The position numbers and the translations under genes were made by a program. Source: Squalus acanthias (lineage: Eukaryota). Taken from it: a stretch of DNA of 64,000 nucleotides. The notes under the pieces are model-generated. The model did no database searches. It was not told where the DNA came from and worked only from the letters and a program-made list of their open reading frames with translations. The stretch lies in assembly GCA_030390025.1 (NCBI GenBank), contig CM059437.1, forward strand, positions 80,352,001-80,416,000, written 5' to 3'. Shown here piece after piece: positions 1 through 64,000 of the stretch. Numbering within the stretch: the first letter of the stretch is position 1; each line of letters begins with the position of its first letter.

Positions 1-819
1 AAGTCAGGGTTGGACTCGAATAGGAATTGGTAAGGGTTAGGGCAGGTGGTCAAAGACACAGTTAAAGAGGGAGGTTCTGAGAAGGTTTGTGAAGTGGGGA
101 GAATTGCAGCACAGTAGGGGGGCTTCAGAAGAGTGCAGCAGTAAGATGGCTGCAGCCTCTGCCACAAGTGGTTGAGTAAAGGAAAAAAGAGAAGAAAGAA
201 TTCGCATTTATATAGCAGCCTTTCACAGCCTCAGCACGTCCCAAAGCGCTTTACAGCCAATGAAGCACTTTTGTAGTGCCGTCGCTGTGGCAATGTAGGA
301 AAGGAAGCTTCATGAAGGCACTGCACATCCACGGGCAGATTCATAGAAAATAAAATAACTCACGTCCGTGATAGAAGGGCAATGAAGCAATGAACTTCAA
401 CACAACTCACATCAGTCCATTGCAACATGCAGCAAACACAGAAAAAAAAAAGAAGCCCTACCAAAGGTAATTTATTAAAGGGAGTGACCTTTTAAATAGA
501 GAGATCAGTGTTTTGCTCATCACTCCTGCCCAGATGCAGGGCCCTGCTGCACATTATCTCTGAAAATGCTTCTCCTCCCACTAAAGGATTTCAGCTAACG
601 GGCAAGAGCAGCAAAATCAATTTCACCGATAGTGCATCAGCAGGGCCGAGCGACCATGCAATCGACTGGCTCCCCCCCCCCCCTCAGAGCGAGCACAAGA
701 TCGATCTGCCCTTAGAACAAGAGCCCCTGATCACTGCACAAAGCAGCCTTGGATGCATAACACCCTTCTGTCTCTGCTCCTGTTCAAGAGAGTTATATTT
801 CAAATCTCAGCTCCCTCAT

Positions 820-1040
820 GCCTCAGTCAGTAGATACACCACCCAATTTGGTGCTGAACTATATGGATCAGGAAGGTCCTAGGTTCAATCCTCGATCTGT
901 GCTGTTAGCTGATTTCAGCTGGCGGCCTTCAATTGGTGTCAGCACCCCTAGGTTAGGGAAAGAAATCAGCCAGAGCTCCTCTTCTTGATGGCTATCCAGT
1001 GACCCCTGATAGAATGCACAAATGCAGGATGTTGGTTAAG
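820..1040 (+). mobile_element. SINE-A copy (5' part)
   Basis: GGAAGGTCCTAGGTTCAATCC (B-box-like)..GTTAGCTGATTTCAGC..AAATCAGCCAG..TATCCAGTGACCCCTG. Confidence 0.7.
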
Positions 1041-1149
1041 AACACCCTCTGTGTCTGTCGCTGTCCATCTCTCTTTCTGTTCCCGTTTCCCTGTCTTTAC
1101 TCTATCTGCTTCACTCTTTCAGACTGTTTGCATTTTCAGTGTCTTATTT

Positions 1150-1706
1150 GACCCTGAGCTGAGCTTCTAGTCCAATATCCTCCATCATAAAGACTGTCTA
1201 TTTTAACCTCCATAACGCTGTCCGCTTCCACCCCTACCTCTGCTGCTGAAACCCTCATCCATGTCATTGTCACCTCCAAACTCCACTACTCCAATGCTCT
1301 CCTGGTCATCCTCCCATCCTTCACCTCCATAAACTACAGTTCATCCAAAACTCTGCTGCCTGTATCCTATCCCAGACCAAGTCTCACTCACCCATCACCC
1401 CTGTCCTTGCTGACCTGCATTGGTTCCTGACCCCTCAACACCTCAAATTGAAAATTCTCATCCTCATGTTTTAAATCCTTTCAGGGGTTTGCCCCTCTCT
1501 ATCTCTGTAACCTCCTCCAGCTCTACAACCCCCACCCCAAACTTTCCATTTCTCTGACTCTGGCTTCTTGCACACTCCCAATCTCATTACCTAGACCCCA
1601 TGCGCTGGAATTCCCTCCCTAAACTCCTCCACCTCTCCACCTCCCACTCCTTCTTTGAAACCCTCCTTAAAGCCCACCTCTTTGACCAAGCTTTTGGTCA
1701 CCCCTT
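1150..1706 (+). mobile_element. L2-clade LINE fragment
   Basis: Colinear similarity to 4405-4950 (CCCATCACCCCTGTCCTTGCTGACCTGCATTGG; CTGGAATTCCCTCCCTAAA; TTTGACCAAGCTTTTGGTCACC). Confidence 0.8.
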
Positions 1707-2434
1707 TTTCTCTCTTCTCTTTTACTGTCTCTCCCTCTCTCTCTCTCTCTCTCACTCTGTTTCTTTATCTCTGTCTCTATCTCGCCTTTCTCTCACACTC
1801 TGACTTACTCTGTCTCTGTCATTTCCCCTTCTCCCTTTCTAACTCTAGCTCTATCGCTCCCTCTCTCCCTCTCTCTCTCCATCTCCACCTCTATGTCTCT
1901 CATTAGTTCTATCTCTCCCACTCCCTCTCTCTATCTCTCACTTTCCTCCTCACTTTCTGTATTTCTCTTGCCCGCTGACTCTTTCTGTTCTTCCATTTTG
2001 TTGCATTTGCTAACTGCCTCGACAGCGAACCAGACTGAAAAGGGTTAAATTATTGAAAAGCCTTCAGCCCTCTGGGTTTACTGATATTTTCTATCAATGA
2101 ATTATGCAGAACTCACCAGATAATGACCCACCAGGCAGAGCTGTTTAACAAAACCAGAAAAACAAAAAAAGTCAATCAATGCTGAGACTGAAATACTCCA
2201 GGGAAGCGATAGCAAGGCACAGCTTGAGAGAGAAAGGAAAAAAGGATTGGGGGAGGGGGAGCGGGAGGAGGGAAAGCAGCATCCCTTAACCCCCCTCTCA
2301 ACGTGTGGTTTACAGCCAGAATTTATGAGTATAATTTAGATGGTAATTGAGTGCACTCAATACCTCCACCCCGTGAATTACACTATGTACTTGATCTGTG
2401 TTTTAGTAAAATCATTCCCCCCACTCACCCACAC

Positions 2435-2478
2435 GTACAATCACACATACACACATGCATATACACACATGCGCATGT

Positions 2479-2519
<41 letters not shown>
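2435..2519. repeat. (CA)n microsatellite with a degenerate flank
   Basis: Pure (AC)n at 2481-2518. Confidence 0.9.
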
Positions 2520-2520
<1 letters not shown>

Positions 2521-3079
2521 CCCTCCCTTCCAAGATTGTGCTTAGCAGCTTTGGACCCAATCGAATATTCAAAGAATGAACAGCAACAGAAACGGAGTAA
2601 TCGCAAGGTTAAACCATTGCTGAGGGGATAAAATAAATCAGGTATTCCTTTGCCCATTAGGTACTGTTCCAAATAAAAACAGCTAAAAAGACAGAGGGAG
2701 AGTATGAAGGATTCAGTATGTCAAATGGGATTCACGTTAACCTATCTGGGCAGCAAGTGCATGTTAGGGGGAGCGCCTGCTGGGCGAAACCATCCCGGGG
2801 CAGCTTATGGATGGGACTGAAGGGAGACCCCCACCAGGTCTGTCTGCGGACAAATGCCTCTGGCAGTTGAAGGGTTACACACGGGTTACTGCCCCAACAC
2901 ATTGATGTTGTTAAAGCCTCAGTGTCGCCAAGCTGCACATCTCAGTGAAGGGGAGAAAGAAAAATCCCTGTTCATTTTTTTCTTTCCTAATATCGGCCAT
3001 GACCTAACTGAACGGTGGAACAGGCTCGACAGGCTGAATGGTCTACTCCTGCCCTTATGATCCTATAATAAATGAAACT

Positions 3080-3390
3080 GCATCATCCAATGGTTCAGTG
3101 GGTAAAAGCACCATCCAGTGTGGCACTGAGCCACATCAACCAGGAAAGTCCCGCATTCGACCTCCAGCCCGTGTTGTTAGTTGATCTCATTCAGGACAGC
3201 AGTTAAGGTGCCACAATTGGCCTCAGTGCTCCAGTGATGCCCTCCACAGTGGAATACCTGCCAACACTTGCAGTCCAGGGTCGCTCACGAAGCGTTGCTA
3301 CTTCAACGGAAGTATTGAAGGGGCAGCTGACACCCATAAAACTGTACCCCAAAAGGGCCAGAACATTCAGCAACAGTGGGTAGAAAATGG
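3080..3390 (+). mobile_element. SINE-A copy with an internal deletion
   Basis: CCAATGGTTCAGTGGGTAAA..CTGAGCCACA..ACAATTGGCCTCAG..GAATACCTGCCAACACT. Confidence 0.65.
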
Positions 3391-4404
3391 GATTGTGACA
3401 AACCATTTTTAAAGTGAAGCCCCCCACCACCGCATTTCCACCAGATACACACACACAGGCTTTGAGAATGTAAGCTGTTTACTTTCTGTGATCACCCACA
3501 GGTTCAAACACCTGGGATAGTCAGCGCCAAGTCCTGTGTAACCGGGCAACCGATCGCGATGTCCCTGCCATTTCTTAATACAGGAATCAATCCTCAATTG
3601 TGAGAAAACTGCACTCACTGAGAACACCTGAGATTAGGTCAATTATAAGCCTTTCCTTCTCTCATTCAATTGATTAAAATACCCCCCAAAATAGACAGTA
3701 TTAACACTGTATCAAATCACCAATTAACAAAGAGCTTCCATTGATCGGTCCTGACATTGCCAATTAAGGTCTTGCCATTTCGGGCCCAACAAAACAGCCT
3801 TCTGTTCATCACGCTCCATGTAAAGGATCTGTACGACACAGCTGTTGGGAGCTCTGCTCACTCACCAGATAAGGCCTGGGCCTGACTGTAGGAACAGGAA
3901 CAAGACTGGTTAATAAAACTAGCCAAATAACAACCTTGGAGCAGCGATTTTTTTAAATATCTAACATCTTCCTAAAAAAGTAAAATAAAAAGTGTCTGGT
4001 ATTGGACATCTCAGTGCTAATGGTATTTACTTCTGTTGTGTTTTTATACAGGGGTCAGTGGCCAGAAATGCTTTAAAAGGGCAAATCTCTGATTTTGAAA
4101 TTTCAGTCTGTTATTCTCTATAAAGGTGTCTTTCAATTCTGATGGTTCTTTCCCTGCTCCTGGATCATACTCTACAGTTAAGAGAGGACCACACACGCTC
4201 CACCAATGCCTCAGATGGTAAATACAGTCCCAGAACAATATTGATCCATTGAGACAAGAAAGGACACAGATTAGATCCCCATTCTGGGTTGAATTATTTG
4301 ATGTAAGTGCTGAAGGAAGGGTTCAGCAATTGGCCTCCTGTCTTCCTGGGTTAAGGAGGGGTGAAAAAGTGTAGGGTTCCCATCCCCAATCGGCGTCCTA
4401 TTTG

Positions 4405-5063
4405 ACCCTGTGCTAAGCTTCCAGCCCCATCTCCTCTCCATCACAAGGACCACCAACTTCTACCTCCGCTACATTGTCTATCTCCGACCCTGCCTCGGCT
4501 CACCTGCTGCTGAGTTGACTATTCCAATGCTCCCCTGGTCGACCTCCCATCTTCCACCCACCATAAACTTGGGCTCATCCAAAAGTCTGCTGCCGTATCC
4601 TAACAAGCACCAAGTCCCGCTCACCCATCACCCCTGTGCTCACTGACCTACATTGGCTCCCGGTCCACCAATGCCTTGATTTTAAAATTCTCATCCTTGT
4701 CTTCAAATCATTCCATGGCCTCGCCCCTTCCTATCTCTGTAATCTCCTCCAGCCCTACAACCCTCCGAGTTCTCTGTGTTCCTCCAATTCTGGCCTTGCG
4801 CATCCCCCACTCCCTTCGCCCCACCATTGGCAGCCATGCCTTCAGCTGTCTAGGCCCTAGGTTCTGGAATTCCCTTCCTAAACCTCTCTGCCTCTTCACC
4901 TCTCTCTCCCCCTTTAAAACTTTCCTCTTTAACCAAGCTTTTAGTCACCCTTCCTAATCTCCTTCTTTGGCTCAGTGTCAATTTTTGTCTGATTACGCTC
5001 CTGTAAAGGGCCTTGGGATATTTTCCCACATTAAAGGCGCTATATAAATGCAAGCTGTTGTTC
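4405..5063 (+). mobile_element. L2-clade LINE 3' fragment
   Basis: LTDLHWLPVHQCLDFKILILVFKSFHGLAPSYLCNLL and AFS..GPRFWNSLP peptides; tail TTAAAGGCGCTATATAAATGCAAGCTGTTGTT. Confidence 0.88.
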
Positions 5064-5249
5064 AAGTGACAGCACCTCTTTTCTTACCAAGCTAGTCTGT
5101 GTTCCAACGCTATCACTTTCCAACAAAAGCTCCAAGCACTCTCAAACATTTCCATAATTGCCTTTAGAATTAAGCATTGCTGGCACAAAGTAATTATGTT
5201 GGGAGGATCCTCAAATAAATATGGCAGCTGTTATCTATTATTATATGTA

Positions 5250-5675
5250 TCTTGCTCCCTCTCTCTGTTCCATCCTTCCATCTATTTCTTTCTCCATTCC
5301 TTCCTTTCTTATCTTTTTTGCTGTCTCTGCCCTTCTTCTCTCTCCTCTCTCCATTCTTCCTTCCCCCTCTTTCCACACCTGCCTTCTTTCTCATTTCTAT
5401 TTGTTCCTTCCCTCCCTCTGATCCTTCCTTTCTCAATCTCTTGCTCACTCTCTCTCCATTACTTCCTTCCCTCTCGTTTTCTCTCTCTCCTCTCTGTCTC
5501 CATTCCTTCCTTTCCTCTCTTCCTCTCCAAATCTCTCTCTCTCCCTGTTTTTCCCCTCTCTCACTATTCCTTTATTTCATCTTTCTCTGTATCTCTCTTT
5601 CCTCTCTCCATTTCTCCCTTCTCTCTCTGTCTCCCTCACTGTGTTGCTTCCTTCCCCCTATTTCTTTCTGTGTTC
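5250..5675. repeat. Polypyrimidine (CT-rich) low-complexity tract; a similar one lies at 1705-1990
   Basis: Almost purine-free plus strand. Confidence 0.9.
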
Positions 5676-6759
5676 TGATCCCTCGTAACTATTTTAATTA
5701 AATGTCCACATCTAAATTAATCCATCAGATGGTGGCTGTTCCTTCACTTCCTGTCAGTTCAAGACACCACAAAATACAAGGCTAGAGATTCCCGTTGGTA
5801 ATAATATGCATTCATCCAACATTCATCTGTCTGCCCTCTTAACAAAGGTGTTAACTCATTTATTTTAAATTAGCAGACAGAGGAATGTCATACAAACCCG
5901 TTAAGCATTCATCCACTAATGTCACCAAAAGCCATTTCTAACCTATAGTCTTCAGTCACTGCTGTCACCATCACCCGTGAGAGGCGGGTTGTGGGAAGAA
6001 ATCACTTGGACACAGGCACTGAAAAGAAACCTTTTTCTATTAAAATTATCTCAATATCTCTCTACCTTTTTAAAACTGGACAGCATGTACCAACTACATG
6101 AAAGGACTGTGAATGCGAGACAACTGTGGTAACAGTGCCAGGGCAGACCAACTAACTTTGGCAAAGCTTCTAAAGATGCCTGGGCCAGATTGAAGTGTTA
6201 ATCACAGGGAGGGGTTCTCAAAATCTAAACACTGCATGAAGTCAACAAGGGTTAAACAGCGCTTGAGCCTCTGGTAACCAAGCTCTCTCTGATCAAGCAC
6301 CAAAAGAAAATTCGATTAAAACCCTTTTGCAGACCCCCACCCCCCAGTTAATGGAAGGTACTGCTCTCATCAGAATGCCTATTCTTCCTCCTTACAGATT
6401 TACATTTCCACAGACCCACTATCAAAGTGCCCATTGTCTGATGTGACCTATGGCATTTCCCAAGGGCATTGGGAACTGCTCTCTCTGATTTCTCCAAAGC
6501 CCCTCTGGTTCCTGAAGAGTAGGGAGGTCCCGAAAGACTAAAGGCGGAATACGGTTACAAAAAGAAAAAGAAAAGAATGAAACAAATTTGCAAGCCAATA
6601 ACTCCATCATGGTTTGGACTGCAAAACCGATCAGCCATTTTGCTGGGAGGCAAGGAGGGGCGGAGGGGGAGGGGTGACTGATGTATAAGTGTTACACTTT
6701 GTCATCACTCAAGCTGTAACTGTTTACTGATCCATCATAGGATATATATGATTCAGAAG

Positions 6760-7710
6760 TTAAATACAGACAAGGAAGATCATTTGACCCGTGTTAACTT
6801 ATCCATCCGGAGAGGAAAATTGGCAGATCCCCATCACAGCATCCAACTAGTTTTTGAATGACTCTGAGGTGCTTGCTCCACTATCCTACCCCGAAGTCTA
6901 TTCCAAGTGTTGATTGCTGTTTACTTAAAGAAATTCTTACTGACATTAGTCCTAAACTCACCTTTCACCAGTGTGAACCAGTATCAATTTTCCTACTGTC
7001 CTGATTTGCCTTGGAAGATGTGTTGCAGATTTACTTCTGCTACATCATTTAATATCTTCTATATTTCTAAACGTTTCCTCAGGCTCTTCCTGCACTGCTA
7101 GAACATTTCCCTTCTGTTCCACGCACTCACGGTGCATTCTGATCAGAGCCCTGTAGAGTTTCAGCATGATGTCTTATGACTTGTCCTCTACTGATTTGGT
7201 TATAAAGCTCAGCATTCTGCTGGTTTTGGTGATTGCTGCTACAATGTCTGGACATTTTTCAGAAGAATTTCCACGGGGTTGTCCCATTTTCCCCATCGTA
7301 AATTTGGCAGAAGATCGGGGAAATTCCGTCGAAGTGTGAACCGCTGGTTGTTAATTGTCTACGATGTTTCTGCGGAGTTCCGCCAATCTCCCATCGGAGA
7401 ATCCCCACCAAAACTCCAGGTGTTTAAGATCTGAGTCTACTTATACTGTGGCTCTCTTACAACCTCGCCTTTACCTACTTCTACACCATTCTTAGAGTAT
7501 GTCACCCATTCTTTCTTCCAATGTGCAGTACCTTGTGCACTTATATGTGTTGAATTTCACCTTCAGCTACTAATCCAACTCCTTTTGTAAGAGCTTCACT
7601 GTTTCCTCCAACTCAACTTCTACCTCTCCCCATTTGGTTTCACTTGTGAACTTGACCAGTTTGCACTGGGAATCTTAGTTGCTGATGTAGATTGGAAACA
7701 GCAGGAGTTC
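6760..7710 (-). mobile_element. Old, degraded CR1-like LINE fragment, interrupted near 7260-7420
   Basis: Residual reverse-complement similarity to CR1 ORF2 3' motifs (tattccaagtgttgattgct, aagaaattcttactgacatt, ttggtttcacttgtgaacttgaccag). Confidence 0.5.
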
Positions 7711-10700
7711 CAGAAAGATGTGGCGATTGAGTGGGATCAATTCAGGGCTCGGAATTGCGAGCCAATCACCAACGATTTGATGGAATTTGGGCGAAGGGGA
7801 ATTGTGTTAAATTTGCAGATGTATTTATTTGAGCAATCAAATGGAGGATCAGAGAAAAGCTAACCTTTGCCGTTTAGATCAGATCTGAAATTTACATCAA
7901 ATTCGATGGGCGGTTGTCTCCTCTTCTGCAAAAGAACTGTTTGCAAGAGATAGACAGGCGAACGTGGATGTACTCCCTTCACTCTATACCATTCAATAGA
8001 GTCCGCTGGATCTTGCGTAAGACAAGTGCTAAAAGCTTCATTTGCAGTAGAGATTGTCTGCTCAACACACTTAGATTGTTTAGCGACACAAGGATAGCTT
8101 TTCTGATTGGTTACGCCGATTCACAAGTGGGTGTGGCCAGTCGGAAAAGCGGGCAGAGGTCAGTTCCGTAAGATTTCTGCCCATTTAGCGACCCATTTAG
8201 TTTTCCGGTCAGGTTTTGTACTTGTGCCAGGAACACCCACCAGCTTGCAGCCAATTATATTAAAATTAGCCTCCGTGACATTGTTTAGATGTGCACACAA
8301 TTTCCTGATATTTACATCAGTATGGCACTCGGTCATCTACCCATCCAGATAAAATGGGATGCTAGGATGTGCTGCTTACAGAGGTGCCTTTTAAAAGCAC
8401 TATAGTGAGACTTCAGGCAGCATTTTGAGGTTATAGCGGGATCTTTTTTCTTGTTACTAATATCACTAATATGTGATTTCAATTCCTATTTCCATACAGA
8501 ATATTCACTCCTGATAACTGGATCATTTTAGCTGCAGAATCCTCTTACAGGCAGCTGCTGCTTGTTTAAGGTTTCTTGTGTTTACAGGCAATGAACACTG
8601 GTCGGAATCTGTGCGTCGATAATGCAGTAATATCTGAAACGGTTAAAGGTCTGTGCCAAAATTGACTCCCGGGAAGCTTTCCCTGTGAATCCTGTGGTCG
8701 GCGAACAAGGTTCGATACAATGCAGCAACAGAGCAGTGCATACAGACTCACAGCCGCAATCCCTCGTGCGCTGAGTTACTGATCCTAACCGTGTCCACGG
8801 GTGGATGTGCCGAGCAGTGATCGGAGGGTGAAAACAGGGCAGGAAAACAGAGGGAGAGTTGCCTGGGGAGTCACTCTCACGCACCTCCGATGGCCACATT
8901 CTGAGCGGTATTGGCGGTTGCCTAAGAGCAAATCAGGCAGGCATCCTCTCAGCTACAGGGGGTGTGTGACTCAGAGAACACTAGGAAGGGAGAGGGAGAA
9001 AATAAAACCGATACTTGAGGGGTAGTGTTTCAAATGATCTACTTTATTCAACTGAGAAAATACAAGTATTTTGAAATAGAACAGGCTATGATCAGGAGTA
9101 GAAGGAGTCAAGTATGATCGATATCTCCACTCGTCGATCCTCAGTGTAACTTATTGATTGAAATATTTTGCATACATCCCGGAATCATGACTTGGCCGCT
9201 ATCTTTGTTTATAGAAGTGATGTTGGATCAGCTGTAAATGATTTTCCCGCCTGCAAGCCTTAAATTCCCAATGGTATAGATTGAATATTTGAGCACATTT
9301 TTCTTTATTTGCTGGGGTGGCGGAGTTTCTTTATCTGCCAATTTTCTCCTCTCCCCACCTCCTCTCCTGATCCTTTTCAGGGGTACCAAAGCATAGGCAG
9401 CAGGCACATCCAGCACCTCGCCCCCAAGTGGACATATGTCAGCCGACACAGTGAGAGTTGGCACAATGTTCCACTGTGGAGGTCATCACAGCTGAGCCTG
9501 ATCTGACAGGGGTCACTGAACAACAATGAGGAGTGAGAGCCCTGGCTGATTCTTTCCACTGTCGTGAGGTCAGCTGAGCAGCGCTATCACCCACCCCAGG
9601 TAAAACCACCTCAGTTAAAGCAATTTTAAATCATCGTCAGTGAAAATTCCCTGCTGTTTTGGTGAATGGCAGCCATGCAAGACCCAACCCACTCACAAAT
9701 ATCCTCAATCACATTCTTACACACTCACACAAATACAGACTCACACGTACTCTTACACACTAACTCACGCGTGCACGCTCACACAAACACAGACTCACAC
9801 TCACACATGCGCTTGCACATGAACTTACGCAAATACAAACTCACAATATCACACTCACACACACTCTTGCACACTCACCTCCATACTCTGTTAACAGCAA
9901 CTCAGACGCAAGGGATTACAAATAAAATGTAAAATATTAACAAGACAATCTGAAAGCAATACTGCCCTGCAAACATTTATTTGCCATGTAAGCTACACTA
10001 ATGTGTACCAGCTACTGGCACAGGAACTGCATAACAAATGTGTGCCGGGACTGCAAGCAGCCTGCGCTGTGGAATAATATCCAACTCAATATTAGTTTAA
10101 ATAATCAATGTCTGATTACTCTTTGGTTCCCCCACCCCCAGCGCCCCCCATAAAACACAGGAAAGCTTATTTCTCTCTAAAAGCACAAACCTGTTCTTGC
10201 TAAAGGACAAGAAACAAAGCAACTTCCCCACTCACAAAACAAAAAAGAAAGCCTAGTATCAAAGACCCATTGAGGAGCAAGGGGTCCCTCATTCATTCAT
10301 CTCAACGCCAGGGAACAAACGCTTTCTATTGGATTTCACTACAAGGTCAAAGTTCACTCCTTTTTCCCATTGAAAAAGAATGTGAATTTGATGATGGGTT
10401 TTTTTTTCTTTCTTTCTCTGTCTGTTCCACCCCCCACCCCCCTTCTCTTTCTCTTTTATTTGCCTGGTCACTAAAGGAACAAAACACAACCAGGCGATGG
10501 GTTTCCTATTAAAGTCGAACAACTAGATGGACGATTGCAGGAAGAAGTGGTGTCAGCCCACTGCAGAAAGATGGACAAATGGCTAATGTAACATCAGCCC
10601 CTTTCCACTTGGCCTGAAGTCCTAACAATAATATATCACTCATCTGCAGGCAGTGAGGGAGTTCTTTAAAGGCTAATCCTGCTCATGTATGTACTCACAT

Positions 10701-11134
10701 AAAAGCCAGAAATTTAGGCCGCAATTTGGTTGAAGGTAGGGGTGGGGCCCTCCTACACACGAGTCATTGTGGTGGGTGATATTGTAACTCATTTTGAGGA
10801 GTGCGTTCATTTGTCTCCCGGCCCACTCCCACCCTGTTGTCTATTTGAATTATCACCTCTCTCCAACTCCTGGTCTCCCACTCCCCTCTCCCTTGCCCCC
10901 AGTCTTCTGCTCCCCTCTCTCAGGCTCCTGATCTTTGTACACAGCGGTGGCAGTGCATGAAACAGTCAGTGCACTTTAAAACCAGATTTCCCACACCCTG
11001 GGCAACCAGGGTTACTGTTGGGTGTCTTATATGTTGGTCATAGATGTTTTTCCCCCCTGTTTGGCTTTGGCCGGAAAGAAAGGAAAGTGGTCTTGTACAA
11101 AGGGGTCCTGAGATTCCTGGGGGCCCACCTCACC

Positions 11135-12357
11135 AGGACAGGACAGGGGAGAAGAGATTACATAATCAAGAATAACAGAAATATTCTTAGACAGTAAAGT
11201 GCTGGGATCTCGCCCACCCCTCGAGTCTCTTCGCCGGGAGCAAGCGGAAGCCAAGCGCAAGCAACTTAAGGAGCGCACGTCAACCCAAGCACCCCACCCA
11301 CCCGCCCCTTCAACCACCGTCTGGCCCCACCTGTGACAGAGACTGTCGGTCCCGCATTGGACTCATCAGCCACCTGAGAACTCATTTTTAATGTGGAAGC
11401 AAGTCACCCTCGGTTCCGAGGGACTGCCTAAGATTAGTGCAGTGCCCCCGCCCAACCTAGCCCCAGGCCAGAGACCCCATCCCAGAGACAGGGTTATTTG
11501 CATAACCGGGGTGAAATGCCAACGCCTGCAGGGGCACATCTGCAGTGCCTGCCCGGCCTGATGTGTTCCGCACTTACAAGGTGAAGTGGCGCCTTGTCTT
11601 TCCGGCTGAGGACCCCCCCCCCCCCCACCGCCCCCCCACTGGAGCTATTATGCCATTAGTCGAGGTAATCAATCCCCTCCAAAGTTTTAGAGCCTTCAGA
11701 AGGCCTCAAAGGGACTCACGCCAGAAATCAGAAGTTCTGTTAAGACTGTTTAAGGGCATGAAAGGAAGAATTTCCTGGGAACTCCCTCTGACACACCCCC
11801 TTGACATCGGAGGGCAGGCAGAAGATCTGCCCGCATCCAACCCACCTCCCCCACCCCCTCAACCTCCACCTTAACTGGAATTTAAAGATCTGATCTAAAT
11901 GAGGCTGAATCCCAGTGAAACTGGTTTCTCCCCCATATTCTGGGCTGCCCCGGCAGAAATTGGACTTATGCTCTCTCCCAACCCAGGAATTTCGGGGACA
12001 GGGTGTCTCACACATGAGTATTTATAGTATGCCAATATCTGAAACTCACGAAAATTCGTGTCTAAGCTACTGAATTGGCCAATGCTTCCCAACATGTCGA
12101 TATTGATTCCCACATCATCCCGTCAGAGGAAGATGCTGAGTTTACATAAGGTGCTTCTGAAGTGTTGCAGACTGAGGGGGAATCAGTGACTGTGTCACAT
12201 CAATGCCATTCTCGTGCATGGCCAGTTTAAGGGGCCTAGTAGCATGGCACCTGTCTATTCTTTTGAACAGAGAGTAGGACAGGACATGGGAGAAGAGATT
12301 ATATAATCAAGAATAACAGAAATATTCTTAGGCGGTAAAGTGCTGGGATCTCGCCCA
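11135..12357 (+). repeat. 82-bp dispersed direct repeat (11135-11216 and 12276-12357)
   Basis: AGGACAGGACA(G/T)GGGAGAAGAGATTA(C/T)ATAATCAAGAATAACAGAAATATTCTTAG(ACA/GCG)GTAAAGTGCTGGGATCTCGCCCA; 4 mismatches. Confidence 0.92.
11217..11432 (+). mobile_element. RTE-clade LINE 3' end (5'-truncated)
   Basis: CCCACCTGTGACAGAGACTGTCGGTCCCGCATTGGACTCATCAGCCACCTGAGAACTCAT encodes PTCDRDCRSRIGLISHLRTH, the C-terminal Cys/His motif typical of vertebrate RTE elements, followed by a short 3' UTR ending GAGGGACTGCCTAAG. Confidence 0.75.
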
Positions 12358-12755
12358 GTGGTTCAGGAAATTGCATTATCAGGCACAGTACTGAGCCATA
12401 CAGATCAGGTCTTAGGGGTTCCATCCCACTCAGGGCTGAGTTAAGCCAGGGCAGGTGTAGGAGTTTTACAATTGCTCTCAGTGTCCCTGGGCTAGGGAGG
12501 AGGAAAAATCAGCCAAGATTGCCACTCCCGAAACCTTGAAACCAGTGGCCCCCGCTGAAAAGTGCACATGTGGGCATTAGGGAAGGACAGGATTGGGATC
12601 AACTCTGCTACACTGTTGAATAACCAGCCAACACTTGCTGTTTGGGCTCACACACGGAGAATGGCCACTTTGGCCAGATACTGGAGGGCAACTGGCACCT
12701 GTGCAACTACAGCCCACCCACCAAAGAGTCAGCATCTTCAGGACAGAAAAATTAC
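12348..12755 (+). mobile_element. Unnamed ~400-bp SINE-like family ('SINE-A'), representative near-full-length copy
   Basis: Shared blocks CTGAGCCATACAGA..GCTGAGTTA..ACAATTG..GGGCTAGGGAGG..AAATCAGCCA..CAGTGRCCCC..GGCTCACAC..GAATGGCCACTT..CTTCAGGA recur across the window. Confidence 0.75.
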
Positions 12756-12804
12756 TATAACAGGTTAAAACAGGAAGTGTTCTGCTACAAATTAGATACA
12801 TAGT

Positions 12805-13438
12805 AGTATTACAAAGTATTTACAGCACAGAAACAGGCCATTTGGCCCAACAGGTCCATGCCGGTTTTATGTTCCACACGAGTCACCTCCCACCCTTCTT
12901 CATCTAACCCCATCAACATATCCTTCTATTCCTATCTCCCTCATGTGTTTATCTAGCTTCCCCTTAAATGCATCTATGCTGTTCTCCTCAACTACTCCTT
13001 GTGGTAGTGAGTTCCACATTCTAACCACTCTCTGGGTAAAGAACTTTCTCCTGAATTCCCTATTGGATTTATTAGTGACTATCTTATATTTATCGCCCCT
13101 AGTTCTGATCTCCCCCGCAAGTGGAAACATCTTCTCTATGACTACCCTTTCATAATCTTAAAGACCTCTATCAGATTTCTCTTTTCTAGAGAAAAGAGCC
13201 CCAGCCTGTTCAATCTTTCCTGACCCATTCTGCAAGTTTATTAATATCTTCCTGTATTTTGTCGCGGTCCTCCTCTGTATTAACTATACCCCCCAATTTG
13301 GTGTCATCCGCAAATTTTGAAATTGTACTCCCGATTCCCGAGCCCAAATCGTTTATATAAATGGTAAACAACAGTGGTCCCAGCACCGATCCTTGTGGAA
13401 CACCACTTCCCACCTTTGGCCAGTCTGAGTACTGACCA
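12805..13438 (-). mobile_element. CR1 LINE 3' fragment with an internal deletion
   Basis: Minus-strand ORFs give GVPQGSVLGPLLFTIYINDL..SKFADDTKLGG and FFTQRVVRMWNSLP..FKGKLDKHM, followed by a CR1-type 3' UTR. Confidence 0.9.
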
Positions 13439-13805
13439 CTTAGAGCAGGTGGCTGCTTAACTAAGACCAGAGCCACCATGTCAGGCTGTGGATGTTCTGG
13501 TCAGTTTAGGATGAATGGAACGTTTGTGTAATTAATGACGGAGGGACATTTGACACTTTAAATTTTAATTGCTAATTGAAATGACAGTTATGGACCATGG
13601 TGGACAGCATGTAATCATGATTTGAAACCAGGATGATTTAAAGAACATTGTATTCCTGCACAAGATACACATCTGCAGCATGTTAGCTGTCAGCTGTCTA
13701 CCATACCAGCCTGCTCCCAAACAACTTCATATATCCCAGTCAGCCAGTGGCTCTAGTGTGCCAACACAAGCTCTCCAGAACATTATTTAATGCCGTCCTA
13801 TTTTA

Positions 13806-13925
13806 ATGCGGAGATGCCGGCGTTGGACTGGGGTGGACAAAAATGAGAAGTCGCACAACACCAGGTTATAGTCCAACAGATTGTAACTTTACCTGAGGAA
13901 GGGGCGACAGCTCCGAAAGCTTGTA
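13806..13925 (-). mobile_element. Second copy of the same Penelope-like mini-element, with an 11-bp TSD
   Basis: GTCCTATTTTA at 13795-13805 and 13926-13936. Bases 13806-13879 are the reverse complement of 47327-47400, and 13885-13925 is an inverted hammerhead-containing piece. Confidence 0.8.
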
Positions 13926-14144
13926 GTCCTATTTTACGGCATTTAGCAATCTTTACACTGAATAATAAACTGATGCAACAGCAATGAATTTATCCCTTGA
14001 AGGACTACTGGATGGTATGAACTAAAATGATCACCTGAAGTCCACCGCAATCAGCATTCGCAACAAATACACACCTCGTTTACAGAAAGGTGGGCACTTT
14101 ATATTCAGGATGTGGGATACATCAGAGAATGTTACAGATAGGCG

Positions 14145-14335
14145 TTTAGGGTATATCATAGAGTGTTACAGTGAGGGGTATGGGTAAGATTGTGAGGAAT
14201 GTCAGAGTGCATTATAATGAAGGATGTGTGGTATATCGGAGAGTGTTACAGTGAGGGGTGTGGGTAAGATTGTGACGTATGTCAGAGTGTATTATGGATG
14301 TGTGGTATATCGGAGAGTGTTACAGTGAGAGGTGG
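14145..14335. repeat. ~80-bp tandem duplication (GAGTGTTACAGTGAGGGG..GGTAAGATTGTGA)
   Basis: GAGTGTTACAGTGAG at about 14161, 14241 and 14315. Confidence 0.75.
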
Positions 14336-15246
14336 CGGTGTATTAAACATTCCAATTACTATGATGTGACTGAGAGTCTCTGTCTGAAATGTTCCCCCAC
14401 TCCCTGAGGTACAGTTTTGTTGTAAATCATGAGAAAAGCAATTGTATCTGCACTACTCAAGTCTGTCAGCAGCCTATAATTAATCACTTCTGTAGTTATA
14501 AGAAACAGTGTACAAACCCCATCAAGAAAATATCAATTTAGGAAAATGAGACTTCCCAGCTCAGCTTGGCTGCTGGCTGTCTGGGGTCATATCTCCTCTC
14601 CACACACTCCCCCCCCCCCCCCCCCCCAGATAGACCGTCAAAGCTCCAATATCTAGATAATCTTTTCTAATCCAATACAAGATATATCCTCCGATAAACA
14701 TTTAATTTAGCAAGGTAGGCAAAAGAGCCAAAAACATAACTGTCATTCAAATTACTAGATACCATGATAAGAGTTAATGTACTAGAGTGATAAGCTTTAA
14801 TGGGATGAGTGCCATTTTCTCGTCCCTTGCTTTTCTTATATTTCAGCTAAGAGGATCAGCATCAGAGCATCATCAAACACACTGCCACGTGGCCTGGACC
14901 AACAGTAGGCAGGGGCTAACTCTATGACATAACTGTGAGACTCAATTGTGCACATCTCAGAGATTCTAAGGCCTAACGCTTTACGTCTCAGAGCCTCTAT
15001 GATGTAACTGTGCACTTCTCACCATGGTCTAGGTTGTGTTGCCAGAACCCCTTTTTGCCAGCACTCTGCATCAACCAGAGTATGACACAAAGTAGACTGT
15101 AATTGTACTCTGTCTGAATTTTTAAAAAATATATTGAATTTTAGAATGCATTTCTCCTAAAGGACTACAGTTATCCTGTCTGGGGAGGGGAGAAAGAGAA
15201 CTAATTATATTAACAGCCTAAATTAGATGGGTTTCAACCAGAAAGA

Positions 15247-15682
15247 AAAAGAAAGAAAGACTTGCATTTATATAGCGCCTTTCACGACCTCAGGACATCC
15301 CAAAGCGCTTTACAGCCAATGAAGTACTTTTGAAGTGTAGTCACTGTTGTAATGTGGAAAACGCGGCAGCCAAGTTGCGCACAGCAAGCTCCCACAAACA
15401 GCAATGTGATAATGACCAGATAATCTGTTTTTAGTGAGGTTGAGGGATAATATTGGCCAGGACACCAGGGATAACTCCCCTGCTCTTCCTCGAAATAGTG
15501 TCATGGGATCTTTTACATCCACCTGAGAGAGCAGACGAAGCCTCGCTTTAACTTTTAACGTCGCATCCGAAAGACGGCACCTCTGACAGTGCAGCACTCC
15601 CTCAGCACTGCACTGGAGTGTCAGCCTAGATTTCTGTGCTCAACTCTCTGGAGTGGGACTTGAACCCACAACCTTCTGACTG
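15247..15682 (-). mobile_element. DeuSINE (SacSINE1/AmnSINE1-like) with an L2-derived tail
   Basis: Deu core on the minus strand (GTGCCGTCTTTCGGATG..GATGTAAAAGATCCCATG..GGTGTCCTGGCCAAT), a B-box-like GGTTCAAGTCCC, and tail AAAGGCGCTATATAAATGCAAG shared with the L2 copies in this window. Confidence 0.85.
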
Positions 15683-18600
15683 AAAACCAGGAGAGAATGG
15701 GGGTGAGATTAAATGGGAGCATACCCCGCAAAGATTTATGAATGAAATGTCTTGAGGAATTGCTATCAATGGGTCTCTGAGAATTAATGTTTATAATAAT
15801 GTCTTTTCTCTCCTCATTTTTACTGGCTTTTACGCTTCAAAAGTAACTCATTGGCTGTATAGTATTTGGAGACGTCCTGAGGATGTGAAAGGCGGTATAT
15901 AAATGCAAGTTCTTTCTTTTTTTACACCCAAGCCATGGACTGAATTTCAATGCTTTATCTGTAGTATAACAGATATGAATAAGAATCATACAGTACAGAA
16001 GGAGGCCATTCAGGCCTTCACGCCTGTGCTAGCTCACCGAAAGAGCTATCCACTTAATCCCAATTCATTGATCTTTCATGTAACTGCCGAATCTTGGAGT
16101 TTACTGGAAATAAAATATTAAAATTCCACCACTTCCTAATGCACAACCGTCCACTTGGGCACCAGACTCAAAACAAGCGCCTTTAATGTAGTAAAAAGTC
16201 ACAACAAGGCGCTTCACAGGAGCGATTATCAAACAAAATTTGACACCGAGCCACAATTATACAGTCTCAATCGGTAAGAAATGACCTTGACTTGTAAAAT
16301 CACTCAACGTGCTTTAAAAACAGGATCCTTGGCAACCTTCCGTGGTTTAGAGAACAAACCAATAAACTTGCTCTGGATGCTCGATTCTGTAAACACCGTG
16401 GGTTAGCCTCTATTTTCTCCCTTGCTTTGCAGGGCTTCCCGTGCTTGGGCATGCGTCACAAGGTAATATTTTTTCTATTGTGACTGCTATAACATTATTT
16501 TATAATCTCAGTTTATCTGAGGGCTGTTAGGGTGAGGGGGGCGGGTGCGGAGAACATCACCGATTCTAACAAGCACACATAGGAGAAGCTGTATTGAGTT
16601 TGATATGCACTTGCCAATAAAGAGACTAACAGGCAAGCGAGTAAGAGCAAACAATCTTGACTGTGTAATAGGCCCACTGGAGTCTATCAGGACAGATTCT
16701 AAGGCCCAGCCACAGCAATGGGTCTCCCAACCTAATCTGTGCATCATAAATCATGAAAAGGACAGTTTCTAACAGGTCAAATTAAGATAAAATGCCTTTA
16801 ATTATCAAAGCAACAGCTACTTGTCCCATCACAAGCTGTATTTCATCCCTGAAGGGAGACCAAACCCCAGACTAGATGTGCTTATTGTGTTGCCGTGACA
16901 CCGGGCAGGCTTCAGCCAGCTTCCTTTCAAAAGACGGAGAGGAAGGTGGCTTCCTCTCAACTGCCATTCAACTATTCCAAGAAAGGGAATTCTAAACAGT
17001 GGCTGGGGGAAGGGCACAAATCAGGAACGAATGTTCTCCGCCTCCCACCTCAGCCCGTAGCTTAAGGCCCGCTGATTAGGCCAATTATCATTACTTAATG
17101 ACTTTTCAATACCACTCTATTCAGACCGAACAAAAAAATTTAGTGACACCACAAAGGACTCAAGGAACAACTGTTTGGATTCAAGTTTCCATTACGGAAC
17201 CCAACCTGAAATTGGAGTCCAGGCCTAAATAAGCATCATTTGAGGACTGAGATATGTGAGAAAGTTGAGATAGCACAAATGTTGAGAGGAAAAGCCCTTT
17301 GTGTGTGTGGTATTTGGCCTCGACTCTCAGTGCTCCTGGTGTGGGTTTTTTGGCAGCCTTATGCTGAGGGTGTGTGTGTGTGTGTGTGTGTTTTTTTTTA
17401 ATAAACTATTGATTAGGTTTGTTTGCTGGCTGGCTGGAGACTCATTAACAAACAGCTGAGAAGCTGTTTTTTCAGGATTTTAATCCCCCAAATCTTTAGC
17501 CTCTGAAAAGGCTTTTGGGCTGCCCCCCCTGCCGTTTGAGCTCAACCCTGGCACCTGGGTCACTGTTCAGCCAGGCCCAACGTAAGCACTGTGATATTCG
17601 CACAGAACACAATCTAACTCTAATCTTGACTTCTGTGGATTGAGTGCTGAGTGGCTACATAAAGAATGGTTGTAGCAACCACATCATTAACCTGTTGTAA
17701 CCTGCACTGTATCTGCCCCTGTAGTCAGGCACAGTCCAGTAAAGGATTCATCTGTTCATTAGGGAGTTAACTAGCTTCTACCATGACAAGTCATCTAACA
17801 TATGCTATTTATTTGGGGGGGACGAGGGGGGAACTCGGTCTCCCCCAGAAGTCTAAGGGGTTTTCTATTCTATTTTAATTCTCAATTATCTCCCCTCCTG
17901 TCTTGAAGACTCTCGCTGGGAACAGTTCCAGGGACACCGATCGCTCTGCAGCATCACTCCTGATCCAGATCCTGTCTCACCCAACATCCACGCATGTAAT
18001 GTCCAGCTGAGTCACTGGATGTTGACCTTGCCCATCCCCCATTCCACTACCCCCCCCCCCCCCCCTCCACAACCACCGCCACCCCCCACCACCCCGCCTC
18101 TCCACTCAGTGAACTGAGGCCAGTTGCGGTGCTCCCACTGCTGCGATCGAACCTGATGCTTCCACGGTCTGAATGCCACCGTGTCATACTGGCTGATGCA
18201 TTTACCCTCTGAGTTGCTGGAGGAATGGGAATTGTGCTTTTAACGTACTGGGAGAACATGAGTGATCGTGGGGGATCTATTTTGAAACCGCCACAATTGC
18301 ACATTCATAAACCTTTTTGCCAAAACATTTTTTTTTTTGGCCTGTCTCTGGAAGGGACCATACAGCAGCAGTTCACATCAACTCAAGCTCGGGACCGGAT
18401 TATTCACTCGCAACTCCCGCAGATCACAACAATAGTGAAACACGCAGCTTACACCAGGCCCTATGTGCCTTGTGCTTCTCTGGAGTCCCCTGAGTGCCAT
18501 TAGTTTTATAGAAGCATTGCCTTCGTTTACTTGTACGCACGGGAGTCTGCAGGCTGTGGCATGGCAATATAATTTTTCTTTGTTATGGTTGAATAAAAAC

Positions 18601-19076
18601 AAAAGAGAGAAAGAAAAACATGCTCCCCCCCCCCCCCCCCCAAGCCCAGTGAAAGACATGGCACAGAAGAGACAGCAGCGCTTTCCCCGAAATGGAATTA
18701 TCCAAAAATAGTTATTCGAAGCAGCACTGACACTTCGTTCAACTCGATGAGCCATTTAGGAATAAAGAATGTGCAAACTGGTAAAGGAAAAGACAAAGAG
18801 AAAAGTGCGAGAACTGCAGGACAGCCAGGCTCTGCGACACTGAAATCGAACTGAGTTCACTCTGCAAAGTCTGAGCAATCAAGGGATGGAAAGTCGCCAC
18901 AGGGTGGGATCAGACTGAGTATTGAACACGTACAGGCAAATCTCCTTCAACAACATCAGAAATAAACTGATTCACTGTAATCAAGTTGGACACACAACAA
19001 TCCTCTGATTGGACAATAACACAGGGTCTAAAGCCACTGCGTGAATTAAATAAATAATCTGCATGTTCTGTGTTCC

Positions 19077-19467
19077 TAGATTTGTATATCGCCTTTCACA
19101 CCCTCGGGACATCCCAATGTGTTTTGTAGCCAATGAGGTACTTCAGTGTAGTCACTGTTTAATATAGGCAAATGTGGCAGCCAATTTGCACACAGCAAGA
19201 TTCCACAAACAGTAAAGAGATAAATGACCTGTGAAAACCAGTCAGTGATGTCGGTTGAGTGATAATTGTTGGCCAGGTCTCCGAGAGAGCTGCTCTGCGC
19301 CTTGACTAGTGTCATGGGGTCTTTTACATCCATCTGAGAGGTCAGGCGGGGTCTTGGTTTAACATCTGATTCAAAAGACGGCACCTCCGACAGTACAGCA
19401 CTCCCTCACTCCCTGGAGTGTCTGCCTGGATTATCTGTTCAAGTCTCTGAAGTGGGACTTGAACCAG
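19077..19467 (-). mobile_element. DeuSINE copy (more diverged)
   Basis: Colinear with 15260-15670. Confidence 0.8.
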
Positions 19468-19809
19468 TATTTTTCTGTATTTGCAATGTGCCTCTTACCA
19501 TTGAGGAAAGTTCAGACCATTTTTAACCGTTTGCTCCCTCAAAAAAATGGGAGATAGAGAGACAAAACTGAGTAGTTCTTATGGATTGGAGGATAAAGCA
19601 TTGTATGGCAGCCCAGTCCAGTGCTCTACCTTTACAGTGGGAAATAGTATTGGAAGAACTCACTGCATTCAGTCCCAATCACATTGAGTTAAAGGCTTGA
19701 ATCGCTCAAATATACAGAACTGTATTCACTTTTAAAAAAAGACATATAGTTCTGTCCCCTCAATGGCCAAATAGGTAAATTCCATTTGACCCAGCGTAGT
19801 ATTGAGCCA

Positions 19810-21788
19810 GTCAAAACAGAAAAAGGGGGCGTGTGACAGATGTCAGGTTGAGAATACAAATGAGAATCAAGCTGAATATAGAAAGCTCAGAGGGGAAGTG
19901 AAAAAGAAAATAAGAGGGGCAAAGAGAGAGTATGAGAATAGATTGGCAGCCAACATAAAAGGGAATTCAAAAGTCTTCTATAGGCATATAAATAATAAAT
20001 GGGTAGCAAGAGGAGGGGTGGGGCCGATTAGAGACCAAAAAGGAGACCTACTCATGGAGGCAGAGGGCATGGCTGAGGTACTAAATGAGTACTTTGTATC
20101 TGTCTTCACCAAGGAAGAAGATGCTGCCAAAGTCATAGTGAAAGAGGAGGTAGTGGAGATACTGCATGAGATAAAAATTGATAAAGAGGAGGTACTAGAA
20201 AGGCTGCCTGAACTTAAAGTTGATAAGACACCAGGACCAGATGGGATGCATCCTAGGTTGCTGAGGGGGGTTAAGGAGGAAATTGTGGAGGTACTTGCCA
20301 TAATCTTCCAATCTTCCTTAGATACGGGGGTGGTGACAGAGGATTGGAGAATTGCAAATGTTACACCCTTGTTCAAAAAAGGGTGTAAGGATAAACCCAG
20401 CAACTATAGGCCAATCAGTTTAACCTCGATAGTGGGGAAACTTTTGGAAACGATAATCAGGGTCAAAATTAACAGTCACTTAGACAAGTGTGGATTAATT
20501 AAGGAAAGCCAGCACGGATTTGTTAAAGGCAAATCGTGTTTAACTAACTTGATCGAGTTTTTTGATGAGGTAACAGAGAGGGTTGATGAGGGCAATGCGG
20601 TTGATGTGGTGTATATGGACCTCCAAAAGGCATTTGATAAAGTGCCACATAATAGGCTTACCAACAAAGTTGAAGCCCATGAAATAAAAGGGACAGTGGC
20701 AGCATGGATACGAAATTGGCTAAGTGACAGGAAACAGAGAGTAGTGGTGAACGGTTGTTTTTCGGACTGGAGGAAGGTATACAGTGGTGTTCCCCAGGGG
20801 TCAGTTCCAGGACCACTGCTTTTCTTGATATATATTAATGACTTGGACTTGGGTGTACAGGGCACAATTTCAAAATTTGCAGATGACACAAAACTTGGAA
20901 GTATAGTAAACAGTGAGGAGGATAGTGATAGACTTCAAAAAGACATAGACAGGCTGGTGAAATGGACGGACACGTGGCAGAAGAAATTTAACGCAGAAAA
21001 GTGTGAAGTGATACATTTTGGTAGGAAGAATGAGGAGTGGCAATATAAACTAAAGGGTACAATCCTAAAGGGGGTGCATGAACAGAGAGACCTGGGGGTA
21101 TATGTGCACAAATCGTTGAAAGTGGCAGGGCAGGTTGAGAAAGCGGTTAAAAAAGCATACGGGATACTGGGCTTCATAAATAGAGGCATAGAGTACAAAA
21201 ACAAGGAAGTTATGATGAACCTTTATAAAACACTGATTCGGAGTATTCTGTCCAATTCTGGGCACTGCACTTTCGGAAGGATGTGAAGGCCTTAGAGAGG
21301 GTGCAGAAAAGATTTACCAGAATAATTCCAGGGATGAGGGACTTCAGTTACGTGGATAGACTGGAGAAGCTGGGGTTGTTCTCCTTAGAGCAGAGAAGGT
21401 TGAGAGGAGATTCCATAGAGGTATTCAAAATCATGAGGGGTCTAGACAGAGTAGATAGAGAGAAACTGTTCCCATTGGCGGAAGAGTCGAGAACCAGAGG
21501 ACACAGATTCAAGGTGATTGGCAAAAGAACGAAAGGCGACATGAGGAAAAACTTTTTTACTCAGTGAGTGGTTAGGATCTGGAATGCACAGCCTGAAAGG
21601 GTGGTGGAGGCAGACTCAATTGTGGCTTTCAAAAGAGAATTGGATAAGTACCTGAGGGAAAAAAAATTGCAGGGCTACAGGGAAAGGGCGGGGGAGTGGG
21701 ACTTGTTGAAGTGCTCTTGCAGAGAGCCGGCACGGGCTCGACGGGCCGAATGACCTCCTTCTGTGCTGTAACCATTCTATGATTCTAT
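19810..21788 (+). mobile_element. 5'-truncated CR1 LINE: ORF2 reverse-transcriptase region plus 3' UTR, frameshifted near 21240
   Basis: The 494-aa ORF has PGPDG, NYRPISLTS, QHGF, DLQKAFDKV, GVPQGS and FADD motifs. It continues in another frame (LERVQKRFTR...LFSLEQRRLRGD) and ends in the CR1 terminus CCATTCTATGATTCTAT. Confidence 0.95.
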
Positions 21789-21789
21789 T

Positions 21790-22085
21790 AGGTCCCAGGT
21801 TCAATTCCTGATCAGTACTGAATTAGTTAATCTCAGCTAGGTTGGTGCTGGGATGCTATAATTGGCTTCCTTGTCTCTGGCTAAGGAATGGGGGGCAGGG
21901 GGTGGCGGGGGGGGGGGGGGCAGAAATCATCCATGGATCCTTTTCCAGCTCTTGATCATTATCCATTGCTGAAAAGTGTGGGCTTTGAATGTGGTCGGGA
22001 TTAGATTCAGCATAAGTAATGCCCCACATGGTGGAATATCCTGCTGATAGCCATTGCTCTCAGCTGACATACATGAAGAACAAAA
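21790..22085 (+). mobile_element. SINE-A body; its head at 19760-19809 is separated from it by the CR1 insertion
   Basis: The head CAATGGCCAAATAGGTAAA..GTATTGAGCCA precedes the CR1, and GGTCCCAGGTTCAATTCCTG resumes directly after the CR1 tail. Confidence 0.7.
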
Positions 22086-23379
22086 CTTTGATTTTACTTC
22101 TCAATAAAAACAAGCAAATCCAACTGAGGCAGTGGAAGGTGTCGATGCCTGCAAGTGAAAATGTCAGTTTGTAACCAAAGCCTGCACCAATGAAACAATC
22201 CCAGAGGATCTCTGTGCCTGGGTGTAACAGCAGGGCGTTAGTAAAAACTCCAGCCCTGGTACTTCTATGTTATCTCAAGTCATGAATTTATTTAAGAGTC
22301 TGTTAATGTGGCTCATCATTCTCTGGGTCAAGGCTTTCAGTTTCACCACCACTCCCCCCCGCCCCACCCCACCACCCGTGTCCTGCCGCTGAGCTTCCTC
22401 CCTCCGAGCAAACACACCATACTATTTGAACAATGGCTCCTTACACACAAAAGGCAAGTTTGCCCAGTGATGTTTCAGGCGTAGACATGGTTTGACGGGT
22501 TGGCAGTGTGCTCAAAAGCCAGCGAGGTCGAGAACTGCTTTAGAACCAGTTAAAAAGGCAAAATGCCACCTGAACTATTGAATTCTCACCCAGGCAGAGA
22601 AGAAAGACTCTGATCAACCTCCAAATGATCCCATTTAAAAGGAGAGTCTCACCGCCAGAACTCTTTTACTAAACATTGCTGGCACAGGATGGCGGTCGTG
22701 ACTACGCTTCACTGCAATTCATTGTCCAAAATGCTTTGAGATGTTTTGGTACAATCAGGAACTATATAACTCGCAAGGGTTATCTTTTTAAATGTGACTC
22801 CTGAATTTGCTGTATTTCCATTGGGTAGGTGGCAGGTTTGATGGATTGTTCCCTCTTGGTCAAACAAGGCCCCTATTGCACCAGCCGGTTACCTCCCTCC
22901 TGTGGCCTCTTACAGCAAGACCAAATAATAGATTGCAGATGAATGTGGAGTAGTTAGGTGCTCAGTGGCTCTAGTCTCAACATAGACTGAGACAGAACAT
23001 TTTAACTGAACCCACTTATCATAGCTCAGCCTGATCCTATCCTCAGCCAGTGCCTGTGTGCACAGTTCCATCAGGGGGGTCACTGTATAGCAACCCTCCT
23101 TAACCCAGGATATAGTATCCCCACTGCTTCTCTCAGTGATAGCAGCTAACGCAGCACAGACCAGGGATCGATGCTGTGATCTGTGCAGCGTCACACTGAG
23201 CAGCGCATTTACTCACTGAGCCAATCGGAGGAGCTGCCAATTTTTTTTTTTTAAAAAGAGCAAATCACCTAGCAATGGGTTAGAGTGGAGTTGGAAGTGG
23301 GTTCACTGCCAGGAGCCTCAACTAAGGAATGATGCTGAAGAGCTGAAAGTAAAAGAGACTTGACTCAGAGCAGACAAGA

Positions 23380-23480
23380 GTTGTCACTTGCATTATATTT
23401 TATTCATTTTCTTGAGTCTCATTAAAACATATGTATACATTAGGCATGAGTACAGGCGAATGCACCTACAGTACATAGTC
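23380..23480 (-). terminator. Candidate distal poly(A) signal for MN1 (AATAAA at 23404-23399)
   Basis: AATAAA on the minus strand, with several TGTA motifs upstream and T-rich sequence downstream. Other AATAAA candidates lie closer to the stop (near 26525 and 29340). Confidence 0.25.
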
Positions 23481-25782
23481 CATATTTTTTTTATTTCTTC
23501 CTGTTTCCAAAACTAAGTCCTGTTGCACTGAACGAGACAAAACACTCAAATAACCGTGGGAACTGCTCCAGTCAATCAACAGGGACCAAAGCAGCATTGT
23601 GTGAGAGACAGAGCCAAACAAAAACTGGCAATAACAGGATTTGCCAAACCACACAGAAAGGAGTTATCAGCTCATATTGTTACATGTGCAACTATCTTTA
23701 ACCTGCAGCTAGAACAGAATTGGTGACGTTCCACCCCACCCCAATATCTTAATGGATCTTTTTGTTAATCAACAGACAATGGGTCCATGATGGGACAGGG
23801 CCGCAGTAATAGTTCACTGTACAGGCTATTCTGTTCCCCGCCCACCCAATATTTTTTTTACCTCTACTCTCAAGAATACCCCAAATTAGCCACAATCATA
23901 AAATAAACATATCAATCATATCCTAATTCTCACACAGTAATTCAATACCAGATGGAACAGTGTTTTTTTTTGTTTCGGAACTGGATGATTTAGACTGGTA
24001 GCACACTGATCTTTGACCTCTGAATGGGAATCTAGCCCAGATAGAGGGGATGAAGGTCTTTCTCTGATGGCGGCTAGACTCTGCAGTGGATCAGACACTG
24101 TCCTTTCACCTCTTTAACTCGCAGCCCAGAATGGCAGCCGTTAAGGGCCCTAAATTACGAGAGAGCTCGGGGCCGTCTCAGTGTTAGACACTGACAAACA
24201 CAAATCTGTGGCACAGCGAGTGCCTCATACTTAAACCAAAATACTAATTGTGAAGCTTCTAAAATAATCTCGGATTTCGTTGGTACAGAGGGCTGGAGCA
24301 TGAAAATATAATAATGTGCACTTCTTATAGTATGTGGGACATCTGAAAACAGTTTACAGGGGAGAGGAGCTCACCAAGCAAGGGACAAGTTAAAAGAGGG
24401 CTTTATTGAAACACAAACAAGATGGATTTAGGAGGTTTTATTGAAGGAGGGAAATGAGGTGTCAAGGCCAAATTATATTGAGACTGAGTGAGTGAGAGCT
24501 GATGGGTGATTAGTAGGGGAAGGACTGATTGCTCATCCTGAGCAGGAAAAGTGTGAAGTGCAGGCTGGGGCATGTGGTTGAAGGAGATTGCTGAAATAAG
24601 AAGGGGCGAGATGGTGGAGGGATTTGGATAGGAGATGAAGAAAGCATTGTTGAAAAAACTGTACCAAAGAACATTGTGAATTTTACTCTTCCAAAGCAAG
24701 TTATTAATAAATGTGTGCCAGTGGGTGACAGATGGGGGATGCTGGGTAGTGATGGATTATGCAATACTTTACCGTGGGAACAAGGACATGTTACCAGAAC
24801 ACTTCGAAGTACCACTACCACGCTCACAAAGGCAGTGAAATATCCAGTCACTATTAAACTTGTCAGGCAACTTTGCCGCTGCATGCTGAACTCTGGGCAG
24901 AATCTGAGCTTGACGTCACACAACACAGTTTACAGCTCGAACAAAGCTACAGGCAGGGAGGTTCTGTGGGACGAATTACAGCGTTTGGAATTCAAATGCT
25001 ATGAATGGGACAGTTATGTTTTTAACCTACAGGAATTGGACCACACCAAAACGGTGCCAAGTGTGGGATGATCTTCATTCAATGGAGTGAATAACAGTGT
25101 GAGGAAGCATGTGCTTCAAGCAGATTGTATGACAGGCCACACATAACACTTGGCATAAGTCACCATTTGCGTCGTGATAAGCTGCAATGGCTTGCTGCCG
25201 TTATATGCACCAAAACCACAATAGCAAGGAAGACAGGGAATGGAAATAGAATCCACTGTGGACTAAAGCTCCTTCACACTGAACAGACCCCACAAGCTGT
25301 GAGCAACACAGGGCACAACATTCCATTTACAAGTTTTCAAGAATCCAAATTTGAAAAAAACTTTTTTTTAACCAGCAAAAACACGAGTCCAAATATTTGA
25401 GATCGGAACTAGTGTCAACTGGAGAACCTTCACTTTAATAAGTAGATGCTTTGTTTTGCTGAATGTTAACTTTTAAGACACTAATACAACTGCTCGCGAG
25501 TGTGTAACTGCTAGTGTAAGTTTGACACTCGCGATTAAGAATGTCACTTGGAAGTGTGGGGTGAACGTAAGCTCCATGGAACAACCAGAAGGGATCACTG
25601 ATGCTTGCTGCTATGTGTTAGCCACCTTGCTAAACACAGTGGGGAGATTTCCTCTATTCGCAATTTCCAGCGAAATTGGAATAGCATTCTATAGGAAAAT
25701 ATTTATTATTTTGCTGGAAGTGGCAATAAGAAACGTTCCCGCTGGGTTCACCGTGTTACTAATATATATTTTGGACAGAGAC

Positions 25783-25950
25783 GGCCGAGAAATTCGTCTC
25801 GGGCGGAGGTGCAAAACGGGCGGTATTGGATCAGCCGCCCAGTATACGCAGCGTCTGATATTCAGTCCCACTGCAGTCAATGGGCGTATAACAGACGGCC
25901 GTTCCAATAACGCCCGTTTTGCACCTCCGCCCAAGATAAATTTCCAGGCC
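25783..25950. mobile_element. GC-rich palindromic MITE
   Basis: GGCCGAGAAATTCGTCTCGGGCGGAGGTGCAAAACGGGCGGTATTGGA pairs with TCCAATAACGCCCGTTTTGCACCTCCGCCCAAGATAAATTTCCAGGCC. A smaller palindromic element is adjacent at about 25641-25741. Confidence 0.75.
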
Positions 25951-28900
25951 ACAATCTCCCCCCAGATTCAGGTGTTTTTCATCGATTTTTGACCAGATAT
26001 TCAGAATGTTACAGAGTCCACTTGGAAACACTGTGGTTAGCTGGCTCTTTCACAGCAGCACTGGGACTGCCGATTGCTTCAGCATCACCATGGCTAAACT
26101 ATCATCTATTCTCCCCATACAGCGCCATAAAGGAAGCATTCCGCGCATGGTTTATTTTATTGCTTGTCTGGTCAGTATTTCCTACAGACAGCGGCTTAAA
26201 GCAGGTGAAGTATCGCGGTGTAAAGTCACCTGCAATATAAAGGCTCATTGCACATTGCTTCAAAACAGGTTTGGGAATCAAAGGATATTCCTGAGAACAG
26301 CGAGACCAAAACATTGTGTTGAGCCAGAGCTGTGCTCCATGGCATTTAAAATAAACACTCTCTCTAACTGGCTGTTGGAAACATTTAGTCTGTTCAACGT
26401 TTCACTCATTTAAAACAAAGTGTGGAAAATAATTCAGGAAACAACAGGTTTAAGTGTGAGTGGCTTCACTCATTTCAAAATAGAAGATGGAAGTAAAAGC
26501 AACAGTTGGGTTGGATTCTTAGTGTTTATTTTTAGTATTTTTTAAAGTTTAATTGATTTATTTCCTTCATCCCACCTGCCCCCTAAACCCCCCCCCCCCA
26601 CCCCCCCAGCTTGCTATAACTTTCAATGATGGCAATATTGTTACAAGGAGGTGTCATGGAATGAACTTGAGTTGGGCAATTCAAACTGTTGGAGTAGGAA
26701 TGGAAATTAAAGACTAGAAACCGACCAGAAATTGAGGCACTTACCCACTGAAATCTAAGTGGGTTTCGTAATCTGAGCACCAGAAGTGTTTTTATGTAAA
26801 TCCATAAAACATCTCACCCACTGTGTGTCATTCGCATTGTTCAGTCCACGTGAGCCAGCCATCAATTGGTTAATATGTTCAGGGGTTCCAAAAGATCCAA
26901 CTATTTTCTAAAACTTTTTGTTGATTAAACAATCAATCATTAACGGTATAACTTCTGATGGGGGCACCAGTTGCAGGCATAAATGGTCAATGAGAACTAC
27001 TCAGCTCACTCTTCATCCGATTTATCCTCTCATTGTTTTATGGAGTGATGCGGAGTGGGTCTAGTGGTGACCCGTGGGAGAAATAGTCCACTGGTTGCCG
27101 CCCCCCAACTTGCCGAACAGATAAAAGCGGAATCTGGGTGTTTTACCCTCAGTTTGCACCAGAAGGTTCCACTGCACTGAGATCAGTGTTGTGGTGGAGA
27201 GGACTGCTGGTCCATAACGCTGGGAATGAGTAGAATATAACACAAAACATAATGCTAATAGTCCACACATAGGAGAATGTCCTACTGGAGCCAGGTAACT
27301 GCAACCACCCCCACTTCCCACCCCCGCCCCATGCTTCCACTGTAAAAAGCATTTTCAGTTACATATGCAACACGAGCAGCGTGCCCTGAGGATCAGATAG
27401 TTTGGTCTTTTTCCGGATTTCTCCGCTCCATCCAGCCGCCCTCCAGTACCTTTGCTCCAATGGCCATTCTTCGTACATGGACCTTGCCAGTACACGTCAG
27501 CAGACCATAAAGGGGAACAGCGCAGCCAAGCTGGATCTTGTCCTCACCCAATGCATGCATACACGTATACATACATTTGCACACGCGTATTCCAGCAGGG
27601 AATCAGGAGCAGGAACTCTGGCTGATTTCCCTGCTCTCACCCCAATTCTGAGGCCAATTTTAGCATCCCCATCACTGCCCCCCCCCATCACTGCCCCCAG
27701 CTGAGCTAAACTAATTCAGGATAGGCCAGAGATGGGACCCGGGACCCTCCTGATCTGTGTGGCTCAGTACACTAGGTGGAGCGTTTACCAAGAGTCAGTT
27801 ACTGTCATAATTTCAACACACTCAGATAATCCACCTCGTGGATTCTCTGCTCTTGTTTTTGCCTGTAAATGCACTATTGGCCTACTGACTGTACACTGAA
27901 AGATTAAAATAGACACACGCACAGCCAAGAGCTGGACTCCAGTCAACACTCAGCCATGGTTAGTTCCCTTTCACAGTGATGCATCAACCGTGAACAGAAT
28001 CAAGTTCCTGGCTTCACACCTTAAATGCGAGTTTCAAAAAAAAACGTAGTTCCCATAAACTCTGAAGCGTCTCAGACTCGCACCCAAGTCACGCACGAGT
28101 GCAAACAGTGTGAGAGGTGAACACAGCAAATTCTGAACACACGACCGCAAGCACAATTGTCAGATTATAGCATCATGCCCTTTAGTGCCGTGATGCTACA
28201 TCATGTGAATTGGACTTGTGCATATTTGTGTCACTTTAGGAGACCTCTCACGAACATGTGAAAGAGTGAAACAGGGAAAGAGATGGACCATCTCCCTCTC
28301 AGGTGAATGTCACATTAGTCTTTGAGAATTTGAGTTTCCGCGTGTTATTTTTTTTCATTGTTTTCAATTGCACAACACTTGGGAGAGGGACAGGGTGACA
28401 GCGAGCGCTGCCCCGTTCTGCTGTCCTCAGGAGTACCCGCCCAGGATTTACATTTTTTTAAATGAGAGATTGTTGGGCACAGTCAAGGCAGCTGGACAAA
28501 GCCACAGTCAGAGGGCAGTGAAAAGTCAGAGCTGGGAGTGGGACGCATAGAAATAAAAAGACCACTCGCTAATTTGAGAACACGTAAAGGGGCGTGGAGA
28601 GGGAATAGTTGAGGGGACGGATAAGAGGGGTGTGTTCCCCCAATTTTTTTTTGGCATGGTTTATGGCCCCTTCCCTACTCCTAATACTGCAATTGCTTTT
28701 GATGTTCCTCCAACTCTTTATATGCGATAGGAAAATAGGAACAGGAGCAGGCCATTTAGCCCATGATCCTGTTCCGCCATTCGATGAGATCATGGCTGAT
28801 CTGTGACCTAGCTCCATATACCCGCCTTTGCCCCATATCCCTTAATATGATGTGATGGTGCCTCGGGAGCGGGGGAGGCGGTTGCATGGGGGTTTGGGTG

Positions 28901-30030
28901 CAAATAATATAGCACAGGCCAGGGACAACTGAATCCACTGTGGGGAAAATCCCATCCTTATTGTTCATTCTTGCTGTACCTTGTAAACTTCGTTTTGATG
29001 TTCTCATCACCCGGCCCAGCCCTGCATGCCTTGCTGCCTCAACAAAGGCATTTTAAACATTTTCCAAGTGAAAGAAACATGGTTTTAAAAACAACACAGC
29101 GATTCATAGGTTATGGGAAGCGAGTGATGTTTTTCGTGTGGTTTTTTTTTAATACATTTTTTTTGCAGAAATTCAAACATAATGAGATCTGATTGATCCA
29201 GGACCACTACAGCTGTATATAACTTGGTGGAATAGATTGATTCGAGCCTAGGGCTGCCACCTGTCCATTTTTTCTTTTGTCCAGAACTTACTAAATGTGA
29301 CCCGGATATCAAAACTCTTGAGTTTCTATTCACCCACGTTTTATTTCTGTGTCTCATGAGGTGGAGCCATTAGTGACAGAGGTTATCAACAAATTGTCAC
29401 ATCGGCAACGTGTCCGAACTCAAGCCACAATTCCCCAACCCTTAGCCTGCAACTCTCCTGCTCCCCACCTGATTTAGGTCGAGGTGACAACCCCACTCGA
29501 GCCAGTGTTAATTGAGGTTTACACACAACAGACTTTGGATTCCTGGCGAACAGGGTTGAAAAGAATATTGCCAACATTGTCTTGCTTTGGACTCCGGGGT
29601 TGTTGCCTGGAAAGCCGGTGCCCTGGGAGCGTGGTAGGGGTGGAGCAGGGGGTGGGGGAGGAAACAGGTATAAGTGCAAGGAATCCAGTGAGGGGAGCAT
29701 CGTACAACTCCAATAACAAACAATCTGTTCAGCTCAGCTTAAGACCGGTCTCTGCAGCTTTTTTGAGCAATCCGACGGGCCTGGTATCGGGCAAGCCACT
29801 GCGGCAAAAGCCAGGGAGGCATGGGCTCGGAATTAACCCTTTCCAGGCCACCAGCCAGCGTCGTAGGTACTGAGCCAAAGTGCCGGCAGGGGGCCCGGAT
29901 CCTTTCGTGACTATAGCTTTTATTTGTTTTGATGTTCTGTCTGTCTGTCTGTCTGTCTGTCGCACTGCAGCAGCCGAGAGGAGGAAAACAACAAAAATAA
30001 TAGAGAAATCAAAAGAAAATTCATCTCTGT

Positions 30031-30212
30031 TCAGGTCAAAGCAGCCACGAATGTCCCAAATCGATTAGAGATGTCCGAATGCAAAGATCTCCAAGTTTGC
30101 ATGGGGCTCCGGCCTTTAGAGTCAGTAAGGTCGTCTGTGCAGTGGACCGACAGGCACTGCAAATGGCTGCCAGTCTGGACTGATGAAGCCTTGTTCTGGG
30201 AAAGCTCGTGGG
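30031..30212 (-). CDS. MN1: MN1 last coding exon (60 aa + stop); not in the ORF track
   Basis: The minus strand reads ...CCCTTTCCAG|CC CAC GAG... With the phase-1 G from exon 1 it translates as [60 protein letters not shown] (TGA at 30033-30031), matching the known MN1 C-terminus. Confidence 0.96.
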
Positions 30213-31164
30213 CTGGAAAGGGTTAATAAACAGAATAAGTTTTAGTTTTCTGGATTAAGGATCATTTCGCTTTCTCTACTTCAAAAACAATCAGATTTTT
30301 CTCCTCGACCGAAAGCAAATCCTCGATCCAACAGCCGCCCCTGTAAACGCTCCTCCGTTAAAACCGTAGGGTTCAACCGTCTGTGGTGGACAACCCCTCC
30401 TTTTCACAGGAACTGTTCCGCTCGGTCATGTCATGAGTTGAACAGCAGAATGTGACAGCATCAATGGAGTGACTAAACTCCAACCCAGAAATTACAGGCT
30501 GGAAAATTATAATTTGAGTAAGGAATTATCATCGCCTGTTAGTTGTGAATAATTTAGATGGGGAAGTGGAGTTACTTTAAGTGAAAGGCCCATCAATTAT
30601 ATCCAGAGGTGACCAAACAGATCAGATTCAAATAAGTTTAAGCCTTCCTTCGGTGTTTCTCTGTGATGATGAGACTTATATTTTCTTCTCTGACGCTGAA
30701 TTTGTAACATTTTTACTTATTGGTCGTCATTCTGCTGTTGTCACCCTGAAGTTGGTTTCCACAAGAACAGTATTCCCATCTCTGTCCAATTGGGTCCACT
30801 CTTCTTGCAACACTGGAACCCTCGGACGTTGCAGAATTCCCCCTTGGGGAGGGGTGTCACTCACAGCACGTACGGGGCAAGGCAAAACATTTTAGAATTC
30901 TCCTCAGCAAAAGGTCAGATTTTAGCATTTGTTGTTTTTCTTCACATGAGGTAAATCACTCTGACATGAAGAAACAAGCAGCAAGAGGTCTGTTTTTTAA
31001 AGCATCAATTTTGGCCAAAAAGCTGAAAGTGATGACATCAAAGGATTTGCTTTCTTAAAGGCATGTGGTCTTGCCGTCTGAAGAGGGCAAGTCAAGTCCA
31101 TTTTTATTTGCGCAGTTGTTCATTTCATACCACACGGTACACACAACACTCAAAAAGACACCAC

Positions 31165-31315
31165 GGGGGTGAAATCCGTCTGGGGCGCTAGCGCGGAGCG
31201 GGCAATAGCGAATCGGCAGCCTCATCTTTTCAAAGACAGTCGGGCGGAGTGTAAAACCAGGCTGCTGATTCGCTATCGCCCATTTTGACCACCGCCCAAA
31301 ACAAATTTCACCTCC
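31165..31315. mobile_element. Palindromic MITE related to 25783-25950 (possibly PIF/Harbinger)
   Basis: Ends GGGGGTGAAAT and ATTTCACCTCC; internal arms GGGCAATAGCGAATCGGCAGCCT and AGGCTGCTGATTCGCTATCGCCC; flanks CAC and CAT. Degraded relatives lie at about 46310-46450 and 7262-7420. Confidence 0.7.
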
Positions 31316-31659
31316 CATGTCTCCACTTCAGTGAAGTACAGTGAGCTCGACCCTAAAGACACAGCAAGCATACCATCCACTTACAAGATTCTGATTCTGT
31401 CAGCTCTTGGGGTGGAGAATCATTATTGTATCATTTTAGTATCTGTAAAAGGTCACACACTGCAGATTATTTGGGTTTTTTTTTTGCTTTAGTACGATAA
31501 TTTTATTCTGTTTCTCTTCCTGCGAACGGAAGGTTACAGAGAATGGATTTCCATTCAGTTCAATTCTCTGGAAATTCCACGTGCAAAAGGTGCAGAACTT
31601 TGAGAATCTTTGCTGAGTTTGTGAATATCAGTTGGTGCAGCAATGGAGCTGCTACATAT

Positions 31660-31800
31660 AAACATAGAAACATAGGAGCCAGGAGTAGGCCATTCGGCCC
31701 TTCGAGCCTGCTCTGCCATTCAATATGATCATGGCTGATCCTCTGTCTCAATACCATATTCCCGCTCTCTCCCCATACCCCTTGATGCCTTTTGTGTCTA
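31660..31800 (-). mobile_element. CR1 3' terminal fragment
   Basis: ACATAGAAACATAGGAGCCAGGAGTAGGCCATTCGGCCCTTCGAGCCTGCTCTGCCATTCAA is the reverse complement of a CR1 3' UTR. Similar short tails lie at 28728-28845 (-), 15982-16060 (-) and 2995-3066 (+). Confidence 0.75.
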
Positions 31801-33093
31801 GTTTATATAAGCACACCTGAGCTAAGCAGGGTAATAATCTGCCAGAGTTCCCCACTCCTGATCGTGTGTGCATGTCAGCCGTTGGCAGGGTTGGGTTTGG
31901 TTGTGACACCTCGTGGTGGAATCGTCTATCGACACTCGCTGCACGCACACATGAAAAATGGCACTTGAGCAAAGTAGCCAGGGCCTACCACTGCCTGTGG
32001 AAGACTACCCACCACCAGTCAGTGCTTATTTGGAATAAAATAAGGTGCAGCCCTCCAGGTGAAACGATAAGGCTCATCGCCGGCTTTATTTCGAACACCA
32101 CTAACATTACTCATTGTGAGACAAGCCCAATTTTACACGGAGCCTCAGCAAAGTTTTTTTGACTGGAAATGATGAGACAAAATTGACACAAATTATTCTC
32201 TAGTCTATTTAAGGCCAGAAGAAAGAGATACCACCTCCTTTAATCAACCACATCTTTCATCTTTGCACTATCTTGAAACAACCGGAAAAGTGCAATTCTT
32301 CTTTCAAAGAATATAATCCCACTCCCTGCCCCCAGCACCACCATATGCAGAGGTTTCAGATGGTAAGGGGAATTCCACAGTTAATTTCTTTAAAAAGATG
32401 TCAACCTGCCCAACCAAACTGGGGTCCAGGAGATGCAAAGCAAGGAATAAAATACCAAAATAGCTTTGAGGCTTTATAGTTACCACCATAAGCCACTCGT
32501 GAGATTGTGTGTTAGACAGGTAACAACAGGACTCAGCTCTGAAACCCGCTGCTCTCCGAATAGGTCAACTCACGAACTTGAGGAGGTGTGTAGTAACAGG
32601 AATAGCGATCACTGACTGACAAAAGGAGTTCCCGTCTCCCATTCATTTCTGCGCCTGACTGTTGGATGACAGCAGAACCTCAAGTGTCGGAACATCTTGG
32701 GACTACAAGGGTGTCCGTTACACTAACACACCTGTAACTCTGAAGGGACAGTCTTCAACGGGTGATTCTGCGATCCCACGCTCCCAGCGTCAAACATCAA
32801 GTTGCGCTCAGAGGGAATGTGGCTTGAAGAATCAGAGTTACAGGATTGTAGCTCTATCACTGACCCCATGCTCCCTGCGAGAATAGGGTTGCGGAATCAC
32901 CCCAATGAGCACATTAATGGTGGAAACCTATATTTTTTTTTTAAGTTCTACTTTAGCGAGACAACATACTTTCAGATTCAGCAAATGTAGAAATGTATCA
33001 AAATAACAACATGCAGTGCACCACAGCAAACATTAGGGCAGTGGAGCTCCTAACATGGCACGAGAACCATATGCAGGCCACTGCCCCTTCATC

Positions 33094-33418
33094 TAAGTTG
33101 CCAACCCTCCTGGATTGTCTTGGAGTCTCCAGGAATTCAAGATTAATCTCCTGGACACTGGCTGCGAGCAAACCAGAACAAAGAGGCGTAAGAAAAAATC
33201 CGAGATGGGTTAGAAGGTTGTTTGACTGACAGTCAAGACTCATCCGATCGGGTAACAAAGAGTCTGTTTGCTTTACAGTTGGTTTGGGAAGGCGGGGCAT
33301 GGTGTGAATGGACGTGTCGGGCAACCAATGGCTGGGAGCGTGGGGGCAGGACAGTTGGAGGCAGGAGGTCATGTGATGAAACCTCGTGGAACACATCCAA
33401 TCAGAGTTGGCAACCCTA
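33094..33418. mobile_element. hAT-type MITE (TIR about TAGGGTTGCCAAC) with a perfect 8-bp TSD
   Basis: Ends are TAAGTTGCCAAC and GTTGGCAACCCTA; CCTTCATC lies at 33086-33093 and 33419-33426. Confidence 0.85.
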
Positions 33419-35067
33419 CCTTCATCTGTGGCCCTCGGCTGGTTTGATGCTCCATGGGCCTTTGGGCCTGCATTCGCAACCTACCCAACTGCAAGCTGGG
33501 CTTCGGTGCGATGCCCCATTCTTGTTCTCCGGCAAAGCAAAGTAAGTGAATGTTATTAGGAGGTAGGGATCATCCCAGCTTCAATGCAGAAAGTGAAAGG
33601 ACCCTATTAAAATAGAACGACAGAGGTATTCGTGTGGCAGTTTTATCCTATTTTGGGGGGCAGAGGGGGTGGGTGGGGAAGGAGTGCCTGGCCTCCACTT
33701 GCCAACTGTCTCCAGTGCCATGACTGAGATTAGGAACTATCACGTGAGGGGTTGACAGACTAAGACCTATGTCCTATCACAAAATTGTGAAGCATTTGGA
33801 GCATTCTTGAGATTGGGTCCTGAGCAAGACGTAGATCAGGATTGTGACCCCTGACCAAATCTTATCCTCCTGTCCTAGAAGATAGTACATTATTGTAGGT
33901 TAATGTAAACATTTACGAGGAACGGGAAAACAGAGTCCTGTTACCCAAAATGGTGGCTGTTCCAACAAAGTGCGTGTATCTCTGAGTTGCACTGTATGGT
34001 ATTTCTATTGCTTGATCAACCTGATACTTTTAGTGATCTGCTGCACAATTAAATGACTAATCAACATTCAGCTCGACTGATATCAGCACAACACATCCTG
34101 TTTAGAAATACGCACCGTGCTTTTTTCGCGCGCTCGCGCGCCGATGTCACGCTGAACACCTCGAACAGCTTTACGTTTTTTTTCAGCCCATGCGCACGCC
34201 AACTGCCCAGCTACAGACTACAAGTAACACGTTTGCTTTATCGCAACATTGTGTCAGCTGTCCTCGTGGAGAACGGCATCTAAAAAAAATAAAGAGGGCG
34301 GTCAGACGTGTCATCAGAGCTATACTCCTCCATCACCCCCCCCCCCTTCCCGCCCCAAAACAAGCAGCGCATCCGATTACAAGACCACTCGCGATTAAAT
34401 CGTGAGCCACCACAGCCTTTAACAGCTACAACGTGAAGGTATCAAGTCTCTCTTCCACCCATTTCCTCCCCTCATTTCCTGATGTTGCTGAATCTTCCTG
34501 GGGTGAGGTCCCATGAGCATTAGCCACCATGTCGAACCTCACCCAAGTAGCCGTTCATTATGTGTGAGCCTGGACAGTGACTGTCAGCAAGCTATTCCAC
34601 CACCAGGAGCCATCATAGCCAAACCTGATCTGGACCTCACCCAACATCCACACCCATGCACTTTCCAGAGGGAGGTCACTGAATAGCAATCGGCTTATTT
34701 GTTGACATTGCCCCTAGCCCAGGGGTTCTGGGGTGAGTTGCAGCACCTCCTCGTGCCTGGTGAGATCAATTAACTCAACACAGCCCAAGGATTGAACCTA
34801 GAAATATATCAAGTTTATAGGATATACTCACACTGGTTAAATCATCATTCCACCTTCGTTATCTATTGTCCAACTATTCCCTTCCCTAGCTGTAAAGATC
34901 TTCTTGGGGTTGTGTACATGCAACACAATTTGACCCCATCCTTAAATTTTCTTTCCTCCTCCTCCTCTACCCCTCACCTTCATAGTCCAACTCCTAAACA
35001 ACACAGCCAAACTAAGGCCCATGTTTCCCTCACTCCAGGGAATGTACCTGAGCGAGCTGTGGCACTG

Positions 35068-37565
35068 CTCACCCCTAGTATCCTCACCCCTGGTACCCTC
35101 ACCCCTAGTACCCTCACCCTAGTATCCTCACCCCTAGTACCCTCACCCCTAGTACCCTCACCCCTAGTATCCTCACCCCTGGTACCCTCACCCCTAGTAC
35201 CCTCACCCTAGTATCCTCACCCCTAGTACCCTCACCCCTAGTACCCTCACCCCTAGTATCCTCACCCCTAGTACCCTCACCCCTAGTAACCTCACCCCTA
35301 GTACCCTCACCCCTAGTATCCTCACCCCTAGTACCCTCACCCCTAGTACCCTCACCCCTAGTACCCTCACCCCGAGTACCCTCACCCCTAGTACCCTCAC
35401 CCCTAGTACCCTCACCCCTAGTATCCTCACCCCTAGTATCCTCACCCCCAGTACCCTCACCCCTAGTACCCTCACCCCTAGTACCCTCACCCCTAGTATC
35501 CTCACCCCTAGTACCCTCACCCCTAGTACCCTCACCCCTAGTATCCTCACCCCTAGTATCCTCACCCCCAGTACCCTCACCCCTAGTACCCTCACCCCTA
35601 GTAACCTCACCCCTAGTACCCTCACCCCTAGTACCCTCACCCCAGTACCCTCACCCCTAGTACCCTCACCCCTAGTACCCTCACCCCAGTATCCTCACCC
35701 CTAGTATCCTCACCCCTAGTACCCTCACCCCTAGTACCCTCACCCCTAGTACCCTCACCCCTAGTACCCTCACCCCAGTATCCTCACCCCTAGTATCCTC
35801 ACCCCTAGTACCCTCACCCCTAGTAACCTCACCCTAGTACCATCACCCCTAGTACCCTCACCCCTAGTAACCTCACCCCTAGTACCCTCACCCCTAGTAC
35901 CCTCACCCCTAGTACCCTCACCCCTAGTACCCTCACCCCTAGTAACCTCACCCTAGTACCATCACCCCTAGTAACCTCACCCTAGTACCATCACCCCTAG
36001 TACCCTCACCCCTAGTATCCTCACCCTAGTATCCTCACCCCTAGTACCCTCACCCCTAGTAACCTCACCCTAGTACCATCACCCCTAGTACCCTCACCCC
36101 TAGTAACCTCACCCTAGTACCATCACCCCTAGTACCCTCACCCCTAGTATCCTCACCCTAGTATCCTCACCCCTAGTACCCTCACCCCTAGTACCCTCAC
36201 CCCTAGTACCCTCACCCCTAGTACCCTCACCCCTAGTATCCTCACCCCTAGTATCCTCACCCCTAGTACCCTCACCCCTAGTATCCTCACCCCTAGTACC
36301 CTCACCCCTAGTACTCTCACCCCTAGTACCCTCACCCCTAGTACCCTCACCCCTAGTACCCTCACCCCTAGTACCCTCACCCCTAGTATCCTCACCCCTA
36401 GTATCCTCACCCCTAGTAACCTCACCCCTAGTATCCTCACCCCTAGTATCCTCACCCCTAGTATCCTCACCCCTAGTACCCTCACCCCTAGTATCCTCAC
36501 CCCTAGTACCCTCACCCCTAGTATCCTCACCCCTAGTACCCTCACCCCTAGTACCCTCACCCCTAGTATCCTCACCCCTAGTACCCTCACCCCTAGTATC
36601 CTCACCCCTAGTACCCTCACCCCTAGTACCCTCACCCCTAGTACCCTCACCCCTAGTATCCTCACCCCTAGTACCCTCACCCCTAGTATCCTCACCCCTA
36701 GTACCCTCACCCCTAGTATCCTCACCCCTAGTACCCTCACCCCTAGTATCCTCACCCCTAGTACCCTCACCCCTAGTAACCTCACCCCTAGTATCCTCAC
36801 CCCTAGTACCCTCACCCCTAGTATCCTCACCCCTAGTATCCTCACCCCTAGTACCCTCACCCCTAGTATCCTCACCCCTAGTATCCTCACCCCTAGTACC
36901 ATCACCCCTAGTACCCTCACCCCTAGTAACCTCACCCCTAGTACCCTCACCCCTAGTACCATCACCCCTAGTACCCTCACCCCTAGTAACCTCACCCCTA
37001 GTACCCTCACCCCTAGTACCATCACCCCTAGTACCATCACCCCTAGTACCCTCACCCCTAGTATCCTCACCCTAGTATCCTCACCCCAGTACCCTCACCC
37101 CTAGTACCCTCACCCCTAGTACCCTCACCCCTAGTACCCTCACCCCTAGTATCCTCACCCCTAGTCCCCTCACCCCTAGTATCCTCACCCCTAGTCCCCT
37201 CACCCCTAGTACCCTCACCCCTAGTACCCTCACCCCTCGTACCCTCACCCCTAGTACCCTCACCCCTAGTACCCTCACCCCTAGTATCCTCACCCCTAGT
37301 CCCCTCACCCCTAGTATCCTCACCCCTAGTATCCTCACCCCTAGTATCCTCACCCCTAGTACCCTCACCCCTAGTACCCTCACCCCAGTATCCTCACCCC
37401 TAGTACCCTCACCCCTAGTAACCTCACCCCTAGTACCCTCACCACTAGTACCCTCACCCCAGTATCCTCACCCCGAGTACCCTCACCCCGAGTCCCCTCA
37501 CCCCTAGTACCCTCACCCCGAGTTCCCTCACCCCAGTACCCTCACCCCGAGTACCCTTCACCCCT
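35068..37565. repeat. 15-bp minisatellite (CCCTCACCCCTAGTA)n, roughly 165 units
   Basis: Directly visible; variants GTAC/GTAT/GTAA/GTCC, CCATC and occasional 14-bp units. Confidence 0.98.
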
Positions 37566-38039
37566 GCACTCACAGAAACCTTTTTCTTAACCTATCAACA
37601 TTTACGTATGAAAAGTAGTTTAGTTGAGAAAAAGAAGCAGCGTCATTACTAATAACACGTCAGATTCTGCGCCAAGAAATCTGCAGTGCATCTACAAGGA
37701 CACCAGCAGACGTACTGAATGACTAGACTGGCAAGTACAACCGTAAAGCATGATGGCATCAGTGGTACTGAACACAGACTCCTGTCAATAATACTGTGGC
37801 ACTCCTGAGAAAGTGACAAACAAGGACAACTGAAGTTGTTCTTAAAATGATTTAAAATTGGAACAAGCAAGTTAAACTCTCGCTCCATTCTAAAATTATC
37901 AGCTGCTGCTTGGCTGCATATATATGAACCCTACTGTCCGCACAACACAACCATCTTATTTGATCATTCTGTATATACACATACACAGGGCTGTGCATGG
38001 GCATAGATTGCTCCCTATGTGCACATACATGACACTTTG

Positions 38040-38450
38040 CACACACATGATCATACTGTAAGCACACATACATGACACTGTGCACACACACATGATCATA
38101 CTGTATGCACACATACACGGCACTGTGCACACACACATGATCATACTGTAAGCACACATACACTACACTGTGCACACACACACATGATCATACTGTAAGC
38201 ACACATACACTACACTGTGCACACACGCACATGATCATACTGTAAGCACACATACACTACACTGTGCACACACACACATGATCATACTGTAAGCACACAT
38301 ACACTACACTGCACACACACATGATCATACTGTAAGCACACATACACTACACTATGCACACACACATGATCATACTGTAAGCACACATACACTACACTGT
38401 GCACACACACATGATCATAGTGTATGCACACATACACGGTGCACACAGAG
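38040..38450. repeat. 41-43-bp CA-rich minisatellite (CACACACATGATCATACTGTAAGCACACATACACTACACTGTG), about 9-10 units
   Basis: ATGATCATACTGTAAGCACACATAC recurs at about 42-bp spacing. Confidence 0.9.
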
Positions 38451-39154
38451 ATTGTACTGTGTGCATATATACATAGCAATGTGCACGTGTACAGATCATA
38501 CTGTACGTGCATATACATGACGATGTGCACACATAAATCGTACTGCACATGCATATCCATTGCAATGTCACCATGTACTCATCATACAGTACGTACACCA
38601 GCTCCAGGAGCAGAATCAAAATATTTCTTTCATGTTAAATTTCTTTAAAGGCAGGAAACTCCCCACTTTGGGCAGAGACAAAAGACCGAAAGAGCCGCGC
38701 AGTTGCTATTTTTGCCTAAAGAAAGAATGACCACACACTATGTGTGGTATTTTCCAAGGAGTTGGGTTATTCCAATGCAAATTAAGTTATGGTAGTTATC
38801 AAAAACAGAAAATATGCCACTGGTGAGGAAGGAAATGACTGAACAAGTACCCACCAGAGGTGCAAGAAGGGAACGAGGAACAAAGAGTCAGGTGATGTCG
38901 GAGCAGAGGGCAGGTGTTGGAACATCTGGCTGGAGAAGATCACAGAGGTGAGGCGAGGTGATGCCATGGAAGAATTTGAAAGCGAGGACTAGGATCTTAA
39001 ATGTCGATTCACCAGGGTACTTTTCAGCAAAAGTCTGAAATACCAGCAGCTGTGGAAGTGTTTCCAAACAACACAGTGCACCGAAAATTCCAAACCGGGC
39101 AGCTCTCTCGTGGCTGACCCCGAGTCCGCAGCTGACACTCACTGTCTTTAAAAT

Positions 39155-39547
39155 GTTTTAATTCTCATCCTTGTTTTCAAATCCCTCCATGGCCTCGCCC
39201 CTCCCTAAGTCTGTAACCTCCTCCAGCGCTACACGCTGAAGATCTCTGCATTCCTCTAATTCTGGCCTCTTGCGCATCCCCGATTTTAATCGCTCCACCA
39301 TTGGCGGCCGTGCCTTCAGCTGCAAAGACCCTAAGCTCTGGAACTCCCTCCCTAAACCTCCCTGCCTCCCTCTTTCCTCCTTTAAGGTGCTCCTTAAAAC
39401 CAACCTCATTGACCAAGCTTTTGGTCACCTGTCCAAATATCTCCTTATGTGGCTCGGTGTCAAAGTTTGGAGGATAATCGCTCCTGTGAAGCGCCTTCAG
39501 AAATGTTACTGCGTTAAAGGCGCTATATAAATGCAAGTTGTTGTTGT
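39155..39547 (+). mobile_element. L2-clade LINE 3' end
   Basis: Near-identical in layout to 4680-5063 and ends in TTAAAGGCGCTATATAAATGCAAGTTGTTGTTGT. Smaller minus-strand L2 pieces lie at about 1-180, 16180-16255, 24420-24600 and 38930-39000. Confidence 0.88.
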
Positions 39548-41226
39548 CTAGGCTTCAATTAAGATTGGTCACTTGGGTCAAGTAATGGAGGGTGGTAATG
39601 CCAGTGGAAACACACCACAAGGTGAGTTAGTACCTCGGGGGGGAGGGCGGGAGGGGAGGGGGCAGAGGGAGCAAACTGGGAAAGATCATTTTCACAAAAA
39701 AAATCCAGGCTGCACGAGTTCAAATTGCGAAAGTATTCCGCTTTCCCTTCTCCAAACTAGGGAAAGTAAGGGGGAGGGGGAGTCACATACAACAAAGCAG
39801 AGAAATAAATGGGCCTTTTAAATGCTGGATGCACATATTCCAGTGCTGCAAAAACAGTCAAGTGTGAAATCTAATTCCCATCCCCGCCCTACATAAAAAT
39901 AATTAAATTGAGCAAGAGCAGAGCAACAATGCATTATTCAATTTTATTTTTCAATTCGTTTCATTAGAATCTTCACTTATCAGGTAGTTACAATCAGTGA
40001 AATTGAGCATGTAAGATTTGGTCCCTTTGTTGGCCAGCCTCCAGGAGTGCATCTAAACTTAATACCTCACACTCTTCATCTTTTTCCTAAAAAACAAAGA
40101 TGGGTTTGCCTCTCACTTCAACATATGCCTTGACTGCTTTCATACAGTATCATAAGGACTTCAAAAGAAGCACCAAACTCTAAGGATTTAAAACACAACC
40201 AGGAACCCTTCCAACAGAAACCACAAGCAGTGGCTTTACTTCAGGGAGACATGGTCTGTTTTACTGCGTGATATTATGCGTGGGGGGGTTTTTTGTCGTT
40301 GTTTCCCTTCCTTCTGTGCTGGAAAGTTATTTGAAATTGCAATCTGCCGAGGGTCACTCCTGAGAATCAGATGTACACTGTAGTTAAGCACAACTGGGAG
40401 ATTTTAAGTGACAGGGCAGAGTTTGAATATCTGCCGCAGCCTCCGGGCTTGTCCCTTTCACCTACTGGAGCGTGCTGACAAACTGTGAGCAACTGCTGCA
40501 CGACTGCCCGAGTTCCATCCACCGAACACAGCATGAGCCCTGTATGAAGACGATCGCTCTCAATGGCTAGCCAAGCATGAGACCCTGATCTGTCTCTCTC
40601 TCTCTCTCTCTCTCTGCCCCCTCTCAGAATATGTGCAATCCATTCACTTTCCGAGCTATTGCCTTGAATGGCAACAAAATGGAAATACACCACGTCCTTA
40701 AACAATCAAAGAGTCAAGAATTGGGCCTTTCGTTTTATCTGAGTTTTTTTTCCTTTTAACAAATAAACCGGTTGTTCCAGCTGCATATTCTGAGCTGATT
40801 GGATACCAACAGCCTACAGAAACTGGTCTTTCTACTTGGCTGCTTCTGAAAGAGGCCCTGCCCTCCCTACCCTTCCTTTCCCATCTCAGGCAAGCTGAGG
40901 CTGAATGGGAAAATATAACCCAGGGTCAATTGTGGCAGGAAAAGGGGAAAAAAAAAGTCCTTTCTTTCCCCCCTTCAAATCACACAATACCTCAAATCAC
41001 CAACTTGCCTGATGGAATTTAGCTGTTTAAGAGACTGCGACAGCCATTTCTTTCTCTAGAAATGCAATCACCACAAAGCACTCACAACAAAGGCATGATC
41101 TTTGCTGCTCTGTGCATTTTCGAGTTCTATAAGTTTATAATCATCACACAGCTCAAGTGGCTTTGTTTCTCTCTTTGTCGCCCCCATTTTAAAATTACTA
41201 CTTGACTCTCAATGTCCATTCCAATA

Positions 41227-41469
41227 CAGGGTTGCCAACTCTGGTTGGAGGTATTCCTGGAGGTTCCATCACATGACCTCACACCTTCAACGGCCCCGCC
41301 CAGTCAAACAGCCTCTTTTCCCCATCTCCAATATTTTTATAACTAATAAAGACACAATTAGTTTTAATGCCCCTATGATTTTTCTGCTGGGTTGCTCGTA
41401 GCAGTGTCCAGGAGATTATTTTTTAATTCCTGGAGACTCCAGGATAATCCTGGAGCTTTGGCGACCCTA
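41227..41469. mobile_element. Second copy of the hAT-type MITE, in the opposite orientation
   Basis: Ends are CAGGGTTGCCAAC and TTTGGCGACCCTA; TSD TTCCAATA/CTCCAATA (7/8); the interior is the reverse complement of 33105-33180 and 33340-33410. Confidence 0.8.
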
Positions 41470-43204
41470 CTCCAATACCCTGCCCCACTTTCCGATCTGT
41501 AGGATGGGTTCAAGGTTGGTATGCCCCCTGATGTCGGGGACTTGGCTGCGTGCTGAGCTTTCTCTCCTCCCGCTTCTTTTCTAACTGTTGGACTCAGTTC
41601 CTGATCTCTCCCAACTCAACAAAGGCCTGGGACTAGGTCACACGTTACCCCGTCACCCCAATTTGGAATCAGTGCGTGGCACCTCAGATCGATGGTTTTA
41701 AATAGACAACGGTCCTTACTCGTAGCCAGAGCTATCAACCGAGGAGATTCTCTTAGTTCCATAAACATTTCCGAGTCTCCACTAACACTCTGACACCCCC
41801 AGGTGAGAGGAGATATCCAATGTCTTATGTGGTTCCCTGCAAGTAAGCAGCACACTCATGGGAGAATGGGGAGTGGAACAGGGGGCTTTACACACTGACG
41901 TAAGAAAACTACTAGGCACTTGGTCTAAGCGTTAAACAAAGCTTTAATCAACTGTTTTACAACATGAAGGTCTAGTTGTGTCCTTCACTTGTTCCTGTTA
42001 AGAATGTCCCGCGCAAGCTGGGCCCGTGCCCGAGTATTTATACTCTCCCTGGACAGCGCCACCAGCAGGCCGCCCAGTATTATTTCATAAGTCATTTCCA
42101 CATGAATGACAAGACTCATGTCACACACCACAGAAGTAACTCTTGTACAGGGTTCTGGCATTGATCAGGTTCTAGGGTGCACACTCAGAATCAGGAAAAA
42201 CAGAGTATGAAAGAAAATGGAGAGGGAGGCAAGTGAAAGATGTCCTGATTGCTGCATTGTAATTGAACTGCCCAGCGTGGTATTGAAGCATACAGACCCA
42301 GACGCTCCCTGGTCTGCACGGAGTTCGGTGATCTCAGCCAGGTGAGCAGCAGGGGGTCACTACAACTGTTTCCATTGGCTCTGGGGTTCCTATTCCCGGT
42401 CGTGATCCAAAGTGTCCTCTGGAAAATATTTCTGTGTGGAGATTGGGTGAGGACAGGATTGAGATGGCTGTGATGGTCCCCACATTCAAAGAGCCTGCTG
42501 ACATTTACTGCCTAGGCTCACACATGAAGAATGCCCACTTGGCATTCTCAGGACCAGTCAGTACCTTCAGGAGATGGGGTGGGGGGGGGGGGGGAAGAAA
42601 TGAACTCCACGCCTTGTTCCCACACATTTGCTGTCAAAGCAACAAAATAGAACATGTGACAAGTGCTGCCTGCTAAGAATTTACATCTTTAAGGATTTTT
42701 TTTCGACACCAAGCCGCACATTATTCCCTGCCACAGATAAGAGAGTTACCTGCTCTAAGTAAACGTTTTAATTCTTTTACCAAGGAAGCCAACCCTGTGT
42801 GAGAGATGTCACATTTGGGAACACCTTGAAGGAGTCACCATCAGACTGTGCTGGCATGAGCCTAGCCTGGAATCAGTAACATAACATAAACCTTCCCACG
42901 CGGCAGTAGGAAAGTGGTGCAGTGAAGGTGATGCCAGAAACATGCCTGATGTGAGCGGCGCAACACACAAAGCTTTTTACACCAGTTGCCGAATATCAAA
43001 TAGGGCAGAGAACACACAACTGATGGACACACCAAGCAGCTCTAATGGAAGCAAACTTTAAAAAAAATCATTCCATCCACCAGCCTGTCAAATAAAATAT
43101 ACCAGAGTGCCAACAGACATAAATGACCGAATATACAGAAAGAGATGTAGATTTTTAACAGGTTAACGCCAACATTAAGATAACACCGATTGGAAAATCC
43201 AGGC

Positions 43205-43850
43205 TAGACAGATACACAGAGAGAGAGAGACAGATACAGAGAGACAGACACACATAGGCAAACAAAGACAGACAGACACAGTTAGACAGATACAGAGAGA
43301 TGGAGAGAGAGACAGGCACAGATAGGCAAACAAAGACAGACAGATAGATAGACACAGATAGATGGACATAGATAAATGGACATAAATAAACAGACACAGT
43401 TAGACGAACAAAGATAGACAGACACATAGATCGACACAAATAGACAGACAAATACAGGCAGTCAGATACAGGTAGTCGATCATAGGCAGATAGACACATA
43501 TATACAGGCCAAGGCGGATGGACACAGAGAGACAGGCGTAGACAGATGAACAAAGAAAGATGGACAGATGAACAAAGACAGATGGGCACAAATAGACGGA
43601 CAGAGACAGTCGCAGACACAGATGCAGACAGACCCAAACAGACACATGCAGAAAGACAAATGAAGACAGACTGATACAAACAGAAGGACACAGATACACA
43701 GACAAACACAAACACGCAGGTGCAAATAGATGGATAAGGTGGACACAGATAGATAGAAACAGATAAAAAAACACAGACAGACAGACGGATGCAGCAAGAC
43801 AGACACAGAACAACAGACACAGGCAGATGGACAGGCACACTAGTGCAGAC
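43205..43850. repeat. Low-complexity (GACA/GATA)-rich tract
   Basis: Degenerate tetranucleotide repeats; these explain the Cys/Val/Leu-rich spurious ORFs. Confidence 0.9.
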
Positions 43851-44189
43851 ACAAACCATTATCCAATGTATCATATTCAGAGTTTTGTAGAGTTGGCAAT
43901 AACTGCACCAAACAAATCCAACATTAATATTTGTACTCAGCAATTATTCATCACTAGTTTAAAAGCAGAAACACGACTGTAATGGTATTCTGAACATGCT
44001 AGTCACAGATACTATAAACATACAACAATGAACAGAACAGTTGATTGCAGTGAGAGAGTTTTTCTAACTGAGTTATGAGACTCAGGCACTGATCGTGTTT
44101 GTAGCATTTCATCTGTTAAAATTAGCAGCTACTCCAGCATATATTTGTGTTCAGACAGTTCCTTTTAATCCACTCCAATTATTTTCCAT

Positions 44190-45228
44190 CCTCTCCTGAA
44201 AGCAATGAATCTCCCTGTGTCCTCTCCTGAAAGCACTGGGATCTCTCCTCTCCTGAAGGCACTGACTCTCACTGGGATCTCTCCTCTCCTGAAGGCACTG
44301 ACTCTCACTGGGATCTCTCCTCTCCTGAAGGCACTGACTCTCACTGGGATCTCACCTCTTCTGAAGGCACTGACTCTCACTGGGATCTCTCCTCTCCTGA
44401 AGGCACTGACTCTCACTGGATCTCTCCTCTCCTGAAGGCACTGACTCTCACTGGGATCTCTCCTCTCCTGAAGGCACTGACTCTCACTGGGATCTCTCCT
44501 CTTCTGAAGGCACTGACTCTCACTGGGATCTCTCCTCTCCTGAAGGCACTGACTCTCACTGGGATCTCTCCTCTCCTGAAGGCACTGACTCTCACTGGGA
44601 TCTCTCCTCTCCTGAAGGCACTGACTCTCACTGGGATCTCTCCTCTCTGAAGGCACTGACTCTCACTGGGATCTCTCCTCTCCTGAAGCACTGACTCTCA
44701 CTGGGATCTCTCCTCTCCTGAAGGCACTGACTCTCACTGGGATCTCTCCTCTCCTGAAGGCACTGACTCTCACTGGGATCGCTCCTCTCCTGAAGGCACT
44801 GACTCTCACTGGGATCGCTCCTCTCCTGAAGGCACTGACTCTCACTGGGATCGCTCCTCTCCTGAAGGCACTGACTCTCACTGGGATCGCTCCTCTCCTG
44901 AAGGCACTGACTCTCACTGGGATCTCTCCTCTCCTGAAGGCACTGACTCTCACTGGGATCTCTCCTCTCCTGAAGGCACTGACTCTCACTGGGATCGCGC
45001 CTCTCCTGAAGGCACTGACTCTCACTGGGATCTCTCCTCTCCTGAAGGCACTGACTCTCACTGGGATCTCTCCTCTCCTGAAGGCACTGACTCTCACTGG
45101 GATCGCGCCTCTCCTGAAGGCACTGACTCTCACTGGGATCTCTCCTCTCCTGAAGGCACTGACTCTCACTGGGATCTCTCCTCTCCTGAAGGCACTGACT
45201 CTCACTGGGATCGCTCCTCTCCTGAAGG
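44190..45228. repeat. 36-bp minisatellite (ATCTCTCCTCTCCTGAAGGCACTGACTCTCACTGGG)n, about 28 units
   Basis: Directly visible; 12-aa periodicity in the spurious ORFs. Confidence 0.97.
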
Positions 45229-45575
45229 TGCTGCCTCTTGGTTCTACAGGTGCCAGCCACCCTCCACTACTTTGCCCAAATGATCATGTTTCCTGTTGGA
45301 GCTCAATGAATGTCGGCAGGCTATTTGACCATGTGGTATCATAAACCAGTCCTCCATCAACCACCCCACATACACACTTTCCACCAGGGGTCATCGGATA
45401 GTGATCAAGAGCAAGAACCCTCACTAACCTAAAGAGCTGAGGCCAACTGTAACACCCGTACCACCACTCTGGCTGAGGTTTGTTAACTCAGTACAGACCA
45501 GGGATGGAATCTGAGATCTTCCTGACATGGAAGACTTAGTACCATACCAGCTAGTATAGCTGTCCATTGAACCAT
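45215..45575 (-). mobile_element. SINE-A copy whose tail runs into the 36-bp minisatellite
   Basis: Reverse-complement SINE-A blocks (TGTCGGCAGGCTATTTGACCA, CAGGGGTCATCGGATAG, TGAGGCCAACTGTA, AACTCAGTACAGACCAGGGAT). Further copies lie at about 9340-9590 (-), 17880-18200 (-), 23020-23230 (-), 27410-27795 (-), 31820-32015 (+), 34455-34830 (-), 42265-42580 (+) and 46805-47160 (-). Confidence 0.72.
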
Positions 45576-45948
45576 TTGGAAAAGCCAAAACTTTGTTTTC
45601 CAGCAGTTTTAATTTTCCTTGCTTCTGTTTACAAGTTAATGTGACCTCAATCGCTGAATCCTTCCACATATCCAGGAAAGTGGAGGCAGTTCCAGCTATG
45701 CACTGACATTAAACTTATGAAGTATAAATAGGGTGTCAAGGTCCACAGCTAACTCCAGAGTGAAGCAGAGTGAGACTACCTCCTCCACAGAGTCTCACGC
45801 CACTTTGTACAGGTGTCAGGTTGGGCCCAGAGTCCAGTTTCAGACTGCATTTATGTAGTAACTACAGTGTCCGTGTGAAGCAAAACCACTTACATAGCTG
45901 TTAGATAAAGTACAAATATTAGGTCATAATCAGCAAAGAAATAGTCCG

Positions 45949-46168
45949 TGACAGGACTGACAGTGTCTGTAACAGGACTGACTGTATCCGTAACATGACT
46001 GACAAGTGTTCATGACATGACTGACAGTGTCTGTAAGAGGGCTGTCTGTATCCGTAACATGACAGTGTCCATGATAGGACTGACAGTGTCTGTAAGAGGG
46101 CTGACTGTATTCGTAATATGACTGACAGTGTCTTTAACAGGACTGACTGTGTCTGTGATAGCACTGAC
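45949..46168. repeat. Degenerate tandem repeat built on GACTGACAGTGTCTGTAA
   Basis: The motif recurs several times with variable spacers. Confidence 0.7.
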
Positions 46169-47189
46169 AAGCCTAGATTTTCCAATAATTGTTATTTTAA
46201 CGTCAGCGGTAAGTTAATTAAAATAAATGGGTTCCAGCAGGTGTTAAAATAATGTTGACCAGAAAATCTAGGCCACAGTGTCCTTAACTGGACAGTAATC
46301 TGGTGTTGCCAACCAGCCACCCATTTATAGAAACCACCCGATTGTCGTTCCCTTGAAATCAAGGCGAGGAAAATCGGGCAGGTTTCGCAACGGGCCGGTG
46401 ATCCGCTCCGCCAGATTACCACCCAGACAGAGAAGTTGAAAATGACCCCCAGATTGACAGAGGAGTGACAGAGTCTGCAACAGGGCTGACTGTGCTTGTG
46501 GCAGGACTACCTGTCCCCACGACAGGCGGGCACAATATAAGTGACATTCCTCACTCCTAAACACATTAACGATGTCACACTTACCCGTGTATACCATTCA
46601 TGAGCAAATGAGACCTGGTGATGTCCTCACTGTTGCACTCATACACTGCTGACATGGTGGAGTACAAATGACCAACGTCTCAAAATAGTCATTGAAACCG
46701 AGTGTGACAGCAGTGAATCACACTTGCCGTGCTCTCAGAAACACAGTTCACTGTTTTTTTTCCTCCAATCTAATAAATGGCACGTGACTGATTTTGTTTC
46801 CCCCCGAAATTTCTCTCCACCTCTCCTTATGGCGCTGAATTTTGCTGGGCTGGTTTAACGCCTTTCCAGCACCTCACCCAAATGGCTGTTCTTCATATGT
46901 TGGTGAGTTTCAGCAGGCTATTTGACTGCAGGGGTAGGAGACACGGAAGGTTTCACTGATGATCTTCTCCTCATCACATATACATTTTCCAGCAGGGATT
47001 ACTGGACTGCGGTCAGGAGCAAGTGCCCTGGCCCAGTGATGCTGAGGCCAATTGTAGGCCCTTACCAACCCAGCTACCTCAACACCGAGGGGATAAAACC
47101 TGGGACCCTCTTGGTCCGTACAGCTCAGCTAGCTCCCAGAATGAACTCACCGAGCCTTCGGGAAGTCTTTTAAAGCCATGTTTAATCTC

Positions 47190-47400
47190 GAGGTTATAGT
47201 CCAACAGTTTTATTTGAAATCACAAGCTTTCGGAGCTATCGATCGCCCCTTCCTCAGGTGAAGTAAAAAACTTCACCTGAGGAAGGGGCGATCGATAGCT
47301 CCGAAAGCTTGTGATTTCAAATAGAACTGTTGGACTATAACCTGGTGTTGTGCGACTTCTCATTTTTGTCCACCCCAGTCCAACACCGGCATCTCCGCAT
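47190..47400 (+). mobile_element. Penelope-like non-autonomous element with inverted pseudo-LTR, 13-bp TSD and hammerhead motifs
   Basis: CATGTTTAATCTC at 47177-47189 and 47401-47413; 74-bp inverted arms at 47191-47264 and 47270-47343; core CTGAGGA...GAAA. Confidence 0.8.
47273..47314 (+). ncRNA. Minimal type-I hammerhead ribozyme motif (mirror copy on the minus strand at 47220-47261; third copy at 13890-13925 +)
   Basis: TCAC-CTGAGGA-A-GGGGC[GATCGATA]GCTCC-GAAA-GCTT-GTGA: stem I TCAC/GTGA, core CUGANGA and GAAA, 5-bp stem II, palindromic AGCU stem III. Confidence 0.6.
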
Positions 47401-48252
47401 CATGTTTAATCTCAACACATTAAACTCTTCAAACAATTGCCAACAGCCCCCATCCCATCCCACTGTCTCTATCAACCCTTAAACCCTTGCATGATTCTTG
47501 GCCTCCCAGGGCATAGATTGCAACAGGTGGAGATTATTATATTTTTGAACCGGGGTTTCATTTTTTTCGATACGTTAAGAATGCATTGGTTTCAAAATAA
47601 TTCCAAATAAAGCACTAATTTAATTGCTCTGTAATAAGCGAGCTATTTATGGCGGGAGTAATTAACACCTTCACTGCAGCCTTCCTCAGCTGAGACTGAA
47701 ACAAGATATCCAGCCCAGGAATACAGTCCTGACAGAGGTGTCCTTATCAGCCCCGAGTCACCAATATAGCAGTGGTGTTGAGAATGACATTTAAAATCCT
47801 ACTTAACCTACCACACCTGCTTTAAGTTTGGAAAAAAAAATCTATAGATTAAGAAAATAGAATTTAAAGAAAAGAGCCCCCCTACTTTTGCCAGATGTGC
47901 TATTTTGCATTAGTTACAGGTGATGGGCGGCAGTATTAGGGGCTCTGATCATCGATCTCCCATCCGCAAAGCAACTTGATCCCTGTTTTCCGGACGGTGT
48001 GCAGTTAGGATTAGAAGTGTCAGGATCGCGTGGTCTGGTGGCACAGGGTCTAAGTGCACCAAGGCATCGCACTGCCGGCCAGCAGGGCACGGGTTGCCCT
48101 TTAACCCCAAGCAGTTCCTGTCGCTGGCAGCTCTTACTCTCACTTAGACCAAGCATTGAGGAGAAACATCCCAAGAGGGGGGGGGAATCAACAATATTTT
48201 TTTTGATTAAAAATCCAAGCGTAGGTCAGCTTCCTGTAAAAGAAACGGTGAG

Positions 48253-48520
48253 GTGATCGAATCAGAGTTCTGGCAAAAGAACCAGAGGGGAGATGAGGAG
48301 GATTTATTTACGCAGCGAGTTGTTATGATCTGGATTGCACAGCCTGAAAGGGCGGTGGAAGCAGATTCAATAGTAACTTTCAAAAGGGAATTGGATAAAT
48401 ACTTGAAAAGGAAACATTTGCAGGACTATGGAGAAAGAGCAGGGGGAGTGAGATTAATTGGAGAGCTCTTTCAAAGATGGGCTTCCTTCTGTGCTGTAAG
48501 ATTCGGTGACTCTATGATTT
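48253..48520 (+). mobile_element. CR1 3' end fragment
   Basis: FTQRVVMIW..PERAVEADSIVTFKRELDKYL; close match to 21550-21790. Confidence 0.85.
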
Positions 48521-48568
48521 ACGGTTACAAGGAAAACTGATGTTACTGATCCAGGTAAAGAGTTCACA

Positions 48569-49006
48569 AAAGAAGAAGACTTGCATTTATATAGCGCCTT
48601 TTACGACCACCGGACGTCCCAAAGTACTTCACAGCCAATGAAGTACTTTTTGAAGTGTAGTCACTGTTGTAGGAAAGGCGGCAGCCAAATTGCGCACAGC
48701 AAGCTCCCACAAACAGCAATGTGATAATGACCAGAATCTGTTTCAGTGATGTTGATTGAAGGATAAATATTGGCCAGGACACTGGGGATAACTCCCCTGC
48801 TCTTCGTTGAAATAGTGCCCTGGGATCTTTTACGTCCACCTGAGGGGCAGACGGGGCCTCGGTTTAAGGTCACATCTGAAAGACGGCACCTCGGACAATG
48901 CAGCGCTCCCTCAGCACTGCACTGGAGTGTCAGCCTAGATTTATGTGCTCAACCACAACCTTCTGACTCAGAGGCGAGAGTGCTACGAACTGAGCCTCAG
49001 CTGACA
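48569..49006 (-). mobile_element. DeuSINE copy, near full length
   Basis: Colinear with 15250-15682. Tail-only fragments also occur at 190-300 (-) and 15825-15920 (+). Confidence 0.85.
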
Positions 49007-49009
49007 CTT

Positions 49010-49245
49010 GTAAAAAAATGAGCAAGTTAGGAGTAAGCAGAAAATTCCCACAAAACTTTTTTCACACATAGGTTAATAGAGTTGTAGAATTAATTATCAC
49101 TGAAGGGCACTAAAGAAGATAGTATAAATAGCTGGATGTGTTTCCAGAAAGAAAAGGGATTAAGGAACATGGTGAAAAGTGTGTAGGTGGGTTGATCTAT
49201 AAAAAATGGGATGGGCCTGTTGAGATTTCCCTGTTCCTAATAATT
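49010..49245 (+). mobile_element. Old CR1 3' end fragment
   Basis: Degenerate AACTTTTTTCACACATAGGTT...GGGATTAAGGAACATGG...GATGGGCC. Confidence 0.5.
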
Positions 49246-52200
49246 CGTCTATTCTCTCTCAGACTTACCACTGACCATGTCTGATTGGGACGTGCGTTTG
49301 ATTGACAGGATCTCAAATCACATTGGGCTGGAGGGGAGGAGGGGGCTTCTTACTGCATTTAGATTCAATTAAAGACAACAGCAATATTTTAAAATATATA
49401 TTCATACTAATAGCATGATGCAGACCTTGTATTATGCGGTGCGAAGATTAGGGTAGGAATGTTTCATGCACCTCTATGAAACTCCTTGTTGCAGTATTTT
49501 ATTGGCGGTGTCACCATTTCTTTTCATTTATTTGAAAAGGGGTTAATGCCTCGATTAAAGCAGCAGATAAAGGAACTTCATACAAATGTATAAAGCATTT
49601 AGATGCTAATCTTTGCACAATGTCATTTTAATGCGGCAGTGTACATATTTATAATGTTTTAATTAAACAGACGTGTATTTTCTGATAGTAGCACCTTAGT
49701 GACAGCACTTGGAAATTCAAAGAAAATCCAACTGTGCAAATTGAGTAGGGAAGTTTTCAAACTATAGTTAGGTATGATTTAATATCTACATTGCAAGAGA
49801 GGGAGAGACCAAGAGAGGAGCTCAGCCAAGAGCTGAAAGAATCACTTCGCCTAACATAGCACCTCACACATTCTACACCAGGCAGATCATACTGTATATT
49901 TATTTATTTACTTATTTAAATAAACCCCATTCATGATCCCATTCTGTTAGCAGTAAACAAGTGATGGAAATACCCGAAGCCTTTATGAGCCGTTTGCAAC
50001 ATGAATAGATCGAAATTGACAGAGTTTAATTACATAAGCTTTGCATTTTTTGTTTTTAAAGTGACCATCGGTGTGAACCAAATTAATTAGAGAATCTAAC
50101 AGAGAGCCAAACACGCTGACACAAATGATCAGCAAAACCTGTATCAAGCCCAGAGTGGCTGCAAACAATTTCTGCAGATGAATAGTCCCTTATTGTACAG
50201 AAAATCAAATATCCCCACAGACCATTTCTTGGGATCTCCTTTACAGAAACCGCTCAATAGATGAAAAGGTATTTAATATAAAGCTGAACACGCTCTTATT
50301 CCCATCTCTATTTAATGATTACTATTTTGTGAAGTGGGCTATAAAGGTTTCATTCCTGTGTCGCTCAGGAACAACTTGTTTGTCTCGCCAGTGTCGTCTC
50401 TCCTCTCAAACACTATCGCTATTCGCTGTTTCTTGCACTCTTTCCCAGTCTCAATTGTTTGAGTTGTGTAGATTGTTCGATCGCATTGGAGTTTGTACAG
50501 ATTGTAATCGCATTGAATTCGAGTTTAAGGCAAGTTAAAAATACACAACTACTAGGGGGAATAAGTAAATATTCACCGGAGATGGAATGCAAAGGTGAGG
50601 TTATCCAGCTAAGAGAAGTGAAGAGTTTGGTACTTTCAATTTGTGTTCGCCTCAGCTCCCACACGGAAGCAGAGAGCGTCGCCAGCCCGAGACCATTCCC
50701 CACTCCAGTATTTTAATTCACACCGTGAAATATAGCCCCATAAAAGAGAGCGGTGTGGGTGGGTGAGTGCCGGAGTGTGTGAGAGAAAGGGAGCGTGTCG
50801 TGTGTTGTAGCGTGTGTGTACGAATGGGATGTGTGTGTGTGTGTGTAAATGCGTGTGTTTGCGGCATATATCGCACTGTCACTCATACACATACATATTT
50901 ACACGCACATACATAGTCACGCACTAACACATATATGTACTAACACATACATATACTAACACACACTAATACACTAACACATACATACACTAACACACAG
51001 ACACACACACACCATGGCGAAATGTGAGAGTGACATTAAGATCAGAGTTACAAATTGCAGACAACCTCTTCACAGACGGCGCTGAGTTAGTTTAGGAGTG
51101 AGATACACCCGAACATCTTGCATTTAAGCCAGAATGAGCGACTATCGTTCCTAGTGAGCACTCTTCGACGGTGTGGGTGAAGGAGAAGGCGAGGGTCCTG
51201 ACAGAGAGCAGCCCCGAGCCCCGCGCTCCCTGACACGGATAAAACCCGCAGCGCGTCCCGGGAGAGGCGGCCTCGAACCCGGCTCCTGAGGACACAGGAG
51301 GCTCGGGACTCAGCCCGGTCCAGTTATATTCCAACAATTGCTCCCAGCGGGAACCGAGCGCCCACACAGAGTAAGCGCTCCTTTACCTATTCCTGCTGCC
51401 TTTTCACACCGATACATTCCGAAAACGCAGCAACGTGCAGGAAGCTGTTTTATATTGGTCTTCCTCTCATTAGGTTTAACACAAGAAATTCATCGATTTC
51501 ATTGCAGGTAATATGAAGATTCCTCTGATTTTAAACTATATATAAAGTTGACTAAAAGGCTCGCCGTTCAACCTCAGCACACAATACCCAGGAAAGCAGC
51601 AACTCCGTGGAAAACCCCAGCCCTGAATTCAATTACCAAAAAAGGTCATAATATTTAAATTTACAGAACCGCCTGATTATGTCACTTCGAAATAACCAGA
51701 TAAATTCACGAATGTTAGAATCAGTAAGTTACGAGTCATGTTTTAATCAGAAATCCTGTTATCTGATAGCCGATCCAGACCATTATTCAAAGAGAAATTT
51801 GAAACCAGAAATTCACGGGGATTACTGCCGCTACTATGGGGAATTTTCAGGTTATTAAAACTAAAGTCGATGAAAAAGCTGACGTGGATCTCGGTTCTCA
51901 CGTCCCGGTTGTTGGGGGAGATTCTGGATGCAGGTTAAATCTAAAACCCTATGCATATCCCCCAAATGTTTAATTCACATTCTTTCCTGCAATCTGCTAA
52001 CCCAACGAGGGATGTCTGCAAAATCCCAAACACCAGAACTCTATTTTAATAATTAAATGTTTTGTTCTAATAAGATTCATTTCTCTGTGTATCTGCTCTT
52101 TGCTCCTCTCGCAGTTCCCACTTGTTTCCATACTCCTTTTATTACTGTAGGTTTGCCCGGAGCCCGTTCCCTAGACACTGTCTAGCACTGAGGCAACTTT

Positions 52201-52325
52201 TAAGGTTAAAGTCTGGCAGTATTGAAAGGGTTACCCCTCGGAGGACTCCAGGAATGTTTCAGTTCCTGAGAAACAGATGTGTTTCCCATCACTCCATTGC
52301 TTGAAACAAAAAATCAACCGTTGCG

Positions 52326-52765
52326 GAATATCACACCTGGAATATCACACTGAATACTACTGTAAACTAAATCACACAATAGTGTAGAGTACACCAGCCT
52401 CACTATTACTAAACTACAGCACATTACAGTATACTCCGAATATCACACCTGGAATATCACATTGAATATTGCATTAAACTAAATCACACATCAGTGTACA
52501 GTACCCCAACCTCACTATTACTAAACTACAGCACATTACAGTATACTCCGAATATCACACCTGGAATATCACATTGAATATTGCATTAAACTAAATCACA
52601 CATCAGTATACAGTACCCCAACCTCACTATTACTAAACTACAGCACATTACAGTATACTCCGAATATCACATCTGGAATATCACACTCTGAGAACTAAAT
52701 CACACAGCCGTGTACTCCTAATATCATCAATTAGTAAACTATACCACACTACAATATACTCTGAA
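52326..52765. repeat. 112-bp tandem repeat: three full copies plus one degenerate copy
   Basis: GAATATCACACCTGG (or ..CATCTGG) starts at 52326, 52438, 52550 and 52662. Confidence 0.92.
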
Positions 52766-54287
52766 TTTTACAATAAATTGAATCAGGTTACTGAATCTGA
52801 CACTGCGGTTAACACCGAATATAACACTCTAATAACACATTATAGAACTCTATGAATGCCATCTATCACACTCTGAATCCTACACCACCTGACAAACTGT
52901 GGCTATCACACTGTGCAGATACTGAGTGTCTTTCCAGTTCCAGCAAACTGTACAGAAAAATGACAATGGCGAAGTCATACAGTTGCTGCAGATAAACACA
53001 GAGCCTATCTCAGCATCGGATCACAGCGGGTCGGACTCCCTGTCCATTCACTCCTATTGTACCGAGTACAGAATCCAGACACAACACAACCCCTAAGCCA
53101 CACAAAGCAAGAATCCAGACAGAAACATTCCCCAATTATTCCCAATTCTATCGCGACGTATACAGAATGCTGTCCGTTAGACCAAACCAGCAATCTCCCA
53201 CACAAGTAACAAGTCTCCTGCAAAGATTTTACACTCTGATTAATAGATAGTGAAATCTTTCGACATTTTCAGCTCGAATACATCTGAATGTTTTGGAAGA
53301 AGTTTGGGAAGGGAGTTAGCGAGTAAAGTGGGCAATCTTTCCGCAAACAGGTGCGGGTATGCGGTAAGCACCAGATCAGTAAATGTAGCCTGGTTAGAAC
53401 CGGCAGCTGCTGCAAAAGAAACACCAGGACCCTGGTCGCTTTCTGTGTAACTTTTGATAAGAGGATGTTTTTTTTTAACGAGTGTGTTGTAGTTTGTTCT
53501 CAGTGTCTAAGAGATAATTTTGACTCCCAATTGAACAGTGGGCAGCAAAGCCTTTAATATAAAGTCGAGTCCGTTTGGATTTTGATGGAAACGGCACACC
53601 ATATATTGTACTATTGATTGTATTGTCCCCTGCCTGCTTGCTGGCAATGTCAATCGTTTCGAAAATATCCATTACACTCTCATATAGAAATGTACAGCTC
53701 CTCATGCACAGAGCACAAGGTAAACGCAACTGGAACTGAGCTGAAAGGACAATAACACGACCATCGGTTTCCAGGGCCATTCACTGGTTATAAGGAAATC
53801 AACTTTTATTTAATGCGTTTACGAGACCAACTTTTCAATGAATGTTCTTCTATTAAAATCCCCAAATACTCAATTCAGAAAAAAAACCTTCCCCAAGTGC
53901 GAGCGCCCGCTCACACCATTATAACATCTGCACAGTGGTTCTGGTAAAGCATTGAAGCTTTGTTTTATTATTGAGAAAATGTTTTTAGCACTTCAATGTA
54001 CCCGTGCTTGGGCAGCATGACACAGCTCTGGAGTAGGATAGAAGGGGGGGGGGGGGGACTGAAGAAGTACAGAGCACTTGAGTGTGGGACAGTGCGGATG
54101 TCTGAGTGTGAATATGTGTGTCTGAGTTGTGTGTCAGTGTCTCTGAGTGTGAAATGCGTGTGACTGTATGCGTCTGTGTTTATCTGAGTGCATTGTCATT
54201 GTGGGTGTTTGAATGTGTACGGATAGGTGCGTGTCTGGGTTAATATTCGTGTCTGAGTGTAGTGTATATCTGTGATTATGTGTGTAA

Positions 54288-54660
54288 TGTGTATCTGTTA
54301 GTATGTGTGAATGGATGTGCATTTGAATGTGTGTCTGTGTGTCTGAGGGTGTATGTATATATGTTAGTATGTGTGAATGGGTGTGTATCTGAATGTGTGT
54401 CTGAGGGTGTATGTATATATCTGTTAGTATGTGTGAATGGATGTGTATCTGAATGTGTGTCTGAGGGTGTATGTATGTATCTGTTAGTATGTGTGAATGG
54501 GTGTGTATTTGAATGTGTGTCTGTGTGTCTGAGGGTGTATGTATCTGTTAGTATGTGTGAATGGGTGTGTATTTGAATGTGTGTCTGTGTGTCTGTGGGT
54601 GTATGTATCTGTTAGTATGTGTGAATGGGTGTGTATTTGAATGTGTGTCTGTGAGTATTT
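54288..54660. repeat. ~60-68-bp GT-rich tandem repeat, about 6 units
   Basis: TGTTAGTATGTGTGAATGGRTGTG recurs. Confidence 0.88.
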
Positions 54661-56537
54661 GTGTCTGAGGGTGTATCGATGTGGGTGTATCTCTGAGTTT
54701 GTGTAAGTGTTTGTGTTTGTGAGTGTGTCAGAGAGAGTGTGTTAAACCGGGGAAACACATAAACAAAGCAGTTCGTCAATAGTGAGTGTTACAGGTCAGT
54801 AAGTCCACATGATGAAGGTTTATTTCAAATACATTCCTCAGCCACACCAAGGAGGCAGCTGTACAGGAATCCTGCTAACTAGCTATTGATCCAGTTGGCC
54901 TTAACTGTTGTGAACATGAAGGGCCAGGAAGGACGCCGTGCAACTACATTTCAAAATGGAAAGAAGATTCTCAACAAACCAATTTATGTCCTTGCCGGCG
55001 CGAAGCTCGGAGAATGCTGATGCGCTTCTCGCCAACACAAGCCTTGCATGTTAAACACGCCAGCTCCAGATCCCAACCCTCCTGGGCTGGGTATTAAATA
55101 GAACAAAGGAACTATCAGCAAGGCTACCTTTACACTTCCACACAGAAGCAGGAATGCCATTCGGATTGTGGCTATCAAATTATGCTTGTCTCTCTGTTCC
55201 AAACTTCTACGGCGCCCCCCACCCCCCATATCTGTATGAGAAGCAGAGGCAGGCCGACATGTCTATGTATTCGGAGAGAGGCAGGCAAACTACAGATGTG
55301 AGCTGGGAACTAATTCAAGCAAATAGCACACAGCTGCAAGAACCTGTTGTGTAGTTTCGCTGACAAGCTGGAGGTGATCGGCTTCAAACCGAGGAAAGTG
55401 AATATTTTTGAGAAATAAAACGAAAAAAACTCAACAAGCCAACGCAGTTTCAGTTTCCAACATAAGATTTTTTTTCTCAAACATTTATTAAATTAGAAAA
55501 CAAACTTTAACAAAAAAAGGTGGAGTAGAATGTCATGATATATTAATCCCAACGGGAGCAACTCTTGGGAAAGACTGAATGAATCGTTTTTACAGTGAGT
55601 GCCTTGAACTTAAATGAACAGCTTCAAACCCTAGGCCTTATCCGAGGATAAACATAATGTTAGCCCAGTTTAAACTTGTGAGCTCAGCTGATTAACAGTA
55701 ACCCTTCGAGCCCCGGCAGTCCCTTGCACCCCTCGCCCCTCACACAGCATCCGCGCCAATAGCATTCGGAGAATTTCTAATGAATATGTATTGAAGTGTG
55801 CAGGATGTGTGCAGGAGCATCGATCAGGTAACTCAAGACCCATCTCAAGCAACCTCTTCTGGCCTTGGGATTTGATGCAAAAACCACTGGGGCAATCGTT
55901 GAAGGGTTAATTTAATCAATGTTGTCGGTGGAAAGCTCACAAACAACGCTGGGGGAATAAGAGATCGGCAGACCCTCTCGGGTACAACACCGAGCTGCTC
56001 CCTGGCGTTCCTATATTTATAACATGCCTTACAAATTCCCATTCAATTTCATTTCATACGGAAAATTCACTTTTTTTGATTGTAAACATTTGCTTTTAAA
56101 GGATTTCAGTAACAGGTGAAGTAATGTTTTTGTTCGTAGATGAATCGAATTGGTTGAGTTTGTAAGAAACTCTGTAATGGTCTTTACACTCTTGCCCAAT
56201 AAGCAGTAGACCCTGACTGAAATCGATCCACCAACCTGAGGACCTTCCCCACTTAAATAAAACAAAACATTGGCTTCACGTTATTACAATTGTCGTCCTT
56301 CAACCTGAAAGTGTGATCACACCTCACTAACATGATAAACCCTCTTCCTTCTCCTCTCCACAGCCACTTTCTGGTTACGGGCACAGTTACCTTTCAGAAC
56401 TCATCCGGGTGTCCTGTAACCACTTTCCCCAAATGGGAAATTATCAGAACCTCAAAAGCTCTCATCAAACAAATTGCCGACTTAGCAAGTTATTGTGTGG
56501 TATGTAGATCCATGTAAAGGAGAAACAAGAAAGTTAC

Positions 56538-59500
56538 CTTCTTTGTTGGTACTTGCAGGCTTGGCCTTTTCCCACGGTGCCATTTGCTTGTCTTCATCCT
56601 GTGGATCCATCATGGCCTTGTCGTTAGGCATGTACCAGGTAGAGTTATGCTCTGCCATCAATGACTCAATGTCTATAGTGCTGATGGCAGCTTTACTATT
56701 GTCCGTGCCACAAGCGGCCAGTTCTGTGTCCCCATTCTGGCCGGCGCATTCAGCTTTTTTGTTCTTCATGGCAAGGGGCTGGTCTTCTGATATGCTAAAC
56801 TGTTGCCGCTGTAGCTGAATCTGTGCTTGCAGGATCTCCAGCGGGTGGATCTCGTCCTGTGTTGACGTGCTGGTTGGAGTGCGAACCTGCTCCATGCCTG
56901 GTGTGCCCGGGTGCCCACTCCCGGTGCTGCTAAGCCCAAAGCTGTCAGTGACAGGCCCTGTGTTGGAGGTAGTGTTGCTGTTAGGGTGTGCATTGAGCAT
57001 GCCGTGACCCATCTGTTTCTGGCTGCTCATCAGCCCGTGGTCAGCTCGCTGCAGTTTGGGGGAGCTGGTCACTAACCGGCTGGGCTTGGATATATTGTTG
57101 TCAGAGCTTGAAGACACCTCGTCTTCGTTCCCATAGTTGTTGCTGACATCGTCGGAAAAATCGACTTGAGGTGAGCTGCCATCTGATTTTGTCACACTTT
57201 GAATCCCACTGTCGAGGGAGGACATGAGGTCAGGTTGGTCAGGGAGTAGGAGGTCATTCCCTTTTGCCCATGATGGAGAGGTGAGGGACTTATCTTGCGG
57301 GGTCCCACCTCGATCTCCAGCATGTGTAGACTGACCCTGTTGCCCTGGACTGACCACCGGATTCACATTCTCAGCTGAATATTTGTCAAAGAAGTTCCCT
57401 GGACTGACGTGGCCACTGTCCCTTTTTCTCCTCCCTCTCCCTCTCCCCGTCTGTCCTTTGCCTTCACTTGGGACCGCCTCCAAGCCATAGTTTGGGGACA
57501 GGTTGCACTCGGGTTGGGACGGCTGGTTCTGCCCCTGTGTGCTGTTCTGGGCTGCAGGTGTGGCCAGCTTGCCGCTCCCGTTGCCAGAGACACCCATCTG
57601 GCTATTTTGAGGAGTGTTGCTCTGGAAGTACTCCGACCCGTTGCCATTGCTCCCAGTGGAGGCGCCGCCAACATTCCCACCTCCACCTCCACTGTTTGGC
57701 CCGCCGCTGCTGTTGTCCTGCTCGGTTTGACTCAGTTTACGTTTCCCTTCATTCTGATTCTTTTTGTTAAATGTGACATTGAGGTTTGGAGCCCCCAAAC
57801 TGGCGATCATGTTCTGACAGGCCGTAGAGAGGGCAGCCAGGCAGCTCTGTCCATAAATGGTATTATCCTTTGCACCAGGCTTGTTGAAGGAGCCCAGCGA
57901 AAGGGACCCTATCTTACTCATTGAGGGACGCTGGTTGGGCTGAAATTCGGACTGGGGTGGGTAGTTACCGGGAGATGGAGGTACTCCAGGGGGATTGTTG
58001 TGTGGGTTTGCCGGTCGGTTTGGTCCCCCAAACGGAAAGCCCGGTTGTCCGCCCATTTGGGGACCTGGGAAATCAGGCCCAGGTCTTCTATCAGTTGTAG
58101 CGTTGGGGAGGCCCATGCCCCCACTGGGAGACTGCATCTGAGTGACATTGCCCATATTATTGCCAAATTGAGAGTGCATCCCAGGAGAGTGCAACCCCTG
58201 TACATGTCCGTCGCCTGGCATTCTCATTGGCTCTTGCATACCTAGTCCATTCCCACCTGGCCTAAACAGCATACTTGACCCATTCTGCTGTAAGTTCATC
58301 TGGACAGATTCATGGGGGCTCCCTTCAGGGGGCACAGCAGATCCACCCATCCTTCTCTGAAGCATATCTCCTGGTGGGTGGGGGCCTGGAAACCAGGAGT
58401 TTTCCTGACCCATCTGTGGATTCTGAGGATCAAAATTCGGCATCCTCCCACCGCTTTCCCTCTCAAAGTTTGGCTGTGACATATTTCCCACTTGGTTGCT
58501 GTGCACCATGCTGTTTTGATTGACGTCTCCATGGTGACCTAGATGCTGGAGATCAGGTTGCCTCATTCTGTGCCGCTGGTTCCTCGATACCATTTGCTTA
58601 AACATCATCAGCATGTTTTGGCGCTGCTGCAGGGACTGCTGGTCCGTCCCTGGATGCTGCAGAGGTGGGCCTGGGGGGAAGCCCTCTGGACCAGGCGGCG
58701 AAAACTCATTGGGAAGACCAGGGTATGCAGAGGGCGATAAATGGTTTTCCAAGCTTGCGTTATGCATACTGTTACTACTCCAAGTAGCACAATTGTCTAC
58801 ATTGTGGTTATTTGCAAAGTCAAACCTTGGCCGCTTTGCCACGTTGAGATATGGAGCGTCAAAATGTTGTAGTCTCTGGTTGGGCTGCTGTTGAATGTTG
58901 AACATAGGCTCGCTGTAAGGGTGCATATTTCTGTTCTCTAATCTTTGAATTGGGTATTCAAAAGGAGCATGCTGATTCTGCATCATTGCCCCATTGTCCT
59001 GCAGACTGGAGTTAGGAGCCCCGGCCTCTGCTTGCTGTTGCCTAGGTATCGCTGGTGGACAAGAGTTCTGTCGAGCAAGCAAACCTGCCTGTTGCGGCAT
59101 TAAAGGATTCCTGGCAGCGACCCCAGGCTCCATGCCCACAGACATCTTTCGAGCATTCCCAAACCTTTCGTAAAATACACCATGCTGTTGCTGAGGGTGG
59201 ACTTTGCCCATGCTCACCAGGCCTGGCGTCCTGGGCATGGCAGGATTGGCAGGAAAGTTACTGCTGGGCACCTGCCTGCCGGTGCCATAGTGAGGGAGCT
59301 GGGCATTGGACTCCGAAGGGGAAAACACTGGCAAGTCAAAGGGCCCCGAAGGGGGATCATTCGGGTAGTTGTATTCCATTGAATCCACTGGGGGCTGGTT
59401 CTGCAAACGTCTCTGCTCCAGTGCATGTGCATCGGATGAGGAAGAGGCTGGAAGCCCGTGAAAAGAGGCAGCTCGGTTGGGAGATTGGTCCAGAGGAAGG

Positions 59501-60204
59501 CAAGGTGTGTGGTTAGATGCCGGGGTATGGTGTTGGTGGTATTCCGTGAGGTTACCTGATCTCCCCGGTGGTGGCTGCTGCTGCGGCGGCGGCGGCTGTC
59601 CGAAAGCTTCGCCTCCCCCTCCTCCTCCTCCTTGACTCTCGGCCATGGGATCGTAACTTTCTCCAAAAGCTTGCTGCTGTCCACTCAGAGGGTTGCCGCT
59701 GTAGCCGGGAGTGCCCAGGAGGCGGCCCCCGTGCAGGCAGGAAGGGCCGGGGTCAGATCCGCAGAAGCTGCCGCTGAAGTGGTGGTGGGCGTGCGGGTGG
59801 TGGTGATGGTGCCCGTTGGGGAAGTAGCCGTGCGCCGGCTGGGGCTGAGGCTGGGGCTGGGGCTGGGGGGGAGGAGGAGGAGGAGGAGGAGGAGGCGGCT
59901 GGGGCTGGGGCTGAGGCTGGGGCTGGGGAGGCGGCGGCTGCTGTTGCATGGCCCCGGCTCCGTGCAGCTCCGAGTGTCCCCGACTGTGGAAGGCGTACGG
60001 CTCGCCGCCCAGCGCCGGGCTCATGCCCATCGCCAGCATTGGGGGCTCGCTCAGGGGGTTGATGCCCTGTTCGCCCATGGCGTTGCCACTCCCGCTGGGG
60101 AAACTCGGGCTTTTGTAGTGCCCCGACATCCCCAGGGCGGACTGGCCGAAGTTTCTCTCTCCTCCTTGGCCACTGCTCCTGCTGAACTGATCCAGCCCGA
60201 ACAT
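56538..60204 (-). CDS. MN1: MN1 transcriptional co-regulator (meningioma 1), coding exon 1 (1222 codons + 1 nt)
   Basis: The ORF 56482..60213 contains MN1 hallmark peptides: MFGLDQF start, [101 protein letters not shown]. The ATG is at 60204-60202; the ORF finder began at an upstream TTG. The splice donor AAG|GTAACT lies at 56538/56537. Confidence 0.97.
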
Positions 60205-60222
60205 ACTTCCCAAAGCCCCCGA

Positions 60223-60234
60223 TCAATACGGCAT
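60223..60234 (-). promoter_or_regulatory. Micro-uORF ATG CCG TAT TGA (MPY*), 18 nt upstream of and in frame with the MN1 ATG
   Basis: Minus strand reads GCTGTC ATG CCG TAT TGA TCG GGG GCT TTG GGA AGT ATG TTC. Confidence 0.7.
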
Positions 60235-61219
60235 GACAGCCGAGCCCCCTGGAGCTGATCTTCTCAATCGCAAACACAGGAAATCAAAATAATATTTACA
60301 GGGTTTAAAAAAAAAACCCAAATCAAAATAAACAATAAAAGTAAATAGAAAAAAAAAATAAAGAATCCGGTTGCTTCAGTATCTCAAGTCCAATAATAAA
60401 CACAATGAGCAAGGTTTGCAGAGAAACTCACCCTGCCAGGATCACATTGTGATTCCACTCTCTACAATGTCACTTCAGCCTTCATATCATCATTTTTTTT
60501 GTTCTGTTGATTTTTGTTAAAAAAAATATATTTCTTGGGGTTTTATTATTTATTCTTAATTTCCTCTCACTGTCCCTCCTCTTGGGTAAGACAAATGAAA
60601 TCTCCCAGCGCTGTTATAATCAGGAAGGGGGGGGTTTGGAGTTTTTTTCTAGTGTCCAGCGATAGTCCAGAGAAAAGCGATGGGATGAGATTTGGCAGAA
60701 GGCGCTCGGGCACTGCACACGCTGCCCGCTTACACTGGCTCCAAACTTGCATCCATCCACTGACTTGAGATCTCCCGAAGCAAACAATCCTGGCCGGAAT
60801 ATTTTAGTTGCAATTCTCGTTCCCTTTTTTTAAAAAAAAAGCTTGATCCAACACATGTGAGTGAGTAGAAGGTTAGCACTGTGTCTGTTCTCTCTCTGTC
60901 TGTGCGCCTCTCTCTCTCTCTCTCTCTGTCTCGATCACTGGTGCTGGCGAGAGGAACACAGCCTGATCTCATCCCCCGGAAAGCCAGCAACAAGTTTGCA
61001 TACTGGTATCTGCAATCAATTTCAGCCATTATTCCTCCACCAATCATTGCTACGCATGCTCCTGGCCAGAAGGCGGGGCTTGGAGTTAAGGTGGACTGAG
61101 GTGGCCCCCTTAAAAAAAAGAGAAAGACAAAGAGGAAAACGCACAAAAAGGGAAGAGAGAGAGAGAGAAAAAGAGAGAGGGGGACTCCAAAGTCCATGTC
61201 GGACCCAGAGCGCGGGTCT

Positions 61220-61310
61220 CATTGATAAGCGAGGGCTTATCTCTATGCATTTATAAATCAGCTGCAGTTAGAAAATTATTTTGCAACTGCATTCACGCTG
61301 GGGCGGCGTT
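61220..61310 (-). promoter_or_regulatory. Candidate MN1 core promoter (TATA-like box, GC box, paired GATA sites)
   Basis: TATAAAT on the minus strand at 61255-61249, GGGGCGG near 61299-61305, and inverted GATAAGC...GCTTATC at 61224-61241, about 1 kb upstream of the ATG. The TSS is inferred, not observed. Confidence 0.4.
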
Positions 61311-64000
61311 TTAAATAGAAGTAACTCTGCCAAGTTACAATATTTTTCGAAATCTGTTTGTGAAGGAAGTTAAGGATTACTTGGAGAAAGGGAAGGGTTG
61401 CTTCTTGTAGCTTGAGAGTTTAGCTGACCATTCCGCTCTGCTATCAGTCCGTTTGCAACAACACAAAGCAGAAATGTGCTATTTTGTTCTGTCTGTCCCG
61501 TTTCCCATGGAGTTGTAAAGTAGCGAATTAAATAATGTCGGGAGGCATTGATATTGTCGCACATTTACCGAGGAATTACTAACGATGTTCTCTCGGAGAG
61601 ATGGGCATCCAGTCAATGTACTTGCTATCTTCTCTGTCTCAGTTTATTCAAGTTATCCCAAACCTTCCCCCGACCTTTTCCACATTTCATTCCGATGGTG
61701 TTCACGAAGCAAAAAAAAAACCCTGATAAATTTAAATGTACGGGTGAGAGACTGGAGCACCGGCCATGCCTCCTTAAACAACCCAATTAGTCTTCGGGGG
61801 GCCAACGAATGTAATTCTGTTGTGATGCTAAAATCAATAGTGCAATTTAATATCTCCTCCTCACTTTATGAAATATTTATGCCAATAATCTCTAGTTAAA
61901 ATGTTTAAACCTTTATGTGATCTGGGCGCGGAGTGGCGGGGGGTTGAAATTCATCCCGCAATTAGACACAAGGAAAGGGCTCCTCTTCCTCACCAGCAAC
62001 CCGATCCTCCTCAGAGAGAGAGAGAGAGACACACAGAGCGGCTTCAGTGGGAATCGGGAACTTACACACACCGAGGATATCAACGCCAAAAGGATCGGCT
62101 TCAAGTCAATAATTCCAGCTATTAATATAACAAAATAACATAGTCGCGATTTTAAATACTCCCAGGTCTGTTCTGTTGTTATTATTATTTTTGCACAATC
62201 AATTCCTTACATTACGTGTTAATTTCAAGTCAGTTTCACCCTGGCTGGAAAACAAAACCGATATTTTTTTTTAAAAGTTTCGGAATGGGAGTTAAAATGA
62301 CCCGCACAGTGTCCGAGTGCGGGAGGCAGAGGGGGATTAATGTATTGCAGTGGATTTTTTTTTTTAAGAATCTGTGCTCTGGCTCTTATGGAATGCAAGA
62401 AGCTGGAGCTAGTGATTAAATATTGATTCTGTGTAATTAGTTTTCATGTGAGCCATCCGCGTGGTGATGTTTTTAGGTATTGAGTAACATCGTCGAAATG
62501 AACTTCGACACTGAAATTATTAGTTAGGATGTGACAGGCTGGGAGAGGTTTGAACGAATTTGCATTGTGATCTAGGAGAGAGAAAGAGAACAGCGTGAAA
62601 TCTTTCCGAAAGGGAGGGGGGGGGGGGGTTGGGGGGGGGGGGACAGACATGAATCATTTTTTTTCCTCTCATTTATTTAATGCTTAAAGTTTAATAAAGT
62701 ATAGAATGGCTTAAAATACTCTTCTGGGGCTGGTGCTGAAGAAATATATTTTATGAAATAATATTTATAGATAAATATATTATCAAAACAATACAAAAAT
62801 AAACAGTCAGGTTGTAAGTCGCTAAAATTAGAATTTTTATTATTTAGTATTTTTATTGTAAAACAGCACCCCGCCCCCCCCCCCCCCTCATTCTGAGAAG
62901 TTTAACCGCAATTCCTGCCTCCCGATCAAAGTTCTTAATTCCCCATTCATTCTGAATTGTCCTGCGCCGCGATTACCTGAAGCCTTCCAGTCACTATTAG
63001 GGCGCCAACCCTAGAATATGGCTTTGGGACCTTGCTCAAGAAATGTAATAAAACATAAATACTTGTATATTTCTGCGTATCTTTAGCCGGGCGACAATTA
63101 CAGGACATAATATATATCTCTGTTCCTGAGTACAGACGCCGTTTTCTCTCCCTCCCCCCCCCCTCTCTCTCTCTCTCTGACACACACACAAAGCGCTGGT
63201 TCTTTGTGGTTTGGACGCGGATGTGAAGGTTTGCACACGTGGACATTGCCATCTTGTGGCGTTGGTCGGAACAATCCGTAGAAAGAGTGCGGCTGTGATG
63301 TTGTTTGGAACACTATTTTTCCGTGGACATTTGTGAAGGCGGAATTAAAAAAAAGAGAACGAAAAATCACGGGATGGCACCGAGAAGATGTTGCTTCACC
63401 ATCTTTGTTTTCACGAGTTGAAGGTGTCGTTCTGGGAGTTCCTGCAGCTTTACTCAGTTGTCGCACCCAGACATCTTCTAAAGGGACATGTTTAAATCCC
63501 ACTTGCTGGGCAGGGGTGGGGGGATGTTACTAATAGCACAACTTCCTGGAGTAGTTTGTCACCCAGAAGCTGGTGCAGCTGCCACCGGTGATCCACATGT
63601 GCCCGATTTTTTTAAAAAAAAACCTTCAGTAGGGCCCACACCAATATATCACTATTTGGTTAACAAATCAACCTAAATGGGCTCAAAATAAATAATTCCC
63701 CAGAGATAGATGGTATTTATCCCACAGTGCTGAGAGACTAGGGAGGAGATTTGTGAGACACTGACAATCATTAAGAGAATGTCAACGAACACGGACCGGG
63801 GGTCGGGGAGACCAGTAGATTGTAAACAGGCTAATGTGTTGCCCACATTCACAAAAACAGCGCTGTCTGTTACAGACCCATTACTTCCATTTCGTGTAAA
63901 ATAATGGAATTGATTATTAGAAGTATATTTGAGGATCACCTGCACAGCAATAACCCAGTCAACAGCAGTCAGCCTGGATGTAGCAGGGGGGAAGAATCTG

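Follow-up and report, generated by a model that had tools for sequence, protein, structure and literature searches.

RESULTS

A hairpin insertion in an intron of MN1

The window analyzed here is a 64,000-nucleotide stretch of Squalus acanthias DNA that carries the gene MN1 on its minus strand. The coding part of MN1 exon 1 (positions 56538 to 60204) was recognized as an open reading frame (ORF) with Atlas matches of 0.95 to 0.96, and its splice donor was read from the sequence. A short minus-strand exon at about 30031 to 30212, whose acceptor was also read from the sequence, is probably the coding part of MN1 exon 2. A Pfam search returned nothing for MN1. A short hairpin insertion lies between these exons, within a 26-kb intron of which the closer splice site is 9 kb away; since both exons are on the minus strand, MN1 pre-mRNA carries the motif of the left arm of the hairpin.

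The insertion consists of 211 bp between two copies of a 13-bp target site duplication (TSD), CATGTTTAATCTC, at 47177 to 47189 and 47401 to 47413. Two inverted arms of 74 nt each, at 47191 to 47264 (minus strand) and 47270 to 47343 (plus strand), flank an A5 loop at 47265 to 47269 and differ by one mismatch, a G at 47325 in the right arm versus a T on the left arm. Each arm carries the motif TCAC-CTGAGGA-A-GGGGC..GCTCC-GAAA-GC-TT-GTGA. The first-pass annotation had reported this structure and its location inside an MN1 intron, and it was accurate on both.

Comparison with the family described below allowed each segment to be assigned. The left arm is an inverted, tail-less copy of a Penelope pseudo-LTR that begins 53 to 54 nt inside the 3' end, and it is separated from the TSD by one filler base (47190) that matches neither target nor family sequence. 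The right, sense arm starts at the A of an initiator-like motif, the putative RNA start, and about three bases of the A5 apex would be templated by a T-rich stretch upstream of this likely start, the remainder being filler. Minimal type-I hammerhead motifs occupy 47220 to 47261 in the MN1 sense (minus strand, predicted cut after 47224) and 47273 to 47314 antisense to MN1 (plus strand, predicted cut after 47310, CUU). The unmirrored 3' part (47344 to 47400, plus strand) includes the Penelope "tail" and stops just before the ORF start codon of the element, and the first four bases of the right TSD copy (CATG) also continue the element sequence into that codon. The 3' half of the pseudo-LTR (47329 to 47383) is predicted to form a stem (GTTGGACT/AGTCCAAC), with the zone where inverted arms of the family usually begin in its U-rich loop and the zone where sense arms begin just 3' of it.

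One contig each from X6 (organism B) and X7 (organism C) runs straight from 47176 to 47401 with a single TSD copy, so that the 13-bp repeat is a true target site duplication. Contigs of X1 (organism A) span both insertion junctions, and among the contigs listed for X5 (organism A) none spans either one. The hairpin is thus a lineage-specific insertion, with an empty site in two related organisms, and is young, as had been proposed.

Other features of the window were recorded as well. A second insertion of the same Penelope family lies downstream of MN1 exon 2 on the minus strand (13795 to 13936), with 120 bp between 11-bp TSD copies (TAAAATAGGAC) and with the hammerhead kept by its inverted arm only. 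A CTGANGA...GAAA match with a short stem (GGGAGGTCCC) at 6512 to 6535 is unrelated to this family; the pattern matched 12 times versus 6.1 expected, and this match may be due to chance. A 498-amino-acid open frame at 19790 to 21286 presumably resembles a CR1-like reverse transcriptase. Long tandem arrays (about 15-bp and 30-bp units) occupy 35100 to 37100 and 44150 to 45350 of the MN1 intron, and read depth was raised in all four runs over 46860 to 47150, which marks a low-copy repeat of greater age immediately to the left of the insertion.

The parent is an abundant Penelope-like element

The 29-nt 3' end of the insertion occurs 33,353 times in exact form in the 3.7-Gb genome, which also contains 46,171 exact copies of a 31-nt core and 3,775 exact copies of the stem-II variant present in the MN1-intron copy. 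The best non-self match to the insertion was 100% identical over 129 nt and lay in the upstream pseudo-LTR of L031, an element that is nearly complete but frameshifted and that has a 1.9-kb inverted copy. At the protein level, 150 scored matches of 97 to 100% were obtained. The element L180 (G000:C20:29582322-29585000) has an intact 892-amino-acid ORF with an upstream TATA box and pseudo-LTR; further long frames of 884 and 896 codons were seen at C3322 and C11. Since the ATG of L180 lies directly 3' of its pseudo-LTR, the MN1-intron insertion corresponds to the 5' UTR/pseudo-LTR end of the element up to the start codon: within its 13-bp TSD it holds the last approximately 130 nt of the pseudo-LTR plus an inverted, tail-less copy.

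The L180 ORF scored above the Pfam cutoff for the reverse transcriptase (RT) domain RVT_1. Its C-terminal GIY-YIG domain was recognized by motif and in Atlas neighbors on 22 to 27% of members; a Pfam search for GIY-YIG gave no match in the L180 protein, and a PDB sequence search with this protein gave no match at an E value of 0.01. As in EN+ Penelope-like elements (PLEs), the insertion has its 3' end in common with elements that combine an RT with a C-terminal GIY-YIG in one ORF (L031 and L180), and the layout comprises a pseudo-LTR, an adjacent inverted 5'-truncated copy, and a one-sided tail. The first-pass annotation had proposed a Penelope origin together with searches for copy number and for an autonomous GIY-YIG partner, and the shared 3' end, its 33,353 exact copies, and the intact ORF of L180 bear this out.

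The L180 protein also has a DKG motif, a CX4CxxC linker (CHGNLCKTC), and two cysteines in the GIY-YIG core, and so matches the pattern of DKG, CX4CxxC-type linker, and two core cysteines described for Neptune and Nematis proteins (PMC8557442). Its finger lies between RT and endonuclease, as in the definition of the Neptune clade by a CX2-5CxxC finger in the same source. We prefer Neptune over Nematis because Neptune is the clade with a linker that has been reported in vertebrates (bioRxiv 2026.07.22.740005), and we regard the parent as a Neptune-type PLE, a clade assignment made by motifs and not by tree.

A head-to-head inverted, 5'-truncated pseudo-LTR with a one-sided tail of 30 to 40 bp and a TSD is known for EN-bearing PLEs (PMC3846280, PMC8557442). 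As described there, Pen2a_Av-type PLEs share with the present family an inverted tail-less copy, a TSD, a pseudo-LTR that runs into the ORF start, and TATATATA followed by an initiator-like motif. Unlike these elements, the MN1-intron insertion is 211 bp in all and has no ORF, and its family, with more than 33,000 copies, has TSDs of 12 to 13 bp rather than 8 to 10 bp.

Inverted arms are the norm in the family

We examined the layout of 69 tail-bearing copies, taken from 70 of the first 100 listed exact 29-nt 3' ends and not selected by layout, and found an inverted arm in 46 of them (outer end in view). A second sample of 35 copies came from the stem-II variant set; 28 of these had an inverted arm, a count that gives no frequency because 14 regions had been picked as inverted pairs. 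TSDs of 12 to 13 bp were present in 49 of the 74 inverted copies. The sense end lay within a few bases of the ATG in the sampled copies, and the inverted arm began 24 to 37 nt inside the 3' end in 68/74 and at -48 to -59 in 2/74. Arm lengths ranged from about 50 to over 800 nt, reaching 1.9 kb in L031. An inverted arm is thus the norm in this family, and the MN1-intron copy is an ordinary member. Its one unusual feature is an outer end (-53/-54) that lies deeper than in all 74 sampled inverted arms except one tandem outlier.

The apex frame of the MN1-intron copy was common to 271 loci, of which 50 apexes were listed, and a closer apex comparison covered 20 loci, with L195 lacking a row. The loops varied. 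GTAC was found in 11 and AAATTT in 7 of the 50 listed apexes, and A5 in none of them, although a rare A5 sister is possible among the rest. The first-pass annotation had viewed the hairpin as a distinct noncoding retroelement, which would be transcribed and reinserted as a unit by the Penelope protein. The shared apex frame and the recurring loops are as such a unit would leave them, and hypermutated sister hairpins with a TSD (L159, described below) suggest that hairpin RNA is occasionally copied into DNA. A mobile unit should be represented by many copies that agree in their apex and at both ends, and no such set was apparent among the first 50 of the 271 apexes. The seven AAATTT hairpins fall into three stem-II variants, each hairpin having its own outer end and flanks, and their common loop is accounted for by a short palindrome in the template. 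The wide range of arm lengths and the lack of a TATA box in the stub also argue against a unit of this kind, which we consider quite improbable. Apex, outer end, and TSD are specific to each copy, and the variation in loops, stem II, outer ends, and flanks indicates that the hairpin is made anew at each insertion.

The hammerhead is conserved in the family but predicted to be inactive in the insertion

Alignment of 167 family motifs (55 distinct) gave a conserved core with covarying stems I and II, as in minimal type-I hammerheads. Stem I contained a C-G pair in 117 and a U-A pair in 37 motifs, and stem II a C-G pair in 158 and a U-A pair in 8; N7 was free, and U4 was C in 11/167. In 16 hand-picked distinct rows, 98.6% of cells were paired and two of nine pairs showed two-sided change, these being related rows and not independent events. 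The sequence pattern is that of a motif under structural constraint in the family, in agreement with the conserved hammerhead that had been suggested. The Rfam hammerhead search that had been proposed along with it matched no hammerhead family among 8 matches at E values up to 10; the best three were miRNA-hairpin models, and all 8 fell below gathering scores.

The motif resembles the minimal type-I hammerheads of metazoan PLEs, as described in PMC4209133, in its CUGANGA/GAAA core, the extra base before stem II, the G10.1-C11.1 pair, the lack of a stable stem III, and the palindromic AGCU. Stem II is 5 bp here versus 7 to 8 bp in Schistosoma hammerheads in that source. The occurrence of motifs mostly singly or on opposite strands near truncated PLEs is a further shared feature. 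The two motifs in the MN1 intron differ in that they are near enough to base pair with one another. Noncoding non-LTR retrozymes also carry type-I hammerheads and are derived from or related to PLE pseudo-LTRs (PMC7229834, bioRxiv 2026.07.22.740005). Retrozymes as described in these sources are head-to-tail tandem repeats that give circular RNA; the MN1-intron insertion is a single head-to-head pair with no monomer release, and we rejected its assignment as a non-LTR retrozyme.

The fold of the whole insertion was -155.2 kcal/mol (z = -22.6), and 0/200 shuffles folded equally well. A single arm alone was predicted to be about 8% hammerhead folded, whereas in the whole insertion the hammerhead fold would cost 78.6 kcal/mol on either strand. 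The long double-stranded RNA fold foreseen in the first-pass annotation was thus reproduced by prediction. The self-cleavage of MN1 pre-mRNA that it had also raised was not: given this cost, and with transcription from either side reaching the antisense arm first, the hammerhead in the MN1-intron copy is predicted to be off. The cut it had expected at 47310 is on the strand opposite MN1, so the site relevant to MN1 is that after 47224. In MN1 pre-mRNA, the 74-bp duplex is predicted to hide the ribozyme, and MN1 RNA is likely not cut.

We also considered whether the insertion regulates MN1, either because the pre-mRNA cleaves itself or because the insertion has been selected as an ADAR/Dicer substrate. 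The MN1-sense orientation of one motif and the small hammerhead-folded fraction of a lone arm would permit the former, and the duplex is a plausible ADAR substrate whose sister hairpins show ADAR-like changes. Against cleavage, the antisense arm made first and the energy of the duplex are joined by the in vitro results described in PMC4209133, where single minimal hammerheads were uncleaved and dimers were weakly cleaved, and by the Poseidon element of Anolis carolinensis (PAc), whose hammerhead needs the protein of the element to cleave (PMC11167929). The empty site in two relatives, the distance to the nearest splice site, the existence of tens of thousands of similar copies, and the absence of arm bias in the mismatch variant (see below) all weigh against either reading. 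Regulation of MN1 by this insertion is, in our judgment, extremely improbable.

ADAR-like changes in sister hairpins

The single mismatch in the MN1-intron hairpin could have arisen by ADAR editing. The variant with G at 47325 was present in 30/46,201 arms, of which 11 were tail bearing and 19 tail-less (P = 0.14). In 73 arm pairs from pattern-based sets, A>G and T>C changes numbered 2 and 3 in the tail arm only and 4 and 4 in the inverted arm only. When inverted pairs were taken from the highest-ranking BLAST loci, 12 of 15 had this G on the tail-bearing arm only, which reflects query bias. With the 30 arms split 11/19 and no A>G excess in the 73 pairs, we rejected an ADAR origin, and the mismatch is a rare point change.

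Different results were obtained for a small number of hypermutated sister copies. Pattern searches returned 4 A>G-pattern and 8 T>C-pattern matches, with 2 for a C>T control, and most of the A>G and T>C matches carry further changes of the same kind. Clusters of A>G changes were found in L159 (G000:C3:11763600-11763830), L160 and L167 (both C16), and L158 (C1), and also in L165, L166, and L168. In L159, L160, and L167 the changes are on one genomic strand in both arms (10+10, 6+7, and 6+13), and the tail is spared. In L158, L159, L160, and L167 the base 5' of the changes is preferentially U and tends not to be G (P = 1.4e-6), an ADAR-like neighbor preference, and L159 keeps a 12-bp TSD. The pattern in L159, L160, and L167 fits an edited hairpin RNA that was copied into DNA, and clusters on one strand in both arms suggest that hairpin RNA serves as a template at least sometimes; these clusters may also be an assembly artifact. 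The idea of an ADAR substrate thus gains support at the level of the family from the sister hairpins, whereas the G.U mismatch of the MN1-intron copy bears no editing signature. We found no report of ADAR-hypermutated retrotransposon copies that concerned PLEs in titles and abstract beginnings of the mostly open-access literature.

Arm ends and the putative 5' end of the RNA

The 5'-end positions of the arms were computed without the references L145 (hairpin containing) and L006. Of 56 pairs that extend as far as the initiator-like A, 21 have a longer arm that ends within -6 to +1 of it, compared with 22 of 35 over the next 200 nt. The A lies seven bases before the hammerhead core, and in long copies a TATATA sequence starts about 31 nt upstream of it (30 to 34 nt in 123/125 matches, loci not deduplicated). 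In the MN1-intron copy, the sense arm aligns to position 0, the A itself, and the inverted arm to -3. The simplest reading of the 5' ends of the arms is that they would represent run-off at the 5' end of the RNA. Single-base apex loops among the 50 listed were G or C in 8 cases versus A or T in 4, an excess that is suggestive only as a signature of a cap.

Truncation at the hammerhead cut site was considered and rejected, the 5' ends being clustered at the initiator-like motif, approximately 35 to 45 nt upstream of the cut. The longer arm ended between +18 and +57 in 2 of 72 pairs. The copies read through the cut site, which is in line with uncleaved RNA as the template. PAc, as described in PMC11167929, likewise uses uncleaved RNA and is read through its cut site, and its two internal RT start sites bracket the tail, as would those of the present family. 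Its ORF starts inside the hammerhead and RT starts about 111 to 118 nt into the ORF; unlike in PAc, the hammerhead and both start zones here lie before or at the AUG.

The two arms were compared 413 times over six polymorphic sites and were discordant in 18 cases versus 168 expected. This agreement indicates that both arms derive from one RNA or one source, and it is equally compatible with a fold-back, with a hairpin-RNA template, and with two primers on one RNA.

DISCUSSION

Taken together, the above results make it quite probable that the MN1-intron hairpin is a short insertion of an abundant Neptune-type Penelope element, with the hairpin likely built at insertion and the hammerheads inside it predicted to be inactive. 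In the mechanism that we favor, the GIY-YIG endonuclease would nick both target strands 12 to 13 bp apart. One target 3' end would prime cDNA synthesis at the AUG region, with 4 nt of microhomology in the MN1-intron copy, and the other would prime at a second internal site upstream on the 5' UTR. The template of both cDNAs would be one RNA, or one RNA and a sister, copied as far as the 5' end that lies 7 nt before the hammerhead core; the two cDNA 3' ends would be joined head to head. The MN1-intron stub would probably be a dead end because it has lost the TATA box and the ORF. We infer the RNA start site, the cap, and the two-primer intermediate from DNA junctions only.

Four observations favor two primers. 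The 49 target sites show a preference for TGnC, then 12 to 13 AT-rich bases, then GnCA, with the same preference outside the TSD on both strands; the MN1-intron target fits TGnC only loosely, and many family copies are inserted in CR1-like or satellite sequence. The zones in which the two arms begin are distinct. Loop-free palindromic apexes, expected when antisense cDNA ends meet or anneal, made up 19 of the 50 listed (hand count). Finally, PAc nicks and extends both strands in vitro and has two internal RT starts (PMC11167929). The 1- to 5-nt matches at the 3' junction in 41 of 64 TSD-bearing copies are a raw count, uncorrected for chance; Frangieh et al. observed RT start without homology to the cut DNA, unlike these junction matches.

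The inverted arm might instead arise by self-priming of a single cDNA or on an antisense template, as a fold-back that needs no second nick. Palindromic junctions in rotifer Penelopes were read as self-priming on an antisense template (PMC3846280), and the subfamily variants shared by the arms are as expected from such a process. In L167 (1440 to 1680), about 12 flank bases are inverted inside the tail, as if one arm had been recopied through the junction of the other arm. A fold-back cannot leave loop-free apexes, however, and it is hard to reconcile with the symmetric target preference, with the fixed second start zone 24 to 37 nt inside the 3' end, and with the observation that the arm that extends farther at the apex may be the one or the other. 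We regard it as unlikely and retain the two-primer reading.

The mechanism recalls twin priming by L1, in which each of two target nicks primes a cDNA and the pair is joined through microhomology, leaving a 5' inversion inside the TSD. The two L1 pieces cover different parts of the RNA, whereas the pieces described here overlap and give a palindrome. Among the papers listed on twin priming and Penelope in the mostly open-access literature, none was on PLE insertion, and the way in which Penelope elements make inverted ends is described as still undefined in PMC8557442. Our broadest proposal is that these stubs record Penelope transposition: a symmetric double nick, two overlapping cDNAs primed from two 5' UTR sites of one RNA or a sister RNA, run-off at a capped 5' end immediately before the hammerhead, and a head-to-head join, with a finished hairpin being, rarely, transcribed, hyperedited by ADAR on both arms, and written back to germline DNA. 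For this proposal as a whole, we judge the case to be evenly balanced.

The MN1-intron copy is of little importance alone, being one recent stub of a family with tens of thousands of copies, and there is no sign that it plays a role in MN1; with its site empty in two relatives, it can serve as a presence/absence marker. If the rare A-to-G hairpins are real, they preserve ADAR editing in heritable form. At the level of the family, the two-primer model can be tested in vitro, because the element is young and has an intact ORF, a sharp 12- to 13-bp TSD, and two start zones. If true, the double-nick, two-cDNA reading would account for the inverted pseudo-LTR, for the tail being one sided, and for the large number of solo minimal hammerheads that animal genomes contain.
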